A stretch of 64,000 nucleotides of DNA from Bacteroidota bacterium (GCA_037139195.1 JBAXGW010000018.1:19-64018), one strand, 5' to 3'. Shown: positions 1 to 64,000, counted from the stretch's first letter. Numbers and translations are program-made. Notes: a model not told the origin generated them from the sequence alone.

Positions 1-82
1 ATCAAAATTAAATAATTTTGACACCGAACTCACGTTAATTAATATAAGCAAAGGGCTTTGTTTGATACTATTAGAATATCAT

Positions 83-2038
83 TTAGGAAATTACTCGTCC
101 AAACTTCTTGTCGATTTCGATTTTTTGTTTTTGAAGATTATTGTAATTGTTCATTATAACTAAAGCATCTTCATCATTACTAGCTTTCTTTAATTCTTCC
201 AATTCGTGATTTAATAATTCTTGAATCTTTTTTGCTTTAAGCTTAAGCACTGCTTCCTCCACCGAACTTTTCAGTCTCATTTCGGTTGATGATTCATCGG
301 TAGGCTGAATATTATGTTCCGTTTCCCATTCGGGGCTCAAACTATATTGCGAATGTATTAAATCAATTGCTATTTTAGTAATCTCTGCTTCCTTGTGCTG
401 AATAAATACTTGGTCTGGAAGGATTTCATCACGCTGAACTCCTTCAAAATATTCTTTAAAAATCTGTTTAAAAATTGGGTCTGAAAAATAATCTCCTTTA
501 CATAAATCAAGCACTATTGCCTGTGCAACTGGAATTTCGAGGATGGTTTTTTCAGCGTTTTCATTTAGTATTTCTAATTTCAGTATTTTCTGTCCGTGAT
601 TTAACATTATTCTAATCACATCCATTTCCTGATAATAAGTTGTATTGGTTTTCTCTTTTGGAGTTTCTGCAACAAAATCTATTTCTTCGCTTGTAACTTC
701 ATGTTGCTCTTCCTGATTATCCTTCCCCGATTTAGATTTTTTAGTCCTAATTTTGCCTATTTCTGAATGAAGTATTTGCTCCGAAATATTAAGTAATTGG
801 CTGCATTGCTGGGTGTATAAATTTCTGATAATTGCATCGGGAATAAGTGCAATAGTAGCAACTATATCTTTTATCAATACCGACATTTTAATAGGGTCGC
901 CTTCAGCGTCGGCTTTTAAAATATTGGTTTTAAACGTGATAAAATCTTTTGCGTTATTTTTAATAAATTCTGCTATTACCGATGCACTATTTTTTCGAGC
1001 ATACGAATCGGGATCGTCGCCATCGGGAAACAACACCACTCTTACATTCATTCCTTCCTCTAATATAAGGTCGATTCCACGGAATGAAGCTTTTATTCCA
1101 GCGCTATCGCCATCGTAGAGTATGGTTATATTATTGGTATATCGTTGAATTAAGCGAATTTGATCCGATGTTAAAGATGTTCCTGATGATGCAACTACAT
1201 TTTCGATACCCGCCTGAAACATAGATATTACATCAGTATTTCCTTCTACCAGAAAACAATTATCATTAGTAATGATGGCTTTCTTGGCAAAATATAAACC
1301 GTAAAGTACATTTCGTTTTTGATATATTTCAGTTTCGGGCGAGTTAACGTACTTTGCAATGGTTTTATCCGAAGATAATGTACGAGCCGAAAATGCAATA
1401 ACCCTCCCCGAAAGTGTATGAACAGGAAAAAGCACACGGCTTCTAAAACGGTCAAATAAGCGATTGTCTTTTTCGGTTATCAGACCTGCTTTGATTAATA
1501 TCTCTTTATTGTAGCCCTCTTTTAGTGCATCTTTTGCAAAGCCATCCCAAACGTCGCTACTAAAACCCAATTGAAATTTTTTAATAATCTCGTCAGAGAA
1601 ACCTCTTTCGACAAAATAGCTATATCCGATAGATTTTCCGTGTTCGGTTTCTAGCAAATGGTTTGTATAGTATTTTTGAGCAAAAGAATTGGCCAAGAAA
1701 AGGCTTTCGCGAAGATTTTGTTCTTCAATTTGTTTATCGGAGGCGATTTCTTCGTTTAATTCTATTCCATATTTTTTAGCTAACTGACGCAGTGCATCGG
1801 GATAAGTAAGCTTATCGTGTTCCATTAAAAAATTAACAGAATTCCCAGCCTTTCCACAGCCAAAACATTTGTAGATCCCTTTTACAGGAGAAACGTAGAA
1901 TGATGGCGTTTTTTCGTTATGAAAAGGACAATTCCCAATAAGATTTGTGCCTCTTTTTTTCAAAGAAACATAATCGCCAACAACTTCTTCTACGCGAGCT
2001 GTTTCGGTAATCCTATCAATTGTTTCTTTTGGAATCAA
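83..2038 (-). CDS. dnaG: DNA primase
   Basis: 651-aa ORF. CHC2 zinc finger CPFHNEKTPSFYVSPVKGIYKCFGCGKAGN and TOPRIM block LVEGNTDVISM...LYDGDSAGIKA. The start codon at 2036-2038 is TTG. Confidence 0.9.
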   Translation of the reverse strand: MIPKETIDRITETARVEEVVGDYVSLKKRGTNLIGNCPFHNEKTPSFYVSPVKGIYKCFGCGKAGNSVNFLMEHDKLTYPDALRQLAKKYGIELNEEIASDKQIEEQNLRESLFLANSFAQKYYTNHLLETEHGKSIGYSYFVERGFSDEIIKKFQLGFSSDVWDGFAKDALKEGYNKEILIKAGLITEKDNRLFDRFRSRVLFPVHTLSGRVIAFSARTLSSDKTIAKYVNSPETEIYQKRNVLYGLYFAKKAIITNDNCFLVEGNTDVISMFQAGIENVVASSGTSLTSDQIRLIQRYTNNITILYDGDSAGIKASFRGIDLILEEGMNVRVVLFPDGDDPDSYARKNSASVIAEFIKNNAKDFITFKTNILKADAEGDPIKMSVLIKDIVATIALIPDAIIRNLYTQQCSQLLNISEQILHSEIGKIRTKKSKSGKDNQEEQHEVTSEEIDFVAETPKEKTNTTYYQEMDVIRIMLNHGQKILKLEILNENAEKTILEIPVAQAIVLDLCKGDYFSDPIFKQIFKEYFEGVQRDEILPDQVFIQHKEAEITKIAIDLIHSQYSLSPEWETEHNIQPTDESSTEMRLKSSVEEAVLKLKAKKIQELLNHELEELKKASNDEDALVIMNNYNNLQKQKIEIDKKFGRVIS

Positions 2039-2047
2039 AGTAAATAC

Positions 2048-2278
2048 TTATTTTTTACTGTTTTTGTCTTTTTGGCGCAACATTTTTTTACGAAGCCACC
2101 ACACTTTAATTTTGTTTGGTCCTCTTTTCTTTGGCTTAGAGTATAAAGAATTAGAACGTTTATATAAAGACTTCTTGTCTTGTTCCGAACGGCTCTTGGT
2201 TGTAGAAATAACAATACAGGAATTCAATGTAAGCATTGAAATTAAAATTGTTATAATTAAAATATTCCTGTATTTCAT
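2048..2278 (-). CDS. small, very basic lipoprotein (76 aa), function unknown
   Basis: Signal peptide plus lipobox-like LTLNSC, followed by a Lys/Arg-rich tail. Same strand as dnaG, 10 bp upstream of it. Confidence 0.35.
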   Translation of the reverse strand: MKYRNILIITILISMLTLNSCIVISTTKSRSEQDKKSLYKRSNSLYSKPKKRGPNKIKVWWLRKKMLRQKDKNSKK

Positions 2279-2331
2279 TGGTTTAACTTGATTCTTATTA
2301 TAAAATTACGAAATGCTAAATTAAAAAAAAA

Positions 2332-2514
2332 TTAACAATATTGTGATTTCTTATTTTTGTTAAATTCAAAAATTGCGGCTTTATTGCGTTTTTTGCCATA
2401 TTTTTTCTTTTGTTTTTTTTGCCCAAATGTTTTATTAGCCCCTTGAACCCATACTTTCCCGCACGATGATAATGTTAGACTAAGAATTACAGCAAAAAAT
2501 AAAATTTTTCTCAT
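2332..2514 (-). CDS. small, very basic lipoprotein (60 aa), function unknown
   Basis: Signal peptide plus lipobox LTLSSC, then a Lys-rich tail (QKKQKKKYGKKRNK). Confidence 0.35.
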   Translation of the reverse strand: MRKILFFAVILSLTLSSCGKVWVQGANKTFGQKKQKKKYGKKRNKAAIFEFNKNKKSQYC

Positions 2515-2547
2515 ATTATTAACTCCAAAAATGGTAAAAAATTATAC

Positions 2548-3636
2548 CTAATTTAAAAATTCATATTGCTGATTCCTTAATATTGGCGTATAACCAGCTC
2601 TTTTTATTGTATTTATCATTCCATTTGCATTCAGCGAAAAATTAGCTCCGGCCGATGAAACAACATTCTCCTCAATCATTATTGAGCCTAAATCATTTGC
2701 TCCTCCATTTAAACACACCTCTGCAATAGGCGTGCCAACTGTTAACCACGATGCTTGAATATTTTTAACGTTGGTTAATAATATTCGACTCAATGCAATC
2801 ATTTTTATATATTCAATATTAGTTGAAGGTTGTTTAATCTCGTTTGTATTACTCAATTTGGTATTATATCCTTGAAAAGGCCAAGGAATAAATGCAATAA
2901 AACCTATGCTATCTTTTGGTTTTAACGCTTGAACCTCTCTTACCCTTATTATATGCTCAATTCTTTCCTCTAAAGTTTCAATATGACCATACATCATGGT
3001 TGCCGAAGTTACCATATTCATTTGGTGCGAAACTTTCATCACCTCAAACCATTCGTTTGAAGTACATTTATATTTTGAAAGCTTAAGTCGCACTCTATCA
3101 ACCAATATTTCAGCTCCTGCTCCTGGCAAAGAATCAAGACCAGCATAAACAAGACGTTTTAAAACTGTTTCGTAATTATTTCCAGATAATCGAGCTAAAT
3201 GTACAATTTCAGGCGGACCTAATGCATGAAGTCTTAAGGTAGGAAAGCGCTTTTTAAATTCCTTAAAAAGTTCTTCGTAATATTCTAGCGAAAGCTTCGG
3301 ATGCAAACCACCTTGCAACAATATTTGGTTTCCATTCAACAAAAAAAGTTCTTCAATTTTTTTGGAATATTCTTCTATTGAAGTAATGTAAGCATTTTCA
3401 GAATTTAATCCACAATGAAAATTACAAAAAGAACAACCCGATACACAAACATTAGTAATGTTTATATTTCTATCAATAATCCAGCTAACAAAATTATTAG
3501 GATGTAATTGTTTTCTTATTTCGTTGCCAATAAACATAAGTTCCGATACATCAAGTGCTTTGTATAAGTACAAGGCTTCAGATGCATCTAGATTATTTAA
3601 ACCTAATGCTTTATTTACAATCTCTTTTATGTTCAT
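2548..3636 (-). CDS. radical SAM enzyme of the futalosine menaquinone pathway (MqnC/MqnE, CofH-like)
   Basis: CxxxCxxC cluster motif CVSGCSFCNF about 65 aa from the N-terminus. Length (about 362 aa) and overall pattern (ILLQGGLHP, GAGAEIL, ASWLTVG) are typical of the MqnC/MqnE/CofH family. The ATG at 3634-3636 is preferred over the GTG at 3640-3642. Confidence 0.7.
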   Translation of the reverse strand: MNIKEIVNKALGLNNLDASEALYLYKALDVSELMFIGNEIRKQLHPNNFVSWIIDRNINITNVCVSGCSFCNFHCGLNSENAYITSIEEYSKKIEELFLLNGNQILLQGGLHPKLSLEYYEELFKEFKKRFPTLRLHALGPPEIVHLARLSGNNYETVLKRLVYAGLDSLPGAGAEILVDRVRLKLSKYKCTSNEWFEVMKVSHQMNMVTSATMMYGHIETLEERIEHIIRVREVQALKPKDSIGFIAFIPWPFQGYNTKLSNTNEIKQPSTNIEYIKMIALSRILLTNVKNIQASWLTVGTPIAEVCLNGGANDLGSIMIEENVVSSAGANFSLNANGMINTIKRAGYTPILRNQQYEFLN

Positions 3637-3789
3637 AGTCACAGTGGTACACCTAATAACTGCAAAGAAATAATATTCCTCTATCAGTTACTTTTAGATT
3701 TTCAAAAATACTTAATAATTTTATAACATGAGCAGTAATTTGTAACCAATTATGCCGTATTTTTGAACTCTTATTAAAAAGTTTTTAAC

Positions 3790-5226
3790 ATGTCTATTTC
3801 AATTCACAAATTAAACAAAATTAGCGGCAAAGAAAACTTGCTAGTTTTTGCCAATAATGTAGAGCAGCTGAAAGATTTAGCTCTTAGTAAGCCTGAATTT
3901 GATTTTGTAAAAACCCAAATTAAAGATGACAAGAAAAAGGTTTTTGTAAATCAATACCATCGTCAAATTGTCATTTTAATAAATGAAACAAAAGACGAAT
4001 TGTTTATAAGTCTGGAAAAATTGCGGAAAAGCGGAAATGCCTTTCAAAAGTTCTTTAATGACGAAAAAGCAAAATCTATTTCAATAATTGACTTTGCAAA
4101 CGACCCATTAAAAACAATCGCATTACTTGAGGGAATTGAACTAGGTAATTACCAGTTTTTAAAATACAAATCAGAAAAAAAGACAAACACTTTAACTGAA
4201 ATAAAATTATATTCTAATTCGGTTAAAACAGATGATATTTTAAAACTTAATATAATAATAGAGGCCACTCTGAAAGCTCGTGACTTAATTAACGAGCCTT
4301 TATCATACCTCACAGCTGAAGTATTATCAGAACAGATACAAAAGATGGGAAAAGAGGCTGGATTTAATGTTGAAGTATTTAACAAAATAAAAATTGAAAG
4401 CTTAAAAATGGGAGGCTTATTAGCTGTTAATAAAGGTAGTATCGACCCTCCAACTTTCAATATTTTAGAGTGGAACCCTGAAAAAGCAAAAAACAAAAAA
4501 CCAATAATATTAGTAGGCAAAGGAATTGTTTTTGATACTGGTGGAATGAACTTAAAGCCTGGCTCGAGCATGGATGGCATGAAGTGCGATATGTCGGGAG
4601 CTGCCGCAGTAGCATCGGCTATTTATGCAGTAGCAAAAGCAAAATTACCTTACCATGTTATTGGTCTTATTCCAGCTACCGATAACCGTCCAGATGGCAA
4701 TGCTTATGTGCCAGGAGACATTTTAAAAATGCATGATGGCACTACAGTTGAAGTTTTTAGCACCGATGCAGAAGGTCGATTGATACTAGCCGATGCATTG
4801 AGTTATGCAAAAAAATATAAACCTGAAGTAGTTATAGACATAGCAACACTTACTGGTGCTGCATCACGCGCTATTGGGAAATATGGCATTGTTGCAATGG
4901 GTAATAATGAACCATTAATGAGAAAACTTAAAAATTCGGGCGAGGCTGTAAACGAGCGAATTGCTGAATTCCCATTTTGGGATGAGTACGCAGAACTAAT
5001 AAAATCAGAAATTGCTGATCTTAAGAATATTGGAGGTGTTGAAGCTGGTGCTATAACTGCAGGAAAATTTCTCGAACATTTTACCAGTTACCCATGGGTG
5101 CATTTAGATATTGCTGGACCAGCTTTTGTTGAAAGCAAATATAATTATCGTGGAATTGGTGGAACAGGCGTTGGAGTGAGATTGTTTTTTGATTTCATTG
5201 CAAATTATTCAAATAAAGATAAATAG
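3790..5226 (+). CDS. pepA: leucyl aminopeptidase, M17 family
   Basis: 478 aa. Contains VGKGIVFDTGGMNLKP, MKCDMSGAA and the M17 signature STDAEGRLILADAL. Confidence 0.85.
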   Translation: MSISIHKLNKISGKENLLVFANNVEQLKDLALSKPEFDFVKTQIKDDKKKVFVNQYHRQIVILINETKDELFISLEKLRKSGNAFQKFFNDEKAKSISIIDFANDPLKTIALLEGIELGNYQFLKYKSEKKTNTLTEIKLYSNSVKTDDILKLNIIIEATLKARDLINEPLSYLTAEVLSEQIQKMGKEAGFNVEVFNKIKIESLKMGGLLAVNKGSIDPPTFNILEWNPEKAKNKKPIILVGKGIVFDTGGMNLKPGSSMDGMKCDMSGAAAVASAIYAVAKAKLPYHVIGLIPATDNRPDGNAYVPGDILKMHDGTTVEVFSTDAEGRLILADALSYAKKYKPEVVIDIATLTGAASRAIGKYGIVAMGNNEPLMRKLKNSGEAVNERIAEFPFWDEYAELIKSEIADLKNIGGVEAGAITAGKFLEHFTSYPWVHLDIAGPAFVESKYNYRGIGGTGVGVRLFFDFIANYSNKDK

Positions 5227-5243
5227 TTTAATTAAAATAATTT

Positions 5244-6299
5244 ATGAATATGAAAACAAATTCTAGGGGTGATTCTCAAATACGTGTTGGAATAACACAT
5301 GGAGACATTAATGGAATAGGATATGAAATTATCATTAAAACTTTTGCAGATGCTAGAATTTTAGATTTCTGTATTCCAGTTATTTATGGATCTTCAAAAG
5401 TGGCGTCGTATCACAAAAAGATGGTTGCCGTTGAAGATTTTAACTTTCATATAATAAAAAATATCAGCGAAATTGCTCCTAAAAAAGTCAATTTAATAAA
5501 TTGCATAGATAAAGAATTAAAAATTGACTTAGGAACATCCACGCCTCAAGCTGGAGAGGCTTCTTATCTTTCACTTCAATACGCTATGAAAGATTTGAAA
5601 GAAGGCAAAATAGATTTTTTGCTTACAGCTCCAATAAATAAAGACAATATTCAATCGAAAGATTTTAAGTTTCCGGGTCATACCGAATATCTTGCAAAAG
5701 AAGTAGATGCCAAAGATTATTTAATGATGCTGGTTTGCGACAAAGTAAGAGTTGGAGTTGCCACTGGTCATGTGCCTTTGCATGAAGTTTCTTCTGTATT
5801 AAGCACCGATTTGATTCTTAACAAAATCAAGGTAATGAACGAATCGTTAATCAACGATTTTGGAATTTTAAAACCAAAAATAGCTGTTCTTGGCTTAAAT
5901 CCTCATGCTGGTGATAACGGATTACTAGGGAAAGAAGAAAAAGAAATAATTCGACCTGCGATAGATAAAGCTTTAGAGAACGGCATGTCGGTTTTTGGAC
6001 CTTACCCTTCGGATGGTTTTTTTGGTAAAGCCGATTATATGAAATTTGATGGTGTTTTAGCAATGTATCACGACCAAGGCTTGATTCCCTTTAAAACATT
6101 GTGTTTCGACCAAGGTGTTAATTTTACAGCTGGTCTGCCAATTATCAGAACTTCGCCCGACCATGGAACAGGCTACGACATAGCAGGGAAAGACATAGCT
6201 GCTCCTGATTCATTTAGAAGCGCACTTTATTTAGGTTTAGATATTTTAAAAAACAGAAATAGCCTTAAAGAATTGAAAGAAAGCGCAATGGGGAAATAA
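5244..6299 (+). CDS. pdxA: 4-hydroxythreonine-4-phosphate dehydrogenase
   Basis: 351 aa. Contains GDINGIGYEI, FPGHTEYLA, GLNPHAGDNGLLG, MYHDQGLIPFK and TSPDHGTGYDIAG. Confidence 0.9.
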   Translation: MNMKTNSRGDSQIRVGITHGDINGIGYEIIIKTFADARILDFCIPVIYGSSKVASYHKKMVAVEDFNFHIIKNISEIAPKKVNLINCIDKELKIDLGTSTPQAGEASYLSLQYAMKDLKEGKIDFLLTAPINKDNIQSKDFKFPGHTEYLAKEVDAKDYLMMLVCDKVRVGVATGHVPLHEVSSVLSTDLILNKIKVMNESLINDFGILKPKIAVLGLNPHAGDNGLLGKEEKEIIRPAIDKALENGMSVFGPYPSDGFFGKADYMKFDGVLAMYHDQGLIPFKTLCFDQGVNFTAGLPIIRTSPDHGTGYDIAGKDIAAPDSFRSALYLGLDILKNRNSLKELKESAMGK

Positions 6300-6371
6300 A
6301 ATAAACAAAGTTCTTTTTGTTATGATCTAGAATCCGCAAGGAATTAATAATTGATTAAAAAAACTACTCTT

Positions 6372-6407
6372 TGACTCCGCTCAGAGTGACCGCAGACTGA
6401 GCGGAGT
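6372..6407. repeat. GC-rich perfect 12-bp-stem hairpin (REP-like element or terminator) after pdxA
   Basis: gactccgctcag (6372-6383) pairs perfectly with ctgagcggagtc (6396-6407), with a 12-nt loop. It is much more GC-rich than its flanks and shares the CCGCTCAG and GTCGAA motifs with elements at 50.6 and 53.3 kb. Confidence 0.6.
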
Positions 6408-6451
6408 CGAAATCTATCAAGGGAAAAAGATATAGTTTGCGGAATTAAAGT

Positions 6452-8944
6452 ATGATAATGGATGAATTAAAATATAATTTTTTAAATATAGCAAAAATTG
6501 TTAAAGGAAAAATCATCTCTAATCCTTTACAAATAGACATAAACGAAATTTTTATCGACAGTAGAAACGTTGGAAATATTAGTTCATCGCTTTTTATTGC
6601 AATTGATGGAAAAAACCATAATGGGCACAATTATATCAACGATTTATTCGAAAAAGGAATTAAAAACTTTATAATTTCTAATGAATCTTTTGATATTTCA
6701 AAATATACCGATGCAAATTTCATCTTAGTTAATAACTCTATTAATGCTTTGCAATTGCTAGCTACATTTAAACGCAAGCAATTTACTTATCCCATAGTTG
6801 GAATAACAGGTAGCAACGGCAAAACCATTGTTAAAGAATGGTTGTTTCAATTGCTAAATCAAGAAAAAAAAGTTGTACGTAGTCCAAAAAGCTTTAATTC
6901 TCAGGTTGGAGTCCCTCTTTCTATTTGGCAAATGTCGGCTGATAATGATTTCGGAATTTTCGAAGCGGGAATCTCTGAACCCGACGAGATGGATAATTTA
7001 CAACATATTATAAACCCTACAATAGGAATATTTACAAATATTGGTCAAGCTCACGATGAGAATTTTATACATTTTCATCAAAAAATCGGAGAAAAACTTA
7101 AGCTATTCACGAAAGTTGAAGTGTTAATTTATTGTACCGACTATTATGACATCAGAGAGCGTGTTATTACAACTGAGATATTAAAAAACATTAAACTTTT
7201 CACATGGGCACGCAAGGGAAATGCTGATGTAATAGTGAAAAGCATTCAAAAAAATAATAAATGTTCTACTATTATTTTAGAATGGGATAAGAACAGCGAT
7301 GATTTTACCATTCCATTTACTGATGAAGCATCCATAGAAAACGCAATGCATTGTTGGATGCTTATGAAATATATTGGCTACGATTCTAAAGTTATTAGAG
7401 AGCGCATGTTGGGACTTCAATCGGTTGCAATGCGTTTAGAATTAAAGGAAGGAATAAATAATTGTTCAGTAATTAATGATAGTTATAATTCTGATTTAAA
7501 CTCGCTTGGGATTGCAATAGATTTCTTGAATCAACAAAAACAACATCCAAATCGTACGCTCATACTTTCCGATATTTTACAAAGCGGAAAAGGTGAAGAT
7601 GATTTATATGAAGAAGTTGCTAGTTTAATTGCCAATAAAGGGATTACCAAACTTATAGGCATTGGAAAAGCTATTAGCCGACAAAAGAATAAATTTAACA
7701 TCGAAAAATATTTCTATTCAAGCACAAACGATTTCATTGATGAATTTTCGAGTTCGATGTTTTTTAATGAAACCATTTTACTTAAAGGAGCCCGAATATT
7801 TGAATTTGAGCAGATCAGCAATTTAATTCAACAAAAGGCACATGAAACAGTTTTAGAAATTAACTTAAATGCAATTGTACATAATCTTAATTTTTATAAG
7901 TCATTGATAAAGCCTACCACCAAAATTATGGCAATGGTTAAGGCTTTCTCTTATGGAAGTGGAAGTTATGAAATTGCAAACATACTGCAATATCAGCGTG
8001 TTGATTATTTAAGTGTTGCTTATGCCGATGAAGGGGCAGAACTCAGAAAAGCGGGCATTACAGTTCCAATAATGGTAATGAATCCAGATGAACAAAGTTT
8101 TGATACCATTCTTCAATATAATTTAGAGCCCGAGATATATAGCCATCGCATATTTGATTTGTTGATTAATACTATTAATAGAAAGCATAAAAAAATTGAC
8201 AAAACTGTTTTAATACATTTGAAGTTGGATACAGGAATGCATCGCTTAGGCTTTGAAGAAATTGATTTGCTTGATATTTGCAATAAAATAAACTGTCATA
8301 AAGAAATTATCAAAGTTCAATCCGTGTTTACACATTTGGCATCTGCCGACGATAAGAACGATGATGTTTTTACAAAACATCAAATTTCCTTGTTTGAGAA
8401 AATGAGTGGAATTATTTTAGATGAGTTGCAATATACATTTATGCGACACGCATTAAATTCGGCAGGTATTGTTCGTTTTCCAGGTGCTCATTTTGATATG
8501 GTACGTTTAGGAATTGGGTTATATGGTGTTTCGTCAGAAGTTCAAAATGAATTAATGAATGTAAGTACATTAAAAACCATCATTTCGCAAATTAAAATAT
8601 TGCAATCTTCCGAAACTATTGGATATAACAGAAAAGGACTTTTAAATAAAGAAAGCAAAATTGCCACCATAAATATTGGCTATGCCGACGGATTAAACCG
8701 TAAGCTAGGAAATGGAGTTGGCAAAGTGCTAGTAAATGGACAATTAGCACCGTTCATAGGTTCAATTTGTATGGATATGTGCATGATAGACATAACAGGA
8801 ATTAATGCAGAAGAAGGCGACGATGTAATTATTTTTGGAAAAGAAATTCCAGTTTCAACGATTGCGGAACAAATTGGAACTATTCATTATGAAGTATTCA
8901 CAAGCCTTTCAAGAAGAATAAAACGAATTTATTATTCAGAATAG
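6452..8944 (+). CDS. bifunctional UDP-MurNAc-pentapeptide synthetase (MurF) / alanine racemase (Alr) fusion
   Basis: 830 aa. The N-terminal half has the Mur ligase P-loop GITGSNGKTIVKEW and the DSYNSDLNS motif. The C-terminal half has the alanine racemase PLP site AMVKAFSYGSG and the GYADG / ICMDMCMID motifs. Confidence 0.85.
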   Translation: MIMDELKYNFLNIAKIVKGKIISNPLQIDINEIFIDSRNVGNISSSLFIAIDGKNHNGHNYINDLFEKGIKNFIISNESFDISKYTDANFILVNNSINALQLLATFKRKQFTYPIVGITGSNGKTIVKEWLFQLLNQEKKVVRSPKSFNSQVGVPLSIWQMSADNDFGIFEAGISEPDEMDNLQHIINPTIGIFTNIGQAHDENFIHFHQKIGEKLKLFTKVEVLIYCTDYYDIRERVITTEILKNIKLFTWARKGNADVIVKSIQKNNKCSTIILEWDKNSDDFTIPFTDEASIENAMHCWMLMKYIGYDSKVIRERMLGLQSVAMRLELKEGINNCSVINDSYNSDLNSLGIAIDFLNQQKQHPNRTLILSDILQSGKGEDDLYEEVASLIANKGITKLIGIGKAISRQKNKFNIEKYFYSSTNDFIDEFSSSMFFNETILLKGARIFEFEQISNLIQQKAHETVLEINLNAIVHNLNFYKSLIKPTTKIMAMVKAFSYGSGSYEIANILQYQRVDYLSVAYADEGAELRKAGITVPIMVMNPDEQSFDTILQYNLEPEIYSHRIFDLLINTINRKHKKIDKTVLIHLKLDTGMHRLGFEEIDLLDICNKINCHKEIIKVQSVFTHLASADDKNDDVFTKHQISLFEKMSGIILDELQYTFMRHALNSAGIVRFPGAHFDMVRLGIGLYGVSSEVQNELMNVSTLKTIISQIKILQSSETIGYNRKGLLNKESKIATINIGYADGLNRKLGNGVGKVLVNGQLAPFIGSICMDMCMIDITGINAEEGDDVIIFGKEIPVSTIAEQIGTIHYEVFTSLSRRIKRIYYSE

Positions 8945-8950
8945 CTTAAA

Positions 8951-9649
8951 ATGACAAAAGTAGAATATAAAGACCTCGGAATAATTGACTATCAAGAAGC
9001 TTGGGATTTTCAAGAATCGCTTTTTAATATTATTGTGGCTCAGAAATTAGCCAATAGAGAAAATGGTTCAACCGACGAAAACACTAATAACTACCTGCTT
9101 TTCTGCGAACATCCTCATGTTTATACTTTAGGCAAGAGTGGTTCAGAAAATAATATGCTTTTAGACTATATTCAGCTTCAAGCAAAAAATGCCACTTTTC
9201 ATAAAACTAACCGAGGCGGTGATATCACTTATCATGGTCCAGGTCAAATTGTCGGCTATCCAATAATTAATTTAGAAAGGTTTAAATTAGGAGTTAAAGA
9301 ATATATTCATCTGCTAGAAGAATCAATAATTATTACTTTAAAAGAATACGGAATTGCTTCTGCTCGTTTAGAAGGAGCTACGGGCGTTTGGCTAGATGTT
9401 GGAATAAAAGGCAAGGAACGCAAGATTTGTGCTATTGGCGTTCGTGCAAGCAGATATGTAACAATGCATGGTTTTGCATTTAATGTAAATACCGATTTAA
9501 GCTATTTCAATCACATCAACCCATGTGGTTTTGTAGATAAGGGGGTAACTTCACTAGCCAAAGAATTAGGAGCAGAACAAAACTTTGAAGGAGTAAAATC
9601 TAAACTGTTGAAGAATATATTTGAAGTTTTTGGGATGGATAAGAAATAA
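8951..9649 (+). CDS. lipB: lipoyl(octanoyl) transferase
   Basis: 232 aa. Contains EHPHVYTLGKSG, RGGDITYHGPGQ and RKICAIGV. Confidence 0.9.
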   Translation: MTKVEYKDLGIIDYQEAWDFQESLFNIIVAQKLANRENGSTDENTNNYLLFCEHPHVYTLGKSGSENNMLLDYIQLQAKNATFHKTNRGGDITYHGPGQIVGYPIINLERFKLGVKEYIHLLEESIIITLKEYGIASARLEGATGVWLDVGIKGKERKICAIGVRASRYVTMHGFAFNVNTDLSYFNHINPCGFVDKGVTSLAKELGAEQNFEGVKSKLLKNIFEVFGMDKK

Positions 9650-9676
9650 AATTTTATTATTAAAAAAATCTTTTCT

Positions 9677-10981
9677 ATGAAATACATATTGTTTTGCTTA
9701 TTTATAATTTTCGCATCTGCACTTAATGCTCAGAACGATACTTTAACCACATATTATTCAAATTATTGGAAGCCAATAAAAAAATCAGAAGCTCGTTTCT
9801 ATCGAAAATCAATTAAAGTAGATAGCCTCTATTTTGCTATAGATTTTAAAATCAACAAACAGATATTAAAAAAGGGTTTTTACACCTCTGATTCCTACGA
9901 AGTTAAAGAGGGTCCATTTAGTTATTATTACGAAAATGGGCAAAAAATGAGCGAAGGAAATTATAGCAAAAACAAACAAATTGGCGTATGGGAAAAATGG
10001 TATTCAAATGGCAATAAGCAATTTGAAGGAGAATACATCGACTTGCTGAAAAATGGAAACTGGACATATTGGGATAATGATGGAAAAATATTAGCAACGA
10101 TTTCTTACGTTAATGATAAAAAAAATGGCAAATGGAATTCATGGTATGCTAATGGTAAAAAGGAACAGGAAGGCATTTATAATGAAAACAATAAAGAAGG
10201 CTTATGGACAACTTGGTATAAGAATGGAAGTATTGATTCCATTGGAAAATATTCTAATGGCAAAAGAGACAGTTTATGGGCATGGTATTTTGAAAATAAA
10301 ACAAAAGAATCAGAAGGTTTATATGTAAATGGAGAGAAACAAGGTTTATGGAAAACTTGGTTCGAAAATGGAGCAATCGATAGCGAAATTAAATATGTTC
10401 TTGGGAAAAAAGATGGCTTAAGCACAAGTTATTTTGAAAATAAGACAAAAGAATCGGAAGGATTATTTGTAAATGGCGAAAAACAAGGCTTATGGAAAAC
10501 CTGGTTCGAAAGTGGAGCAATTGATAGCGAAGTTAAATATATTAATGGGAAAAAAGATAGTGTGTGTTCTTGGTTCTATGAAAATGGAATAGCGAGTGCA
10601 AAAGGAAACTTTAAAAATGATGCTCCTGAAACAATTTCTCTTTATAATGAAGATAGTACCGTGTCAAATGTAGAATTTAAAGAAGAAGTAAAGCCTTCAT
10701 ATAAAGGAGGAGATGAAGCTATGTTTAGATTCTTGGCAGAGAATATCAGATACCCCGAAGAAGCTAAGGAAAATGGTATTAGTGGAAAAGTATTTGTGTC
10801 GTTTACAATTGATAAAGATGGATCAATTGCAGATATTACAATTGTTAAATCCCCACATCCTTCTTTAAGTAAAGAGGCCATAAGAGTTATTAAATTAATG
10901 CCAAAATGGATTCCTGGTGAAGTATATAACAGAAAAATTAAAACTACTTTTACCTTACCAGTAGCCTTTCAACTTCAATAA
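9677..10981 (+). CDS. secreted MORN/YwqK-type repeat protein with a TonB-like C-terminal domain
   Basis: Signal peptide, about 10 repeats of G.W..W..NG....EG.Y..G...G, and a C-terminal TonB_C-like block (PSYKGGDEAMFRFLAENIRYPEEAKENGISGKVFVSFTIDKDGSI). Confidence 0.65.
   Translation: MKYILFCLFIIFASALNAQNDTLTTYYSNYWKPIKKSEARFYRKSIKVDSLYFAIDFKINKQILKKGFYTSDSYEVKEGPFSYYYENGQKMSEGNYSKNKQIGVWEKWYSNGNKQFEGEYIDLLKNGNWTYWDNDGKILATISYVNDKKNGKWNSWYANGKKEQEGIYNENNKEGLWTTWYKNGSIDSIGKYSNGKRDSLWAWYFENKTKESEGLYVNGEKQGLWKTWFENGAIDSEIKYVLGKKDGLSTSYFENKTKESEGLFVNGEKQGLWKTWFESGAIDSEVKYINGKKDSVCSWFYENGIASAKGNFKNDAPETISLYNEDSTVSNVEFKEEVKPSYKGGDEAMFRFLAENIRYPEEAKENGISGKVFVSFTIDKDGSIADITIVKSPHPSLSKEAIRVIKLMPKWIPGEVYNRKIKTTFTLPVAFQLQ
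10286..10573 (+). repeat. recent in-frame tandem duplication (2 x 144 bp) inside the MORN-repeat gene
   Basis: 10286-10429 and 10430-10573 encode YFENKTKESEGL(Y/F)VNGEKQGLWKTWFE(N/S)GAIDSE(I/V)KY... and show high nucleotide identity. Confidence 0.8.
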
Positions 10982-11103
10982 ACTTCGTAAAGCTAATGGG
11001 GGAAGCTATTTAAGTCTGTATTTCAACATTAATTAATTCTCTCTTATTTCACTTCTAAACAACCTCCATATTTTTACAAAGTAGACACTTCATTCTAAAA
11101 TAG

Positions 11104-11292
11104 AAAGACTACGTTTTAATATAAAAAGACTAATTTATTAAATTAAGGTTTGTCATTTTACAATTAAGATATAAACATATACATAAAAAAGACTGAATTT
11201 TGTAATTAAGATACTGCATTTTAAATAAAATATACTACAATTTAATATTAAAAGACTGCATTTTAAATTAAAAAGACAAATACTTTGCAACT
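11104..11292 (+). repeat. nine tandem, exactly phased 21-bp repeats (iteron- or operator-like array)
   Basis: Units start at 11104, 11125, 11146, 11167, 11188, 11209, 11230, 11251 and 11272. Consensus is about AAAGACTgCATTTTAAatta. The best copies are aaagactgcattttaaattaa (11251) and agatactgcattttaaataaa (11209). The last unit overlaps the -33 element of the downstream promoter. Confidence 0.8.
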
Positions 11293-11314
11293 AACAATAT
11301 ATTTATTATTTTTG
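11284..11314 (+). promoter_or_regulatory. Bacteroidota sigma-A-type promoter for the HTH gene
   Basis: -33 TTTG at 11284-11287, 19-nt spacer, -7 TAttTTTG at 11307-11314. It lies 33 bp upstream of the ATG at 11347. Confidence 0.5.
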
Positions 11315-11346
11315 CAATAAGTTAAATGTAATTTAATCGCTGTATT

Positions 11347-11703
11347 ATGTTATTCTTCAACTTCAATAGAGTTTTTAAAGCCCGCGGAATAGACAAACCA
11401 TTTAGTTATATTTCAAGCAGAGGCTACTCCAAAGGATTTGCCACCCGCATTGCAAATAGCAGAATAGACAAACTTAATTTGAAAGACATTGAACGTCTAT
11501 GCGAAATGCTACTTTGCACTCCTAACGATTTTATTCAGTGGATTCCCGACTCGAAAGATAAAGATAACGAAAATCATCCTCTATATTCCTTGAAAAGAAC
11601 TACAAAAATTATAGAGCTAACCCAATTACTCAACTCTATTCCACTAGATAAACTCGATAGTATTCATGATTTAATTAATAAAGAAATCACAGATTCAAAA
11701 TAA
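11347..11703 (+). CDS. small helix-turn-helix (XRE/Cro-like) DNA-binding protein
   Basis: 118 aa. The HTH-like segment FATRIANSRIDKLNLKDIERLCEMLLCTPNDFIQW is typical of the small Bacteroidota HTH regulator paralogues. Confidence 0.6.
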   Translation: MLFFNFNRVFKARGIDKPFSYISSRGYSKGFATRIANSRIDKLNLKDIERLCEMLLCTPNDFIQWIPDSKDKDNENHPLYSLKRTTKIIELTQLLNSIPLDKLDSIHDLINKEITDSK

Positions 11704-11769
11704 AATAAATCAATGATGCAACCTTTTAATAATTTCATAAGTCTTGATTAAAACTAACCAAGAAATATT

Positions 11770-12714
11770 ATGAAAAAGTTAAAATTATTTGCAATTACAT
11801 TATCATTTTTGGCTCTTTATACAAGTTGTCGGAAAGACGAGCAGCCAACATCAACAGATGATGCAAAAAAATACACATCAATTGGACAATTCTACGCTGA
11901 ATTTGCACCTAAGCTGCAAACCCATACAATAAACGCTTCAACTGGCGGAACATTTACTACTTCTCAAGGAACAGTGGTAAATATCCCAGCAAATGCATTT
12001 AAAACTCAAAGTGGAAGTGCTGTTACAGGAAATGTTACCATAGAATTCAAAGATATTTACAAAAAAAGCGATATGCTTTTAGCCAATGTTCCAACTACAG
12101 CATATTGGGGTGCACCAATAAAATCGGGTGGCGAATTTTTCATTAAAGCAATACAAGGAAGTCAAGCTTTAGTAATGGCAGCAGGGAAAAAAATTGAAGT
12201 AATTCAACCAATATTAAATGGAATGGCTGCTGACACAGGAATGTTGCCTATGGTAATTATAAACGATTCCACAGGAATGGGTGGTTGGGCTGTTACTGGT
12301 GCAGATACGGTAGTTTTTTCAGCAACAAGCTATATTTTTAATCTTTATGAATTTAACAACCCTGTTGATTCTGGTTCGTGGTGCAATAGCGACAATCCAA
12401 ACTATTTTAACAATTACCAGCAAACTACCTTAACAATGAAACCAACGGATAGTCCTAGCATATACCATACTGATGTATTTCTAGTATTTAAAAATATAAA
12501 TTGTATGGTTCATGTATACAACTATCAAAACGAGTTTCCTTACTATTATGCTCCTATAGGCTTAGAATGCACCGTTGTAGCTCTGGGAGTTAAAGATGGC
12601 AAGTTGTATTCTTCATTTGTTCCAATTACAATTAGTGCTAACCAAATAGTTAATTTTACGCTTACAGAAACAACAGCAACTGATTTCACAAACAAACTTA
12701 ACACCCTAAATTAA
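11770..12714 (+). CDS. lipoprotein, function unknown
   Basis: 314 aa. Signal peptide plus lipobox (LALYTSC). No recognisable catalytic motifs. Confidence 0.5.
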   Translation: MKKLKLFAITLSFLALYTSCRKDEQPTSTDDAKKYTSIGQFYAEFAPKLQTHTINASTGGTFTTSQGTVVNIPANAFKTQSGSAVTGNVTIEFKDIYKKSDMLLANVPTTAYWGAPIKSGGEFFIKAIQGSQALVMAAGKKIEVIQPILNGMAADTGMLPMVIINDSTGMGGWAVTGADTVVFSATSYIFNLYEFNNPVDSGSWCNSDNPNYFNNYQQTTLTMKPTDSPSIYHTDVFLVFKNINCMVHVYNYQNEFPYYYAPIGLECTVVALGVKDGKLYSSFVPITISANQIVNFTLTETTATDFTNKLNTLN

Positions 12715-12939
12715 CAAGTAATTAAAACCCTAAATTTTAGCTCCTTCTGTCATTAAAATGGCGGAGGGAGTTTTTTTATGGAGTAAAACATAGAATTTGA
12801 ATTTTAAAAAAACTTCCAATTTTAATGTATTTCAATCGGAGTCTTCATAATAGTTTTATAAAGCTATGCAATAGAAACTTTCAGAAATTAAGTAATTTAT
12901 TGCTGTGTGTTTTTCAAAATCAGCAGATAGCTATATATT

Positions 12940-13120
12940 GCGTAGCGTGCGTTGGCTTGACGAAACGGGCAGGCATGCGTGGGCGTGAATGGATGATTGA
13001 GTAGCTTTTCGTGCAAAGTTGCGAAGCAATGTCTTTGCCGAAAATCTAACAATCAGGCAGTGCGGGAGGGAATTCGTTTCGTCTTGACTTTTGTTTCTTT
13101 TGTTCAAGCAAAAGAAAGGA
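12940..13120. repeat. GC-rich structured intergenic element (MITE/REP-like or ncRNA candidate)
   Basis: About 180 bp that is far more GC-rich than its surroundings. gacgaaacg (12958-12966) is the inverted partner of cgtttcgtc (13075-13083). The terminal hairpin tttcttttg/caaaagaaa (13094-13117) recurs at 50521-50543. Confidence 0.55.
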
Positions 13121-13276
13121 GTTAAATTCTAATGATTAATTTAAGATAAACGTAGAAAAACAAACAAATAATACTTGTTATTTTATTTTTGGTATAAAAC
13201 CCTCACTAAATTGTCATTCACACTTGGTTATTTTAAAAAAAATAGGTAGGTTTGCAAAAACCTTAAAACTAATAAA

Positions 13277-15004
13277 ATGAAAAAATTATTATGTGTAGTA
13301 TTGTTTGTTGGATTTAGTATTACAGCTAACATTTCATCAGCTTGTACAAATTACCTCGTATCAAAAGGAGCTTCCAAAGATGGCTCAACTTTAATTTCTT
13401 ACGCTGCCGATTCTCATACATTATACGGCGAAATGTATTACCATGCTTCAGCCGATTATCCTGCTGGTACTATGTTAGATATTTACGAATGGGATACCGG
13501 TAAATATTTAGGTAAAATAAAACAAGCTCTTCATACCTATTCTGTTGTTGGAAACATGAACGAAAACCAAGTATCAATTGGAGAAACTACTTATACTGGA
13601 AATGAATCATTACAAGATACTACAGGTATAATTGATTATGGAAGTTTAATTTACATAACATTACAAAGAGCTAAAACAGCTCGTGAAGCGATAAAAATAA
13701 TGTCGGAATTAGTTGCTGAATACGGCTACTACAGTACTGGCGAATCAATGTCGATTGCTGATGCTAATGAAGTGTGGATTTTCGAGATTATTGGAAAAGG
13801 TTCTCCAAAAATCACAAAAGATGCAAAAGGAAAAGTAATGCCAACATCTTACAGCAAAGGTGCTGTTTGGGTTGCAATGAAAGTTCCTGAAGGCTATGTT
13901 TGCGGACATGCAAATCATGCTAGAATAACTACTTTCCCTTTTCAAAAAGTAAACAATTGGTTCGACACTAAACAAGAAGTTTTCCACGCTGCTGATGTTA
14001 TTACTTTTGCAAGAAAAGCTGGTTTAACAAAAGATGTAATTAAAGATGCAGAATTTAGTTTTTCTGATACGTATGCTCCTCTTGATTTTTCAGGTGCTCG
14101 TTTTAGTGAAATCCGTGTATGGACCTTCTTTAATAGCGTAAATAAAGATATGGGCAAATATTGGGAATATGTAAAAGGAAATATTCAAACTGACCCTAGA
14201 ACAGGCTATCCTACAAATCGTATGCCTTTATTTATCAAACCTGATAATAAAGTTTCTGCTCGCGATGTTATGAACAATATGCGCAATCACTTAGAAGGAA
14301 CCGAATTAGATATGACTAAAGATATAGGCGCTGGTCCTTTTGGATGCCCTTATCGTTGGAGACCTCTTACTTGGAAAGTTGGCGAACAAAGTTATGTTAA
14401 TGAAAGAGCTACAGCTACTCAACAAACTGGATTTTCTTTTATTGCACAAGGTCGTTCTTGGTTGCCAAATCCAATTGGAGGAATTTTCTGGTTTGGCGTT
14501 GATGATGCAGCTAGTACCGTTTATTTCCCAATGTATTGCGGTTCAACAAAAGTTCCAGAAACTTTTGCGGTTGGTAATGGCGATATGATGACATTTTCAA
14601 GCACTTCTGCATTTTGGACATTTAATCAAGTTACAAACCTAGCATATACTCGTTATAGTGCAATTCACCCAGAAATTGCTACTAAAATTAATGAATATGA
14701 AACAAAATATGAAGAAAATACCGCAGCAATTGATAAAGAAGCTAGCGAACTTTATAAAGTAAGTCCTGCTAAGGCTGTTGAATTTGTAAATAATTATTCT
14801 GTAACAACAGCAAATAACTTGGTAAATGATTGGCGTAAATTTTATGAGTATTTATTTGTTAAATATATGGATGGTAATATAAAAACAAAAAATCCTAATC
14901 AAAGAAACCCAAATGTTTCGCAACCTGGATACGGACAAGAATTTTACAAACGTATTGCTGATGAAACTGGCGATAAACTTAAACTGAAAGGTGCTGGACA
15001 CTAG
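13277..15004 (+). CDS. secreted C69-family dipeptidase
   Basis: 575 aa. The signal peptide ends at the nucleophile Cys (SSACTNYLVSKGASKDGS), as expected for Ntn-type C69 peptidases. Length and the GGIFWFGVDD block also fit. Confidence 0.75.
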   Translation: MKKLLCVVLFVGFSITANISSACTNYLVSKGASKDGSTLISYAADSHTLYGEMYYHASADYPAGTMLDIYEWDTGKYLGKIKQALHTYSVVGNMNENQVSIGETTYTGNESLQDTTGIIDYGSLIYITLQRAKTAREAIKIMSELVAEYGYYSTGESMSIADANEVWIFEIIGKGSPKITKDAKGKVMPTSYSKGAVWVAMKVPEGYVCGHANHARITTFPFQKVNNWFDTKQEVFHAADVITFARKAGLTKDVIKDAEFSFSDTYAPLDFSGARFSEIRVWTFFNSVNKDMGKYWEYVKGNIQTDPRTGYPTNRMPLFIKPDNKVSARDVMNNMRNHLEGTELDMTKDIGAGPFGCPYRWRPLTWKVGEQSYVNERATATQQTGFSFIAQGRSWLPNPIGGIFWFGVDDAASTVYFPMYCGSTKVPETFAVGNGDMMTFSSTSAFWTFNQVTNLAYTRYSAIHPEIATKINEYETKYEENTAAIDKEASELYKVSPAKAVEFVNNYSVTTANNLVNDWRKFYEYLFVKYMDGNIKTKNPNQRNPNVSQPGYGQEFYKRIADETGDKLKLKGAGH

Positions 15005-15014
15005 AAAATATTAG

Positions 15015-15036
15015 GGCTGAGAAATCAGCCTTTTTT
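15015..15036 (+). terminator. rho-independent terminator
   Basis: ggctga-gaaa-tcagcc followed by tttttt, 11 nt after the stop codon. Confidence 0.7.
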
Positions 15037-15065
15037 CATAAACCCTTTTTTTTAATGACAATAAA

Positions 15066-15851
15066 ATGGAACAAGAAAACTTAAACATCGAAAGTTCTGA
15101 GGTTATTTTAAAGCCATCAGAACCAACAGTAACACTAATTCAAGAAGCCGAAATAACCAAAGGAGCTAAACAAAAGCACTGTGTTTTAATCCATGGATTT
15201 AATCTATCAAGCAGCCCAGGCTCAAAAATGATGGAGAAAATTAAAAATGCAATCAACAGCAACATTGCAACAAGAGGCTGGAACGTATGGACTGTTGATT
15301 ATGACACAAACAAACCTTTTATTTTCGGTGCATTTGATGTAGCTAAAGCATTATATGCAACAGGATACGACTTTTCTACAACTATACTCATTGGATATAG
15401 CATGGGCGGTGTAGTAGCACGTCAAATGGTTGCTAATGGTTTTCCATGCAGCGCATTATTAAGTATGTGTTCTCCTCATGAAGGAACTATGGCATGGTTA
15501 CAAATTCCAGCATTTTTTACTACTCAAGGGGGCCTATCAATCGGCCCAAACAGTCAGGATTTATATAAACTAAACACTAATCCTGCAGATGTAAAGATGC
15601 GTTCGCGATATTATTTCTTTGGCATTTATTTTCAAGATGTTTTAGGAACTCATCAAGACGATATGGTTGTTCCAATTAATAGTGCATTAGGTACTCGCCT
15701 TGGAAATGTTGCTTATCGTCAACAAATACTTGCAAGATACGAAGGATGGCTTGGCGGAGCACCTCCTTTCGATCCTCACATGGCAGGCCTAGAGCCAGAT
15801 ATGTTTCCTCCTTTAGTTCAAACCTGCCTTAATCTGTTTCAACGATTTTAA
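15066..15851 (+). CDS. alpha/beta-hydrolase (lipase/esterase-like)
   Basis: 261 aa. Contains HCVLIHGFN and the nucleophile elbow GYSMGG. No signal peptide. Confidence 0.6.
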   Translation: MEQENLNIESSEVILKPSEPTVTLIQEAEITKGAKQKHCVLIHGFNLSSSPGSKMMEKIKNAINSNIATRGWNVWTVDYDTNKPFIFGAFDVAKALYATGYDFSTTILIGYSMGGVVARQMVANGFPCSALLSMCSPHEGTMAWLQIPAFFTTQGGLSIGPNSQDLYKLNTNPADVKMRSRYYFFGIYFQDVLGTHQDDMVVPINSALGTRLGNVAYRQQILARYEGWLGGAPPFDPHMAGLEPDMFPPLVQTCLNLFQRF

Positions 15852-15867
15852 TAATTAATAATAATGT

Positions 15868-15895
15868 AAGCGTTAATTGTTCTTTTTTAACGCTT
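15868..15895 (+). terminator. hairpin terminator after the hydrolase gene
   Basis: aagcgttaa / ttaacgctt 9-bp stem with a T-rich loop and T-rich tail. Confidence 0.45.
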
Positions 15896-15915
15896 TCATT
15901 TTAACTTTGATTTAT

Positions 15916-16185
15916 ATGATGGGAAATGAAAATATATGCCAGAGTTGCGGAATGCCCCTTTCTAAAGATCCAAATGGAGGCGGAACCAATACAGACAAAA
16001 GCTTAAGCAATAAATATTGTAGTTTTTGCTTTGAAGATGGAGCATTTATTGATTCTTGCTCAAGTGTTCAGGATAAGATAAATAAAAACGTAAAAATTGC
16101 AGTAGAATATTTAGGCATGCCAGAAGAAAAAGCACGTGAAATGGCGAATGCAGTTCTTCCAAATTTAGAAAGGTGGAAAATATAA
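15916..16185 (+). CDS. zinc-ribbon domain protein
   Basis: CQSCGMP...(24 aa)...CSFC forms a four-Cys zinc ribbon. The ATG at 15916 is preferred over the TTG at 15877. Confidence 0.5.
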   Translation: MMGNENICQSCGMPLSKDPNGGGTNTDKSLSNKYCSFCFEDGAFIDSCSSVQDKINKNVKIAVEYLGMPEEKAREMANAVLPNLERWKI

Positions 16186-16359
16186 TTTAATTCTTTTAGT
16201 TTGAGGATAAAAAAAATATTTCAACATTATAATTCAAAGAAATATTTTCGGTATTGAACTTTAAAGTTTTCAACCGCCAATAAGTTCATAAAAATATTAA
16301 ATAGATTGCACTAAAAGGCTTTTTAGCCTGTAATTTTGCACTGTCAAAAAATATTAGTT

Positions 16360-18000
16360 ATGAATAAATTATTTAATCCCAAATTTTTCAGTCTTCTGAA
16401 AAAAGGGTTTACTAAAGACCAAATTCAAAAAGATATTTTAGCAGGAATAATTGTTGGAATCGTAGCATTGCCTCTTGCTATTGCGTTTGCTGTTGCCTCA
16501 GGGGTTTCACCTGAAAAAGGGTTAATTACAGCTGTTATTGCTGGTTTTCTTATCTCATTTCTGGGTGGAAGCCGAGTGCAAATAGGCGGACCAACGGGTG
16601 CGTTCATTGTTATAGTTTTTGGAATTGTTACCACTTATGGTCTTGATGGATTATTAATATCAACAATACTTGCTGGAATTATACTTATCCTATTTGGATT
16701 ATTTAGAATGGGCTCCATCCTTAAGTTTATTCCACATCCATTAATCGTTGGTTTTACCAGCGGAATTGCACTTGTAATTTTTTCAACTCAAATGAAGGAT
16801 GCTTTTGGCTTGCCCAAAGATTTAAAAGTACCTTCTGAATTTATAGAAAAATGGATTACTTATTTTACACACTATAATGAAGTAAATTTTTATGCAATAG
16901 GAATAACAGTACTTACAATTCTTATTACATTATACTCAAGAAAGATAACCACAAAAATTCCAGGTTCATTTTTCGCAATTATTTTGGTAACTCTTGGTGT
17001 TTTTATTCTAAAACTTCCTGTTACAACTATTGAATCTGTATTTGGCGAAATCCCTAGTTCATTTAGCTTTTCATTACCTAGTATCGATTTCAGTAATATT
17101 CATAATTATTTAGCCCCAGCATTCACTATTGCTATGCTAGGTGCCATTGAATCGCTTTTATCAGCAGTTGTTGCGGATGGAATGATTGGCACAAATCATC
17201 GTTCTAACACAGAACTAATTGCACAGGGAATTGCAAATGTTATCACTCCGTTCTTTGGAGGAATTCCTGCAACTGGAGCTATTGCTAGAACTGCAACTAA
17301 CATTAAAAATGGTGGCAGAACCCCAATAGCAGGGATGGTTCATGCTATTACACTTTTATTAATCATGCTTTTCTTTGGAAAATACGCTGTAAAAATTCCA
17401 ATGTCTTGTTTAGCTGGTATTTTAATAGTTGTTGCTTATAATATGAGTGAATGGAAATCGTTTATATCCATTTTTAAAGGCTCAAAATACGATATTGCAG
17501 TTTTGCTTGTTACTTTTTTTCTTACTGTATTAGTAGATTTAACCGTAGCTATTGAAATAGGAATTGTTCTTTCTTCGCTATTATTCATGCATCGCATGTC
17601 GAAACTAAGCGATATTGCACCAAGAGAAAAAGATTTCGATGTCTCGGAGGATTATTCAAAAGTGCCAAAAGGAATTGATATATATGAAATTAGTGGGCCT
17701 TTCTTTTTTGGAGCTGCAAAAAAATACAACGAAACAATTCGAGAAATTAGCTTTACGTCTAAGGTTATTATTATTCGTATGCGTCATGTGCCATTTATCG
17801 ATGCAACTGGAACATACAATTTCAAAGAAGTAATAAAAACGCTTCAAGCAAAAAAGGTTAAAATTATTTTATCAGGAGTAAACCCTGAAGTAAGGGCCGA
17901 ACTTGAAAAGAGTCGAATAGTTTTTATGATCGGAAAAGCAAATATTTTCGACAATTTTGATGCTGCGCTAGGCAAAGCTACTGAAATTGTAAAAGACTAA
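16360..18000 (+). CDS. SulP-family anion (sulfate/bicarbonate) permease with a C-terminal STAS domain
   Basis: About 10-12 TM segments, the SulP signature region (GIIVGIVALPLAIAFAVASG, GIPATGAIARTATN) and a STAS-like tail. The ATG at 16360 is preferred over the TTG at 16336. Confidence 0.85.
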   Translation: MNKLFNPKFFSLLKKGFTKDQIQKDILAGIIVGIVALPLAIAFAVASGVSPEKGLITAVIAGFLISFLGGSRVQIGGPTGAFIVIVFGIVTTYGLDGLLISTILAGIILILFGLFRMGSILKFIPHPLIVGFTSGIALVIFSTQMKDAFGLPKDLKVPSEFIEKWITYFTHYNEVNFYAIGITVLTILITLYSRKITTKIPGSFFAIILVTLGVFILKLPVTTIESVFGEIPSSFSFSLPSIDFSNIHNYLAPAFTIAMLGAIESLLSAVVADGMIGTNHRSNTELIAQGIANVITPFFGGIPATGAIARTATNIKNGGRTPIAGMVHAITLLLIMLFFGKYAVKIPMSCLAGILIVVAYNMSEWKSFISIFKGSKYDIAVLLVTFFLTVLVDLTVAIEIGIVLSSLLFMHRMSKLSDIAPREKDFDVSEDYSKVPKGIDIYEISGPFFFGAAKKYNETIREISFTSKVIIIRMRHVPFIDATGTYNFKEVIKTLQAKKVKIILSGVNPEVRAELEKSRIVFMIGKANIFDNFDAALGKATEIVKD

Positions 18001-18797
18001 AAACTATACAAAATTTGCAAACCTCTGCTACTTGGCAATAAAACAAGGGTATTATTATTTTGTCTTTTTTTGTCGTTATTATAGCAAAATCTTGAAATTG
18101 CATACCCCAAAGCAGCGCCGCTTATCACATCCGACGACCAATGTTTGTTGTCATATACTCTCGACAATTCGACACAAGTTGCTAAACTGTAAGCAGTCCA
18201 TTTAACAAGAGGCATATCATTGTATACGGATGCAATTGAGGTAGCAAGAGAAAAAGCAGTAGAACTATGTCCCGAAACAAACGAATGATGTTGCGAATCT
18301 AATGACGGTCCGCCCCAAATATGAGAGTTTCCATTGCTTTCATAAGGACGAGATCTGTGAGCAGCATATTTTATCATTTGTGTAGTCAGCCCAGTAAATA
18401 TCAGCGATTTGGTAGATGTCAGCGACAAAAATGCAAGCTTTTTATTATGTGTCAAACAAGCAACACCCATTGTTGCCAAAACTGCAGGATATACATAAAA
18501 GGCATTGCCTAAAGGTTGTAACATATATTTTGCAATATTGTTCAATCCATTTTTTCTGTTTTCAATAAATATATTTGTTATTTTTTCATCATATTGGTAT
18601 GCAATCACTCCAGAAGAAACAACTAAACCAAAGGCTAAAATATCTTTTTTATTCCATTTAAAAGGTGCCTTTAACAACAAGTTTGCATCAATGGGTTTGT
18701 TTTGAAAATAGGGTTTAAAAACACTTCCCGAATCTTTCACTTGGCAAAAAGAAGACATAGAAAAAAGAAACAAAATAATACCTACAAAAAGTTTCAT
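17997..18797 (-). CDS. PAP2-family phosphatase (membrane/periplasmic)
   Basis: All three PAP2 motifs are present: KYAAHRSRPY, SFVSGHSS and SRVYDNKHWSSDV. Confidence 0.8.
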   Translation of the reverse strand: MKLFVGIILFLFSMSSFCQVKDSGSVFKPYFQNKPIDANLLLKAPFKWNKKDILAFGLVVSSGVIAYQYDEKITNIFIENRKNGLNNIAKYMLQPLGNAFYVYPAVLATMGVACLTHNKKLAFLSLTSTKSLIFTGLTTQMIKYAAHRSRPYESNGNSHIWGGPSLDSQHHSFVSGHSSTAFSLATSIASVYNDMPLVKWTAYSLATCVELSRVYDNKHWSSDVISGAALGYAISRFCYNNDKKRQNNNTLVLLPSSRGLQILYSF

Positions 18798-18802
18798 AAT
18801 TG

Positions 18803-19582
18803 TTATTCCATAGATTTAGCTTCATTCCAGAATACATCCATTTCAGCCAATGTCATATCCGAAAGTTTCTTCCCTGCCTTCTTCGCCCCTTCTTCCAAAT
18901 ATTGGAATCGTCGAATGAACTTTTTATTTGTTCTTTCTAATGCTGCATCAGGTTCTACATCAATAAAACGAGCATAATTTATCAATGCAAAAAACACATC
19001 GCCAAATTCATCTCTTATTTTTTCTTGCGACGTATTTTTTTCAACTTGTTCGTGCAATTCATCAAGCTCTTCTCTAACTTTATCCCACACCTGATTTGGC
19101 TCTTCCCAATCAAACCCAACTCCTTTGGCTTTATCCTGAATTCTATATGCTTTAACCATTGCAGGCAAAGATTTGGGAACTCCTTGTAATACCGATTTTT
19201 TCCCAGAATCTAACTTAATTTTCTCCCAATTCTGAAGAACGGTAAGTGCATCATTGGCAACCACATCGCCAAATATATGCGGATGACGCTGAATAAGTTT
19301 ATCGCAAATACCATCTAGCACATTTGTAATATCAAAAGCACCTTGCTCCGACGCAATTTTTGAATAAAAAACAATATGAAGCATCAAATCTCCAAGCTCA
19401 CCTTTTATTTCATCGCTATTTTTTTCTATTATAGCATCGGCTAATTCGTAGGTTTCTTCAATTGTCAAATGCCTAAGTGTATCAAACGTTTGCTTTTTAT
19501 CCCAAGGACATTTTGCTCTTAATTCATCCATAATATCCAACAAACGTTGAAATGCATCTAATCGTTTATCATTTTTATTCAT
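18803..19582 (-). CDS. mazG: nucleoside triphosphate pyrophosphohydrolase
   Basis: 259 aa. Tandem MazG domains (CPWDKKQTFDTLRHLTIEETYELADAI, EELGDLMLHIVFY and a second EEFGDVFFALINYARF). Confidence 0.85.
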   Translation of the reverse strand: MNKNDKRLDAFQRLLDIMDELRAKCPWDKKQTFDTLRHLTIEETYELADAIIEKNSDEIKGELGDLMLHIVFYSKIASEQGAFDITNVLDGICDKLIQRHPHIFGDVVANDALTVLQNWEKIKLDSGKKSVLQGVPKSLPAMVKAYRIQDKAKGVGFDWEEPNQVWDKVREELDELHEQVEKNTSQEKIRDEFGDVFFALINYARFIDVEPDAALERTNKKFIRRFQYLEEGAKKAGKKLSDMTLAEMDVFWNEAKSME

Positions 19583-20930
19583 CTTCGCCTCTCATTCTTT
19601 TATCGTAATTGGGTTCATCTAAGTAATTCTTAATATCTTTTGGCTTTTTAACTTTTAAAAATACTTTCCAATATGCTTCTTTAGTCATTGCGTCCCAATG
19701 AATTATAGTATAGCGATATTGTAGTGTTTGAATTATACTTGTTACAAAAATAAAAAACATTATTAACCATAAAACTACTCGGTGCCAAGTAACGCTATCA
19801 CATATTTTATCGAAAAACGCAGCTAATGGTATTGACAGAAATGCAAAACTCTCAATCATTGCTCGCTGACCATAGCAACCGCCATACCACCAACACCACC
19901 AACATGAAACAATGTAAACATGAACAATTAAATAAAAAATAATCGACCAACGAAATTCAGATTGCTTTTTGCTTAAAAGGAATAAACCAATTAGAGCAAA
20001 TATGGCAAGCGGTGTATATACAAACCAACCCTTTCTATAGCTGAATAAAACATTAGTTATTTGTGGATTGTTAAAGAAAAATCCTTCCTTGTCGTAGGAA
20101 TAATGTATATAATGACCTGTTACCTCTTTCCAGTAGAGCAATTGCGGAACCCAAACGATTAAACATAACAAAATTGACGGCACCCAATGTTTCCAATATT
20201 TAAAAAACAAAGAAATATTATTTTTAAAGTCATTAAAATTCATGCATTTATATAAGACTAAAAAAACAACAATTACCGAATTCGTTGGTCTAATTAAAGA
20301 AATTAAACCCACTAAAAAACCTAATAATAGTGCATATTGTATTTTTTTTTGCTCAAACCAATTTACTAAACTCCATAAAAAAATAGAAAACAAAGAAAAG
20401 CTATAATCATGCGGCATTCCAGATTCATTTGTTGAATAGAATAATAAATTAGTGCCAAATACAATAAATATAAGTGTTAACCAAACAGCTAATTTGCTGA
20501 AATAACGATGTAGAACTTTTGACAAAAAGAGCAGTCCAAAAAACAAATATAGCATCACATTGAGAGCTAAAGCCTTTTGATAAGGAACACAATACCCATC
20601 ACTATTTCTATTAGAATAATGTTGCCAAGCATTAACTATAAAGAACGACGGCAAATACAACATTGACATCCCCATGCTCATCTTAAACACTCGGTCGCCG
20701 CTTTCGGTGGTTTTGTACCACCCATACTTTTTAATACTTGGGATGGTATCGAAATACTTTAAATGTAAATCATGATAAATAAATGTAGCAGGCAAATAGC
20801 CATAATATTCCTTAACATCCCAATCAATAATTAAACTTTTATTCCAACGCTTAACATTAAATTGAACTGCTATTAATACAAATAAAACAACTATAATAAT
20901 CGTATTTGAATTAAAAATATATTTTCGCAT
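19575..20930 (-). CDS. polytopic membrane protein, possibly a GT-C (ArnT/PMT-like) glycosyltransferase
   Basis: 451 aa with at least 10 TM segments. An early periplasmic-loop acidic/aromatic motif (DWDVKEYYGYLP) resembles GT-C enzymes. Overlaps mazG by 8 nt. Confidence 0.35.
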   Translation of the reverse strand: MRKYIFNSNTIIIVVLFVLIAVQFNVKRWNKSLIIDWDVKEYYGYLPATFIYHDLHLKYFDTIPSIKKYGWYKTTESGDRVFKMSMGMSMLYLPSFFIVNAWQHYSNRNSDGYCVPYQKALALNVMLYLFFGLLFLSKVLHRYFSKLAVWLTLIFIVFGTNLLFYSTNESGMPHDYSFSLFSIFLWSLVNWFEQKKIQYALLLGFLVGLISLIRPTNSVIVVFLVLYKCMNFNDFKNNISLFFKYWKHWVPSILLCLIVWVPQLLYWKEVTGHYIHYSYDKEGFFFNNPQITNVLFSYRKGWFVYTPLAIFALIGLFLLSKKQSEFRWSIIFYLIVHVYIVSCWWCWWYGGCYGQRAMIESFAFLSIPLAAFFDKICDSVTWHRVVLWLIMFFIFVTSIIQTLQYRYTIIHWDAMTKEAYWKVFLKVKKPKDIKNYLDEPNYDKRMRGEDE

Positions 20931-21001
20931 TTAGAAAAAAGTATAATTTATCATACAAAATTATCATATTTTAATAGTAATTTTGTTTTGAAATATTTTC
21001 T

Positions 21002-22156
21002 ATGCACAAAACTAATCATATTCTGTCAATCCGGATTAATAAAAATCTATCAATTATAAATAATATTGATGTTTTTTACTTAAAGTCTGCAATTGTATTT
21101 TCTTTCCTGCTCTTATTTTTTAATAAAACAGTTAATTCTCAAAGTTCTTTATCTGAAATAAATTTTGGAATCAAATCTCATTACGGAGTTATTTGGGCAC
21201 ATTCTCCAAAAAACAAAATTTTAGTTCAAGGCCATTTTCCTGTTTTCGAAGCATCTATATTTGGGAAAACAAGCGGGGTTAAACTTTGGCATCAATTGTA
21301 TAATAAACCACAAATTGGTTTTAGCGTTATTTATACCGATTTGGCTCTTAAAAATATGATGGGATTTTGTACTGGTATATACCCTTGGGTAAACTTCAAC
21401 CTAAAAGACAACTCGAAAAAATATAAATTGTTTTTTAAAGTTGGTGCAGGAATTGGGTATATTAACAAGGTTTTTGATCTCGAAAATAACTTCAAAAACA
21501 CATCTATCAGTGCTAAAATAAATGCCTTAATAAATTTTCAAATCGAAAATCAAATTCAAATCACTCCGAAAATTTCGGGCAATTTATCTTTATCACTGTT
21601 TCACTACTCAAATGGATCAAGCAGAAAGCCTAATTTAGGTGTAAATATTCCAACAATAAATATTGGTTTAGGCTATCGAATAGCAAAAAGAGAAATTTCA
21701 AATATACCAGCACTTCCCGAATTTAATAAAAACAAACATATTGTAACTACATTGTCTGGCGGATGGAAGCAGCCTTTTTTCCCACGTTCAGCAACCTATC
21801 CTGTTATTAACAGTAGCACCACCTTCGAAAAACAATTCAGAAGAAAAAATGCTTATTCAATAGGCTTCGATATGATTTACGACAAAAGTTATGTTGAAGA
21901 CCAACAGAATACTCCAACGGGTCATCATCGATTATTCAATACGGGCATAACTATTGGACACATTTTAGTTGTTGAAAAATTAAATATTCTTACACAATGG
22001 GGCGTTTACACTTCTTCAAAAGCGCTGGCAAAAAAATCGTATCATCGAATTGGCTTGAGATATTATTTAAATAAAAACGTATTAATTTGTTTTGCTCTTA
22101 ATACTCATTTTGGAAGTGCCGACCACATGGAATGGGGCATTGGATATAAATTTTAA
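21002..22156 (+). CDS. outer-membrane beta-barrel, acyloxyacyl hydrolase / PagL-like lipid A deacylase family
   Basis: 384 aa. Contains HYSNGSSRKPNLGVN (the His-x-Ser-Asn-Gly block typical of the family) and a C-terminal beta-signal ending in F (WGIGYKF). Confidence 0.5.
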   Translation: MHKTNHILSIRINKNLSIINNIDVFYLKSAIVFSFLLLFFNKTVNSQSSLSEINFGIKSHYGVIWAHSPKNKILVQGHFPVFEASIFGKTSGVKLWHQLYNKPQIGFSVIYTDLALKNMMGFCTGIYPWVNFNLKDNSKKYKLFFKVGAGIGYINKVFDLENNFKNTSISAKINALINFQIENQIQITPKISGNLSLSLFHYSNGSSRKPNLGVNIPTINIGLGYRIAKREISNIPALPEFNKNKHIVTTLSGGWKQPFFPRSATYPVINSSTTFEKQFRRKNAYSIGFDMIYDKSYVEDQQNTPTGHHRLFNTGITIGHILVVEKLNILTQWGVYTSSKALAKKSYHRIGLRYYLNKNVLICFALNTHFGSADHMEWGIGYKF

Positions 22157-22158
22157 AT

Positions 22159-22893
22159 ATGATAAAATACAGTATTATATTATTTTCAATTATTAATATT
22201 TTTTGCTCTTGTAATAAAGAAGATGCTCCGGATTTTCTACAGTCAACAGGCACAATAACTCAAGAAACAAGAATTTTAGATAATTTCAACTATGTAAGCC
22301 TAACTGACAATATTATTCTTGATATTGTTCAAGATACTTGCAATTGGGCAGTAATAAATGCAGGCAAAAATTTAATGCCCGATATTATTACAAAAGTAAG
22401 CAACGGGAAATTATACATTTCTAATGAGAATCGATTTAATTGGGTAAGAAGCTACAAATATAAAATACATATTACACTGGGCGTGAAAAATTTAAATTAC
22501 CTGAATTATCAAGGCTATGGGAATATTAATTTCACAAATACTTTAGTTGCTGATAGTTTTTATTTTGAAACCGAACGAGGTGCGGGACATATTGATTTTA
22601 ATGTTGATTGCAAATATTCTGCTTTTGTAATTCATGCAGGTACTGCCGATTTATCTATTAAAGGAAAATCAGATTGTGCATATATTTATTCTTTTGGTTA
22701 CGGTCCAATTGAAGCCCAATATTTTTTAACAAATTCCTGTGCCGTTCACATGAAAAACTTGGCTTCAGCAAAAGTTAATGTTCAAAATGATCTAACGGCA
22801 ACTATCGAAAACAAAGGCAACATCTATTACAAAGGAAATCCATCTTCTGTAAAAAGCAATATTACGGGCAAAGGGCAATTGATTAAATTGTAA
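22159..22893 (+). CDS. lipoprotein with a DUF2807 / head-GIN-like beta-helix domain
   Basis: Lipobox IFCSC and repeated G.G.I.(F/L) strands (YQGYGNINF, RGAGHIDF, KGNIYYKG). Confidence 0.4.
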   Translation: MIKYSIILFSIINIFCSCNKEDAPDFLQSTGTITQETRILDNFNYVSLTDNIILDIVQDTCNWAVINAGKNLMPDIITKVSNGKLYISNENRFNWVRSYKYKIHITLGVKNLNYLNYQGYGNINFTNTLVADSFYFETERGAGHIDFNVDCKYSAFVIHAGTADLSIKGKSDCAYIYSFGYGPIEAQYFLTNSCAVHMKNLASAKVNVQNDLTATIENKGNIYYKGNPSSVKSNITGKGQLIKL

Positions 22894-22897
22894 CAAG

Positions 22898-23452
22898 ATG
22901 ATTTTAACTAATTTCAAAGACAAAGAAGCTGTAGTCAAACTGTTATCAAGCTCTTTTCTTAAAAATAAAAGTGTTTTGTCGGTATGTAAAAACAGCAAAT
23001 CTATTTCTGTTTTAATGGAATACTCTTTCATTCATAGTCATTACGATAATCTTGCTTTTACTAATGAATCTAGAACGGCAGTAGCTTTATGTAAAATATC
23101 AGGAAAAGAAAAAATTCATGTTCGCAAGTTTTTCATAAGCATCAAACTCGCTTTTGCATTAGGATTAAAAAAAGCTTACTTTGCAATGAAACACGAAAAA
23201 TTAATAAGCCAACATCGAAAGGAAAAACAATATCTTCATATTCAATTTATTGGTGTAGAACCTGAAAAACAAGGCACAAAACTTGGAAGCAAATTAATTG
23301 AAGATATAAAGCAATATGCCAAGGTAAATAATCTACCCATTTATTTAGAAACCTCTACACCAAAGAACATACCTTTCTATCAAAACCACGGCTTTGAAAG
23401 TTTTTACACATTGAAAGGGGAATTCGATTTGTATTTTTTTAAATATAGCTAA
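22898..23452 (+). CDS. GNAT-family N-acetyltransferase
   Basis: Acetyl-CoA motif A IGVEPEKQGTKLGSKLI and the C-terminal FYQNHGFE. Confidence 0.6.
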   Translation: MILTNFKDKEAVVKLLSSSFLKNKSVLSVCKNSKSISVLMEYSFIHSHYDNLAFTNESRTAVALCKISGKEKIHVRKFFISIKLAFALGLKKAYFAMKHEKLISQHRKEKQYLHIQFIGVEPEKQGTKLGSKLIEDIKQYAKVNNLPIYLETSTPKNIPFYQNHGFESFYTLKGEFDLYFFKYS

Positions 23453-23471
23453 TTCATATTTAACTTCAAGT

Positions 23472-24650
23472 TTACCAGCTACTACCAGCTCCGCCACCAC
23501 CAAAATCACCACCGCCTAGAGTTGTGTCTGAATTGGGATTGTTCCCCGCATTTCCGCCTAGTGTTTGCGAAGTGATAAATGCACTTAAATCTTGCGAACT
23601 CCACTTGTCTGTTAATAATCTTTCTCTGGTATAGCCACTTCTAGTTTGTTTCAAATAATTCAAAAGAAGCAAAGCCGCTGTTATTAAAATAGCTCCAGAA
23701 GCAGTAATTGTTACAACTGGATAGCCTAAACTGAAATAATATTTAAAAGTAACAACGCTAAGAGCTAATGTTAACATGCTAACCCGTATAAAAATAATTG
23801 ATCTTTTCATTATTCCCCAGTATAAATAGGCAATTGGAACTAATGCCGTAAGAGCATAAAATATAAATGCAAAAGGGATATCTTCATTTCCTGTCAACTT
23901 TAAATCCATCAAATTAACACTTAACTCTCTAACCACAAAATAATTTCCTGCTATATAAAATACAAGTAAGCAAATAGTTTTTGCTACAATAAATAAATCT
24001 TTAAAAATAAAATTTGAAAATCTTTTTTCCATTTTGATAGTTTGCCAAAATATAATTCCAAATACAATCATAAAGACAAATGGTATTAAAGCTTCTGCAT
24101 ATCCTCCAATACCTGAAAATAGTTGAAAAACAATCCATCCAAAGAAAACAAAAGCTAAAGCTAAAGCTATAAAATTTAAGTATCGTATTGCGGCAAAAGT
24201 CGCTAAAATAAGACAAATTGCAGGAGCAACAAATTTATAATCAGAGTCAAAGCCTAAAATTCCAGTAGCAATAAACGATAAACCAACATAAACGCCTGCT
24301 TCTGTTATTCCTGATTTATAGTGAAACTTATCTTTTATAAAAACAAATTCGGTTAATCCGATAAAAATAATACCTAAAACAAAAGAAATTACTCGATATC
24401 CACCCATTCCTAAATCGCCAAATATCATCCCAACAGGCAATAATAGGGTCGACATGCCAAACAGTGATGCGAGAAACAAAAGGATTCGCATAAAAACACT
24501 TGGAGCAAAAAAATTTGAATGGTATTCTGTTTGAATGCTATCAAACTGCTCTTTGCTAAGTATTTTACTTTTAAATAAACTTTTAGCTTCAGAAACTATT
24601 TTATATTTTTCTAACTCAGCTATATCGTAGGCAATAATAGAATTAATCAT
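23472..24650 (-). CDS. polytopic membrane protein with a Gly-rich C-terminal tail
   Basis: 392 aa. A short soluble N-terminus (ILSKEQFDSIQTEY), about 10 TM segments, and the tail GGGDFGGGGAGSSW, which resembles TPM/YgcG-type tails. Confidence 0.5.
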   Translation of the reverse strand: MINSIIAYDIAELEKYKIVSEAKSLFKSKILSKEQFDSIQTEYHSNFFAPSVFMRILLFLASLFGMSTLLLPVGMIFGDLGMGGYRVISFVLGIIFIGLTEFVFIKDKFHYKSGITEAGVYVGLSFIATGILGFDSDYKFVAPAICLILATFAAIRYLNFIALALAFVFFGWIVFQLFSGIGGYAEALIPFVFMIVFGIIFWQTIKMEKRFSNFIFKDLFIVAKTICLLVFYIAGNYFVVRELSVNLMDLKLTGNEDIPFAFIFYALTALVPIAYLYWGIMKRSIIFIRVSMLTLALSVVTFKYYFSLGYPVVTITASGAILITAALLLLNYLKQTRSGYTRERLLTDKWSSQDLSAFITSQTLGGNAGNNPNSDTTLGGGDFGGGGAGSSW

Positions 24651-25605
24651 TTTTGAAATGCGATTTTTTGTTAATTAATAAAACAACATAAGCAATGCAA
24701 CTAAAAGGGAAATAATAAACCAATAGAACAGTTCCTCCATCAAAGCCATTAAGCATTTGAAAAAGCAAATAAGTAAAAGAAATATACGCCGCAATACTTG
24801 AATAAAGGAAGAAAAGAAATTGCTTTAAGTTCCATGACTGATATAATACATAAGCAGCTGAAAGCAAAGTAAAGAAAGCAAACCAAACATGATATTGATT
24901 CTCAAACATTGCAGAAATGCCTCCAGTAAAAAAGAGAAGTAATCCGAAATTTTGATATGTAAACTTAAAATGACTTTTTATGTCTTTACGTTCGGATAAT
25001 TCGCCAGCAACAACTAGTCCTGCCCCAAGCAAAATGCTGATTAGATAAAGTAGACCCGATGCAAACCATGTTCCTTTAACCCAATCTACAGGCGTAACAC
25101 TAACGCCAAAAGCAGCAGCTAGAGCTGTAATTCCCATGGATAATAATGCTCTATTATCAAATCGGTAAGCCATTAGCAATAAAATACCTGCTGAAATAAA
25201 TGAAGATGAATAAATAAAATACTGAACAATATCAAAATACACCTGAATGTAGGTAAACAGCGAAATTATTAATAGTGATGTTAAAATGAGTATATAATCA
25301 AAATATGGATGAACAACTTCCACCATAGCGTTGGAGTATGGTTTTTGGAATTTATTAATAAAATAAAATCCAGCAAAAACAGCACATGCAATAAGCAACA
25401 TGCTAATAATATGACCAATTTCAGTCATGTTTTGATATGCAAAATAACCTAAGCCACCCGTAAAGAGCATTATACCGAGATAAAGCAAGAGTCGGAGTTC
25501 GTAATATAATGAAATTATTTTTTTAGATTGAACGACATCAAGAAAACTGTATTGCTTATCATCAATAAGATTTCGATCAAACAATTGTTTATAAATTGTA
25601 TTCAT
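24643..25605 (-). CDS. polytopic membrane protein (DUF2157-like)
   Basis: 320 aa. N-terminal LIDDKQYSFL helix, then about 9 TM segments. 8-nt overlap with the downstream gene. Confidence 0.5.
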   Translation of the reverse strand: MNTIYKQLFDRNLIDDKQYSFLDVVQSKKIISLYYELRLLLYLGIMLFTGGLGYFAYQNMTEIGHIISMLLIACAVFAGFYFINKFQKPYSNAMVEVVHPYFDYILILTSLLIISLFTYIQVYFDIVQYFIYSSSFISAGILLLMAYRFDNRALLSMGITALAAAFGVSVTPVDWVKGTWFASGLLYLISILLGAGLVVAGELSERKDIKSHFKFTYQNFGLLLFFTGGISAMFENQYHVWFAFFTLLSAAYVLYQSWNLKQFLFFLYSSIAAYISFTYLLFQMLNGFDGGTVLLVYYFPFSCIAYVVLLINKKSHFKND

Positions 25606-25748
25606 AGAACATTTTTTTTGTAAAGATACAATTTTTTTAAAAGCGATTTCCCTGCCTTTGCCTTACTAAAACATACCGTTAAATGATTACTATTTGCTTT
25701 TTAAATTTTTCGCTTTACCTTTAACCATAATTCCAAATTTCTAATTTC

Positions 25749-28700
25749 ATGAAAAAGCTCTTATCATCAATTCTATGCTTATTTTTAATAAGCAATACCT
25801 TTGCTCAGCAATGGACAAATTATACTGTCGCTTCAACGTCTACAGAATTATGTAACAATAATATTAACTGCATTTTCGTTGATGCTCAGAACAACAAATG
25901 GTTTGGAACCTATAACGGCATATCTAAGTTTGATGGAACAAACTGGACTACATATTTAACAGCACCTGGATTAGACAGCAGTTATATTAATTGCATAGCT
26001 ATGGATACTCTTGGAAGTATGTGGTTTGGGACTGATAAAGGCGTTTCGAAGTTCGATGGAACAAATTGGACTACATATACTACAACAAATGGTTTAATAA
26101 ATAATAATGTATATAACATCGCCATAGACGCCCAAGGCAATATATGGTTTGAAACTCATAACGGTGGTGTTTCAAAATTCGATGGAACAAACTGGACATC
26201 ATATTCTACAGCTAATGGCTTGACAGGCAGCTATCTATACAGCATGACTATAGATACACTAGGCAATGCATGGTTTGGAACTGATAACGGCGTATCTAAA
26301 TTTGATGGAACAAGCTGGACTACTTATACATCTACAGATGGATTAGCTGATAATAATGTATACAGTATAGCTATTGATGCCCAAGGCAACAAGTGGTTTG
26401 GAACTAGTTTCGGGGTATCTAAATTCGATGGAACAAACTGGACAACATACTTAACCACAGAAACTATAATCTGTATAACTATTGATGCACAAGGCAATAT
26501 GTGGTTTGGAATTGATAACGGCGTAACAAAGTTTGATGGAACAAACTGGACAACGTATACTACAGCAAATGGCTTAGCTGATAACAGAGTAAATAGCATC
26601 GCCATAGACTCCCAAGGCAACAAGTGGTTTGGAACAAATGTTGGTGCATCAATGTTTGATGGATCAAACTGGATAAAATATACAACGAATGGCCTAACAA
26701 ACAATAAAGTTAATTGTAAAGCTGACGATATACAAGGCAATATGTGGTTTGGAACTAGTGCTGGTGTATCTAAATTCGATGGAACGAGCTGGACAACTTA
26801 TACCACTACAAATGGCCTAGCTAATAACAAAGTATACAGCATCGCCATAGATGCTTCAGGCAACAAGTGGTTTGGAACAATGGGTGGAGGCATATCAAAG
26901 TTCGATGGAACAAACTGGACAACATACACTATGGCAAATGGCTTAGCTAATAATATTACATGTAGTATAGCTATAGACGCACAAGGCAACAAGTGGTTTG
27001 GCACTATTAACGGTGTATCTAAATTTAATGGAACAAACTGGACAACGTATAATACAGCTAATGGTTTAGCTAATAACTATGTAAATTCCATAGCTATAGT
27101 CGCACAAGACATCAAATGGTTTGGCACTAATGGCGGTGTATCTAAATTTGATGGAACAAACTGGACTACATATACTACAGCAAATGGCTTAGCTAGTAAT
27201 CATGCAACTTGTATTGCAGCAGATGTCCAAGGCAATATTTGGGTTGGGAGTGATAACGGTGTATCGAAGTTTGATGGAACAAGCTGGACTATATATACTA
27301 CAGCAAATGGCTTGCCTAATAATTTAGTTAATAGCATTGACATAGACGACCAAGGAAATGTGTGGATTGGGGGCAGTACTAGTATATCTAAATTTGATGG
27401 AACTAGCTGGACCTCTTATACTATTGCAAATAGTTTGGCTTACAATTCTATACACAGCATAACAATTGATGCTCAAGGCAATAAGTGGCTTGGAACTAAA
27501 CTTGGTGCAATAAAATTTTCAGATGGTGGTCCAGGTCACTTTCAAAATATATACAACACTTTAGGAATCGTGTTTAACGATTTTAATGGCAATGGCATAA
27601 AAGAGAGTAATGAAGCAAATATTTCGCAACAAATAATTCAAATTGATTCCAATTATACATGTACTCAAGATAATGGATTGTTTTATTGCAATCTGCCAAA
27701 TGGCAACCACACCATTCAATACCATGCCCCCACAAATTGGCAACTTACCACAAACGATAGTATATTATTAAATATTCCCAATAGTGGAGATACAATAGTT
27801 TTTGGAATAAAAACCATTAATAATATACATGATTTGCAAGCAAATATAGCTGGCGGATCTACTCGTGCAAACTTTGATGCAAACTATTGGTTAAATTACA
27901 CAAATAAAGGTACAGTAGTTGAAAATGGAACAGTGGAGATGAAACTAGATGACAGATCAACGTTTGTTAGCGCCACACCAATACCAACAAGCCAAAATGG
28001 TAATACCCTTACTTGGAATTTTAGCAACCTAAATGTAAATGAAACAAAACCAATACATGTTGTAGCTCACATGCCAGATGTTCAATATTTGGGTGATACA
28101 TTAATTAATACAGTTTCTATCTCGCCCTTTATAGCTGATGTTGATACGCTAAACAATATAGATACTCTTGCTCAAGTTCTTACTGGCTCTTACGATCCGA
28201 ATGACAAAATGGTGCAGGAAGGAGTTTTGAACGAAAAATTTGTTTTGTTTAATACTCCTCTTACTTATACTATACGCTTTCAAAATACGGGAACCGATAC
28301 CGCCTTCAACGTAAACATCTACGATACTATCAATAGTAATATGGATATGAGCAGTTTGCAAATTATAGGCAGTAGTCACAATTGTATACCCGAAGTAAGG
28401 GGCACCAACGAAGTACTCTTCCATTTTTACAATATTATGTTGCCCGATAGCAACAAAACCCAATTAGGAAGCAATGGTTATTTACAATACCGTATCAGTC
28501 CAAAAGCAGGTTTGCCCGAAAATACAGTTGTGAAAAACACTGCATATATTTTCTTCGATTATAATCCTGCAATTATAACCAATACTACATTAAACACTTA
28601 TGTAAGCACAATACCAAAGACTTCTTCCATTCAAGAAAACAACTTAATTAATAACGTTTTACCTTATCCAAACCCTGCACAAGACCACATTCAACTAATG

Positions 28701-28892
28701 CTGCCAAGCAGTGATGCATCTTATAATATGGAAATAAAGGATATGCAAGGTCGTGTGGCAAAAAAACTTAGCAACCTCAATGACGAAACTTCAATAATAG
28801 ATGTTTCTGATTTACAAAAAGGAGTTTATATATTCACGCTTAAAAATCTTAAAACAAGCAAGGAATACAAAGGGAAAGTTGTAATAAAGTAA
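25749..28892 (+). CDS. T9SS-secreted surface protein: Reg_prop (two-component-regulator propeller) repeat array + DUF11-like domain + type-A CTD
   Basis: 1047 aa. Signal peptide, then roughly 12-14 copies of G(V/I)SKFDGTNWTTYTTANGLA.N.V.SIAIDAQGNKWFGT. A conserved-repeat region follows (GSYDPNDK...YTIRFQNTGTDTAFNV). C-terminal Por_Secre_tail (PYPNPAQDHIQL...GVYIFTL). Confidence 0.7.
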   Translation: MKKLLSSILCLFLISNTFAQQWTNYTVASTSTELCNNNINCIFVDAQNNKWFGTYNGISKFDGTNWTTYLTAPGLDSSYINCIAMDTLGSMWFGTDKGVSKFDGTNWTTYTTTNGLINNNVYNIAIDAQGNIWFETHNGGVSKFDGTNWTSYSTANGLTGSYLYSMTIDTLGNAWFGTDNGVSKFDGTSWTTYTSTDGLADNNVYSIAIDAQGNKWFGTSFGVSKFDGTNWTTYLTTETIICITIDAQGNMWFGIDNGVTKFDGTNWTTYTTANGLADNRVNSIAIDSQGNKWFGTNVGASMFDGSNWIKYTTNGLTNNKVNCKADDIQGNMWFGTSAGVSKFDGTSWTTYTTTNGLANNKVYSIAIDASGNKWFGTMGGGISKFDGTNWTTYTMANGLANNITCSIAIDAQGNKWFGTINGVSKFNGTNWTTYNTANGLANNYVNSIAIVAQDIKWFGTNGGVSKFDGTNWTTYTTANGLASNHATCIAADVQGNIWVGSDNGVSKFDGTSWTIYTTANGLPNNLVNSIDIDDQGNVWIGGSTSISKFDGTSWTSYTIANSLAYNSIHSITIDAQGNKWLGTKLGAIKFSDGGPGHFQNIYNTLGIVFNDFNGNGIKESNEANISQQIIQIDSNYTCTQDNGLFYCNLPNGNHTIQYHAPTNWQLTTNDSILLNIPNSGDTIVFGIKTINNIHDLQANIAGGSTRANFDANYWLNYTNKGTVVENGTVEMKLDDRSTFVSATPIPTSQNGNTLTWNFSNLNVNETKPIHVVAHMPDVQYLGDTLINTVSISPFIADVDTLNNIDTLAQVLTGSYDPNDKMVQEGVLNEKFVLFNTPLTYTIRFQNTGTDTAFNVNIYDTINSNMDMSSLQIIGSSHNCIPEVRGTNEVLFHFYNIMLPDSNKTQLGSNGYLQYRISPKAGLPENTVVKNTAYIFFDYNPAIITNTTLNTYVSTIPKTSSIQENNLINNVLPYPNPAQDHIQLMLPSSDASYNMEIKDMQGRVAKKLSNLNDETSIIDVSDLQKGVYIFTLKNLKTSKEYKGKVVIK
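25854..27528 (+). repeat. coding tandem repeat array (about 141-147 bp units) of the Reg_prop blades
   Basis: Strings such as ggcaacaagtggtttggaac and gatggaacaaactggac recur at regular intervals. This generates the spurious antisense ORFs 26324-26740 and 26798-27004. Confidence 0.8.
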
Positions 28893-28926
28893 GATTAATT
28901 TTTTAGTGCATTTTTGATTAAAAAAA

Positions 28927-28962
28927 AGAATCCCTTACAAACTGCAAGGGATTCTTTTATTT
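28927..28962. terminator. bidirectional hairpin terminator between convergent genes
   Basis: agaatccctt / aagggattct 10-bp stem, flanked by an A-run and a T-run. Confidence 0.7.
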
Positions 28963-28981
28963 TGATTATATCTGTACTTTA

Positions 28982-30457
28982 TTAATAAGCTCTAGCAAAA
29001 ATAACCCTTTGCGTAGATGGTTTTCCAGAATATATGCAAACACCAGCTTCTAACTCATTATTCAAAGGAATACAACGAATGGTAGCTTTTGTTTCTTCTT
29101 TAATTTTTTCTTCAGTTTCAGAAGTTCCATCCCAATGCGCAGAGACAAAGCCTGTTTTATTATCCAAAACATCTTTAAATTCTTCCCAAGTATCAACTTT
29201 TGTTATCTTGCTTTCTCTAAAATCAAGTGCTTTTTGGTAAATATTCTTTTGAATTTGTTCTAACAAATGCTCTATTTTATTTTCGATATCAGCTATTTGA
29301 TAAACAGCTTTTTCAAATGTATCTCTACGAGCTACCTCAACTGTTCCGTTTTCTAAATCACGAGGTCCAATAGCAATACGAACAGGAACACCTTTAAATT
29401 CCCAATCAGCAAATTTGAAACCTGGTTTAAATGTATCACGGTCATCATATTTTACAGAAATACCTTTGGCTTCAAGTCCTTTTTTGATTTCTTGAACTTT
29501 CACACTTATTTCAGCTAATTGTTCTTCTCCTTTGTATATAGGAACAATAACAACCTGAATTGGCGCCAATTTTGGAGGCAATACCAATCCTTTATCATCT
29601 GAGTGAGCCATAATAAGAGCACCCATCAAACGAGTAGAAACTCCCCATGAAGTAGCCCAAACAAATTCTTGCTTATTTTCTTTGCTAACAAATTTAACAT
29701 CGAAAGCTTTTGCAAAATTTTGTCCTAAGAAATGTGAAGTTCCAGCTTGTAACGCTTTTCCATCTTGCATCAATGCTTCAATACAATAAGTGTCTAATGC
29801 ACCAGCAAAACGTTCGTTAGCTGTTTTAACGCCTTTGAGCACGGGTAATGCTAACCAATTTTCAGCAAAATCAGCATAAACATCAAGCATTTTCTTAGTT
29901 TCCTCAATTGCTTCTTCCTGAGTAGCGTGAGCAGTATGACCTTCTTGCCATAAAAATTCAGCAGTACGAAGAAACATACGAGTTCTCATTTCCCAGCGAA
30001 CCACATTTGCCCATTGATTAACAAGAATTGGGAGGTCGCGATACGATTGAATCCAACCTTTATAAGTATGCCAAATAATAGTTTCAGAAGTAGGACGTAC
30101 AATTAATTCTTCTTCAAGTTTAGCCGTTTCGTCAACAATAATACCACTACCATCTTCCGCATTTTTCAAACGATAATGAGTAACAACAGCGCATTCTTTA
30201 GCAAACCCATCCACATGGCTAGCTTCTTTGCTAAAAAAAGATTTTGGTATAAATAAGGGGAAATAGGCATTTGAATGTCCTGTGTCTTTAAACATTTTGT
30301 CTAAAACTTTTTGCATCATCTCCCATATAGAATATCCATAAGGCTTGATAACCATGCAACCTCTAACAGCAGAATTTTCTGCTAAACCAGCTTTTTGCAC
30401 GATGTCGTTGTACCATTGAGAATAATTTTCTTCTCTTGTCGAAAAATCTTTGCTCAT
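28982..30457 (-). CDS. proS: prolyl-tRNA synthetase (archaeal/eukaryote-like class II type)
   Basis: 491 aa from [20 protein letters not shown]. Class II motifs ([27 protein letters not shown]) and the C-terminal ...RVIFARAY. The 35-codon extension upstream in the ORF track is probably not translated. Confidence 0.9.
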
Positions 30458-30560
30458 TTTAAAATTGTGGTATGATATTTGTTTATAATTATGAAAATAA
30501 ATTGAGATACAAAAGTACAAAAAAATATACATTATAAATAATCCATTTGGAGGTATAGCC

Positions 30561-32108
30561 ATGAAAACTTTAGCTTATTTTTTCGCACTAACTTCGCTTC
30601 TTGCTTTAAGCGCTTGCTCTACAGCATATCAATCAACATCAAGCGATGATATTTATTATTCTCCAAAAGATAAAGTAAACACACCCCCTGTAACAACATC
30701 ATCTAATACAACTACTCAGTCTAATTATTCAACAAACACACAACCAACAAACAACGAGCAGCCCGTTGAAGTTCAAACTCAGAGCAATAACTCTGATCAA
30801 AACTATCAACAAGTTGAAGAAAACAACTATCAAGCCGAACCTCAATACAATAGTTCAACAACTGAAACATATCAAGATGCCAATGGCACAACCTATGTAA
30901 CAAATAATTATTATAACGAAGATGATTATTATGATTACTCATACAGCTCAAGGGTTAGAAGATTTTACAACCCCGTTTATGGAGTAGGTTATTATCACGA
31001 TTATTATACAAATTCATATATGTATAATAACGATCCTTTTTATTGGGGAACAAGCATATATTTAGGATATAACTGGTGGGCTCCATCATTTTACTGTGGC
31101 TACAATCCATACAGCTGGGGATATTCAGCTTGGGGCTGGAACTCATATTACGGTGGCGGTTACGGCGGATACTACGGAAGCAACTATGGATGGGGATACA
31201 ACCACGGTTACAATGATGGTTATTATAATGGTGGTGGCGATAATTACTATGTAAATAGCTGGGATAATAATAGCAGCTACTATGGACACAGAGGCAGCTC
31301 TACTGGCAGCACAAATAGCAGAGCAACAGGAACAGGAAGCTTAAATGATGGCAACAAATCATTTGCTCAAAAATATGCCGAAGTATCAAAAGGAGATCAC
31401 ATGACTGCAACTAATCAAGGCATCAGACCATCTAAAGATGTTGTTTCTAGAGGCTCAATAAACCCTAGCAACGATATTAGTCGCTCTAACAACATTAACA
31501 ATAACAGCTCTTTCTCTAAACCATTAACAGAGAGCAGACCAAATGCATCAAGCAATAACCTAAATACTTCTACAAACAAACCAATTACTAACAATCAAAC
31601 GACTACAAGACCTGCAGTTCAGCCTTTAACTAATGGAAATACAGCAACTGCAAAACCTGAATATTCAAAACCAAATACAACTGCAAGACCTAATAACTTA
31701 AATCAGAACCAGCCTTCAAATGGCTCAAATACTACAACTAGACCAACACCTAGCAAAACGTATACAGCTCCTGAATATAGTAGACCTAGAAATAACAATT
31801 ATAATAACTATAATAATAATAGTAACAATAATCAACCAGAAAACAAAACATATACTGAACCTAAAACATATACTAAACCTGAATACACTCAGCCAAAAAC
31901 TGAAAATGTGTACACTAGACCAAGTAACAATCAAAATTACAATAGCACACCTAGAAACGATTACAACTCAACGCCTAGCAGAAGTTCAAGCACCCCTTCG
32001 TACAGTCGTCCAAGTAGCAGCTCACCTGCTCCTAGCTCAGGAAACACAGCTCGACCAAGTACAAGTAGCCCTCGTTCAAGCTCAGGTGGCGGTTTCAACA
32101 AACGATAA
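30561..32108 (+). CDS. low-complexity Asn/Tyr/Gly/Ser/Thr-rich lipoprotein, function unknown
   Basis: Lipobox LALSAC. A Tyr/Gly/Trp-rich core ([30 protein letters not shown]). The N/S/T/P-rich tail contains repeated KTYT.PEY..P units. Confidence 0.5.
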
Positions 32109-32143
32109 TTAAGTTGAAAATTATTAATTAATCATTGAAAATC

Positions 32144-33583
32144 ATGAAAAATATAATTTTAACAATAGGAATTATTTTGGGAACTATAGGAATCACTAAA
32201 GCCCAAAACGACGTAGACGCGCTTCGATATTCATATATTGGATTTGGGGGAACAGCAAAATCGATTGGTGCAGGTGGAGCTTATGGAGCATTGGGTGGAG
32301 ATGCATCTTGTCTGAGCGTAAACCCAGCAGGCATAGGAATATACAGAAAGTCTGAATTTAACTTTTCTGCAAATGTTTTAAAAGGTTCTACAGAAAGCTC
32401 TTACTTAGGAACTACAAGAGAAGATATGAAATACAATTTCAATTTTGGAAATTTCTCTTTAATTGGAGCATTTAAATTAGACACCGCTCGTTCAAAAGGC
32501 TGGAAATACTTAAATTTTGGGTTTGGCTCTAATCGACTAGCAAATTTTCATAATCGAATTGACATTGAAGGTCGAAACACTCAAAATTCGCTATCCGATC
32601 AATATGTAATTTTGGCAAATGGAAATAATTTCGACAATCTGGATTCTTATAGCACGGCTTTAGCTTGGAATACTTATTTAATAGACACTTTACCAGGAAC
32701 AACAAACAGCTTTATTAGCGCAGTTCCAGCATCTGACATCAAACAAAGAAAATTAATTGAAACTAAAGGCGGAATTAACGAAACATATATTTCGTTAGGA
32801 GGCAACTACAACAATAAATTATATATAGGCGGAACTTTTGGATTCCCTTCTGTTAGATATGTTCAAGAATCTTCGTACACCGAAAATGATGACAAAGATA
32901 CTATCAATGGATTTAAAAGTTTAACATTAAACGAACACCTTAAAACAACAGGTAGCGGAATAAACTTTAAATTAGGAATTATTTTCCGTCCTGTAGATTG
33001 GGTAAGATTAGGAGCAGCGGTTCACACTCCTACATTCTACACGTTACATGATGAATTTAGCAGCAAAATGACTACAACTTTTGATAATGGAAAATCTTAT
33101 TCTGACGAATCAAAAGGAGGCAGCTTTGATTATGAGCTAACTACTCCAATGCGCGCAATTGGCAGCATTGCATTTGTAATAGGCAAAATAGGATTTATTA
33201 GCGCTGATTACGAAGTTGTTAATTACACAGAATCTCAATTACGCTCAAAAAACTATACATTTTTTGATGAAAACGACGCTATTCGCCAAAAATACACTTC
33301 TCAATCAAATCTCAGAATAGGTGGCGAATTAAACTTAAAACCTTTTGCGGTTCGTGCTGGCTACGCTCTTTATGGAAGCCCATATCGTACGGGAATAAAT
33401 GATGCAAGCAGAACATCTTATACATTTGGATTTGGCTATAGAGACAAAGATTTTTATTTAGACTTTGCTTACGTTTTAACAACATCAACTGAAGATTATT
33501 ATTTGTATTCGATTGTTCCAGAAGCATCAAAAAACAAATTCTCATCAAACAGTTTGATTACAACATTAGGATTTAGATTTTAA
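32144..33583 (+). CDS. outer-membrane beta-barrel (FadL/PorV/UPF0164-like N-terminal motif)
   Basis: Signal peptide ...TKAQ. The N-terminal GAGGAYGALGGDASCLSVNPAGIG resembles the FadL/PorV plug motif. Alternating beta-strand pattern, with a terminal LGFRF beta-signal. Confidence 0.55.
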   Translation: MKNIILTIGIILGTIGITKAQNDVDALRYSYIGFGGTAKSIGAGGAYGALGGDASCLSVNPAGIGIYRKSEFNFSANVLKGSTESSYLGTTREDMKYNFNFGNFSLIGAFKLDTARSKGWKYLNFGFGSNRLANFHNRIDIEGRNTQNSLSDQYVILANGNNFDNLDSYSTALAWNTYLIDTLPGTTNSFISAVPASDIKQRKLIETKGGINETYISLGGNYNNKLYIGGTFGFPSVRYVQESSYTENDDKDTINGFKSLTLNEHLKTTGSGINFKLGIIFRPVDWVRLGAAVHTPTFYTLHDEFSSKMTTTFDNGKSYSDESKGGSFDYELTTPMRAIGSIAFVIGKIGFISADYEVVNYTESQLRSKNYTFFDENDAIRQKYTSQSNLRIGGELNLKPFAVRAGYALYGSPYRTGINDASRTSYTFGFGYRDKDFYLDFAYVLTTSTEDYYLYSIVPEASKNKFSSNSLITTLGFRF

Positions 33584-33626
33584 CATTGAATTGAATATTT
33601 TAGTAATATTGTTTTAAATTGCGCAA

Positions 33627-33655
33627 AGCCCTGGTTTATTCAGGGCTTTTTTTTA
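33627..33655 (+). terminator. rho-independent terminator
   Basis: agccctg-gtttatt-cagggct followed by tttttttt. Confidence 0.75.
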
Positions 33656-33691
33656 TTTTGAAAGATTGTATATATTTGAATAAAAAATAAA

Positions 33692-34327
33692 ATGAAAAAA
33701 GCATTAGTTATTGGAGCTTCTGGACTAATTGGGAAAGAGCTTGTTAAATTATTAACATCAGATCAGCATTATGACTCTATAGATATTATTGGAAGACAAT
33801 TAATAGGTTTTTCATCAAGCAAGATAATTGAGAAGAAAGTAGATTTTGCCCATTTAAATGAAACTATTGAGTCAAATACAGATATATTCTGTTGCGTTGG
33901 ATCGACTATAAACAAAGCTAAAAATTGGGATAATTTCAGAAAAGTTGACTTAGAAATACCTGTTAAACTAGCCGAATTATGCGAAAATACAACAAATACC
34001 AAGTTACTAGTAATTTCATCAATTGGAGCCAATAAAAATTCAAGAAACAAATACCTACAAATGAAAGGCGAGATGGAAATAGAAATTTCAAAAAGAAAAA
34101 TTGATGCAATTATTATTTTTCGACCTTCAATATTACTAGGAAATAGAGATGAAAGAAGATTAGGAGAATCATTTGCTAAATTTATTATTAAATTATTTTC
34201 TTTTTTAATGATTGGTCCGCTTAAAAAATATAAAGGAATTTCAGCTTACAAAGTAGCAAATAGCCTAATTACAGCTGCAAAATCAAACCTAAAAGGGACA
34301 ATTATTCTAGAGTCTTCAGAAATTTAG
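33692..34327 (+). CDS. NAD(P)H-binding atypical SDR / NmrA-like oxidoreductase
   Basis: 211 aa. Rossmann motif LVIGASGLIGKEL at the N-terminus. Confidence 0.65.
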   Translation: MKKALVIGASGLIGKELVKLLTSDQHYDSIDIIGRQLIGFSSSKIIEKKVDFAHLNETIESNTDIFCCVGSTINKAKNWDNFRKVDLEIPVKLAELCENTTNTKLLVISSIGANKNSRNKYLQMKGEMEIEISKRKIDAIIIFRPSILLGNRDERRLGESFAKFIIKLFSFLMIGPLKKYKGISAYKVANSLITAAKSNLKGTIILESSEI

Positions 34328-34782
34328 CTAACAAATCAATATATTAGAAATAATACGACTTTTCTATACGAAACTACTACCTACTTTGTTTCACTATAAA
34401 AATTGATATAAATACATGTTTTTACAAACAAATAATTGTTAATAAATTTGCAATTTATCGATTAAAGTTGTAATTTAATCATACGAATTATTACTTATTA
34501 ATTTAAACCATATAGTATGAAAATTTTAAATAAAGAGGCATTGTATTGGGGCATGTTCCTAGTAGCCGTAGTTTCGTATGCAGTGTTTGAAATTGTTACC
34601 TACTACTACTCTAAATAAATTCAAACATTTAGCATAAAACAAAAAAAATATATAATTAAAATTAAAAGCAAGAAGAAAAAGTATACTTCTTGCTTTAATT
34701 TTTTTTGAACTTATGCTTTTCATTTTTCTCAGTAATATTTTTCAATATCTTTACATAAAAAAAAAACAAAAATATTTCTGCA

Positions 34783-35346
34783 ATGAAAATCTACACAAAA
34801 ACTGGAGATAATGGAGAAACCTCATTAATTGGAGGCACAAGAGTTAAAAAAAATCACCCCAGAGTTGAAGCGTATGGAACCGTTGATGAGCTAAACTCAT
34901 TTGTAGGATTGTTGAAAGACTTAACAACTAGTAACACTATAAAAGATCAACTACTTTCAATCCAAAATAAATTATTTATTATAGGCTCTTGCATTGCAAC
35001 CGAGCCAAACAAGAATAAACATCAATATAATTGCGACAAGCAACCAAAGATAAACGAAGCTGACATAACCTATCTTGAAGAACAAATGGATTTATTAAGC
35101 AAACAACTCCCAGAAATGCGTAGTTTTATTTTACCTGGTGGGCATCTATTGGTTTCATACAGCCATATCACCAGAACTGTTTGTAGGAGAACAGAAAGGG
35201 TTGTTTTAAAGCTAGCATCTGAATCAGAAGTTGACCATTTGCTCATTAAATATCTAAATAGGCTATCTGATTTCTTTTTTATTTTAGCCAGATATTTTTC
35301 CTTAATTGAAAATGTGGATGAAATTACCTGGGATGCAAAAGGATAA
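34783..35346 (+). CDS. ATP:cob(I)alamin adenosyltransferase, PduO type
   Basis: 187 aa. N-terminal MKIYTKTGDNGETSL and the following RVEAYGTVDELNSFVG are diagnostic of the family. Confidence 0.85.
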   Translation: MKIYTKTGDNGETSLIGGTRVKKNHPRVEAYGTVDELNSFVGLLKDLTTSNTIKDQLLSIQNKLFIIGSCIATEPNKNKHQYNCDKQPKINEADITYLEEQMDLLSKQLPEMRSFILPGGHLLVSYSHITRTVCRRTERVVLKLASESEVDHLLIKYLNRLSDFFFILARYFSLIENVDEITWDAKG

Positions 35347-35517
35347 AGACTAAACAGTTGCATTTATTGGCTTGGTTTTTGGTAAAATGATTTTTTAGCT
35401 GATTCATCTATCAATATTAACTTTTAAACAAATTTTTTTAATAAATAATTATAAATAAATTTGACTTTATCGTTTAAAAAGGTATATTTTTGCAAAAACA
35501 ACTAAATATTTCAAGAC

Positions 35518-35739
35518 ATGTATTGGACCTTAGAATTAGCATCGAAATTAGAGGATGCGCCATGGCCGGCAACAAAAGACGAACTTATTGATTTTGCTCT
35601 TCGCTCAGGAGCACCAATGGAAGTTATTGAAAATTTAAAGGAAATAGAAGACGATGAAGAGGTCTTCGATAGTATTGAGGACATTTGGCCTGACTATCCT
35701 TCAAAAGAGGATTTCTTTTTCAATGAAGACGAATATTAG
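35518..35739 (+). CDS. DUF2795-family small acidic protein
   Basis: 73 aa. Contains WPATKDELIDFALRSGAPMEVIENL. Confidence 0.55.
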   Translation: MYWTLELASKLEDAPWPATKDELIDFALRSGAPMEVIENLKEIEDDEEVFDSIEDIWPDYPSKEDFFFNEDEY

Positions 35740-35777
35740 TGTTCTGAATCAAAGCATAGCAAGATAATAAACAAAAA

Positions 35778-35803
35778 AGCATTTCTATTGGAAATGCTTT
35801 TTA
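35778..35803. terminator. bidirectional hairpin terminator
   Basis: agcatttc-tattg-gaaatgct flanked by A6 and T-rich runs, between convergent genes. Confidence 0.65.
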
Positions 35804-38800
35804 TTTTGTCAAAATAAATTTCTTCACAATCGCTTTGTCTGAATTTTCAACATATAAAATATACACTCCAGCTCTAACATTCTTCAAGTCTACTACAAAT
35901 TGATTAACACTATCATTTTCAATATATTGAACATTATAATAAACTCTACGACCATTATTGTCATATAAACAAATTCTATAAGTTTGAGCATCTATCCCAT
36001 TTGATATAATATCAAAAGACAATGCAGCATATATTAAACGAAGGTTATCTATAGCAAAATCTTCATGTAAATTACATGAAATTGAAATTGGATTAAATGT
36101 AGAAAACTTTCCATCATAATCAGTTTGTATTAATCTATAATATGTAAGATTAAACGGTTCTCTGTCTTCAACATTATAGCTAATAATATTATTACTATTT
36201 CCTGCACCATCAATTTTTTTCAGTTCATTAAACGACCATGAATTATTAGATTTTTCAATTGTAAAATAATTATTATTTTGCTCATTTGCGGTTATCCATG
36301 AAATATCAATTTTATCAAAATTACACTTTGCAGAAAACGATAGCAAATTTATGGGCATCGGATTTTCTAAAACTTTTACTGTTGCTGTTTTTGCTAAATT
36401 ATTTGAACAAGCCGTTGGAACAACTTTAACGGTTTTAACTGTTAAGGTGGCATCCGAATTTATAGCACCTGTAGTTAGAACAATATCCCCTCCAGTTCCT
36501 AATTTAGAAGTACCTGTTGAAACTCCTCCAACTGTCAATTGATAAAGTGTTTGAGTTTCTGAATTATGGACAGTCACCCCAACTGTATTTCCAGCATAAA
36601 TTGAATCAGTAGACTCTGTAATATCTAAAGAAGTTGAGGGCATAACACAAGTTACTAAGGCAGAAGCAGAAGCAGCACCAATACAGTAGCCAGTGCTTGT
36701 AGCTTTTGCTGTAATAGCTCCACCTGCATAAACATCAGTTGATGATAACCCAGAAATTGTCCATACCCCACCAGCAACAGTTGCAGTTCCTCCAATTTGA
36801 ATACCATCAACATACAATTTAATAACATCGCCATTAACTCCAGTTCCAGTAATACTGGCAGTACCCTCTGGAATTGGATTGGTAGTTATTGTTGGAATAT
36901 TTGTTGTAATCGAACCTAAGCTCATAGCATTTGAAGCCACACTTGTTGTTTTACAAGAAACCTCAGCTTTCGCAGTTATAACATCAGTAAACAAAGTAAT
37001 TGCAACATTATTTAAAGACCAATTTCCATAAGCATCAACATTTGTTGTGCCAACAGAAACAGCATTTTTATACACTCTGATTGTACTTCCTGTGGCTTCA
37101 ACTGATGTTCCTGAAACAGTAACTGTGGTTGGAACAGAGGCTATACAGTATGAACTCGTAATTATTGGAGCAACAGCTGCTGAGCTATTAATTACAGATG
37201 TAGCAGCTGACGCCGCTGACTGGCAGCTTCCGCTGGGCGCTTGCTTTACTGTTATACTTTGGCAATTTGAAAAACTAAGCGAGTTAGCCGTCCATACTCC
37301 AGATGCATTTGCAGTTGCATATCCCAAAATAACACCATCTGCATAAATTTGAACATGTGCATTTGCCGTAGCGGCACCAGAAATACTTGTAGTTGAATTT
37401 GTTATTGGAGATGTTGTTATTGTAGGTGCAGTTGCAGGAGTTCCACCTAAACATAACCATATAACAGGCGACTCACATTGCCCTGCCATAACTTGCGTCA
37501 TATAATAAGCACTATTGTTTGTTAAACAACCAGCTCCACTATTACAATTAGCATTACTTGAATTACATTTCCATTGAAAACTTCCATCAGCTAATACAGT
37601 ATAAGTTCCTGTGGTAAGCTCTGTTCCATCTGGACTGTAAAGATGAACAGTTGCTCCACTAATACCAGCACCTGCAGAGCCACAAACTCCTTTTGTATTA
37701 ATTGAAACATTACCAGCAGTTAATGTAGAAGTACAAATTTGCGAAACAGTTTTTTGAGAACAATTACCAACAGACTCAGTCTCTCATGAAGCTGTAGCGG
37801 TAGCAGTAATAATATCTCCACCTGATAATCCTGAAACACCATTTAAGATCCAAGAATTTGAACTAACTGTAGTAGTTCCTAATAACGAACCATTTTTATA
37901 CACTTTAATTGTTGAGCCATTAGCCTCTGTTGATGTACCCGAAATTGAAGTGGTTGAAGTTGTAATAGAACCAGTTATAGTTGGGCAAGGGCTTCTATCT
38001 GCAGGGGTACTTGTAGCAAGCTCAACAACCGTTGAAGGATAAAAATTTTCAATTACGGTGATGAACATTTGGTCATAGTTGTAATTATAGGTTGCGTCAT
38101 TTATTCCTGTTAAATCCGACTGTGAATTGCTTCCTAAAGCAGCAGCTGGACTCATTGAAGTCATAATTGCCATTCTTAATTTAGTACTGGTAGTAACGGA
38201 AGGGAAATGAGTTGTAATGAGAGAAAATGGGATATAAAAATCATAAAAATAATCAGCATCACCACAATCAGTAGAAAGGGCAACCGATTTTTGATAATAA
38301 TCAGAACCTAACAATGACGCTTCTTCAGAAGGAGAAATAGTTCCATCAACATTATATAAATAAATACCAAAATTAGTTTGGCAAGAAACTTCAATTTCAA
38401 AACCAGGGTTACCTGGAATTGCATTAGGATCTGCATTGGGTCCAGTAAAACCGAGCTTTTCATCAATATCAATGAATATACTATAGCCTTTAGAGTTTGG
38501 GGCCAATCCTCCTAATCTAAGTCTGATTAACATATTACCTGATCCATCATACGCTAGCAAAGCAGGGTCTTCTACCCCTGAATCAACAAAATCGGTATAC
38601 TTACAATCAGGTCCAGGACCTAAATCACTATTCGGCTCTAATCCAGGCATTGGAATAGGCCTATAATTAATTTCACTTTGGGTTTTATCGTTGGTTGAAA
38701 ATCCAGCAGTTGTTGCAGAAACATAACCATCATTATTTGGATCTAACACAGCTGAACCAGCTCCAGTAGCTTTCTGAACAATTACTCCCGGTGTTTGTCC

Positions 38801-38863
38801 ATTTGCAATTAAAGCGAAACTAATAATAAAAAAAAGAATAATATTTCGTAAAAATACCTTCAT
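35801..38863 (-). pseudogene. large T9SS-secreted Ig-like-repeat adhesin interrupted by one in-frame TGA (ORFs 37784-38863 and 35801-37501 plus a 94-codon open bridge)
   Basis: I translated 37502-37783 manually. It is in the same frame as both ORFs and has no other stop. The TGA lies at 37784-37786. Both halves share the repeat TSISG..T.A..S.I.VY..G..LG. Signal peptide at 38863 and a type-A T9SS CTD at the 3' end (GVYILYVENSDKAIVKKFI). Confidence 0.6.
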
Positions 38864-38979
38864 TTAAACAAATTTAAACATCTATGCAATATACGTAATA
38901 TTATCAAAATTTACAAGTTATTCGGTCGAAATGAAAAAATATATCGACAAATCAACATATTCACACTTTTTGTTTAATT

Positions 38980-40095
38980 TTATTTGCCTAACAACTCCTC
39001 TAATTTCATTCTTAACGCTTCGCCTCTTAAGCTCTTTGCAATAATTTTGCCTTCTTTATCTAGCAATACAGTAAATGGAATACCTTCTACACCATATTCT
39101 TTAGCGGCAACAGATTGCCAATATTTTAAATCGCTTATATGTTTCCATGTAAGATTATCCGCTTTTATTGCATTTACCCACGCATCTTTGCTTCTATCTA
39201 AAGAAACACCAATAATTTCAAATCCTTTATCTTTAAAATCAGCATATAGTTTTACTACATTTGGGTTTTCTTTTCTACAAGGCGAACACCAAGAAGCCCA
39301 GAAGTCAATTAAAACATATTTCCCTCTTAATGAAGATAAGGAAATTAAATTCCCATCAGGATCAGCAAGCGTAATTTCAGGGGCTACAGCGCCAATAGCA
39401 AGTTTAGCCGCACTTTGAACTTTTTTATGCAACTCTTCTACAAAAATAACCGTTGGATATTTTGCAAATAATAGAGCATCAACTTCTTGTAGCAAAGTAA
39501 AATTATCGTCGAAATTCATTTTTTCAATAAAAAATAAAGAAGAAAGATTTTGCTTATGTAATTTTACAAATTCCGAAATTTTGTCGTTTTTTTCTTTTTC
39601 TATGCTTTCGTATTGTTTAATAAGTGAAGCGTAAATTGAATCTGCTTTTGGTGAAGTTTTTTGCGTTTCATACACATTTTCTAAACTATCTAGTTTTTTT
39701 TCAAATTTTGAAACCATGCTCTGAGTTGAAAAAACGAGCTCTGACTCAACGGAACCTTTAATATTCATTTTATTCATCAAGTCTGTTGCATCGCTTGAGA
39801 ATACAACCTTTTCTCCTGGACTTAAAATTAAAACTACTGATTTTTTTGGTTCAAACTGAACAGAATAAAAATTTGGCGATTTAACTTTTGCAGTTTTAAA
39901 CGTAAAGTTGCCTTTATCGTCAATAATCGCCGAATCCATAGGCACTTGTTCTTTATTCAATTCTATTAAATATGCTTTTGTAATGTTTCTTGGCAAATTA
40001 GAAACAGTTCCTTTAATTGAAACTTCTTTTGAAGTTTGTGAATATGAAGCATTTGCAAAACAAAATGCAAGCGATAGAAGCACTATTTTTTTCAT
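38980..40095 (-). CDS. TlpA-like thiol:disulfide oxidoreductase (thioredoxin fold) with an N-terminal DUF4369-like domain
   Basis: Active site FWASWCSPCRKENP. Signal peptide from MKKIVLLSLAF, so the ATG at 40093-40095 is preferred. Confidence 0.8.
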   Translation of the reverse strand: MKKIVLLSLAFCFANASYSQTSKEVSIKGTVSNLPRNITKAYLIELNKEQVPMDSAIIDDKGNFTFKTAKVKSPNFYSVQFEPKKSVVLILSPGEKVVFSSDATDLMNKMNIKGSVESELVFSTQSMVSKFEKKLDSLENVYETQKTSPKADSIYASLIKQYESIEKEKNDKISEFVKLHKQNLSSLFFIEKMNFDDNFTLLQEVDALLFAKYPTVIFVEELHKKVQSAAKLAIGAVAPEITLADPDGNLISLSSLRGKYVLIDFWASWCSPCRKENPNVVKLYADFKDKGFEIIGVSLDRSKDAWVNAIKADNLTWKHISDLKYWQSVAAKEYGVEGIPFTVLLDKEGKIIAKSLRGEALRMKLEELLGK

Positions 40096-40250
40096 GTGTT
40101 TGAATTTTATTTTATTTTTAACAATATTACAAATAATAAAATTATCTGACAAACTATTATCCAGTATTATGCCAAAAACAATTTATAACCATCTATATTA
40201 AAACAATCAAGCTAAAGCCATGCAAATTGAATACGTAAAATTTTGAAAAT

Positions 40251-40285
40251 TTTGCTTATAAATTCGCAATAAAAATATAACTTTG
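40251..40285 (+). promoter_or_regulatory. candidate sigma-A promoter of secA
   Basis: TTTG at 40251-40254, 23-nt spacer, TAacTTTG at 40278-40285. Confidence 0.35.
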
Positions 40286-40335
40286 TTAACTATAACAAAA
40301 AATTTAGAAACATAAAAACTATACAATATTTTACA

Positions 40336-43300
40336 ATGGCGAATTTTATATCTAACCTATTAAGCGGCTTTTTTGGCAAAAAATCAGATCGCGACATTAA
40401 AGAAATAATGCCTCTTGTTAATCTTATCAAAGCTGCTTATGAAAACATAAAAGATCTTAGCAATGATGAATTACGCGAAAAAAGTGCTAAAATAAAACAA
40501 ACTATTGCCAACTACATTAAAGTTGAAGATGATAGAATTAACGAATTAAAAAAACTTTCTGATGAAAATCCAGATATGGATATTGACGAAAAGGAAAAAA
40601 TATATATAGAAATTGATCAACTGAACAAAACAATTAAAACAAAAATTGAAGCTATTTTGCTCGAAATGCTTCCCGAAACTTTTGCTATTGTAAAAGAAAC
40701 TGCAAAACGTTTTACTGAAAATGAAAATGTAGTTGTTTTAGCAAATCAATTTGATAGAGATTTAGCTGCTCGCAAAAACAATATAGTTATTCAAGGTGAC
40801 AAAGCTTTATGGTCGAACACTTGGACTGCTGGTGGGAATATGATTAAATGGGACATGATTCATTATGATGTTCAATTATTTGGAGGAGTTGTTTTACATA
40901 AAGGTAGTATTGCCGAGATGGGAACAGGAGAAGGAAAAACTTTAGTTGCAACCTTACCTGTTTTCTTAAACGCTCTTGCAGGAAAAGGCGTTCACCTTGT
41001 TACTGTAAATGATTATCTTGCAAAACGTGACTCTGAATGGATGGCTCCAATTTTCGAGTTCCATGGCCTTAGAGTTGACTGCATCGATAAGCATGAACCA
41101 AACTCCGAACAACGCAGAAATGCATATTTAGCAGACATCACTTACGGAACAAATAATGAGTTTGGCTTCGATTATCTTCGTGATAATATGACTAAAAACC
41201 CAGAAGAACTGGTTCAAAGAGGTCATCATTTTTCAATTGTTGATGAGGTAGATTCAGTTCTTATTGATGATGCTAGAACTCCACTTATTATTTCTGGACC
41301 TGTTCACAAAGGAGACAAACAAGAGTTTGATGAACTAAAACCAAGAATTGAAAAATTAGTTAATGCGCAAAAAGCCTTGATAAACAATATTCTTGCTGAT
41401 GCAAAAAAACAATTTGCAGAAGGCAAAGAAAAAGAAGCTGGTTTTTCATTATTAAAATTATATCGTGGTTTACCTAAACATAAAGCATTTATAAAATTTT
41501 TGAGTGAATTAGGTGTTAAAGCTTTACTATTAAAAACAGAAAACTTCTACATGCAAGATCAATCAAAACAAATGCATTTGGTAGATGAGGATTTGTATTT
41601 TGTTATTGATGAAAAAAATAATTCTATTGAGCTTACAGAAAAAGGAGTTGATTTAATTAGCACGAGTTCAGAAGATGCAAGTTTTTTTATCTTGCCTGAC
41701 ATTGGCTCTGATATTGCTGAAATAGAAAAATCAAATTTATCAGATAGCGATAAAGTAATTAGAAAAAGCGAATTACTAAACGATTTTTCAATAAAATCAG
41801 AACGTGTTCATACTATCAACCAATTGTTAAAAGCATATACGCTTTTTGAAATTGATGTTGAATATGTTGTAATGGACAACAAAATAAAAATTGTTGATGA
41901 ACAAACGGGTCGTATACTTGATGGAAGAAGATATTCAGATGGTCTGCACCAAGCTATTGAAGCAAAAGAAAACGTTAAAATAGAAGCAGCTACGCAAACT
42001 TTTGCAACTATAACGCTACAGAATTATTTTCGTATGTATCATAAGTTAGCAGGGATGACTGGAACTGCTGAAACTGAAGCTGGCGAATTATGGGATATCT
42101 ATAAATTAGATGTTGTTGTAATCCCAACTAACAGACCTATAGCGAGAGACGACCGCGAAGATTTAGTTTATAAAACTACTCGCGAAAAATTCAATGCTGT
42201 TATTGACGACATCCAAAATCTTGTAACAAATGGTCGTCCTGTTCTTGTAGGAACAACTTCAGTTGAAACATCTGAGTTATTGAGCCGAATGCTTAAATTG
42301 CGAGGAATAAAACATAATGTACTTAATGCAAAACAACATCAAAAAGAAGCGGACATCGTTGCTGAAGCAGGTTTTGCCGGAACAGTAACTATTGCAACTA
42401 ATATGGCTGGTCGTGGAACGGATATAAAATTAGGTCCAGGAGTAAAAGAAGCAGGCGGTCTTGCAATAATAGGTACCGAACGCCACGAATCTCGTCGCGT
42501 CGACCGTCAGTTGCGTGGACGTGCTGGACGTCAGGGCGACCCAGGCTCTTCTCAATTCTATGTTGCATTAGAAGATAATTTGATGCGTTTATTTGGCTCC
42601 GACCGTATAGCCAAATTTATGGATAGACTTGGCTTAAAAGAAGGCGAAGTAATTCAACACAGCATGATTACAAAATCTATTGAACGTGCGCAGAAAAAGG
42701 TAGAAGAAAACAATTTTGGCATTCGTAAACGTTTGCTTGAATATGATGATGTAATGAATTCGCAACGCGAAGTTATTTATGGACGCAGGAAAAATGCGTT
42801 ATTTGGCGATAAGTTATCAATAGATATTTCAAATATGATTTTTGACGTTTGTGAGAATATCACAAATGAAAATCACAGCAATAATAATTTTGATAATTTC
42901 CAATTCGAACTTATTAAAACGTTTGGAATAGAATCTCCTGTTGACAATAATCAATTCCATAAAATATCATCAAACGAATTAATTGATCTTCTATACGATA
43001 AAGTAAGTGATTTTTATAAAAACAAAAATAACTTAATGTCTGATAGGAGCTTCCCTGTAATAAAAGATGTTTATGAAAATAGCTCTCATATATATGAAAA
43101 CATACTTGTTCCTGTAACTGATGGAAAACATGGATTACAAGTACTAGTTAATTTAAAAAAGGCCTACGAAACCAAGGGCAAAGAACTAGTGTTGGCATTT
43201 GAGAAGTTTGTTAATTTAATTTCAATTGACGAAGAATGGAAAGAACATCTTCGCGAAATGGATGAACTAAAACAATCGGTTCAGAATGCAGCTTATGAAC

Positions 43301-43620
43301 AAAAAGACCCTTTATTAATTTACAAATTTGAATCTTTCAACCTTTTCAAGGAAATGATTAATAAGGTTAACAAGGAAATTGTAGCGTTCTTATTTAAAGG
43401 AAACTTGCCAAAAGATGAAAGTCGAGTTGAACAAACAAGTCAAACTCGATTAACAAGCGATTTAGACAAGTTGAAGACTGGACGTTCTGAAGTGCAGGAT
43501 ACGCGTGAAAATCAAAAAGCGGCCCCTGTTGTTGCCGAAAAACGTATTGGACGAAACGATCAGTGTCCTTGCGGAAGTGGCAAAAAATACAAACACTGTC
43601 ATGGTATTAATGAAGCATAA
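40336..43620 (+). CDS. secA: preprotein translocase ATPase
   Basis: 1094 aa. Walker [15 protein letters not shown], the [19 protein letters not shown] motif, [13 protein letters not shown], and the C-terminal zinc site [14 protein letters not shown]. Confidence 0.95.
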
Positions 43621-43626
43621 CAAAAA

Positions 43627-43653
43627 AGTCCAATCAATCGATTGGACTTTTTT
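43627..43653 (+). terminator. rho-independent terminator of secA
   Basis: agtccaat-caatcg-attggact followed by ttttt. Confidence 0.8.
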
Positions 43654-43808
43654 GTTAAATGTCAATTTTGTTTAAAAATCTTTTGCTTACATTCAACTGA
43701 TTAACTGCTAAATAGTAATAATAGAAAAAAAATAATCAATTTATTTTGAAATAAATTTGGTAGAATAAAAATAATATTCTAATTTCGCCGTCCGAAAAAA
43801 GAGTAAAT

Positions 43809-43881
43809 GCCGATATAGCTCAGTTGGTAGAGCAGCTGATTTGTAATCAGCCGGTCGGCGGTTCAAGTCCGTCTATCGGCT
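43809..43881 (+). tRNA. tRNA-Thr (anticodon TGT)
   Basis: Manual cloverleaf: acceptor gccgata/tatcggc, D arm gctc-agttggta-gagc, anticodon stem gctga/tcagc with loop ttTGTaa, T arm ggcgg-ttcaagt-ccgtc. Confidence 0.9.
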
Positions 43882-43918
43882 CTTTTTTTTTACTGACTTT
43901 TGAAAAAAAGTTTTAACT

Positions 43919-44000
43919 GGGGAGGTACCAGAGCGGTCAAATGGGGCAGACTGTAAATCTGTTGGCGCAGCCTTCGGAGGTTCGAATCCTCCTCTCCCCA
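43919..44000 (+). tRNA. tRNA-Tyr (anticodon GTA)
   Basis: Acceptor ggggagg/tctcccc, anticodon loop ctGTAaa, long variable arm (ggcgcagccttc), T arm ggagg-ttcgaat-cctcc. Confidence 0.9.
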
Positions 44001-44166
44001 CAACAAAAAAAGAGGCACTTAGAAAAGCCTCATTAGTTCTTTGAAGGTGTTTTAAAAGTTTGAGATTGTGAAGTTGTTGATATTTAATAGTTTACATAGG
44101 TAAATGACTAAATTCAAAATCGAACAAAACGATAAAATTTCGACTTTTTAAACATCTTACTTTTAG

Positions 44167-44242
44167 GCGAAAGTAGCTCATTTGGTAGAGCGATAGCCTT
44201 CCAAGCTATAGGTGGCGGGTTCGAGCCCCGTCTTTCGCTCCA
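44167..44242 (+). tRNA. tRNA-Trp (anticodon CCA), with encoded 3' CCA
   Basis: Acceptor gcgaaag/ctttcgc, D arm gctc-atttggta-gagc, anticodon stem atagc/gctat with loop ctCCAaa, T arm gcggg-ttcgagc-cccgt, then t-cca. Confidence 0.9.
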
Positions 44243-44246
44243 AGTC

Positions 44247-44275
44247 AAGCCATTTGTTTTCAAATGGCTTTTTTA
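44247..44275 (+). terminator. rho-independent terminator after the tRNA cluster
   Basis: aagccatttg-tttt-caaatggctt followed by tttt. Confidence 0.75.
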
Positions 44276-44368
44276 TTTCTCTCTATTTTCATATTACAAT
44301 ATTTAGTACTTTTGTGTGATGGTAAACCTGTTCGATTTCAAATAATTGAAAGGTCTTGAATTTATTAT

Positions 44369-46303
44369 ATGAAGAAAACAAAAAAAATTGCTATCTATTC
44401 AATAATAAGCCTAACAGTTTTGTTTGGGCTATTCTTCATATTAAGAGGGCCCATACTTAGCTGGTATATCGATAAAAAAATCAAACAATTCAATATTGAA
44501 TATTCAGCACAACTAAAGCTTGGGAAGCATGAATTTGTAGGCTTGTCGGGAATTAAAATTTCAGACCTTTCGCTAAAAGAAAAAAGCAACGACACTTTAC
44601 TTACCATTAAAGATTGTTATGTTAAAGTAAACATTTTTAAATCAATTTTTGGAGGCGTCAATATTGGAAATATTGAATTAAATCAACCCCAGTTCTCTTT
44701 TATCTCAGATTCAACTCATAACAATTACAACTTCCTTTTAAAAAACAAAAAAACAAAAGAAGATACCATTCATCAAAAAAATTACGCCGAATACTTCAAT
44801 TCTATTATTTCAAAGGTATTTGACAAGCTTCCATCCACATTCGATATTAAAAACTTGAAAGTCCTTTTTTCAGTTAATAAATACAAAATTCAGCTTTCTT
44901 CGGATAATTTTTCTATGCTAAACGAAAAATTTAACGCCCTGTTTTTAGTTGAAGAAGATAGCTTAAAAGAGCAGCTCGAACTCACTGGTTCATACGACAA
45001 AGAAGATAAAACAGGCGATTTCAATTTAAAATCGATAGGAAACGATACCCTTTTTATTCCCTACATAAAACACAAATACCAATTAACGGTTGGCTTTAGC
45101 GAATTGACTGGAAGCATGAATACTTACAATAAAACTAATGACAATTCAGAAATTACAGGTGTTTTTTCTTCCAAAAACTTCATTTGTCATCATTGGCGCA
45201 TTTCGCCTGATAATATTGAAATTAGCAAAGTTAAACTAAACTACTCACTGCTTTTTGGCGAAAAATCAATCACATTAGACAGTACTTCTATAGTTGAATT
45301 CAATAAATTAAAATTCCGACTTTTTAGCGAATACATTAACGATACAAGCAAAAAAATAAAATTTTTTATTCCTAAGCTCTCATTTAAAGCCGACGACTTT
45401 TTCTCTTCACTACCAAAAGGATTATTTTCGACTCTTGAAGGAATCAAAACAAGCGGTGATTTAAGCTTTTTCTTTAATTTCGACCTAGATTTAGCTCAAA
45501 TAGATTCATTAAAGTTCAAATCAGAACTCGCAGCAAATGACTTAAAAATAAACTCAATGGGCAGGGTGAACTTTAAGTATGTTAACGATACTTTTACTTA
45601 TAATGCCTATGACAAAGGTGTTTTAATTCGTAAAATAATTATTGGTCCATCAAATCCAAATTATCGCAGCTTAGCTGAAATCCCAGATATACTAAAGTAT
45701 TCTGTAATAAATTCAGAAGATGGCTGGTTTTTTGGTCATAGAGGATTTTTGCCAGATGCAATAAGAGAATCGCTTATTGCAGATATTAAAGTGCGAAGAT
45801 TTGTAAGAGGAGGAAGTACTATTAGTATGCAATTGGTAAAAAATTTATTTTTAAATAGGAATAAAAATATAAGCAGAAAAGTTGAAGAAATGCTAATTAC
45901 ATGGCTTATAGAAAATAATAGGTGGATCAGTAAAGAACGAATGATAGAAATATATTTGAATATTATTGAGTGGGGACCTGGTATTTATGGAGCAAATGAA
46001 GCTGCAAAATTTTATTTCGATAAAGATGTTTCAAAATTAACCTTGGCTGAGTCAATATATTTGGCTAGTATAATTCCTCGACCAAAACTTTTTAAATATT
46101 CTTTTGATGAAACTGGAATGTTAAAAGAATATATTGTTAACTACTATCAACGAATGGCCGATAAAATGCTGAAAAAAGAATATATTAGTCAAAGCCAATA
46201 TGATGAATTAAAGACAGAAGTAACAATAAAAGGACCAGCAAAATATCTTCTAAGAACAGATAGTTTAAAACCTGATTCAATTGTATTTATAAAAAATTAT
46301 TAA
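44369..46303 (+). CDS. membrane-anchored protein: AsmA-like N-terminal region fused to a GT51 peptidoglycan transglycosylase domain
   Basis: 644 aa. The C-terminal third has GT51 motifs (INSEDGWFFGHRGF, RGGSTISMQLVKNLFL, KVEEMLITWLIE, IIEWGPGIYGANEAA). The N-terminal 430 aa has a TM anchor plus repetitive beta-rich segments and no transpeptidase domain. Confidence 0.7.
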   Translation: MKKTKKIAIYSIISLTVLFGLFFILRGPILSWYIDKKIKQFNIEYSAQLKLGKHEFVGLSGIKISDLSLKEKSNDTLLTIKDCYVKVNIFKSIFGGVNIGNIELNQPQFSFISDSTHNNYNFLLKNKKTKEDTIHQKNYAEYFNSIISKVFDKLPSTFDIKNLKVLFSVNKYKIQLSSDNFSMLNEKFNALFLVEEDSLKEQLELTGSYDKEDKTGDFNLKSIGNDTLFIPYIKHKYQLTVGFSELTGSMNTYNKTNDNSEITGVFSSKNFICHHWRISPDNIEISKVKLNYSLLFGEKSITLDSTSIVEFNKLKFRLFSEYINDTSKKIKFFIPKLSFKADDFFSSLPKGLFSTLEGIKTSGDLSFFFNFDLDLAQIDSLKFKSELAANDLKINSMGRVNFKYVNDTFTYNAYDKGVLIRKIIIGPSNPNYRSLAEIPDILKYSVINSEDGWFFGHRGFLPDAIRESLIADIKVRRFVRGGSTISMQLVKNLFLNRNKNISRKVEEMLITWLIENNRWISKERMIEIYLNIIEWGPGIYGANEAAKFYFDKDVSKLTLAESIYLASIIPRPKLFKYSFDETGMLKEYIVNYYQRMADKMLKKEYISQSQYDELKTEVTIKGPAKYLLRTDSLKPDSIVFIKNY

Positions 46304-46403
46304 AAATTTACTATTATACTCAATAAGTTTACAATTTATTCGTTTATACAAAAGCATATTTTAAATATATTTGTATTTAAATTTAAAAAAACAGATTTAA
46401 TTT

Positions 46404-46544
46404 ATGAAAAGAAAAAAAATTGTAGTAATCGCAGCGCTTTTTATAGCTCTTGCAACATTAATATCATCCTGTGGTTCAGGACCAAAGGGCTGTAAGAAAA
46501 TGAAATACCATAATAGCGACAGAAAAAGAGGATTAGCTAGTTAA
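46404..46544 (+). CDS. small basic lipoprotein (46 aa)
   Basis: Manually translated as MKRKKIVVIAALFIALATLISSCGSGPKGCKKMKYHNSDRKRGLAS. Lipobox LISSC. It lies just upstream of the sprE-like gene and is not in the ORF track because it is under 60 aa. Confidence 0.35.
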   Translation: MKRKKIVVIAALFIALATLISSCGSGPKGCKKMKYHNSDRKRGLAS

Positions 46545-46603
46545 TTTAACGACTAAGCTATTCCAATTTTTTATTATTTTTGTTAATATAAAAAATCTAT
46601 AGA

Positions 46604-49282
46604 TTGATAAACAATAAACTATATACTAAAGCAGTCAACATAGCATTTCTAGCATTGCTAATTGTTACTTTAGTCGCTTGCTCTGCAAAAAGAAATACTT
46701 TTACAAGCCGAGCTTATCATAATCTTACAGCAAGATATAATGCTTACTTTAATGGAAAAGAAAGTTTTAAAGAAGCTATTATTGCTACAGATAAATCATA
46801 TAAAGACAATTTTAATACTATTTTACCAATATTTAAATTTACCGACAACGAAAGCTCAAAAGGAGTTTTTCCACAATGTGACAGAGCAATTACTAAAGCT
46901 GGAATAGTTATTCAAAATCACTCTATGTTTATTAAAGGCAAAGAGCACAATAATTGGGTAGACGACAGTTACTTGCTTATGGGAAATTCTAATTTCTTTA
47001 AACGTGAATTTTTCACTGCTAATCAAATTTATCAATTTATCATCAACCAATACCCCGACAAATTAGGGCGTTACGAAGCTATGCTTTGGCTTGCTAACTC
47101 ATATATTCAAATGAACAAAAATTCTGAAGCACAAGGAATTTTCAATTTGCTTAACGACACAAAAAGCAAAGATGAGATGCCAAAATACTTGTACAAATGG
47201 ATTTTGCTATCGCAGGCTCAACTTAATATAAACACAAAAAATTATTCTAGAGCTTTAGAACCTATCAAATTAGCCCTTGAATTAAATAATAGAGAACGCT
47301 TCATTTCAAAAGATAAAGCCAAAGAACATCTTTTCTTTAAATATAAATTTAGCAAAAAAAGGAAAGCTAGAATTACATTTATTTTAGCTCAATTAAACGA
47401 AAAAATTGAAGAATTTGACGAAGCTTCAATGCTATACGGAAAAGTGCTTAAAATGAACCCAACTTATGAAATGGCATTTTATGCAAAAATCAATAGAGCC
47501 AAACTTTTTAATGTAAAAGCGGGTAATGCTGATAAAATTATTAGCGACCTGAAAAAAATGGCCAAAGATGGAAAAAATGTTGACTACCTTGATCAAATTT
47601 ACTTTGCACTAGCCGAATTAGCCCTTAAAGCTAATAATTTCAATCAAGGTGTTTCATATTTAAAGCTTTCAGCAAGCAAAAGCACAATTAACACTTATCA
47701 AAAAGCAATATCGTTCTTGCGTTTAGCTAACTTATATTTTGAAAAGCCTGAGTACGAATTTGCACAGCAGTATTATGATAGCACTATGACAGTATTACCT
47801 AAAGATTATCCCGATTATTCTGTTTATTCTGATAGAAAGGATGTATTATCAAATTTAGTGCTCAACTTAAACACTATAGCACGAGAAGACAGCTTGCAAA
47901 GACTTGCTAAAATGACTGCTGCAGAAAGAGATGAAGTAATTTCAGGGATTATTAAGAAAATAATTGAAGCAGAGGAATTAAAGCAATTACAAGACATGCA
48001 AGCACAACAATTGCTTAATAACATGCCACAAAACAACAATGTTGCTAGCACTGGTGGAGCAGGAAATTGGTATTTTGATAATCCATCGGCAATTAGCTTT
48101 GGGAAACAAGAATTTGCTAAAAAGTTCGGAAATAGAAAGCTTGAAGATAATTGGAGAAGATTTAGCAAGGAAGTAATTGTGGACTTTGGGACTGTGGACA
48201 ACAACCAAGTAGATTCATTAGCTAGCACTGCAAGCGCAGCAACAGTTGACCCAAAAGACAAAAACACCTATTTGAAAAACATCCCTTTAACAAAAGAAAT
48301 GATGTTTGAATCAACCGAAAAAATTAAAGAAGCCTATTATAATGCAGGTGTAATATTCCGCCAAGATTTAAATGATTTGCCAAAGTCGAACCAAACATTT
48401 GAAACTTTATTAACTAGATTTCCCGACAATAAGTTTCTTTTAGAAACCTACTATAAGCTATATTCCAATAATAACGAACTTAAAAACACACCAAAATCCG
48501 ACATCTACAAAAACATAATTATTTCGAAATATCCCGAATCTGATTATGCTAAAATGCTAATTAATCCAGAAGCATTTAAGCAGTCGAAGGAAAAGGAAGA
48601 CAACGAAACCAAGCTATATGCTCAAACCTATTTAGCATATAACCAAGGAAATTATGCTTTAGTTATTGCGAACAAAGACTTAGCCACTACAACTTATCCT
48701 GGCTCAAAATTACTTGCTAAATTCAACTACCTTAATGCATTGTCGGTGGGAAGAACTAAAGACACTGCAAGTTTTAGAGTTGAATTAGAAAATTTTATTG
48801 GCAAATTCTCTGGTTCGGATGAAGCAAAAGATGCTCAAATTATTTTAAATTACATGAAAGCACCTTTAGTATCAGCAGCATCCTCCGATCCATCAAAACC
48901 GGCAAAACAAAAGCAACTTTACACCTATAACGAAGCTTCCATACATTTTTATGCTCTTGTAGTGCCAATTATGGATATGGATGTAAACAAGTTAAAGGTA
49001 GCATTATCAGATTTCAACGCGAAATTCTTCAGCTTAGATGATTTGCAAGTTAACGCAGTTTATTTCGACGACAAGCATCAAATCATCAATATATCCAATT
49101 TTAAAGGAGCAGACAAAGCATTAACTTATTATAAGACATTCGAAAAACAAGATATTTTATCAAAACTTGCTAAAACAAGTCAATATTACCAATTTGTAAT
49201 ATCTACCGATAATTACACTCGTTTATACAAAGCAAAAGACGTAGATAATTACATGGAATTTTATAAAGAGAATTACAAATAA
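46604..49282 (+). CDS. sprE: TPR-repeat lipoprotein, SprE/PorW-like T9SS/gliding component
   Basis: 892 aa. Lipobox LVACS followed by KRNTFTSRAYHNLTARYNAYFNG, as I recall for the SprE/PorW N-terminus. Multiple TPR-like helices. TTG start at 46604. Confidence 0.55.
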   Translation: MINNKLYTKAVNIAFLALLIVTLVACSAKRNTFTSRAYHNLTARYNAYFNGKESFKEAIIATDKSYKDNFNTILPIFKFTDNESSKGVFPQCDRAITKAGIVIQNHSMFIKGKEHNNWVDDSYLLMGNSNFFKREFFTANQIYQFIINQYPDKLGRYEAMLWLANSYIQMNKNSEAQGIFNLLNDTKSKDEMPKYLYKWILLSQAQLNINTKNYSRALEPIKLALELNNRERFISKDKAKEHLFFKYKFSKKRKARITFILAQLNEKIEEFDEASMLYGKVLKMNPTYEMAFYAKINRAKLFNVKAGNADKIISDLKKMAKDGKNVDYLDQIYFALAELALKANNFNQGVSYLKLSASKSTINTYQKAISFLRLANLYFEKPEYEFAQQYYDSTMTVLPKDYPDYSVYSDRKDVLSNLVLNLNTIAREDSLQRLAKMTAAERDEVISGIIKKIIEAEELKQLQDMQAQQLLNNMPQNNNVASTGGAGNWYFDNPSAISFGKQEFAKKFGNRKLEDNWRRFSKEVIVDFGTVDNNQVDSLASTASAATVDPKDKNTYLKNIPLTKEMMFESTEKIKEAYYNAGVIFRQDLNDLPKSNQTFETLLTRFPDNKFLLETYYKLYSNNNELKNTPKSDIYKNIIISKYPESDYAKMLINPEAFKQSKEKEDNETKLYAQTYLAYNQGNYALVIANKDLATTTYPGSKLLAKFNYLNALSVGRTKDTASFRVELENFIGKFSGSDEAKDAQIILNYMKAPLVSAASSDPSKPAKQKQLYTYNEASIHFYALVVPIMDMDVNKLKVALSDFNAKFFSLDDLQVNAVYFDDKHQIINISNFKGADKALTYYKTFEKQDILSKLAKTSQYYQFVISTDNYTRLYKAKDVDNYMEFYKENYK

Positions 49283-49367
49283 CAAAATAGTTTTTAAAAA
49301 AATATTTTGATTCTATTATTTATTACTTATATTTGCTAAGCAAAGAAATTGATAAACAACAAAAAAC

Positions 49368-49775
49368 ATGGCAAGAAACGAAAACGAAACTCAATCCATT
49401 AACCTTATAGGCAATGGAACTGTAATAAAAGGAGACATTATTGCTAATGGCGACATTAGAATTGACGGAACGTTACATGGCTCTCTTAACACAAAAGGCA
49501 AGTTAGTTATTGGACCATCGGGAATTGTAGAAGGCGATATTGTTTGCCAAAATGCAGAAGTTCAAGGACAAATTAAAGCTCAAATAAAAGTTAACGAGTT
49601 ATTAGCTTTAAAAGCAACGGCAAAATTAACAGGTGATATTATCACAAACAAATTGGCAATTGAGCCAGGAGCAGTATTTTCTGGAACTTGTAATATGGAC
49701 GCAGGAAAAAATATAATGTCAAATGTTCCAAAACAAGAAGTTAAAACCCAACAACCTGAAACAATCGCTAAATAG
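49368..49775 (+). CDS. bactofilin-family cytoskeletal protein
   Basis: 135 aa. Repetitive beta-helix pattern (VIKGDIIANGDIRIDGTLHGSLNTKGKLVIGPSGIVEGDIVCQNAEVQG). Confidence 0.8.
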   Translation: MARNENETQSINLIGNGTVIKGDIIANGDIRIDGTLHGSLNTKGKLVIGPSGIVEGDIVCQNAEVQGQIKAQIKVNELLALKATAKLTGDIITNKLAIEPGAVFSGTCNMDAGKNIMSNVPKQEVKTQQPETIAK

Positions 49776-49974
49776 CTACGCTAAATACTCGAGCCTAGGT
49801 TTTCAAATGGTATTTATAATATTAGCCGGTACATTCGGAGGCTTTAAGCTTGACGGATATACCGGTTTTAAATTTCCAATTTTCACCATTGTTCTTTCTA
49901 TTAGCTCTGTGGCTTTGGCAATATATTTTGCAGTTAAAGATTTTATTAAGCCTAATGATAAAAGCAAGAATTAA
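49723..49974 (+). CDS. AtpZ/AtpI-like small membrane protein
   Basis: 83 aa. YAKYSSLGFQMVFIILAGTFGGFKLD plus a second TM segment, resembling the AtpZ/putative F0F1-ATPase subunit family. The 53-nt overlap with the bactofilin gene makes the start uncertain. Confidence 0.4.
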   Translation: MFQNKKLKPNNLKQSLNSYAKYSSLGFQMVFIILAGTFGGFKLDGYTGFKFPIFTIVLSISSVALAIYFAVKDFIKPNDKSKN

Positions 49975-50008
49975 ATTTAATTATTGACAGTTATATTCCG
50001 CAAATAAG

Positions 50009-50389
50009 ATGAAAAATATTCAATCAAAATACCCACTATTTTTAGTAATCTTCAGCTCAATAGTTTTATTAGTGAGCTGGTTAGGGAATAATTATATCCC
50101 GTTAGAATTTAAATACGAAAATTTCACCTATTTGCTAAGCTATTACTTCGCATTTACCTATATTATTTTGGGTATACTATTTAAAAGTGCAGTAAAATCG
50201 CCTCAAAAATTTGTGAATACATTTATGATAATAACCACATGCAAATTACTTATCAATGGCATGATTGCTGTTATTTTTGCATTTACTAATAGACCCGAAG
50301 CAAAAGGCTTTTTAGTTTTTTTCTTAGCCTATTATTTGCTATATACTGGCTTTGAAGTTTTGGCCATTACTGCCTATAAAAGCAAATAA
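50009..50389 (+). CDS. 4-TM membrane protein, function unknown
   Basis: 126 aa with four hydrophobic segments. Co-oriented with the two preceding genes. Confidence 0.4.
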   Translation: MKNIQSKYPLFLVIFSSIVLLVSWLGNNYIPLEFKYENFTYLLSYYFAFTYIILGILFKSAVKSPQKFVNTFMIITTCKLLINGMIAVIFAFTNRPEAKGFLVFFLAYYLLYTGFEVLAITAYKSK

Positions 50390-50520
50390 TATTTGTAGTT
50401 TTAAAAGCTATAATTCAAGTATTAAGCCATAGGTTTTATTTGTTCTATCGCTCCAATAAGTATTTTCCGAATAGTACCCTTGTAATGATATAACCGAGAT
50501 TAATCATTAGATTAATATTC

Positions 50521-51000
50521 CTTTCTTTTGCTTGACCAAAAGAACCAAGAATGGTCTGCCGTATGACTCTAATCACTATTCACCAATAGGTCACTTAGCG
50601 AAGTCGAAGTGCACCATTCACTATTTAAACTCTTGCAAAGTTTCTATGATATGATTATCAATGACGACGGTAGTTCGGGGATGTGCTCTATATCACAAAA
50701 TATACCGTTTTAGCAGATTGCGAATATTCGTATGTTTTTATTGCAGAATTCCATAGAAGCTCATAGTGAGTAGTGAATCGTGAACGGCGAAGCCCTCACC
50801 GAAGGTAATAGTTGCCGTATGGTCTGCCGAATGGCTCCAATCACTATTCACCAATCACTATTCACTATTTAGTTTTGTTACCCTAAAAAAGGTTCTATGA
50901 TATGATTATCAATCTTTTCAAGTGTTTTTCGATGCGTTACATCACATAAAATATCCTTTTATATCAAAAACGAATATTCGTATGTTTTTATTGTGGAATT
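50521..51000. repeat. non-coding composite repeat: hairpin module plus two tandem units of about 250-268 bp
   Basis: The hairpin tttcttttg/caaaagaa (50521-50543) matches 13094-13117. Unit A runs about 50552-50750 and unit B about 50820-51000. They share ggtctgccg.atg.ctc.aatcactattcacc, ttctatgatatgattatcaat and gaatattcgtatgtttttattg..gaattc. Confidence 0.8.
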
Positions 51001-51020
51001 CTGGGGAATTTCATGGACAT

Positions 51021-51686
51021 TTATTCGCTTATATTAATAGGTGTGTCCCATTTTTTATAGGAAATCTTTTTAAAACAAATATTATATTTCCCTTTTTTAT
51101 CTATCCATATCAGCTCATTCTTTTTTATTATTAATTTCTCGTTGCTCAAATTTTTCGTATATTGCTTAATAGATTGCAAATCCACTAATTCCATTCTTTT
51201 ATTGTGAAAAGAATTTGCTATAAATATAAGCCCTTCTTCATTATTTTCAGCATTAGTTATTGATATTCTATTTACGCTAATTGTATCAACAAAAAACCAT
51301 TTGTCATCAGACTTTAAAGTATCTACAAGAAAGTTGTTGTTTATTTTTATAACAACTTTCTTGCATAAAGTTGTATCCATATTAAATTTGATGAATACTC
51401 CATTTATTGTACTATCATCAATAAATGTATTTTTACTTTGCGGCTGAATAAATGAATTAATAAGTATTGTGTCTCCAGTAAATTTTTCCCATTTTCCTTT
51501 GCATATCACCCATCCTCTATAATCAGAATAGGTGTTGTACTCAAAGGTTCCATTTGATTTTATACGTATTTGAGAGCATTCCACTCCTCCATTATCACAA
51601 TACAAACTGTAAAAGTTTTCGTTTAAATGACAAAGTTTGCATGAGTTAACTAATAATAGGATTAAAAAGAATAATATAACTTTCAT
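51021..51686 (-). CDS. lipoprotein, candidate immunity protein for the upstream toxin
   Basis: 221 aa. Lipobox LLVNSC. Its ATG overlaps the toxin stop (ATGA at 51683-51686). No recognisable enzymatic motifs. Confidence 0.45.
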   Translation of the reverse strand: MKVILFFLILLLVNSCKLCHLNENFYSLYCDNGGVECSQIRIKSNGTFEYNTYSDYRGWVICKGKWEKFTGDTILINSFIQPQSKNTFIDDSTINGVFIKFNMDTTLCKKVVIKINNNFLVDTLKSDDKWFFVDTISVNRISITNAENNEEGLIFIANSFHNKRMELVDLQSIKQYTKNLSNEKLIIKKNELIWIDKKGKYNICFKKISYKKWDTPINISE

Positions 51687-52663
51687 TTTACAAAATCCTC
51701 CTCGAAATCCTTAAAAGTTTTACCGTCATATTTAGTTTGCATTTCAAATGGACGTCCATTCGCCCAAGCACTCAGAACGTATTCTATTAACATGCTAGAA
51801 TTTAAATTAACGGATGGAATATCTTTATCATAGCCATATATAACAATTAAATCACTTGTCGAAACTTTTAAAAGTGGGTCGCTTAAATATCCAAAAGCAC
51901 TGCCTCTCTGTTTTGCAGCTTGTTCATCTGTTAAATCATACAGCCATCCAGGAGCCCCTGTTTCTTTATTAAAACTAAATTCACCTTTAAGAGCTTGGTA
52001 TCCATGTTTTAATTCATGTGCCATTGTTCCAGTATTTCCAACATTGTAATTCATTTGAATAATACCATTTTTATAACGTACATTACCTTTCACTCTATTA
52101 TTTTCATCATTATAATTACTTGTAGGATTCAAAAAGAATTTCATATCACTATTATTCATTTCAACAACTTCATCTATCATAGTATTCAATTCAGATATTT
52201 TATTATTTAAATTAATGTTCTCTTCTGAAAGTTTCGCAAACTCTTTATCAGCAGAATTCATTCCATTTAATTTGCCATTGTTTTCATTAATTTTGTTGTT
52301 TATTTCCGTTTTTTGTTTATTCGCTTTTTCAATTATTTTTCCAGATACTTTACTGTCTTTTTTGCCCTGTCTATCTACGAACTCATCTCCAAGTAAATCA
52401 ATATTAAAAATAGGATTATTCCCAAAACAAGCGTAATCTGAAATATGAATTTGCGGTTTAGGGTCCAAATTCCACCTTCTTGCAATTCTACTATCGTATT
52501 CCCAAAACTTAGCAGTGTACAAACCTTGAGTTATATCATTATCTTTTTCCTGTCCGTTCATTCCACGAGTACTGCTATTACTGTTGAAAGAGCGTCCCCC
52601 CATTTCCATACCGAATGCATAATAATCTGTAATATTTATGCTTAGTTTTTGCAAATTGAACAA
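51683..52663 (-). CDS. orphan Rhs-tip polymorphic toxin fragment with an HExxH (zincin-like) C-terminal domain
   Basis: Opens with the end of an Rhs core (DYYAFGMEMGGRSFNSNSSTRGMNGQEKD...WEYDSRIARRWNLDPKP...YACFGNNPI). A coiled-coil linker and a domain containing TMAHELKHGYQ follow. TTG start, with an in-frame TAG three codons upstream. Confidence 0.65.
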   Translation of the reverse strand: MFNLQKLSINITDYYAFGMEMGGRSFNSNSSTRGMNGQEKDNDITQGLYTAKFWEYDSRIARRWNLDPKPQIHISDYACFGNNPIFNIDLLGDEFVDRQGKKDSKVSGKIIEKANKQKTEINNKINENNGKLNGMNSADKEFAKLSEENINLNNKISELNTMIDEVVEMNNSDMKFFLNPTSNYNDENNRVKGNVRYKNGIIQMNYNVGNTGTMAHELKHGYQALKGEFSFNKETGAPGWLYDLTDEQAAKQRGSAFGYLSDPLLKVSTSDLIVIYGYDKDIPSVNLNSSMLIEYVLSAWANGRPFEMQTKYDGKTFKDFEEDFVK

Positions 52664-52760
52664 TATTTTTCGCTATAAAAGTACTGTTTTTGAGTTATAA
52701 TTCATAGTTATTATCATTTTTTTGTGTTATTAGTATGACCATGGGCAATGTAAATTATTA

Positions 52761-52792
52761 TTTGTTTTAAGTTGTTGTTTGTGTTATATTTG
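52761..52792 (+). promoter_or_regulatory. candidate sigma-A promoter of the antitoxin/toxin pair
   Basis: TTTG at 52761-52764, 20-nt spacer, TAtaTTTG at 52785-52792. It lies 20 nt upstream of the ATG. Confidence 0.45.
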
Positions 52793-52812
52793 CATTTTAA
52801 AATCAACCATTT

Positions 52813-53013
52813 ATGTATAAAGAAAACTTTATTGTAGATAACTTAGGAAACCGCATAGCTGTTATGCTCCCAATTAAAAAATATGACAAAATGTGCGAAG
52901 CATTAGAAGAACTTGAAGATATTAAAGCGTATGATTTTGCAAAAGCAAAAAATGAACAAACTATTCCGTTAAGAGAAGCTATTAAACTTCGCAAACAAAA
53001 ACAAAATGGATAA
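52813..53013 (+). CDS. type II antitoxin (Phd/RelB-like)
   Basis: 66 aa. 8-nt overlap with the downstream RelE-like gene. Acidic central helix (CEALEELEDIKAYD). Confidence 0.55.
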   Translation: MYKENFIVDNLGNRIAVMLPIKKYDKMCEALEELEDIKAYDFAKAKNEQTIPLREAIKLRKQKQNG

Positions 53014-53263
53014 ATACACAGTTGTAATTAATAAATCTGTTCAAAAACTTCTTCAAAAACTTCCAAATAATATTGCAGAGCAACTCGAAAACAGTATGCT
53101 TGATTTAGAAAATAATCCACGCCCAAATGGATGCAAAAAGCTAAAAGGTCGCTCAGCCTACAGAATACGTGAAGGAAATTACCGAATTATTTATGAAATT
53201 GAAGATAAAATCATTACTGTAATAGTTACAAATATTGGTCATAGAAAAGACATATATAAATAA
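53006..53263 (+). CDS. RelE/ParE-family type II toxin
   Basis: 85 aa. The block NPRPNGCKKLKGRSAYRIREGNYRIIYEIEDKIITVIVTNIGHRKDIY is the classic RelE/StbE pattern. Confidence 0.8.
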   Translation: MDKYTVVINKSVQKLLQKLPNNIAEQLENSMLDLENNPRPNGCKKLKGRSAYRIREGNYRIIYEIEDKIITVIVTNIGHRKDIYK

Positions 53264-53437
53264 AATTTCAACCCAAAACCTTTAATAGGTAGTCAGTCAC
53301 TATCTGCCGTATGGCACCCTTTACACTTCGACTACCGCTCAGTGCATCGCCATTTACCTTGCACCGTGAACCATCAAATCGTTCCTGTCTTAAATAATAT
53401 TCAAAGCTTTATAATCCTTTTAAATGTGAATCGTGAA

Positions 53438-53542
53438 TAGTTGCCGTATGGTCTGCCGAATGGCTCCAATCACTATTCCCCAATCACTATTCACTATTTA
53501 GTTTTGTTACCCTAAAAAAGGTTCTATGATATGATTATCAAT
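53438..53542. repeat. 105-bp copy of the island boundary repeat
   Basis: Identical to 50808-50912 at 104 of 105 positions by manual alignment. The single difference is cactattcCcc versus cactattcAcc. Confidence 0.9.
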
Positions 53543-53599
53543 GATGAGGGTGCTTCGGGGAATTTGCACTTCAATATTGCCATAGCTAACCCCTTTATG

Positions 53600-54016
53600 T
53601 TATGGAACAGGATTCAGAGAAACTATGTAAATAAATCCTGTATATGATGAAAATATTACATACGCTAATGCTAAGATTTCTGGTAGAAAATTAAATTTAG
53701 AATACTTGCCTCTCTCAATTTGTTCAGATATAATCAAATATTTTTCGTTGTGGTGCAAAAGCAAATAATTGAAAACTGAAAAAACAAGAATAAGCAAGAA
53801 AAAGAGAAAAAAAAATGATTCCTTTTTTACTGAAAAAAGTGCGACTACATTAATAGCTTCAAATGATGACAGGCAAGTGAAGGCAACAGCAAATAAATCA
53901 CTAGTTGACTTTCTGTCATCAATTGAGATGCCTTCAAATAACGAATAGATGCCGTAATATATAAAATAAAACGGAATAAGAATAATTTCAATTAATTTTA
54001 TTCGGAACTGAATCAT
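53600..54016 (-). CDS. 4-TM membrane protein, possible second immunity or accessory protein
   Basis: The start at MIQFRIKL gives an ATGA overlap with the upstream stop (54013-54016). Four hydrophobic helices. Confidence 0.4.
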   Translation of the reverse strand: MIQFRIKLIEIILIPFYFIYYGIYSLFEGISIDDRKSTSDLFAVAFTCLSSFEAINVVALFSVKKESFFFLFFLLILVFSVFNYLLLHHNEKYLIISEQIERGKYSKFNFLPEILALAYVIFSSYTGFIYIVSLNPVP

Positions 54017-54432
54017 TTTTTTAAATCCCAATTTTCTTTACATTGCTTAATTGCATGTTTCGCATTAATATTAGCTGAATCCAATAATAAAACTTTTTGA
54101 AAATAATCAATCGCTTTTACACCTTCGTTAGCCATCATACAATTTAACCCTTTATAAAACAAACATTTTTCTACTTTGTATTTATGATTAATGCAATAGT
54201 CAAAAAAATAATTAGATTCATTAATTTTCCATAATTTACCACATGCAAACCCTCTCTTAAAAAAGAACTCAAAATCTAATGTGTCTGGTTTTATGTAGCT
54301 AAATAGTGAATCAGCTTTTAAATAATTTTCTTCTTTATAAAATAATAAAGCTTGCTTTTTTAGCTCAATTTTGTCTGCTCCATTACAAGCAGTCAAGCAT
54401 ATTAATACGAATAATAAATAGTGTTTTCTCAT
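54013..54432 (-). CDS. TPR-like lipoprotein, candidate immunity protein
   Basis: 139 aa. Lipobox CLTACNG. Helical TPR-like repeats (ALLFYKEENYLKADSLF; AIDYFQKVLLLDSANINAKHAI). ATGA overlap with the toxin stop. Confidence 0.45.
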   Translation of the reverse strand: MRKHYLLFVLICLTACNGADKIELKKQALLFYKEENYLKADSLFSYIKPDTLDFEFFFKRGFACGKLWKINESNYFFDYCINHKYKVEKCLFYKGLNCMMANEGVKAIDYFQKVLLLDSANINAKHAIKQCKENWDLKK

Positions 54433-55520
54433 TTGTACATATCATTAACAATATTCATTTGCTTAGATAAATCTTTGCATTTTTCCTTTAGATGTGTGTT
54501 ATAAGGGTCTCTAATTAACTTTGCTTGAGTATCCCAATATTCCGCTGCTATATTAAGTGCAACACCTTCTTTCATGAATTCAGTGTTTACTGCTTTTGTT
54601 AATATATATATTTCCGTGCCGCAAACAACACCAATGGCTGTGCTTGCAGCAGTAACACCAGCTGCACCATAATCTCCATCATAAATAAATTTGCCAGTTT
54701 GTGCAACTCCAATGCCAAATCCTAGAGCATTGGGGAATTTGCCCCCTTTGCCAGATAATTCTGATGCAAGACCTATCACATCCGAAGCATCTCCTACATC
54801 ATTAAGTGCTTTATCTAATGGGGTGTTATGGGAAAATCTGCTGTTAATTTTTGGTTGAGAAATAACAATCGGATTTATTTTAAAAGAAGTACTTTCTGAA
54901 ATCGGCTCGGTTCTATTAGGAGCTTTATTATTAGTAGCCACATTGCTTTCTGGATTTTTTTCTCCATTCCAACCAAATCTGCGTTGATATGCAACACCGC
55001 CATCCGTACCTGGAGCAGCACTGGCATCCTTTCTATATTTAACGTCCTTTCCCACATAATATTGACCAGTATTTAAATCTGTTTTAACTTCTCCACCATG
55101 GAAAATTTTATATGCATAAGCTTGAAATTTATGCTTAAAATCGCCAAATTTATCAACATACGCAATTGGGTTATTTCCAAAGCAAGCGTAATTACTTTCC
55201 CATGAAACAGGTTTTGGGTCTTTATTCCACCTTCTGCCAATCCTTGCATCATACTCCCAATACAAAGCAGTATAGATTCCCGCTCCAATTTCTTGGTCTT
55301 TTTCCTGTCCGTTCATTCCACGAGTGCTGGTATTACTATTGAAAGCTCTGCCTGGCATTTCCATACCGAATGCATAATAATCGGTACTACTAATAATATC
55401 AGCTTGGTAATAATCGAAAGCCCCCGAAGTATTGAAATGCGGTATTTTTCTATCGCTAATGGTAGTCAGTACGTTTCCGAGATGGTTTGTTAGCTCGTTA
55501 TATTTACAGGATGTAATCAC
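54429..55520 (-). CDS. orphan Rhs-tip polymorphic toxin fragment with a glycine-zipper-containing C-terminal domain
   Basis: NHLGNVLTTISDRK...DYYAFGMEMPGRAFNSNTSTRGMNGQEKD...WEYDARIGRRWNKDPKP...YACFGNNPI is followed by an unrelated 240-aa C-terminus containing ALGFGIGVAQTG...GAAGVTAASTAIGVVCG. GTG start. Confidence 0.65.
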   Translation of the reverse strand: MITSCKYNELTNHLGNVLTTISDRKIPHFNTSGAFDYYQADIISSTDYYAFGMEMPGRAFNSNTSTRGMNGQEKDQEIGAGIYTALYWEYDARIGRRWNKDPKPVSWESNYACFGNNPIAYVDKFGDFKHKFQAYAYKIFHGGEVKTDLNTGQYYVGKDVKYRKDASAAPGTDGGVAYQRRFGWNGEKNPESNVATNNKAPNRTEPISESTSFKINPIVISQPKINSRFSHNTPLDKALNDVGDASDVIGLASELSGKGGKFPNALGFGIGVAQTGKFIYDGDYGAAGVTAASTAIGVVCGTEIYILTKAVNTEFMKEGVALNIAAEYWDTQAKLIRDPYNTHLKEKCKDLSKQMNIVNDMYK

Positions 55521-55533
55521 TGGCGCATTGCAG

Positions 55534-57303
55534 CTATTCTCTTACTAAGGTAACAGTGCCCGTTTCGTTATAGATTTTATCTGCAATATCACCCTTAAAT
55601 ATAAAATAATAAGTTCCTGATGGCGCTTCTAACCCTGCTTGAGTTTTGCCATCCCAACCTACATGTGGATTGTTGGTTTCGAAAATTAAATTTCCCCAAC
55701 GATTAAATATTTGCAAAGCAAACGATTTTGAACCACTATTTTTAATATAGAAATTATCGTTGAAACCATCACCATTTGGAGTAAATACATTAGGTATCAC
55801 TGCACCACTAACAACATGTACAATATACGATGCAGTATCTTTGCAACCAAATTCATTTTCTACTAAATACGATACAGTATAATCGCCTGGATTTTCATAT
55901 TCGTGATATGGATTTTGTAAGTTATTTCCGTAACCATCACCAAATTCCCATGTGTACGTATAATTTGATGTGTTAATTGTATCCATCAAATGAACTAAAT
56001 CGTGTTCGAAAATATTATTTGTATCAGAAATAATAATTGCATCGGGTTTTGGATGTATTACAACATTACAAGATAATTCATTAGTATTACAAAAACCGAA
56101 AATATTTTGTGATACAGCAACAGTTCCATTTCCCGGATTCGACCAATCTACAACTATTGTAGAGTCGGTTGGATCAGTAATAATAGCACCTCCAGTTACA
56201 GTCCATTCGTAATCGCCAGGGTTTGCACCACCATTAAGTGTATAAGTAGAACCCGTATCGCCAAAGCACAACTCAGAGCTGCAAATTAAATCGGTAATAA
56301 TCGGTTTTTTATACGAAAGAATAAATGGGTGAGGATTAAAATTAGTCCAACCATTAGGAATTTTAACAATTGCAGTGGTAGGCGTAGGCTGTCCTAAGTA
56401 ACTATAGTTGTTTCCAGTATTATGCCACATATTTCCACCTGTAGTTTGCCAATGTGCAATGCTATTCCAATCATAAGGATCTTGAACCATATCGTATTGG
56501 ACAGTAACATCAGTAGGTGCATTTCCTTGTGCTTGATCAATTAGGTGATAGTATTGCATGTTAGAAAAACAAACAGTATCGTCTCTCAACCAAATATCGT
56601 AACCATCATCAGTAGCTAAATTATTTACCATACGAATTGCAAAAATATTAGTATCAGATGGATTGCTCATTTTAAGGATTACAGGACGATATCTTTGAAT
56701 TCCAACCGAAGAACCAACAGGAAATAAATAGGGCTGTGGTAAAAGCATTTGCCTATTTAGTGAACCATTAGCTAAGCTGCTTACAAATCCAGTAGTGCGG
56801 CTAATTGCATTTACATCAACATTATTTACATGCATAATATTTGTTTCTGTAGCAAGTTCTCTATCCGTTAAATCAAGATTATTAGTTACTATAGCATCAA
56901 TTTCTTGAAATTTAACACCTGTTCCAGTAAGAAGTAAATTATTAAAACTAGAAATTTGTGTTCCTTTTATCCATTGGTTATAGCCATTCAAGCTAACTAA
57001 GCCTAAACCAGAGTTGAATTCTTGATTGTTTTCCCAATCATTAAACACCTCAAAGAAACCATTACCAGCATAGTCGCCGCCATAGGTTATTCCATCGTTG
57101 ATATAACTACCTTCGATATGAACATTTCCAAGATTATAAAAACATGAATCAATGGTATGAACATCACCATTTATTTGAACAACAGCATCAACACTAACGT
57201 GAAAATGAATATCGTTAACAGTAACTAATTGTGCATTAACAGCTGCAGTTGAAATAAAAGCAGCAATAAACAACAATCTTTTAAAAGCAAAAAGCATTTT
57301 CAT
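55534..57303 (-). CDS. T9SS cargo protein with PKD-like domains and a type-B (CHU_C / gliding-associated) C-terminal domain
   Basis: 589 aa. Signal peptide. PKD-like segment (YTWEFGDGYGNNLQNPYHEYENPGDYTVSYLVENEFGC). C-terminal IPNVFTPNGDGFNDNFYIKN...GTYYFIF. Confidence 0.7.
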   Translation of the reverse strand: MKMLFAFKRLLFIAAFISTAAVNAQLVTVNDIHFHVSVDAVVQINGDVHTIDSCFYNLGNVHIEGSYINDGITYGGDYAGNGFFEVFNDWENNQEFNSGLGLVSLNGYNQWIKGTQISSFNNLLLTGTGVKFQEIDAIVTNNLDLTDRELATETNIMHVNNVDVNAISRTTGFVSSLANGSLNRQMLLPQPYLFPVGSSVGIQRYRPVILKMSNPSDTNIFAIRMVNNLATDDGYDIWLRDDTVCFSNMQYYHLIDQAQGNAPTDVTVQYDMVQDPYDWNSIAHWQTTGGNMWHNTGNNYSYLGQPTPTTAIVKIPNGWTNFNPHPFILSYKKPIITDLICSSELCFGDTGSTYTLNGGANPGDYEWTVTGGAIITDPTDSTIVVDWSNPGNGTVAVSQNIFGFCNTNELSCNVVIHPKPDAIIISDTNNIFEHDLVHLMDTINTSNYTYTWEFGDGYGNNLQNPYHEYENPGDYTVSYLVENEFGCKDTASYIVHVVSGAVIPNVFTPNGDGFNDNFYIKNSGSKSFALQIFNRWGNLIFETNNPHVGWDGKTQAGLEAPSGTYYFIFKGDIADKIYNETGTVTLVRE

Positions 57304-57508
57304 AATATGCTATATATCAGTAATAACTTTATTTTAGTAGCCAGTGTAATTAATCTGTAAAAGTGGCGATTTTATTCTACAAAAACAAATTTTGAACCCA
57401 CTTTTTGATTTTTATTATACATTTTATCGGTTCTTTAATAATTTTTATGAAATAGATCAAAAAAACGTACTACCTAATTAATACGAAAAAAATTAAAATA
57501 GGTTGCTT

Positions 57509-58531
57509 TTATTTCTTTGGTTTATACTTTGATTGTAAAAATATTTTATGAGCATCTTTATCCATGAGCAATTGAGCCAGCTTCACATTTGGATTTTGCT
57601 TCATATAACTTCTAACAATTTGCCAGCCTACCCATATACCAATTCTAGAAGGCGACTCTTTCGAAATAGAAGAAGTAAAAGGTCCATCTGATGTATATTT
57701 TTGAATATCGTCAATATTTGAAGAATACAGCAATTTCTTTTCTATAAAGAAAGCCCAAACATTTGCCTCATTCTTTTCGCACCAATTAATTTCTGATTCA
57801 TTAAATCCAATTTTCAAACTATCTTCCTTATCGGGAAACATAGCATCCACAAAATAATACATTTTGCCATAATATACCATTTTACTAATCAAGTCTTGGT
57901 TAAGTGTGCTATCCGTGAATTCAGACATGGCCCAACCCAGCATACAATCGGATGAAATATATTGTTTATCCATTCTGCAAACTTTATAAGTTGGAATTCC
58001 TAACATTGGGTAATATTCGAATTTTTTTCCAAGATACATATCTAAACTTATAGCTAGCGTAGAGTCGGTGGCTATTATAGGATAGTTAAAACCACTTATA
58101 CAAGTAGCAATACGAGGAATTAATTTATTAGGGAAATAATATTTGTAGTGTTTGAGTCCTTCATTTAAATCTTTTTCAATATCATCAACATTTTCAAATA
58201 TCTTCAGGGTGCGAGTATAAATATCTTGCAAATCTGCATTTTCTCTAAATTTTTGAAAAGACAAATAAAAATTAGAATCCTTATTATCGCCTAATTTCAT
58301 AACGCTACCTGCATATATATCAAAGAAACCTCCGTACTTTTTCTTCAAAAACCGAACCTGACTTTTAGCATCCATTTTTTGTGAAGCAAAAACATCCTTA
58401 TCAAATCGTATAATTTCAAGTTTATAGTTTATATCATCGGTTTTAACGTCTTTTAATGAATTTTTATTTTCGCAAGAAAAAAAAGATAACAATACAATTG
58501 CTACAAATAAAATTTGTGCGATTTTTCTCAT
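57509..58531 (-). CDS. gldB: gliding motility lipoprotein GldB
   Basis: 340 aa. Lipobox-like FFSC. The C-terminal block KESPSRIGIWVGWQIVRSYMKQNP...IFLQSKYKPKK matches my recollection of the GldB family. Confidence 0.7.
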   Translation of the reverse strand: MRKIAQILFVAIVLLSFFSCENKNSLKDVKTDDINYKLEIIRFDKDVFASQKMDAKSQVRFLKKKYGGFFDIYAGSVMKLGDNKDSNFYLSFQKFRENADLQDIYTRTLKIFENVDDIEKDLNEGLKHYKYYFPNKLIPRIATCISGFNYPIIATDSTLAISLDMYLGKKFEYYPMLGIPTYKVCRMDKQYISSDCMLGWAMSEFTDSTLNQDLISKMVYYGKMYYFVDAMFPDKEDSLKIGFNESEINWCEKNEANVWAFFIEKKLLYSSNIDDIQKYTSDGPFTSSISKESPSRIGIWVGWQIVRSYMKQNPNVKLAQLLMDKDAHKIFLQSKYKPKK

Positions 58532-58692
58532 AGGTGATAAATTAAAGTTTTTCCAAAGTTAAATTAAATTTTAATTGATTTGAAAATACTTCATATATAA
58601 ATTTAATCTACTACATTTGTAATAGAACATAAATTTTATTTACATATCTCATATTACAACCTCATAATCTGGCTTTAACAGCAAATTACAAC

Positions 58693-59370
58693 ATGAACAA
58701 ACTATATATAAAATCGTATTTAGGATTAGCCAATTTAGTGTTTATAATAGCCTTACTCTTGTTTCTCCCAGTGTGGAGTGTTTATTATTGGCAAGCTTGG
58801 CTATATATTGCAACATTTACCATTTCGGTAATGTGGATTACAGCCTATTTTTTAAAACACGACACTGAGCTAATCAAGCGTAGACTAAAGGCGGGTCCAG
58901 CTGCTGAAAATGAAAAAGGGCAGAAAATAATTCAATCATTGGCAAGTGTTGCTGTAATTGGAATTATTATAGTTTCTGCATTTGATCATAGGTTTAAACT
59001 TTCAGAGGTATCGGTAGTACTCACAATCGTATCAAACGTATTTATATATTTGGGCTTTTACATTGTTTTTCTGGTTTTCAAAGAAAATAGCTTTACCTCC
59101 GCAATAATAGAAGTAGCCGATAGTCAAAAAGTAATATCAACGGGTCCGTATTCCACAGTAAGACATCCAATGTATTCAGGAGCCTTACTCCTATTCGTTT
59201 TTACGCCTTTGGCTTTAGATTCTTATTTCGGATTGCTCCTAAGTGTAATGCTAATTTTAGTTTTAGTTTTTCGATTACAAAACGAAGAAGCATTTCTTAA
59301 AACAAATTTAGTAGGTTATACTGAATATTGCGAAAAGGTAAAATACCGATTGGTTCCTTGGATTTGGTAA
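58693..59370 (+). CDS. isoprenylcysteine carboxyl methyltransferase (ICMT/PEMT-like) family membrane protein
   Basis: 225 aa with 5-6 TM segments. Contains the family motif VISTGPYSTVRHPMYSGALL. Confidence 0.65.
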   Translation: MNKLYIKSYLGLANLVFIIALLLFLPVWSVYYWQAWLYIATFTISVMWITAYFLKHDTELIKRRLKAGPAAENEKGQKIIQSLASVAVIGIIIVSAFDHRFKLSEVSVVLTIVSNVFIYLGFYIVFLVFKENSFTSAIIEVADSQKVISTGPYSTVRHPMYSGALLLFVFTPLALDSYFGLLLSVMLILVLVFRLQNEEAFLKTNLVGYTEYCEKVKYRLVPWIW

Positions 59371-59375
59371 TAAAA

Positions 59376-59687
59376 TTACATCAATCCCAATTCCAACATA
59401 GCATCTGGCGAAATTAAATCTTTCGTCCATGGTGGATCGAAGGTGATTTCTACATCCACGCTTTTAACGTCTTCAATATATTTTATAGCATCTACAATTT
59501 CAGGTGGAATACGTTCTGCCTCAGGGCAATTTGGGCTTGTAAGTGTCATAATAATTTTCACATCTTTTGATTCAGAAATATTTATTTCATATATCATTCC
59601 TAAATCATATACGTTAACAGGAATTTCGGGGTCATAAACGGTTTTAATTGCCGAAATTATTTTGTTTTTTAATATCATATTTTCCAT
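59376..59687 (-). CDS. DUF59 / SufT-like Fe-S assembly protein
   Basis: AIKTVYDPEIPVNVYDLGMIYEI...LTSPNCPEAE is the MIP18/DUF59 signature. The ATG at 59685-59687 is preferred over the TTG at 59730-59732. Confidence 0.7.
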   Translation of the reverse strand: MENMILKNKIISAIKTVYDPEIPVNVYDLGMIYEINISESKDVKIIMTLTSPNCPEAERIPPEIVDAIKYIEDVKSVDVEITFDPPWTKDLISPDAMLELGLM

Positions 59688-60210
59688 ATTAATATAATTA
59701 TTTTTTTTTAATTTCAATTCGTTATTTTGCAAAGAAATCCTGTAATAATATTAATAGCGAAAATATAAATACCAAATTCATTTTCGCTATTTATATTTTC
59801 AAAAAATTACACAGTTCATAAAACAAATAACAGCATTACTTAAGTGTAAAGTTAATGAAATTGTTTCTATTTTCAATGTTTATTTTGGTATGAGCGATTA
59901 AAATGAATATTTTGGATTCATTTAGTCTTTTAAAGATAAAATCAAACAAGAAGAAAAAAATCGACAAGTCATTAAATTATTCGTCAATGAATCATATAAA
60001 ATTCGATATAAATTTTCTAAAAAAAAAGTTATAAACCGATTAGAAAATAAAGTTCGTAAGTAGTCAAATATTTTTTCAAAAATACTTGGAATTACAAGCT
60101 AATTGACTTTAAATTTGCCTTTTTTTAAGAATTATTTCTTAAAAAAAATTAATTATATTTGATTTTGGTAAATCGATTTAGTATATTTGTATTTTAATAA
60201 TAAATAGTCC

Positions 60211-61638
60211 ATGCGTAAAATAAAATCACAAACAAAAATTATAGCAACAGTTGGTCCCGCTTGCTCTTCAAAAGATACATTATTTCAAATGATTGAAGAA
60301 GGTGTTGATGTTTTCAGACTCAATTTTTCACATTCCGATAAATCTGAGCATCAAAAAGTAATTGACAGAATCAACGAAATAAATAATGAACACAATCTAA
60401 ACATAGCAATACTTGCCGATTTGCAAGGACCAAAAATAAGAATTGGCGAAGTAGAAAATAATAGCATATTACTTACGGATGGAGATACAATTAATTTTGT
60501 TAACGAAAAGTGCATAGGAACCAAAGATAGCTTATACATGAGCTATACCAACTTTGCAAAAGACGTTAAAGCAGGAGAAATAATACTTATTGACGATGGG
60601 AAAATTCAATTAGAAGTTTTAGAAACTAATAATGAAAATAAGGTTTGTGCTAAAGTTATTCATGGCGGAACTCTTTCATCGCGAAAAGGCGTAAACTTGC
60701 CAAACACAAAAGTGTCTTTACCCAGCTTAACAGAAGAAGACATTGAAAATGCTCTTTTTGCAATTGAAAACAATGTTGATTGGATTGCTCTTTCTTTTGT
60801 TAGAAAAGCTGAAGATGTAATGATGCTGAAAGAACTTATACAAAATAAAAATGGACATGCAAGTGTAATAGCAAAAATTGAGAAACCCGAGGCTTTAGAC
60901 GATTTGGATAATATAATTGATGCGGCTGATGCAGTTATGGTAGCGCGCGGCGATTTGGGCGTTGAAATATCATTTGAGCGAGTTCCTTTGATTCAAAAAG
61001 ATATAGTAAACAAATGTGTTAATAAATCTAAGCCAGTTATCATTGCAACCCAGATGATGGAAAGTATGATAACAAACTTTTGTCCTACCAGAGCCGAAGC
61101 TAATGATGTAGCAAATGCAGTTTTAGACGGAGCAGATGCACTGATGCTAAGCGGAGAAACATCAGTTGGGAAATTTCCAGTTGAAACTATTCGCAATATG
61201 CAACACATAATAGATTGGACCGAAAACAATGGTTTTCCATATAATAAAGAACATATTCCTGAAGAAAACACAAATCGCTTTGTAGCCGAAACAACTTGCT
61301 ACCACGCATGTAAAATGGCTTCGTTTGCAAAAGCAAATGCTATTATAACATTTACCAATTCGGGATTTTCGGCATTTAAAATTTCGAGCTATCGTCCAGA
61401 AGCTGATATATTTGCTTTCACCAATAATAAAACCTTACTTAGAAAAATGGCGTTAGTGTGGGGCGTTAGAGCTTTTTGCTGCCATGACTTTACGGTAATG
61501 GTTGAAGCAATAAATTACTCCAAACAAATGTTAAGCGAAACTGGACTTATAAATCCTGGTGATATTATTATTAATGTTGGCAGCTCTCCACTCCACGAAA
61601 AAGGCGCAACAAATATGATAAAGCTAGGTATTGTTTAA
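60211..61638 (+). CDS. pyk: pyruvate kinase
   Basis: 475 aa. Contains KIIATVGPA, FRLNFSHS, DLQGPKIR, MVARGDLGVEI, ATQMMESM and MLSGETSVGKFP. Confidence 0.92.
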   Translation: MRKIKSQTKIIATVGPACSSKDTLFQMIEEGVDVFRLNFSHSDKSEHQKVIDRINEINNEHNLNIAILADLQGPKIRIGEVENNSILLTDGDTINFVNEKCIGTKDSLYMSYTNFAKDVKAGEIILIDDGKIQLEVLETNNENKVCAKVIHGGTLSSRKGVNLPNTKVSLPSLTEEDIENALFAIENNVDWIALSFVRKAEDVMMLKELIQNKNGHASVIAKIEKPEALDDLDNIIDAADAVMVARGDLGVEISFERVPLIQKDIVNKCVNKSKPVIIATQMMESMITNFCPTRAEANDVANAVLDGADALMLSGETSVGKFPVETIRNMQHIIDWTENNGFPYNKEHIPEENTNRFVAETTCYHACKMASFAKANAIITFTNSGFSAFKISSYRPEADIFAFTNNKTLLRKMALVWGVRAFCCHDFTVMVEAINYSKQMLSETGLINPGDIIINVGSSPLHEKGATNMIKLGIV

Positions 61639-61680
61639 TAATACTTATTGAAATAGTAATGCCAATACAAGTATTTAAAT

Positions 61681-61718
61681 AGAGTATAACCATAAAGTTG
61701 CCTTTATGGTTATACTCT
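61681..61718. terminator. perfect 17-bp-stem hairpin between convergent genes
   Basis: agagtataaccataaag-ttgc-ctttatggttatactct. There is no clear U-tract, so it may instead be an RNA stability or processing element. Confidence 0.5.
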
Positions 61719-61814
61719 AATCAATTAACTTTCGACTCACAAAATAAGACTGCAAAGAGATTGCTGAAAAATTGTTAAACGAGATTATTAAATTATTGTT
61801 GGTGCTCTTATTAA

Positions 61815-63392
61815 TTATTTTTTAATTATTTTTTTGACAATCATTTCATTTCCCTTAGAAATTTTAACAATATAAATCCCACTTGAATAATTAGTTAAAT
61901 CAACAATTACATCAGAATTTAAAATAGAAAAACCTGATATGGCTTGACCCAAGCTATTATAAATTTCAATTTGAGCATTCTCAATACCCGAAATTTGGAT
62001 TTTTTCAGTAGTAGGATTAGGATAAATCTTAACATCATTAAAATTTTGGTTAGCTCCTATTCCTATAGAGTTATTATCATTTCGAACCAGACGAACATAA
62101 TTGTTTAATCGAGCTATTTCACCTTGGTTATCGCCTCTTGGATTTGAAGAGTAAATAGGATTACCCTGAAGGTCAACTCCCATATTTACACCATAATTTG
62201 ACCCAGTTTTTACTTCACTTCGCACCGCACCAGTACAATCAAGATCACAATAGGTAAAATAAGTCAATACGGCGCCTTTAGCCCATCCCGAAGCTCTGCC
62301 AAAAGCAACATACAAAGCCGATTTCCCTTCATAAACAGAACCATTATAGGTAGCTTGCGTAGTACTTGTCCAGAAATAGGGCCAATCGACAGTTCCAGCT
62401 TCACTTGTGATTGTGGAAATATTAAAAATTGAATCAATGGATGCTGATTGAGTAGAAATGGGTGAACGATCATAATCGACAATACTCTGTAATTCTTTTG
62501 CATTGGGCAATCTCCAATCGCTATATCCACAATAATTCGAACTGTTTTGTGTTTGTGCCCAAGCTAAAGCATCTTGCCATTGCATTCCAAACTTACTATC
62601 ATCTTTAGACCACATAAGACCGGTTGCCTTATCAGTTATTGTAAGATCTCCATTATCAACAAAATCATTGCTCCCATATAACAAATTACCACGTACTGCA
62701 ATAAACATAAACTTTTGAAAATTAAAGATTTCTGTAGGAGTTAATTGATATCCCAAAATTCTACCATCAGCAAAATTCATCCCATAAAGGCTATAAGAAT
62801 TATAATACGATTTGTCTTTTGAAATAGTACTGGATGCATATTTTACATCAAGCATATATACATACGAAATTGAATCTTCATTGCGTCCCCATTCAAAAGG
62901 GAAAAAAGTAGTATCAATAAAAGGATTCAATCCAGCAGTGCTCACAACGCCTTCCCTCGGAGCATTTCCCTTATAATTTGATAGAGAATACAATTGTTTA
63001 ATAGTAGGAATACGCCAATCGTTGTATCCCCCATAATTAGTTGAATTGAGCTCATCTAAACGTAATAGAATATAATCCCATCTTAGAGCATCAAATTCAG
63101 TAATAATACCATTATTATTACCGTTAATATCAGGACTGCTTTGCCACATAAGTCCTGTTACTAAATCTAAAACGGTTCCATCTCCATTATCTTGGTAGTT
63201 TGGAGAATTTAAACCAGAAAACTGTCCGTAAAAAGCATCACTTGATGTTAAGGGACAAGTTATGGTTGAATAGTTGTCATAACAACTTGTAGCATCAGTT
63301 CCAACTATTTTATAAGTTTGACCGTAGCTAGCAAGATTTATTAATGTTATAATAGACATTAATAAAATGGGCATTGAATTTAGGGTTTTCAT
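61815..63392 (-). CDS. T9SS-secreted protein with two DUF1566 (Lcl C-terminal-like) domains and a type-A CTD
   Basis: 525 aa. Signal peptide. DWRIPTIKQLYSL and DWRLPNAKELQSI are DUF1566 hallmarks. C-terminal KIYPNPTTEKIQI...GIYIVKI. Confidence 0.7.
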   Translation of the reverse strand: MKTLNSMPILLMSIITLINLASYGQTYKIVGTDATSCYDNYSTITCPLTSSDAFYGQFSGLNSPNYQDNGDGTVLDLVTGLMWQSSPDINGNNNGIITEFDALRWDYILLRLDELNSTNYGGYNDWRIPTIKQLYSLSNYKGNAPREGVVSTAGLNPFIDTTFFPFEWGRNEDSISYVYMLDVKYASSTISKDKSYYNSYSLYGMNFADGRILGYQLTPTEIFNFQKFMFIAVRGNLLYGSNDFVDNGDLTITDKATGLMWSKDDSKFGMQWQDALAWAQTQNSSNYCGYSDWRLPNAKELQSIVDYDRSPISTQSASIDSIFNISTITSEAGTVDWPYFWTSTTQATYNGSVYEGKSALYVAFGRASGWAKGAVLTYFTYCDLDCTGAVRSEVKTGSNYGVNMGVDLQGNPIYSSNPRGDNQGEIARLNNYVRLVRNDNNSIGIGANQNFNDVKIYPNPTTEKIQISGIENAQIEIYNSLGQAISGFSILNSDVIVDLTNYSSGIYIVKISKGNEMIVKKIIKK

Positions 63393-63775
63393 ATTTCCAT
63401 TTTTTAATTAATTATTAATGTAAAACTATAATGAGAATTGAATTAGATTGTCATACAATTTTATGGATGATTTATAAAATTTTATTATTATAAAATTTAA
63501 ATCAGAATCTTTATATATTAATTATCAAATTATTATATTCTATTCAATTATAAATCAAATTTTCCGGATATGTTCATGGACAAGCTAATTGTTCGCATTG
63601 AATAAAACCAAGATAACTCAGTTAAGTTGTTGTTTGACGATAATTTTATTTTAATAGAGAAGACATACAGACATATAATAGGTAACAAGCGAAGATTCAA
63701 CTTAAATCGCAATTGTTTAAATAAGTTGCTTAATGGTAAATGGGCCAGACTTTTAAAAGTAATTTGAAAATAGAA

Positions 63776-64000
63776 TCATTTTTCAGCTATAACTATACCA
63801 ACTCTTTCAATATGTTCAAGTAATTCTTTATTTGAAATTTGATGGTATATTGAAATATCAAAAGAGTATGGAAGAAACAAATCATCAAGTTTTGATTCAA
63901 TTTTATTTAGAATTGACAAATTAAGACCTTCACCTTTCAATGTAATATCAATATCTGAACCATTTTTATAATTTCCTTTGGCTCTTGAACCATATAAAAT
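63776..64000 (-). CDS. nucleotidyltransferase-domain protein (MNT/MntA-like), 5'-truncated by the window edge
   Basis: Manual translation gives ILYGSRAKGNYKNGSDIDITLKG...ERVGIVIAEK*. It carries the Pol-beta-type GS...DxD motif. Stop at 63776-63778. Confidence 0.6.
   Translation of the reverse strand: MLYGSRAKGNYKNGSDIDITLKGEGLNLSILNKIESKLDDLFLPYSFDISIYHQISNKELLEHIERVGIVIAEK

Follow-up and report, generated by a model that had tools for sequence, protein, structure and literature searches.

How do two Rhs toxin ends come to be located without a parent rhs gene directly behind the gene of a T9SS cargo protein? The question was raised by an initial annotation of a stretch of 64,000 nt from a freshwater Bacteroidota bacterium (termed the window here), which offered three options: a silent store of toxins for recombination with an rhs gene located far away, the remnants of a deleted rhs gene, or an arrangement for delivery that had not been described. 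The features of the locus are compiled in Table 1.

Table 1. Coordinates of the features at the locus, counted from the first nucleotide of the window
Feature	Position	Strand	Description
CHU_C neighbour (outside the cassettes)	55534..57303	-	589 aa secreted PKD protein, T9SS type B sorting domain
Orphan Rhs tip 1	54429..55520	-	363 aa from GTG; frame open from 55541
Pre-core and core block of tip 1	55140..55499	-	'ELTNHLGNV...WEYDARIGRRWNKDP...NNPIAYVDKFGD'
Candidate immunity gene 1a	54013..54432	-	139 aa lipoprotein, LTAC lipobox, TPR; ATGA overlap with tip 1 stop
Candidate immunity gene 1b	53600..54016	-	138 aa, about 4 TM/hydrophobic helices; ATGA overlap with gene 1a
Inter-cassette repeat copy A	53436..53561	.	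99% identical to copy B over 107 nt
ParE/RelE-family toxin	53006-53263	+
RelB-like antitoxin	52813-53013	+
Bacteroidetes-type TAnnTTTG motif	52785		before the RelB/ParE pair (52813..53263)
Orphan Rhs tip 2	51683..52663	-	326 aa from TTG
Tip 2 core alone	52385-52639	-	ending DLLGD
Candidate immunity gene 2	51021..51686	-	221 aa, signal peptide or lipoprotein signal (VNSC); ATGA overlap with tip 2
Inter-cassette repeat copy B	50807..50932	.
Inter-cassette repeat copy C	50551..50764	.	full unit of about 250 nt; 'ttctatggaattctgcaataaaaaca' head at 50721-50764

Two truncated Rhs proteins with different toxin domains

Both ORFs open with the Rhs-associated core. The profile TIGR03696 (Rhs_assc_core) was aligned over the whole model (1-75/76) with both tips, and the scores of 31.2 bits for tip 1 (E 2.3e-7) and 27.3 bits for tip 2 (E 3.8e-6) fall short of the curated cutoff (32.5) by 1.3 and 5.2 bits. 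The core block is 56–64% identical to its counterpart in bona fide Rhs proteins of 2,375–3,225 aa, which is located about 350 aa from their C-termini. The identity to these relatives corroborates the profile match. The two tips share 60 of 85 residues (71%, E 7e-41), and past the 'GD' of the core no sequence could be aligned between them. In tip 1, residues 8–127 represent the pre-core and the core, ending with DKFGD, and are followed by a post-core module of about 65 aa and a unique Gly-rich hydrophobic C-terminus. In tip 2, the core is followed by a coiled coil and then by a zincin-like domain with the motif HELKH (52004-52018). Both toxin ORFs are still open for about 230 codons beyond the core in DNA with 30% GC, which fits a recent origin or selection. 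The toxin of tip 1 is probably membrane-active and paired with a membrane immunity protein, and that of tip 2 is probably zinc metallopeptidase-like. The match to the Peptidase_M91 profile was weak (E 0.056), and the AlphaFold models were poor (pLDDT 43.5 and 36.5).

At the 5′-ends, the first in-frame ATG of each tip was found within 'FGMEM'. The possible start codons, GTG and TTG, are separated from an upstream in-frame stop codon by 7 codons in tip 1 (TAA at 55544-55542, inside the 3′-end of the CHU_C neighbour gene) and by 3 codons in tip 2 (TAG). The homology of tip 1 with other Rhs genes has its 5′ boundary at 55498/55499, and the upstream stop codon is only about 35 nt away. Profile searches gave no match to RHS_repeat in either tip, and the YD/RHS repeat shell of more than 1,000 aa is absent. 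N-terminal delivery or export domains (a Sec signal with DUF6443, or PAAR) are absent as well, and the tips begin at the pre-core. Neither tip has a signal peptide or an N-terminal hydrophobic segment, and neither matched CHU_C or Por_Secre_tail, the T9SS C-terminal domains. Because the signal peptide, the repeat shell, and every delivery domain are missing, the tips would not be exported as they stand. Judged by their sequences, the tips are the 5′-truncated last 85–120 codons or so of an rhs gene of the Bacteroidota Sec-signal/DUF6443 type, each with a toxin domain of its own.

The core at the start of both ORFs, the complete divergence behind it, the GTG and TTG starts, and the in-frame TAG three codons before the TTG had all been read correctly in the initial annotation.

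Candidate immunity genes and a small island

Three downstream genes are co-oriented with the tips; all of them are initiated at ATG and encode export signals, and the stop/start overlaps are 4 nt (ATGA). This is the toxin-immunity layout that had been proposed, with overlaps at both tips, the LTAC lipobox in gene 1a, and the VNSC site in gene 2. Gene 1b, the third co-oriented gene, had been overlooked. In a profile search, none of the three downstream proteins matched a known Imm family, and for genes 1b and 2 no match to any family was obtained. By their layout, the downstream genes have a putative immunity function, and gene 1b is the putative real antidote to a membrane-active toxin.

By its gene content, the region 50390-55533 is a small chromosomal island that consists of two orphan tip/immunity cassettes and one ParE/RelB pair, with a repeat of about 250 nt between them. 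The pair and this non-coding repeat are additions to the earlier description. The repeat follows each cassette; five copies were found in two islands, the one in the window and a second one at locus L007, and in both it divides toxin/immunity from toxin-antitoxin cassettes. This shared repeat is the one unexpected feature of the locus. Folding was no better than that of shuffled sequences for three of four copies (z −2.0 to +0.2), and neither an Rfam match nor a convincing attC-like hairpin was found for the repeat. The GC content of the island is similar to that of its flanks, which carry bactofilin, an AtpZ-like gene, and gldB.

Among the other 30 large ORFs of the window, housekeeping genes were identified (dnaG, secA, proS, murF-alr and others), and none of the 30 matched Rhs, T6SS, PAAR/VgrG, integrase, or transposase families in Pfam. 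A tblastn search of the 64 kb with YD-bearing relatives matched just the two core blocks. The earlier statements on the flanking genes and on the lack of a YD-repeat body, an integrase, and a transposase were thus borne out. T6SS genes, which the initial annotation had advised looking for, are absent from the 64 kb. The upstream gene had also been assigned properly: its product has a PKD domain and matches CHU_C (E 1.7e-20) and the type B sorting domain TIGR04131 (55 bits, cutoff 35). Between this gene and the GTG of tip 1 lie 13 nt, which contain no terminator. No canonical Bacteroidetes promoter motif was found upstream of tip 2. The metatranscriptomes that belong to these samples have insufficient depth even for secA.

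Further copies in the same metagenome and in the family

The initial annotation had recommended a search for a full-length rhs gene that shares the core block. In the same metagenome, unitigs of equal depth (28–34x versus 29x) share 55372-55498. At L007, a third orphan (tip 3, P0121) is located directly behind a CarboxypepD_reg/Plug gene (TonB-dependent-receptor-like); behind it come an immunity gene, the repeat of about 250 nt that also occurs in the window, and TA pairs. Tip 3 contains an in-frame TGA, and thus orphan tips decay. A fourth copy ends a unitig of 15,389 nt (15.4 kb) and has the canonical upstream Rhs sequence 'SMIGKKQYELTNHLGNV'; this unitig is a candidate parent rhs. The claim that a parent rhs is lacking holds only for the 64 kb window. 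The cores of tips 1, 2, and 3 form a three-way reticulate mosaic: tips 1 and 3 are 93–100% identical over the first 120 nt or so and 67–83% identical thereafter, and the pairs 1/2 and 2/3 each have different patches of 93–97% identity.

The Bacteroidota Rhs family of the tips has 15,536 representative matches. Full-length members have about 2,400–3,200 aa with a Sec signal, DUF6443, and RHS repeats, and a core end of the form DxxGD is typical. A start at most 40 residues from the NHLGNV motif was found for 72 of the 239 retrieved relatives (about 30%). Isolated orphans with no rhs gene within 10 kb upstream are present at three further loci (L003, L004, L006), orphan arrays at another (L005), and a classical array behind the main gene in Saprospira grandis. 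The arrangement had been regarded as unusual, a view that these numbers and the isolated orphans of other genomes do not support. The tips in the window are ordinary orphans of this large Rhs family, a known kind of leftover or reserve cassette.

The full-length relatives are encoded in a conserved operon whose other products include a chaperone similar to Skp, a member of the LolA3 family, and a protein of about 2,100 aa that belongs to no known family. The parent operons have at least 15 kb and five accessory genes, and no T9SS genes are present in the flanks of these Skp/LolA3 operons. The operon points to a dedicated export route, of which no description was found in the literature searched.

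Origin and role of the orphan cassettes

The best explanation, which we consider likely, is that the locus is an island of orphan cassettes that serves as retained immunity and as a recombination reservoir. The immunity genes, which are co-oriented and start with ATG, would confer protection when kin or competitors deliver these toxins, and the conserved core could act as a homology arm through which a full-length rhs at another place in the genome swaps its toxin tip. Immunity is most likely the trait under selection. The mosaic cores and the fourth copy at similar depth make the silent reservoir the best of the three options initially offered. The position of tip 1 behind a T9SS cargo gene would be accidental, set by the site of the 5′ illegitimate junction; the adjacency looks incidental because the upstream neighbours of the orphans vary.

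A more far-reaching reading, to which we assign a rather low probability, is that the repeat of about 250 nt marks a cassette system of mobile units, each of them a tip/immunity pair or a type II TA pair, with the recombinase encoded elsewhere. Such units would enter the 3′ flanks of unrelated chromosomal genes, and this would account for the 'parentless' tips. In a weaker variant, tips beside T9SS cargo genes would be exported with T9SS help.

It is unlikely that the locus is the wreck of a full-length rhs operon between the CHU_C gene and tip 1, of which one deletion removed everything up to the 'YELTNH' codons and left behind the array of displaced tips that had trailed the lost rhs. The tandem tips, with a 5′ homology that shrinks from 120 aa to 85 aa, would match a pattern of successive C-terminal displacement, the homology boundary of tip 1 is very close to the upstream stop codon, and the family does include a classical array that trails a main gene. 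However, a further orphan in the same genome has another locus, another junction, and another upstream gene, and no YD or operon fragment is present anywhere in the window. In view of the size of the parent operons and their five accessory genes, a clean deletion would have been required at each of the two loci.

A role as addiction modules, with tips that are expressed at a low level in the cytoplasm and stabilise the island together with the immunity genes like ParE/RelB, is very unlikely. Both ORFs are intact, their autonomous expression from GTG/TTG is possible, and type II TA pairs are co-located in both islands, but the immunity candidates carry export signals and would thus miss a cytoplasmic toxin, and tip 2 is not preceded by a canonical promoter motif.

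Delivery linked to the T9SS, the option of an undescribed arrangement, is highly improbable. The tips would be translated from GTG/TTG, co-transcribed with the CHU_C gene across the terminator-free gap of 13 nt, and exported by piggy-backing on the CHU_C protein or on the T9SS. In Bacteroidota, polymorphic toxins located immediately downstream of PKD/CTD T9SS substrate genes have been published as correlations for TANFOR toxins (PMC7073777) and Apibacter rhs (PMC8125069). Those toxins are full-length and have Sec signals, whereas the tips are truncated, lack a signal peptide and a CTD, and have no conserved neighbour. Even within the source genome the upstream gene differs, tip 2 has no such neighbour, other orphans adjoin an upstream DUF6089 gene or a peptidase S8 gene, and the Skp/LolA3 operons are free of T9SS genes in their flanks. 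CHU_C proteins are found within 10 kb of two further orphans, but they are numerous in such genomes, and therefore proximity by chance is expected.

An assembly chimera is highly improbable. In that case, tip 1 would end the full-length rhs of the 15.4 kb unitig, and its junction with the CHU_C gene would be a mis-path through the roughly 113 nt shared at 55372-55484. Three loci do share exact unitigs of 60–75 nt, so that the pairing is beyond the resolution of a graph with k=31. However, the window, ENA NODE_705, and a different contig (87 kb) show the same junction in independent assemblies, read pairs are longer than the 113 nt repeat, and by depth the 15.4 kb unitig (38.4 in X2) goes with a core unitig of its own (1,024 nt, 37.5) instead of tip 1 (29.1). 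The stretch 55455-59000 is spanned in two runs, each time by a single unitig free of mismatches, and the depth is uniform, which supports a real junction over the mis-assembly that the initial annotation had named as a possible refutation.

Relation to known systems and significance

Orphan rhs-CT/rhsI modules of Enterobacteriaceae were reportedly described by Poole et al. in 2011 and Koskiniemi et al. in 2014. Like the tips, they consist of a 5′-truncated core, a variable toxin, and a cognate immunity gene, they lack a proper start codon, and their rhs homology permits reactivating recombination. They differ in that they are located directly downstream of a main rhs gene, which the tips do not have within 64 kb, and in that they belong to the PAAR/T6SS family instead of the Sec-signal/DUF6443 type of Bacteroidota.

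Chromosomal cassette arrays of sedentary integrons and CALINs contain small promoterless cassettes, including TA pairs, with a conserved repeat between them. In contrast, the islands have no intI, their repeat is about 250 nt long, and their cassettes occur in both orientations.

For Gilliamella apicola from the bee gut, genomes or loci with only orphaned Rhs toxin domains and linked immunity genes were interpreted as defensive acquisition (PMC8125069). Phylum and secretion context are different, and the source genome of the tips, with a candidate parent on the 15.4 kb unitig, may not be orphan-only. The rAID-1 loci of Bacteroidales are arrays of immunity genes with repetitive intergenic sequences reminiscent of integrons, and their immunity genes protect without a matching weapon (bioRxiv 10.1101/471110). 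Repetitive sequence between cassettes is common to rAID-1 and the islands. However, rAID-1 has an adjacent conserved recombinase of the XerD family and a skewed GC content, whereas the islands have the GC content of their flanks, form tiny arrays of 2–3 cassettes, and retain toxin fragments. No match to a recombinase or Phage_integrase was found among the window ORFs or in the L007 gene list. If the cassette-system reading were true, the islands would represent an rAID-1/integron-like collector of conflict cassettes in free-living freshwater Bacteroidota.

Taken together, Rhs tips are retained along with their immunity genes at a distance from any delivery gene, probably as armour and spare parts. 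For annotation, this means that a short ORF with an 'RHS repeat-associated core' in a Bacteroidota genome or MAG is to be read as an orphan cassette, and neither as a broken assembly nor as a new arrangement for secretion. Two side results of the analysis may matter more than the tips themselves: the Skp/LolA3 operon of the full-length toxins would give LolA3 a candidate role, and the repeat shared between the cassettes could serve as a lead to the way in which cassettes of this kind spread.

Organization of the island and its surroundings

The block extends on the minus strand from 57303 to 50390 and comprises seven elements in succession (see table). Two of its ORFs, the orphan Rhs ends tip 1 and tip 2, match the model of the Rhs-associated core (TIGR03696, hereafter the core) over its full length, with E values of 2.3e-7 and 3.8e-6, marginally under the curated cutoff. 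They are 71% identical to one another over 85 residues (E 7e-41), and beyond the core-final GD no alignment was obtained. The layout reported in the initial annotation, i.e., two Rhs-tip ORFs with a shared core, divergent C-termini, and small genes linked by ATGA overlaps, was thus confirmed. The same is true for the type B T9SS cargo protein with PKD domains that is encoded 13 nt upstream of tip 1 (CHU_C, E 1.7e-20; TIGR04131, 55 bits versus a cutoff of 35). The open reading frame of tip 1 extends back to 55541; the in-frame TAA that precedes it lies within the 3' end of the CHU_C gene.

Features of the island and of the third orphan tip (window positions; positions prefixed L007 refer to a locus of a sister assembly)
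Feature	Position	Strand	Description
CHU_C gene	55534-57303	-	589 aa secreted protein, PKD domains, T9SS type B sorting domain
Tip 1	54429-55520	-	363 aa from GTG; 13 nt after CHU_C gene
Candidate immunity gene 1a	54013-54432	-	139 aa, TPR, LTAC lipobox; ATGA overlap with tip 1
Candidate immunity gene 1b	53600-54016	-	138 aa, about 4 hydrophobic helices; ATGA overlap with gene 1a
Repeat, non-coding	53436-53561		Between tip 1 cassette and RelB-like/ParE pair
RelB-like/ParE type II toxin-antitoxin pair	52813-53263	+	Opposite strand, between the two Rhs cassettes
Tip 2	51683-52663	-	326 aa from TTG, three codons after TAG
Candidate immunity gene 2	51021-51686	-	221 aa, signal or lipoprotein leader; ATGA-coupled to tip 2
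Repeat, two further copies	50551-50764, 50807-50932		End of block
Tip 3 (P0121)	L007 9959-11570		Third orphan, same genome; 'MIGKRNYGLGNVLTTISDRKIPHFNTSGAFDYYQ...'

Scanning of the block for sigma-70 promoters and terminators yielded counts that did not exceed the shuffle expectation, and Rfam, fold z-scores, and PADLOC gave no match on the block. The TAnnTTTG motif of Bacteroidetes was convincing for relB only. Ahead of the RelB-like/ParE pair (from 52785), roughly 20 nt from the ATG, lies a canonical -7 motif of Bacteroidetes (TATATTTG), with TTTG upstream.

A tblastn search with relatives that carry YD repeats matched only the tip 1 and tip 2 blocks in the 64 kb, in agreement with the reported lack of a YD-repeat body. 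According to Pfam, the other 30 large ORFs of the window include housekeeping genes (dnaG, pdxA, a murF-alr fusion, proS, secA, a PBP, and others) and a small number of cargo proteins of T9SS type A; an Rhs repeat, a T6SS gene, an integrase, or a transposase was not found among them. The island is flanked as had been described, by the bactofilin/AtpZ-like set on one side and gldB on the other, and is located in the core chromosome. Its GC content of 26–39% is similar to that of the flanks. A cluster of tRNA-Thr, tRNA-Tyr, and tRNA-Gly (43809-44242) lies 6 kb from the island; it is no obvious integration site because core genes are situated between the two. One of the T9SS type A cargo proteins (25749-28892; 1,047 aa, Por_Secre_tail, DUF7619) contains at least 10 tandem units of 123 nt (41 aa) matching Reg_prop, the "two component regulator propeller" repeat.

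Orphan tips in the Rhs family

The family was searched exhaustively and without a profile, using as query the conserved block of 120 aa that comprises the pre-core and core of tip 1, including the NHLGNV motif. At E ≤ 0.001, 15,536 representatives were recovered. The best 150 include proteins of 1,572–3,225 aa, that carry the block at a distance of about 350 aa from their C-terminus. In the long relatives inspected, Sec signal peptides, DUF6443, and RHS repeats are present, and the toxin domains after the DxxGD motif differ. The placement of the block and the domains of these proteins show that it is the genuine end of an Rhs shell.

The majority of the family matches are short proteins. Among 239 retrieved relatives, NHLGNV is found within the first 40 residues in 72, and only 11 are longer than 1,500 aa. 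Tip-only ORFs from finished or long assemblies have the same start point as tip 1 (e.g., 'MGNKQFELTNHLGNV' and 'MKRVSPYELSNHLGNV'). Their contexts differ: some are isolated, with no rhs gene in the 10 kb upstream flank, one is located beside recombinases and a primase in an apparent mobile element, and one lies within a long orphan array. As the contexts vary and short members are so numerous, orphan tips, even without a nearby full-length rhs gene, are ordinary in the Rhs family of Bacteroidota, and the arrangement is not the unusual one that the initial annotation had assumed.

A classical arrangement was observed in Saprospira grandis (CP002831; L036 62-16784), where a large gene, probably the main rhs gene, is split by an rve-family IS (1,437 + 870 aa) and precedes several ORFs of tip size that have small partners; the Ntox44 tip P0082 is one of these ORFs. 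Full-length Rhs proteins of the same core subtype (2,375–3,225 aa, Sec signal, DUF6443) are encoded on three unrelated contigs (L009 1-18328, L010 1-17128, L011 1-19678) in a conserved operon with all genes in one direction, arranged as follows: a protein of about 800 aa, a Skp/OmpH-like chaperone (PF03938, E 2e-18), a protein of about 200 aa, a protein of about 2,100 aa without a family match, a LolA3-family protein (NF053579, 95.9 bits versus a cutoff of 83), Rhs, and immunity. LolA3 has no assigned role (PMC11885536), and no paper linking it to Rhs was found in the literature searched. This operon may constitute a dedicated export module.

Further copies in the same genome

The source is a freshwater metagenome, in which the locus has a depth of about 29x and 33x in two DNA runs; a further run contained only low-depth fragments of the same strain, which were 100% identical. 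When unitigs were aligned to the pre-core, other sequences of the same depth were found to share 55372-55498. Two of them, 14,239 nt and 1,645 nt long, correspond to locus L007 of the sister assembly and contain a third orphan, tip 3. It begins 40–70 nt past a CarboxypepD_reg/Plug (TonB-dependent-receptor-like) gene, counted from its stop codon, and has a 3-codon deletion relative to 'YELTNHLGNV'. Between the core (179 aa) and the Tox-MPTase3 domain (121 aa) of tip 3, the frame is interrupted by a TGA, and tip 3 is therefore a decaying copy. It is followed by an exported protein of 181 aa, the repeat, a RelE-type toxin-antitoxin pair, a second copy of the repeat, and a HigBA-type pair; the latter two pairs occupy the position equivalent to that of the RelB-like/ParE pair. 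At the far edge of this second island, by a histidine ammonia-lyase gene, a perfect G+C-rich palindrome of about 22 bp is present (L007 13525-13575; 'ggagagaggtggttgtcggtgg caaa gccaccgacaaccacctctctcc').

Another unitig of 15,389 nt (depth 33.8x and 38.4x) ends with 'SMIGKKQYELTNHLGNV', the canonical sequence that precedes the block in genes of full length, and runs on into a core of its own ('DYYAFGMEMGGRKYPLNST'). Judged from this end, it is the obvious candidate for a full-length parent. The tips are orphans, as claimed, but that they lack a parent rhs gene is not demonstrable. Searching the protein database for this fourth copy with a 67 aa query gave six candidates plus an unrelated fragment of 84 aa.

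Nucleotide alignment of the three readable cores revealed that tips 1 and 3 are 93–100% identical over the first ~120 nt and 67–83% thereafter, while tips 1/2 and tips 2/3 share different near-identical patches. In this alignment, the three cores form a reticulate mosaic, of the kind that recombination among copies produces.

The inter-cassette repeat

A non-coding unit of about 250 nt is found between the toxin/immunity and toxin-antitoxin cassettes of both islands. The window contains three copies, two of which are 99% identical over 107 nt, and L007 contains two (11600-11800 and 12430-12690); in the 84 kb of genome covered, every one of the five copies falls within the two islands. Read depth was elevated two- to nine-fold over the unit and about ninety-fold on a piece of 40 nt, and therefore more copies have to exist elsewhere. 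The piece of about 40 nt lies inside copy B (50780-50819, 'ccttcggtgagggcttcgccgttcacgattcac') and reached depths of about 2,600 and 1,800 in the two metagenomes, versus about 30 for the genome, so that it must occur much more widely than the organism or the remaining repeat. A joint 50764>53381 was considered as a deletion variant of the locus and rejected because the flank depth was not doubled; the joint is a 702 nt unitig with mismatches and represents another copy of the repeat at a different place. An 18-mer of the repeat had 24 scattered single matches in viral contigs, which were judged to be chance in AT-rich DNA.

The repeat had no Rfam match, no convincing fold, and no recombinase nearby, and it is the sole feature of the locus that is not assignable to a known kind. 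One possibility is an element of REP/MITE type accumulating in dispensable DNA; another is that the repeat serves as the site of recombination in a cassette system resembling rAID-1, with the recombinase encoded elsewhere. That the locus represents a repeat-delimited cassette system, or one of T9SS-assisted export, seems unlikely.

The T9SS neighbor

The 13 nt between the CHU_C gene and tip 1 contain no terminator, which makes co-transcription likely, and polymorphic toxin or rhs genes have been correlated with T9SS cargo genes in Bacteroidota (PMC7073777; PMC8125069), so that a toxin beside a T9SS cargo gene is not undescribed. Nevertheless, a functional link between the tips and this neighbor is very improbable: tips 1 and 2 lack a signal peptide as well as a sorting domain, no T9SS cargo gene neighbors tip 2, tip 3 sits behind another type of gene and further orphans behind yet others, homology to other copies breaks off at 55498/55499 in an illegitimate junction, upstream of which nothing is similar, and the operon flanks of the three full-length relatives contain no T9SS or T6SS gene. 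Most likely, the adjacency is incidental. Relatives of the CHU_C protein were limited to one distant CTD-only match each in GTDB genomes and JGI metagenomes.

Toxin types and likely function

The toxin domain of tip 2 contains a coiled coil and, after it, strands and a helix with HELKH. The helix and a sub-threshold match to Peptidase_M91 (E 0.056) suggest, tentatively, a zincin-type protease. At database-wide E values the domain retrieved only itself; in pairwise comparison it is 42% identical to P0025, in which the HELKH residues are conserved, and the genes downstream of tip 2 and P0025 have no detectable similarity. Tip 1 has a post-core module of about 65 aa that is common to several other tips, and then a unique glycine-rich hydrophobic stretch (residues ~255–310). 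This stretch and the downstream protein with four predicted transmembrane helices suggest, again tentatively, that the toxin acts on membranes and is paired with an immunity protein in the membrane. AlphaFold2 models of tips 1 and 2 (pLDDT 43.5 and 36.5) were too poor for a fold search, and a sequence search of the PDB found nothing. Coverage in three metatranscriptomes of the same samples was too low even for secA and has no bearing on expression; between 40300 and 60000, near-identical metatranscriptome contigs were present only at the tRNA-Tyr region and for 183 nt of the bactofilin gene.

Each tip is a truncated Rhs end with recombinogenic homology to other copies in the genome and is followed by small genes that start with ATG and carry export signals. 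By homologous recombination in the core, the tips could become re-attached to a full-length rhs gene, which is the model for enterobacterial orphans. The downstream genes would provide immunity and guard the cell against cognate toxins delivered by neighbors, as has been proposed for Gilliamella apicola, which has orphans only (PMC8125069), and also for the AID clusters of Bacteroidales (bioRxiv 10.1101/471110).
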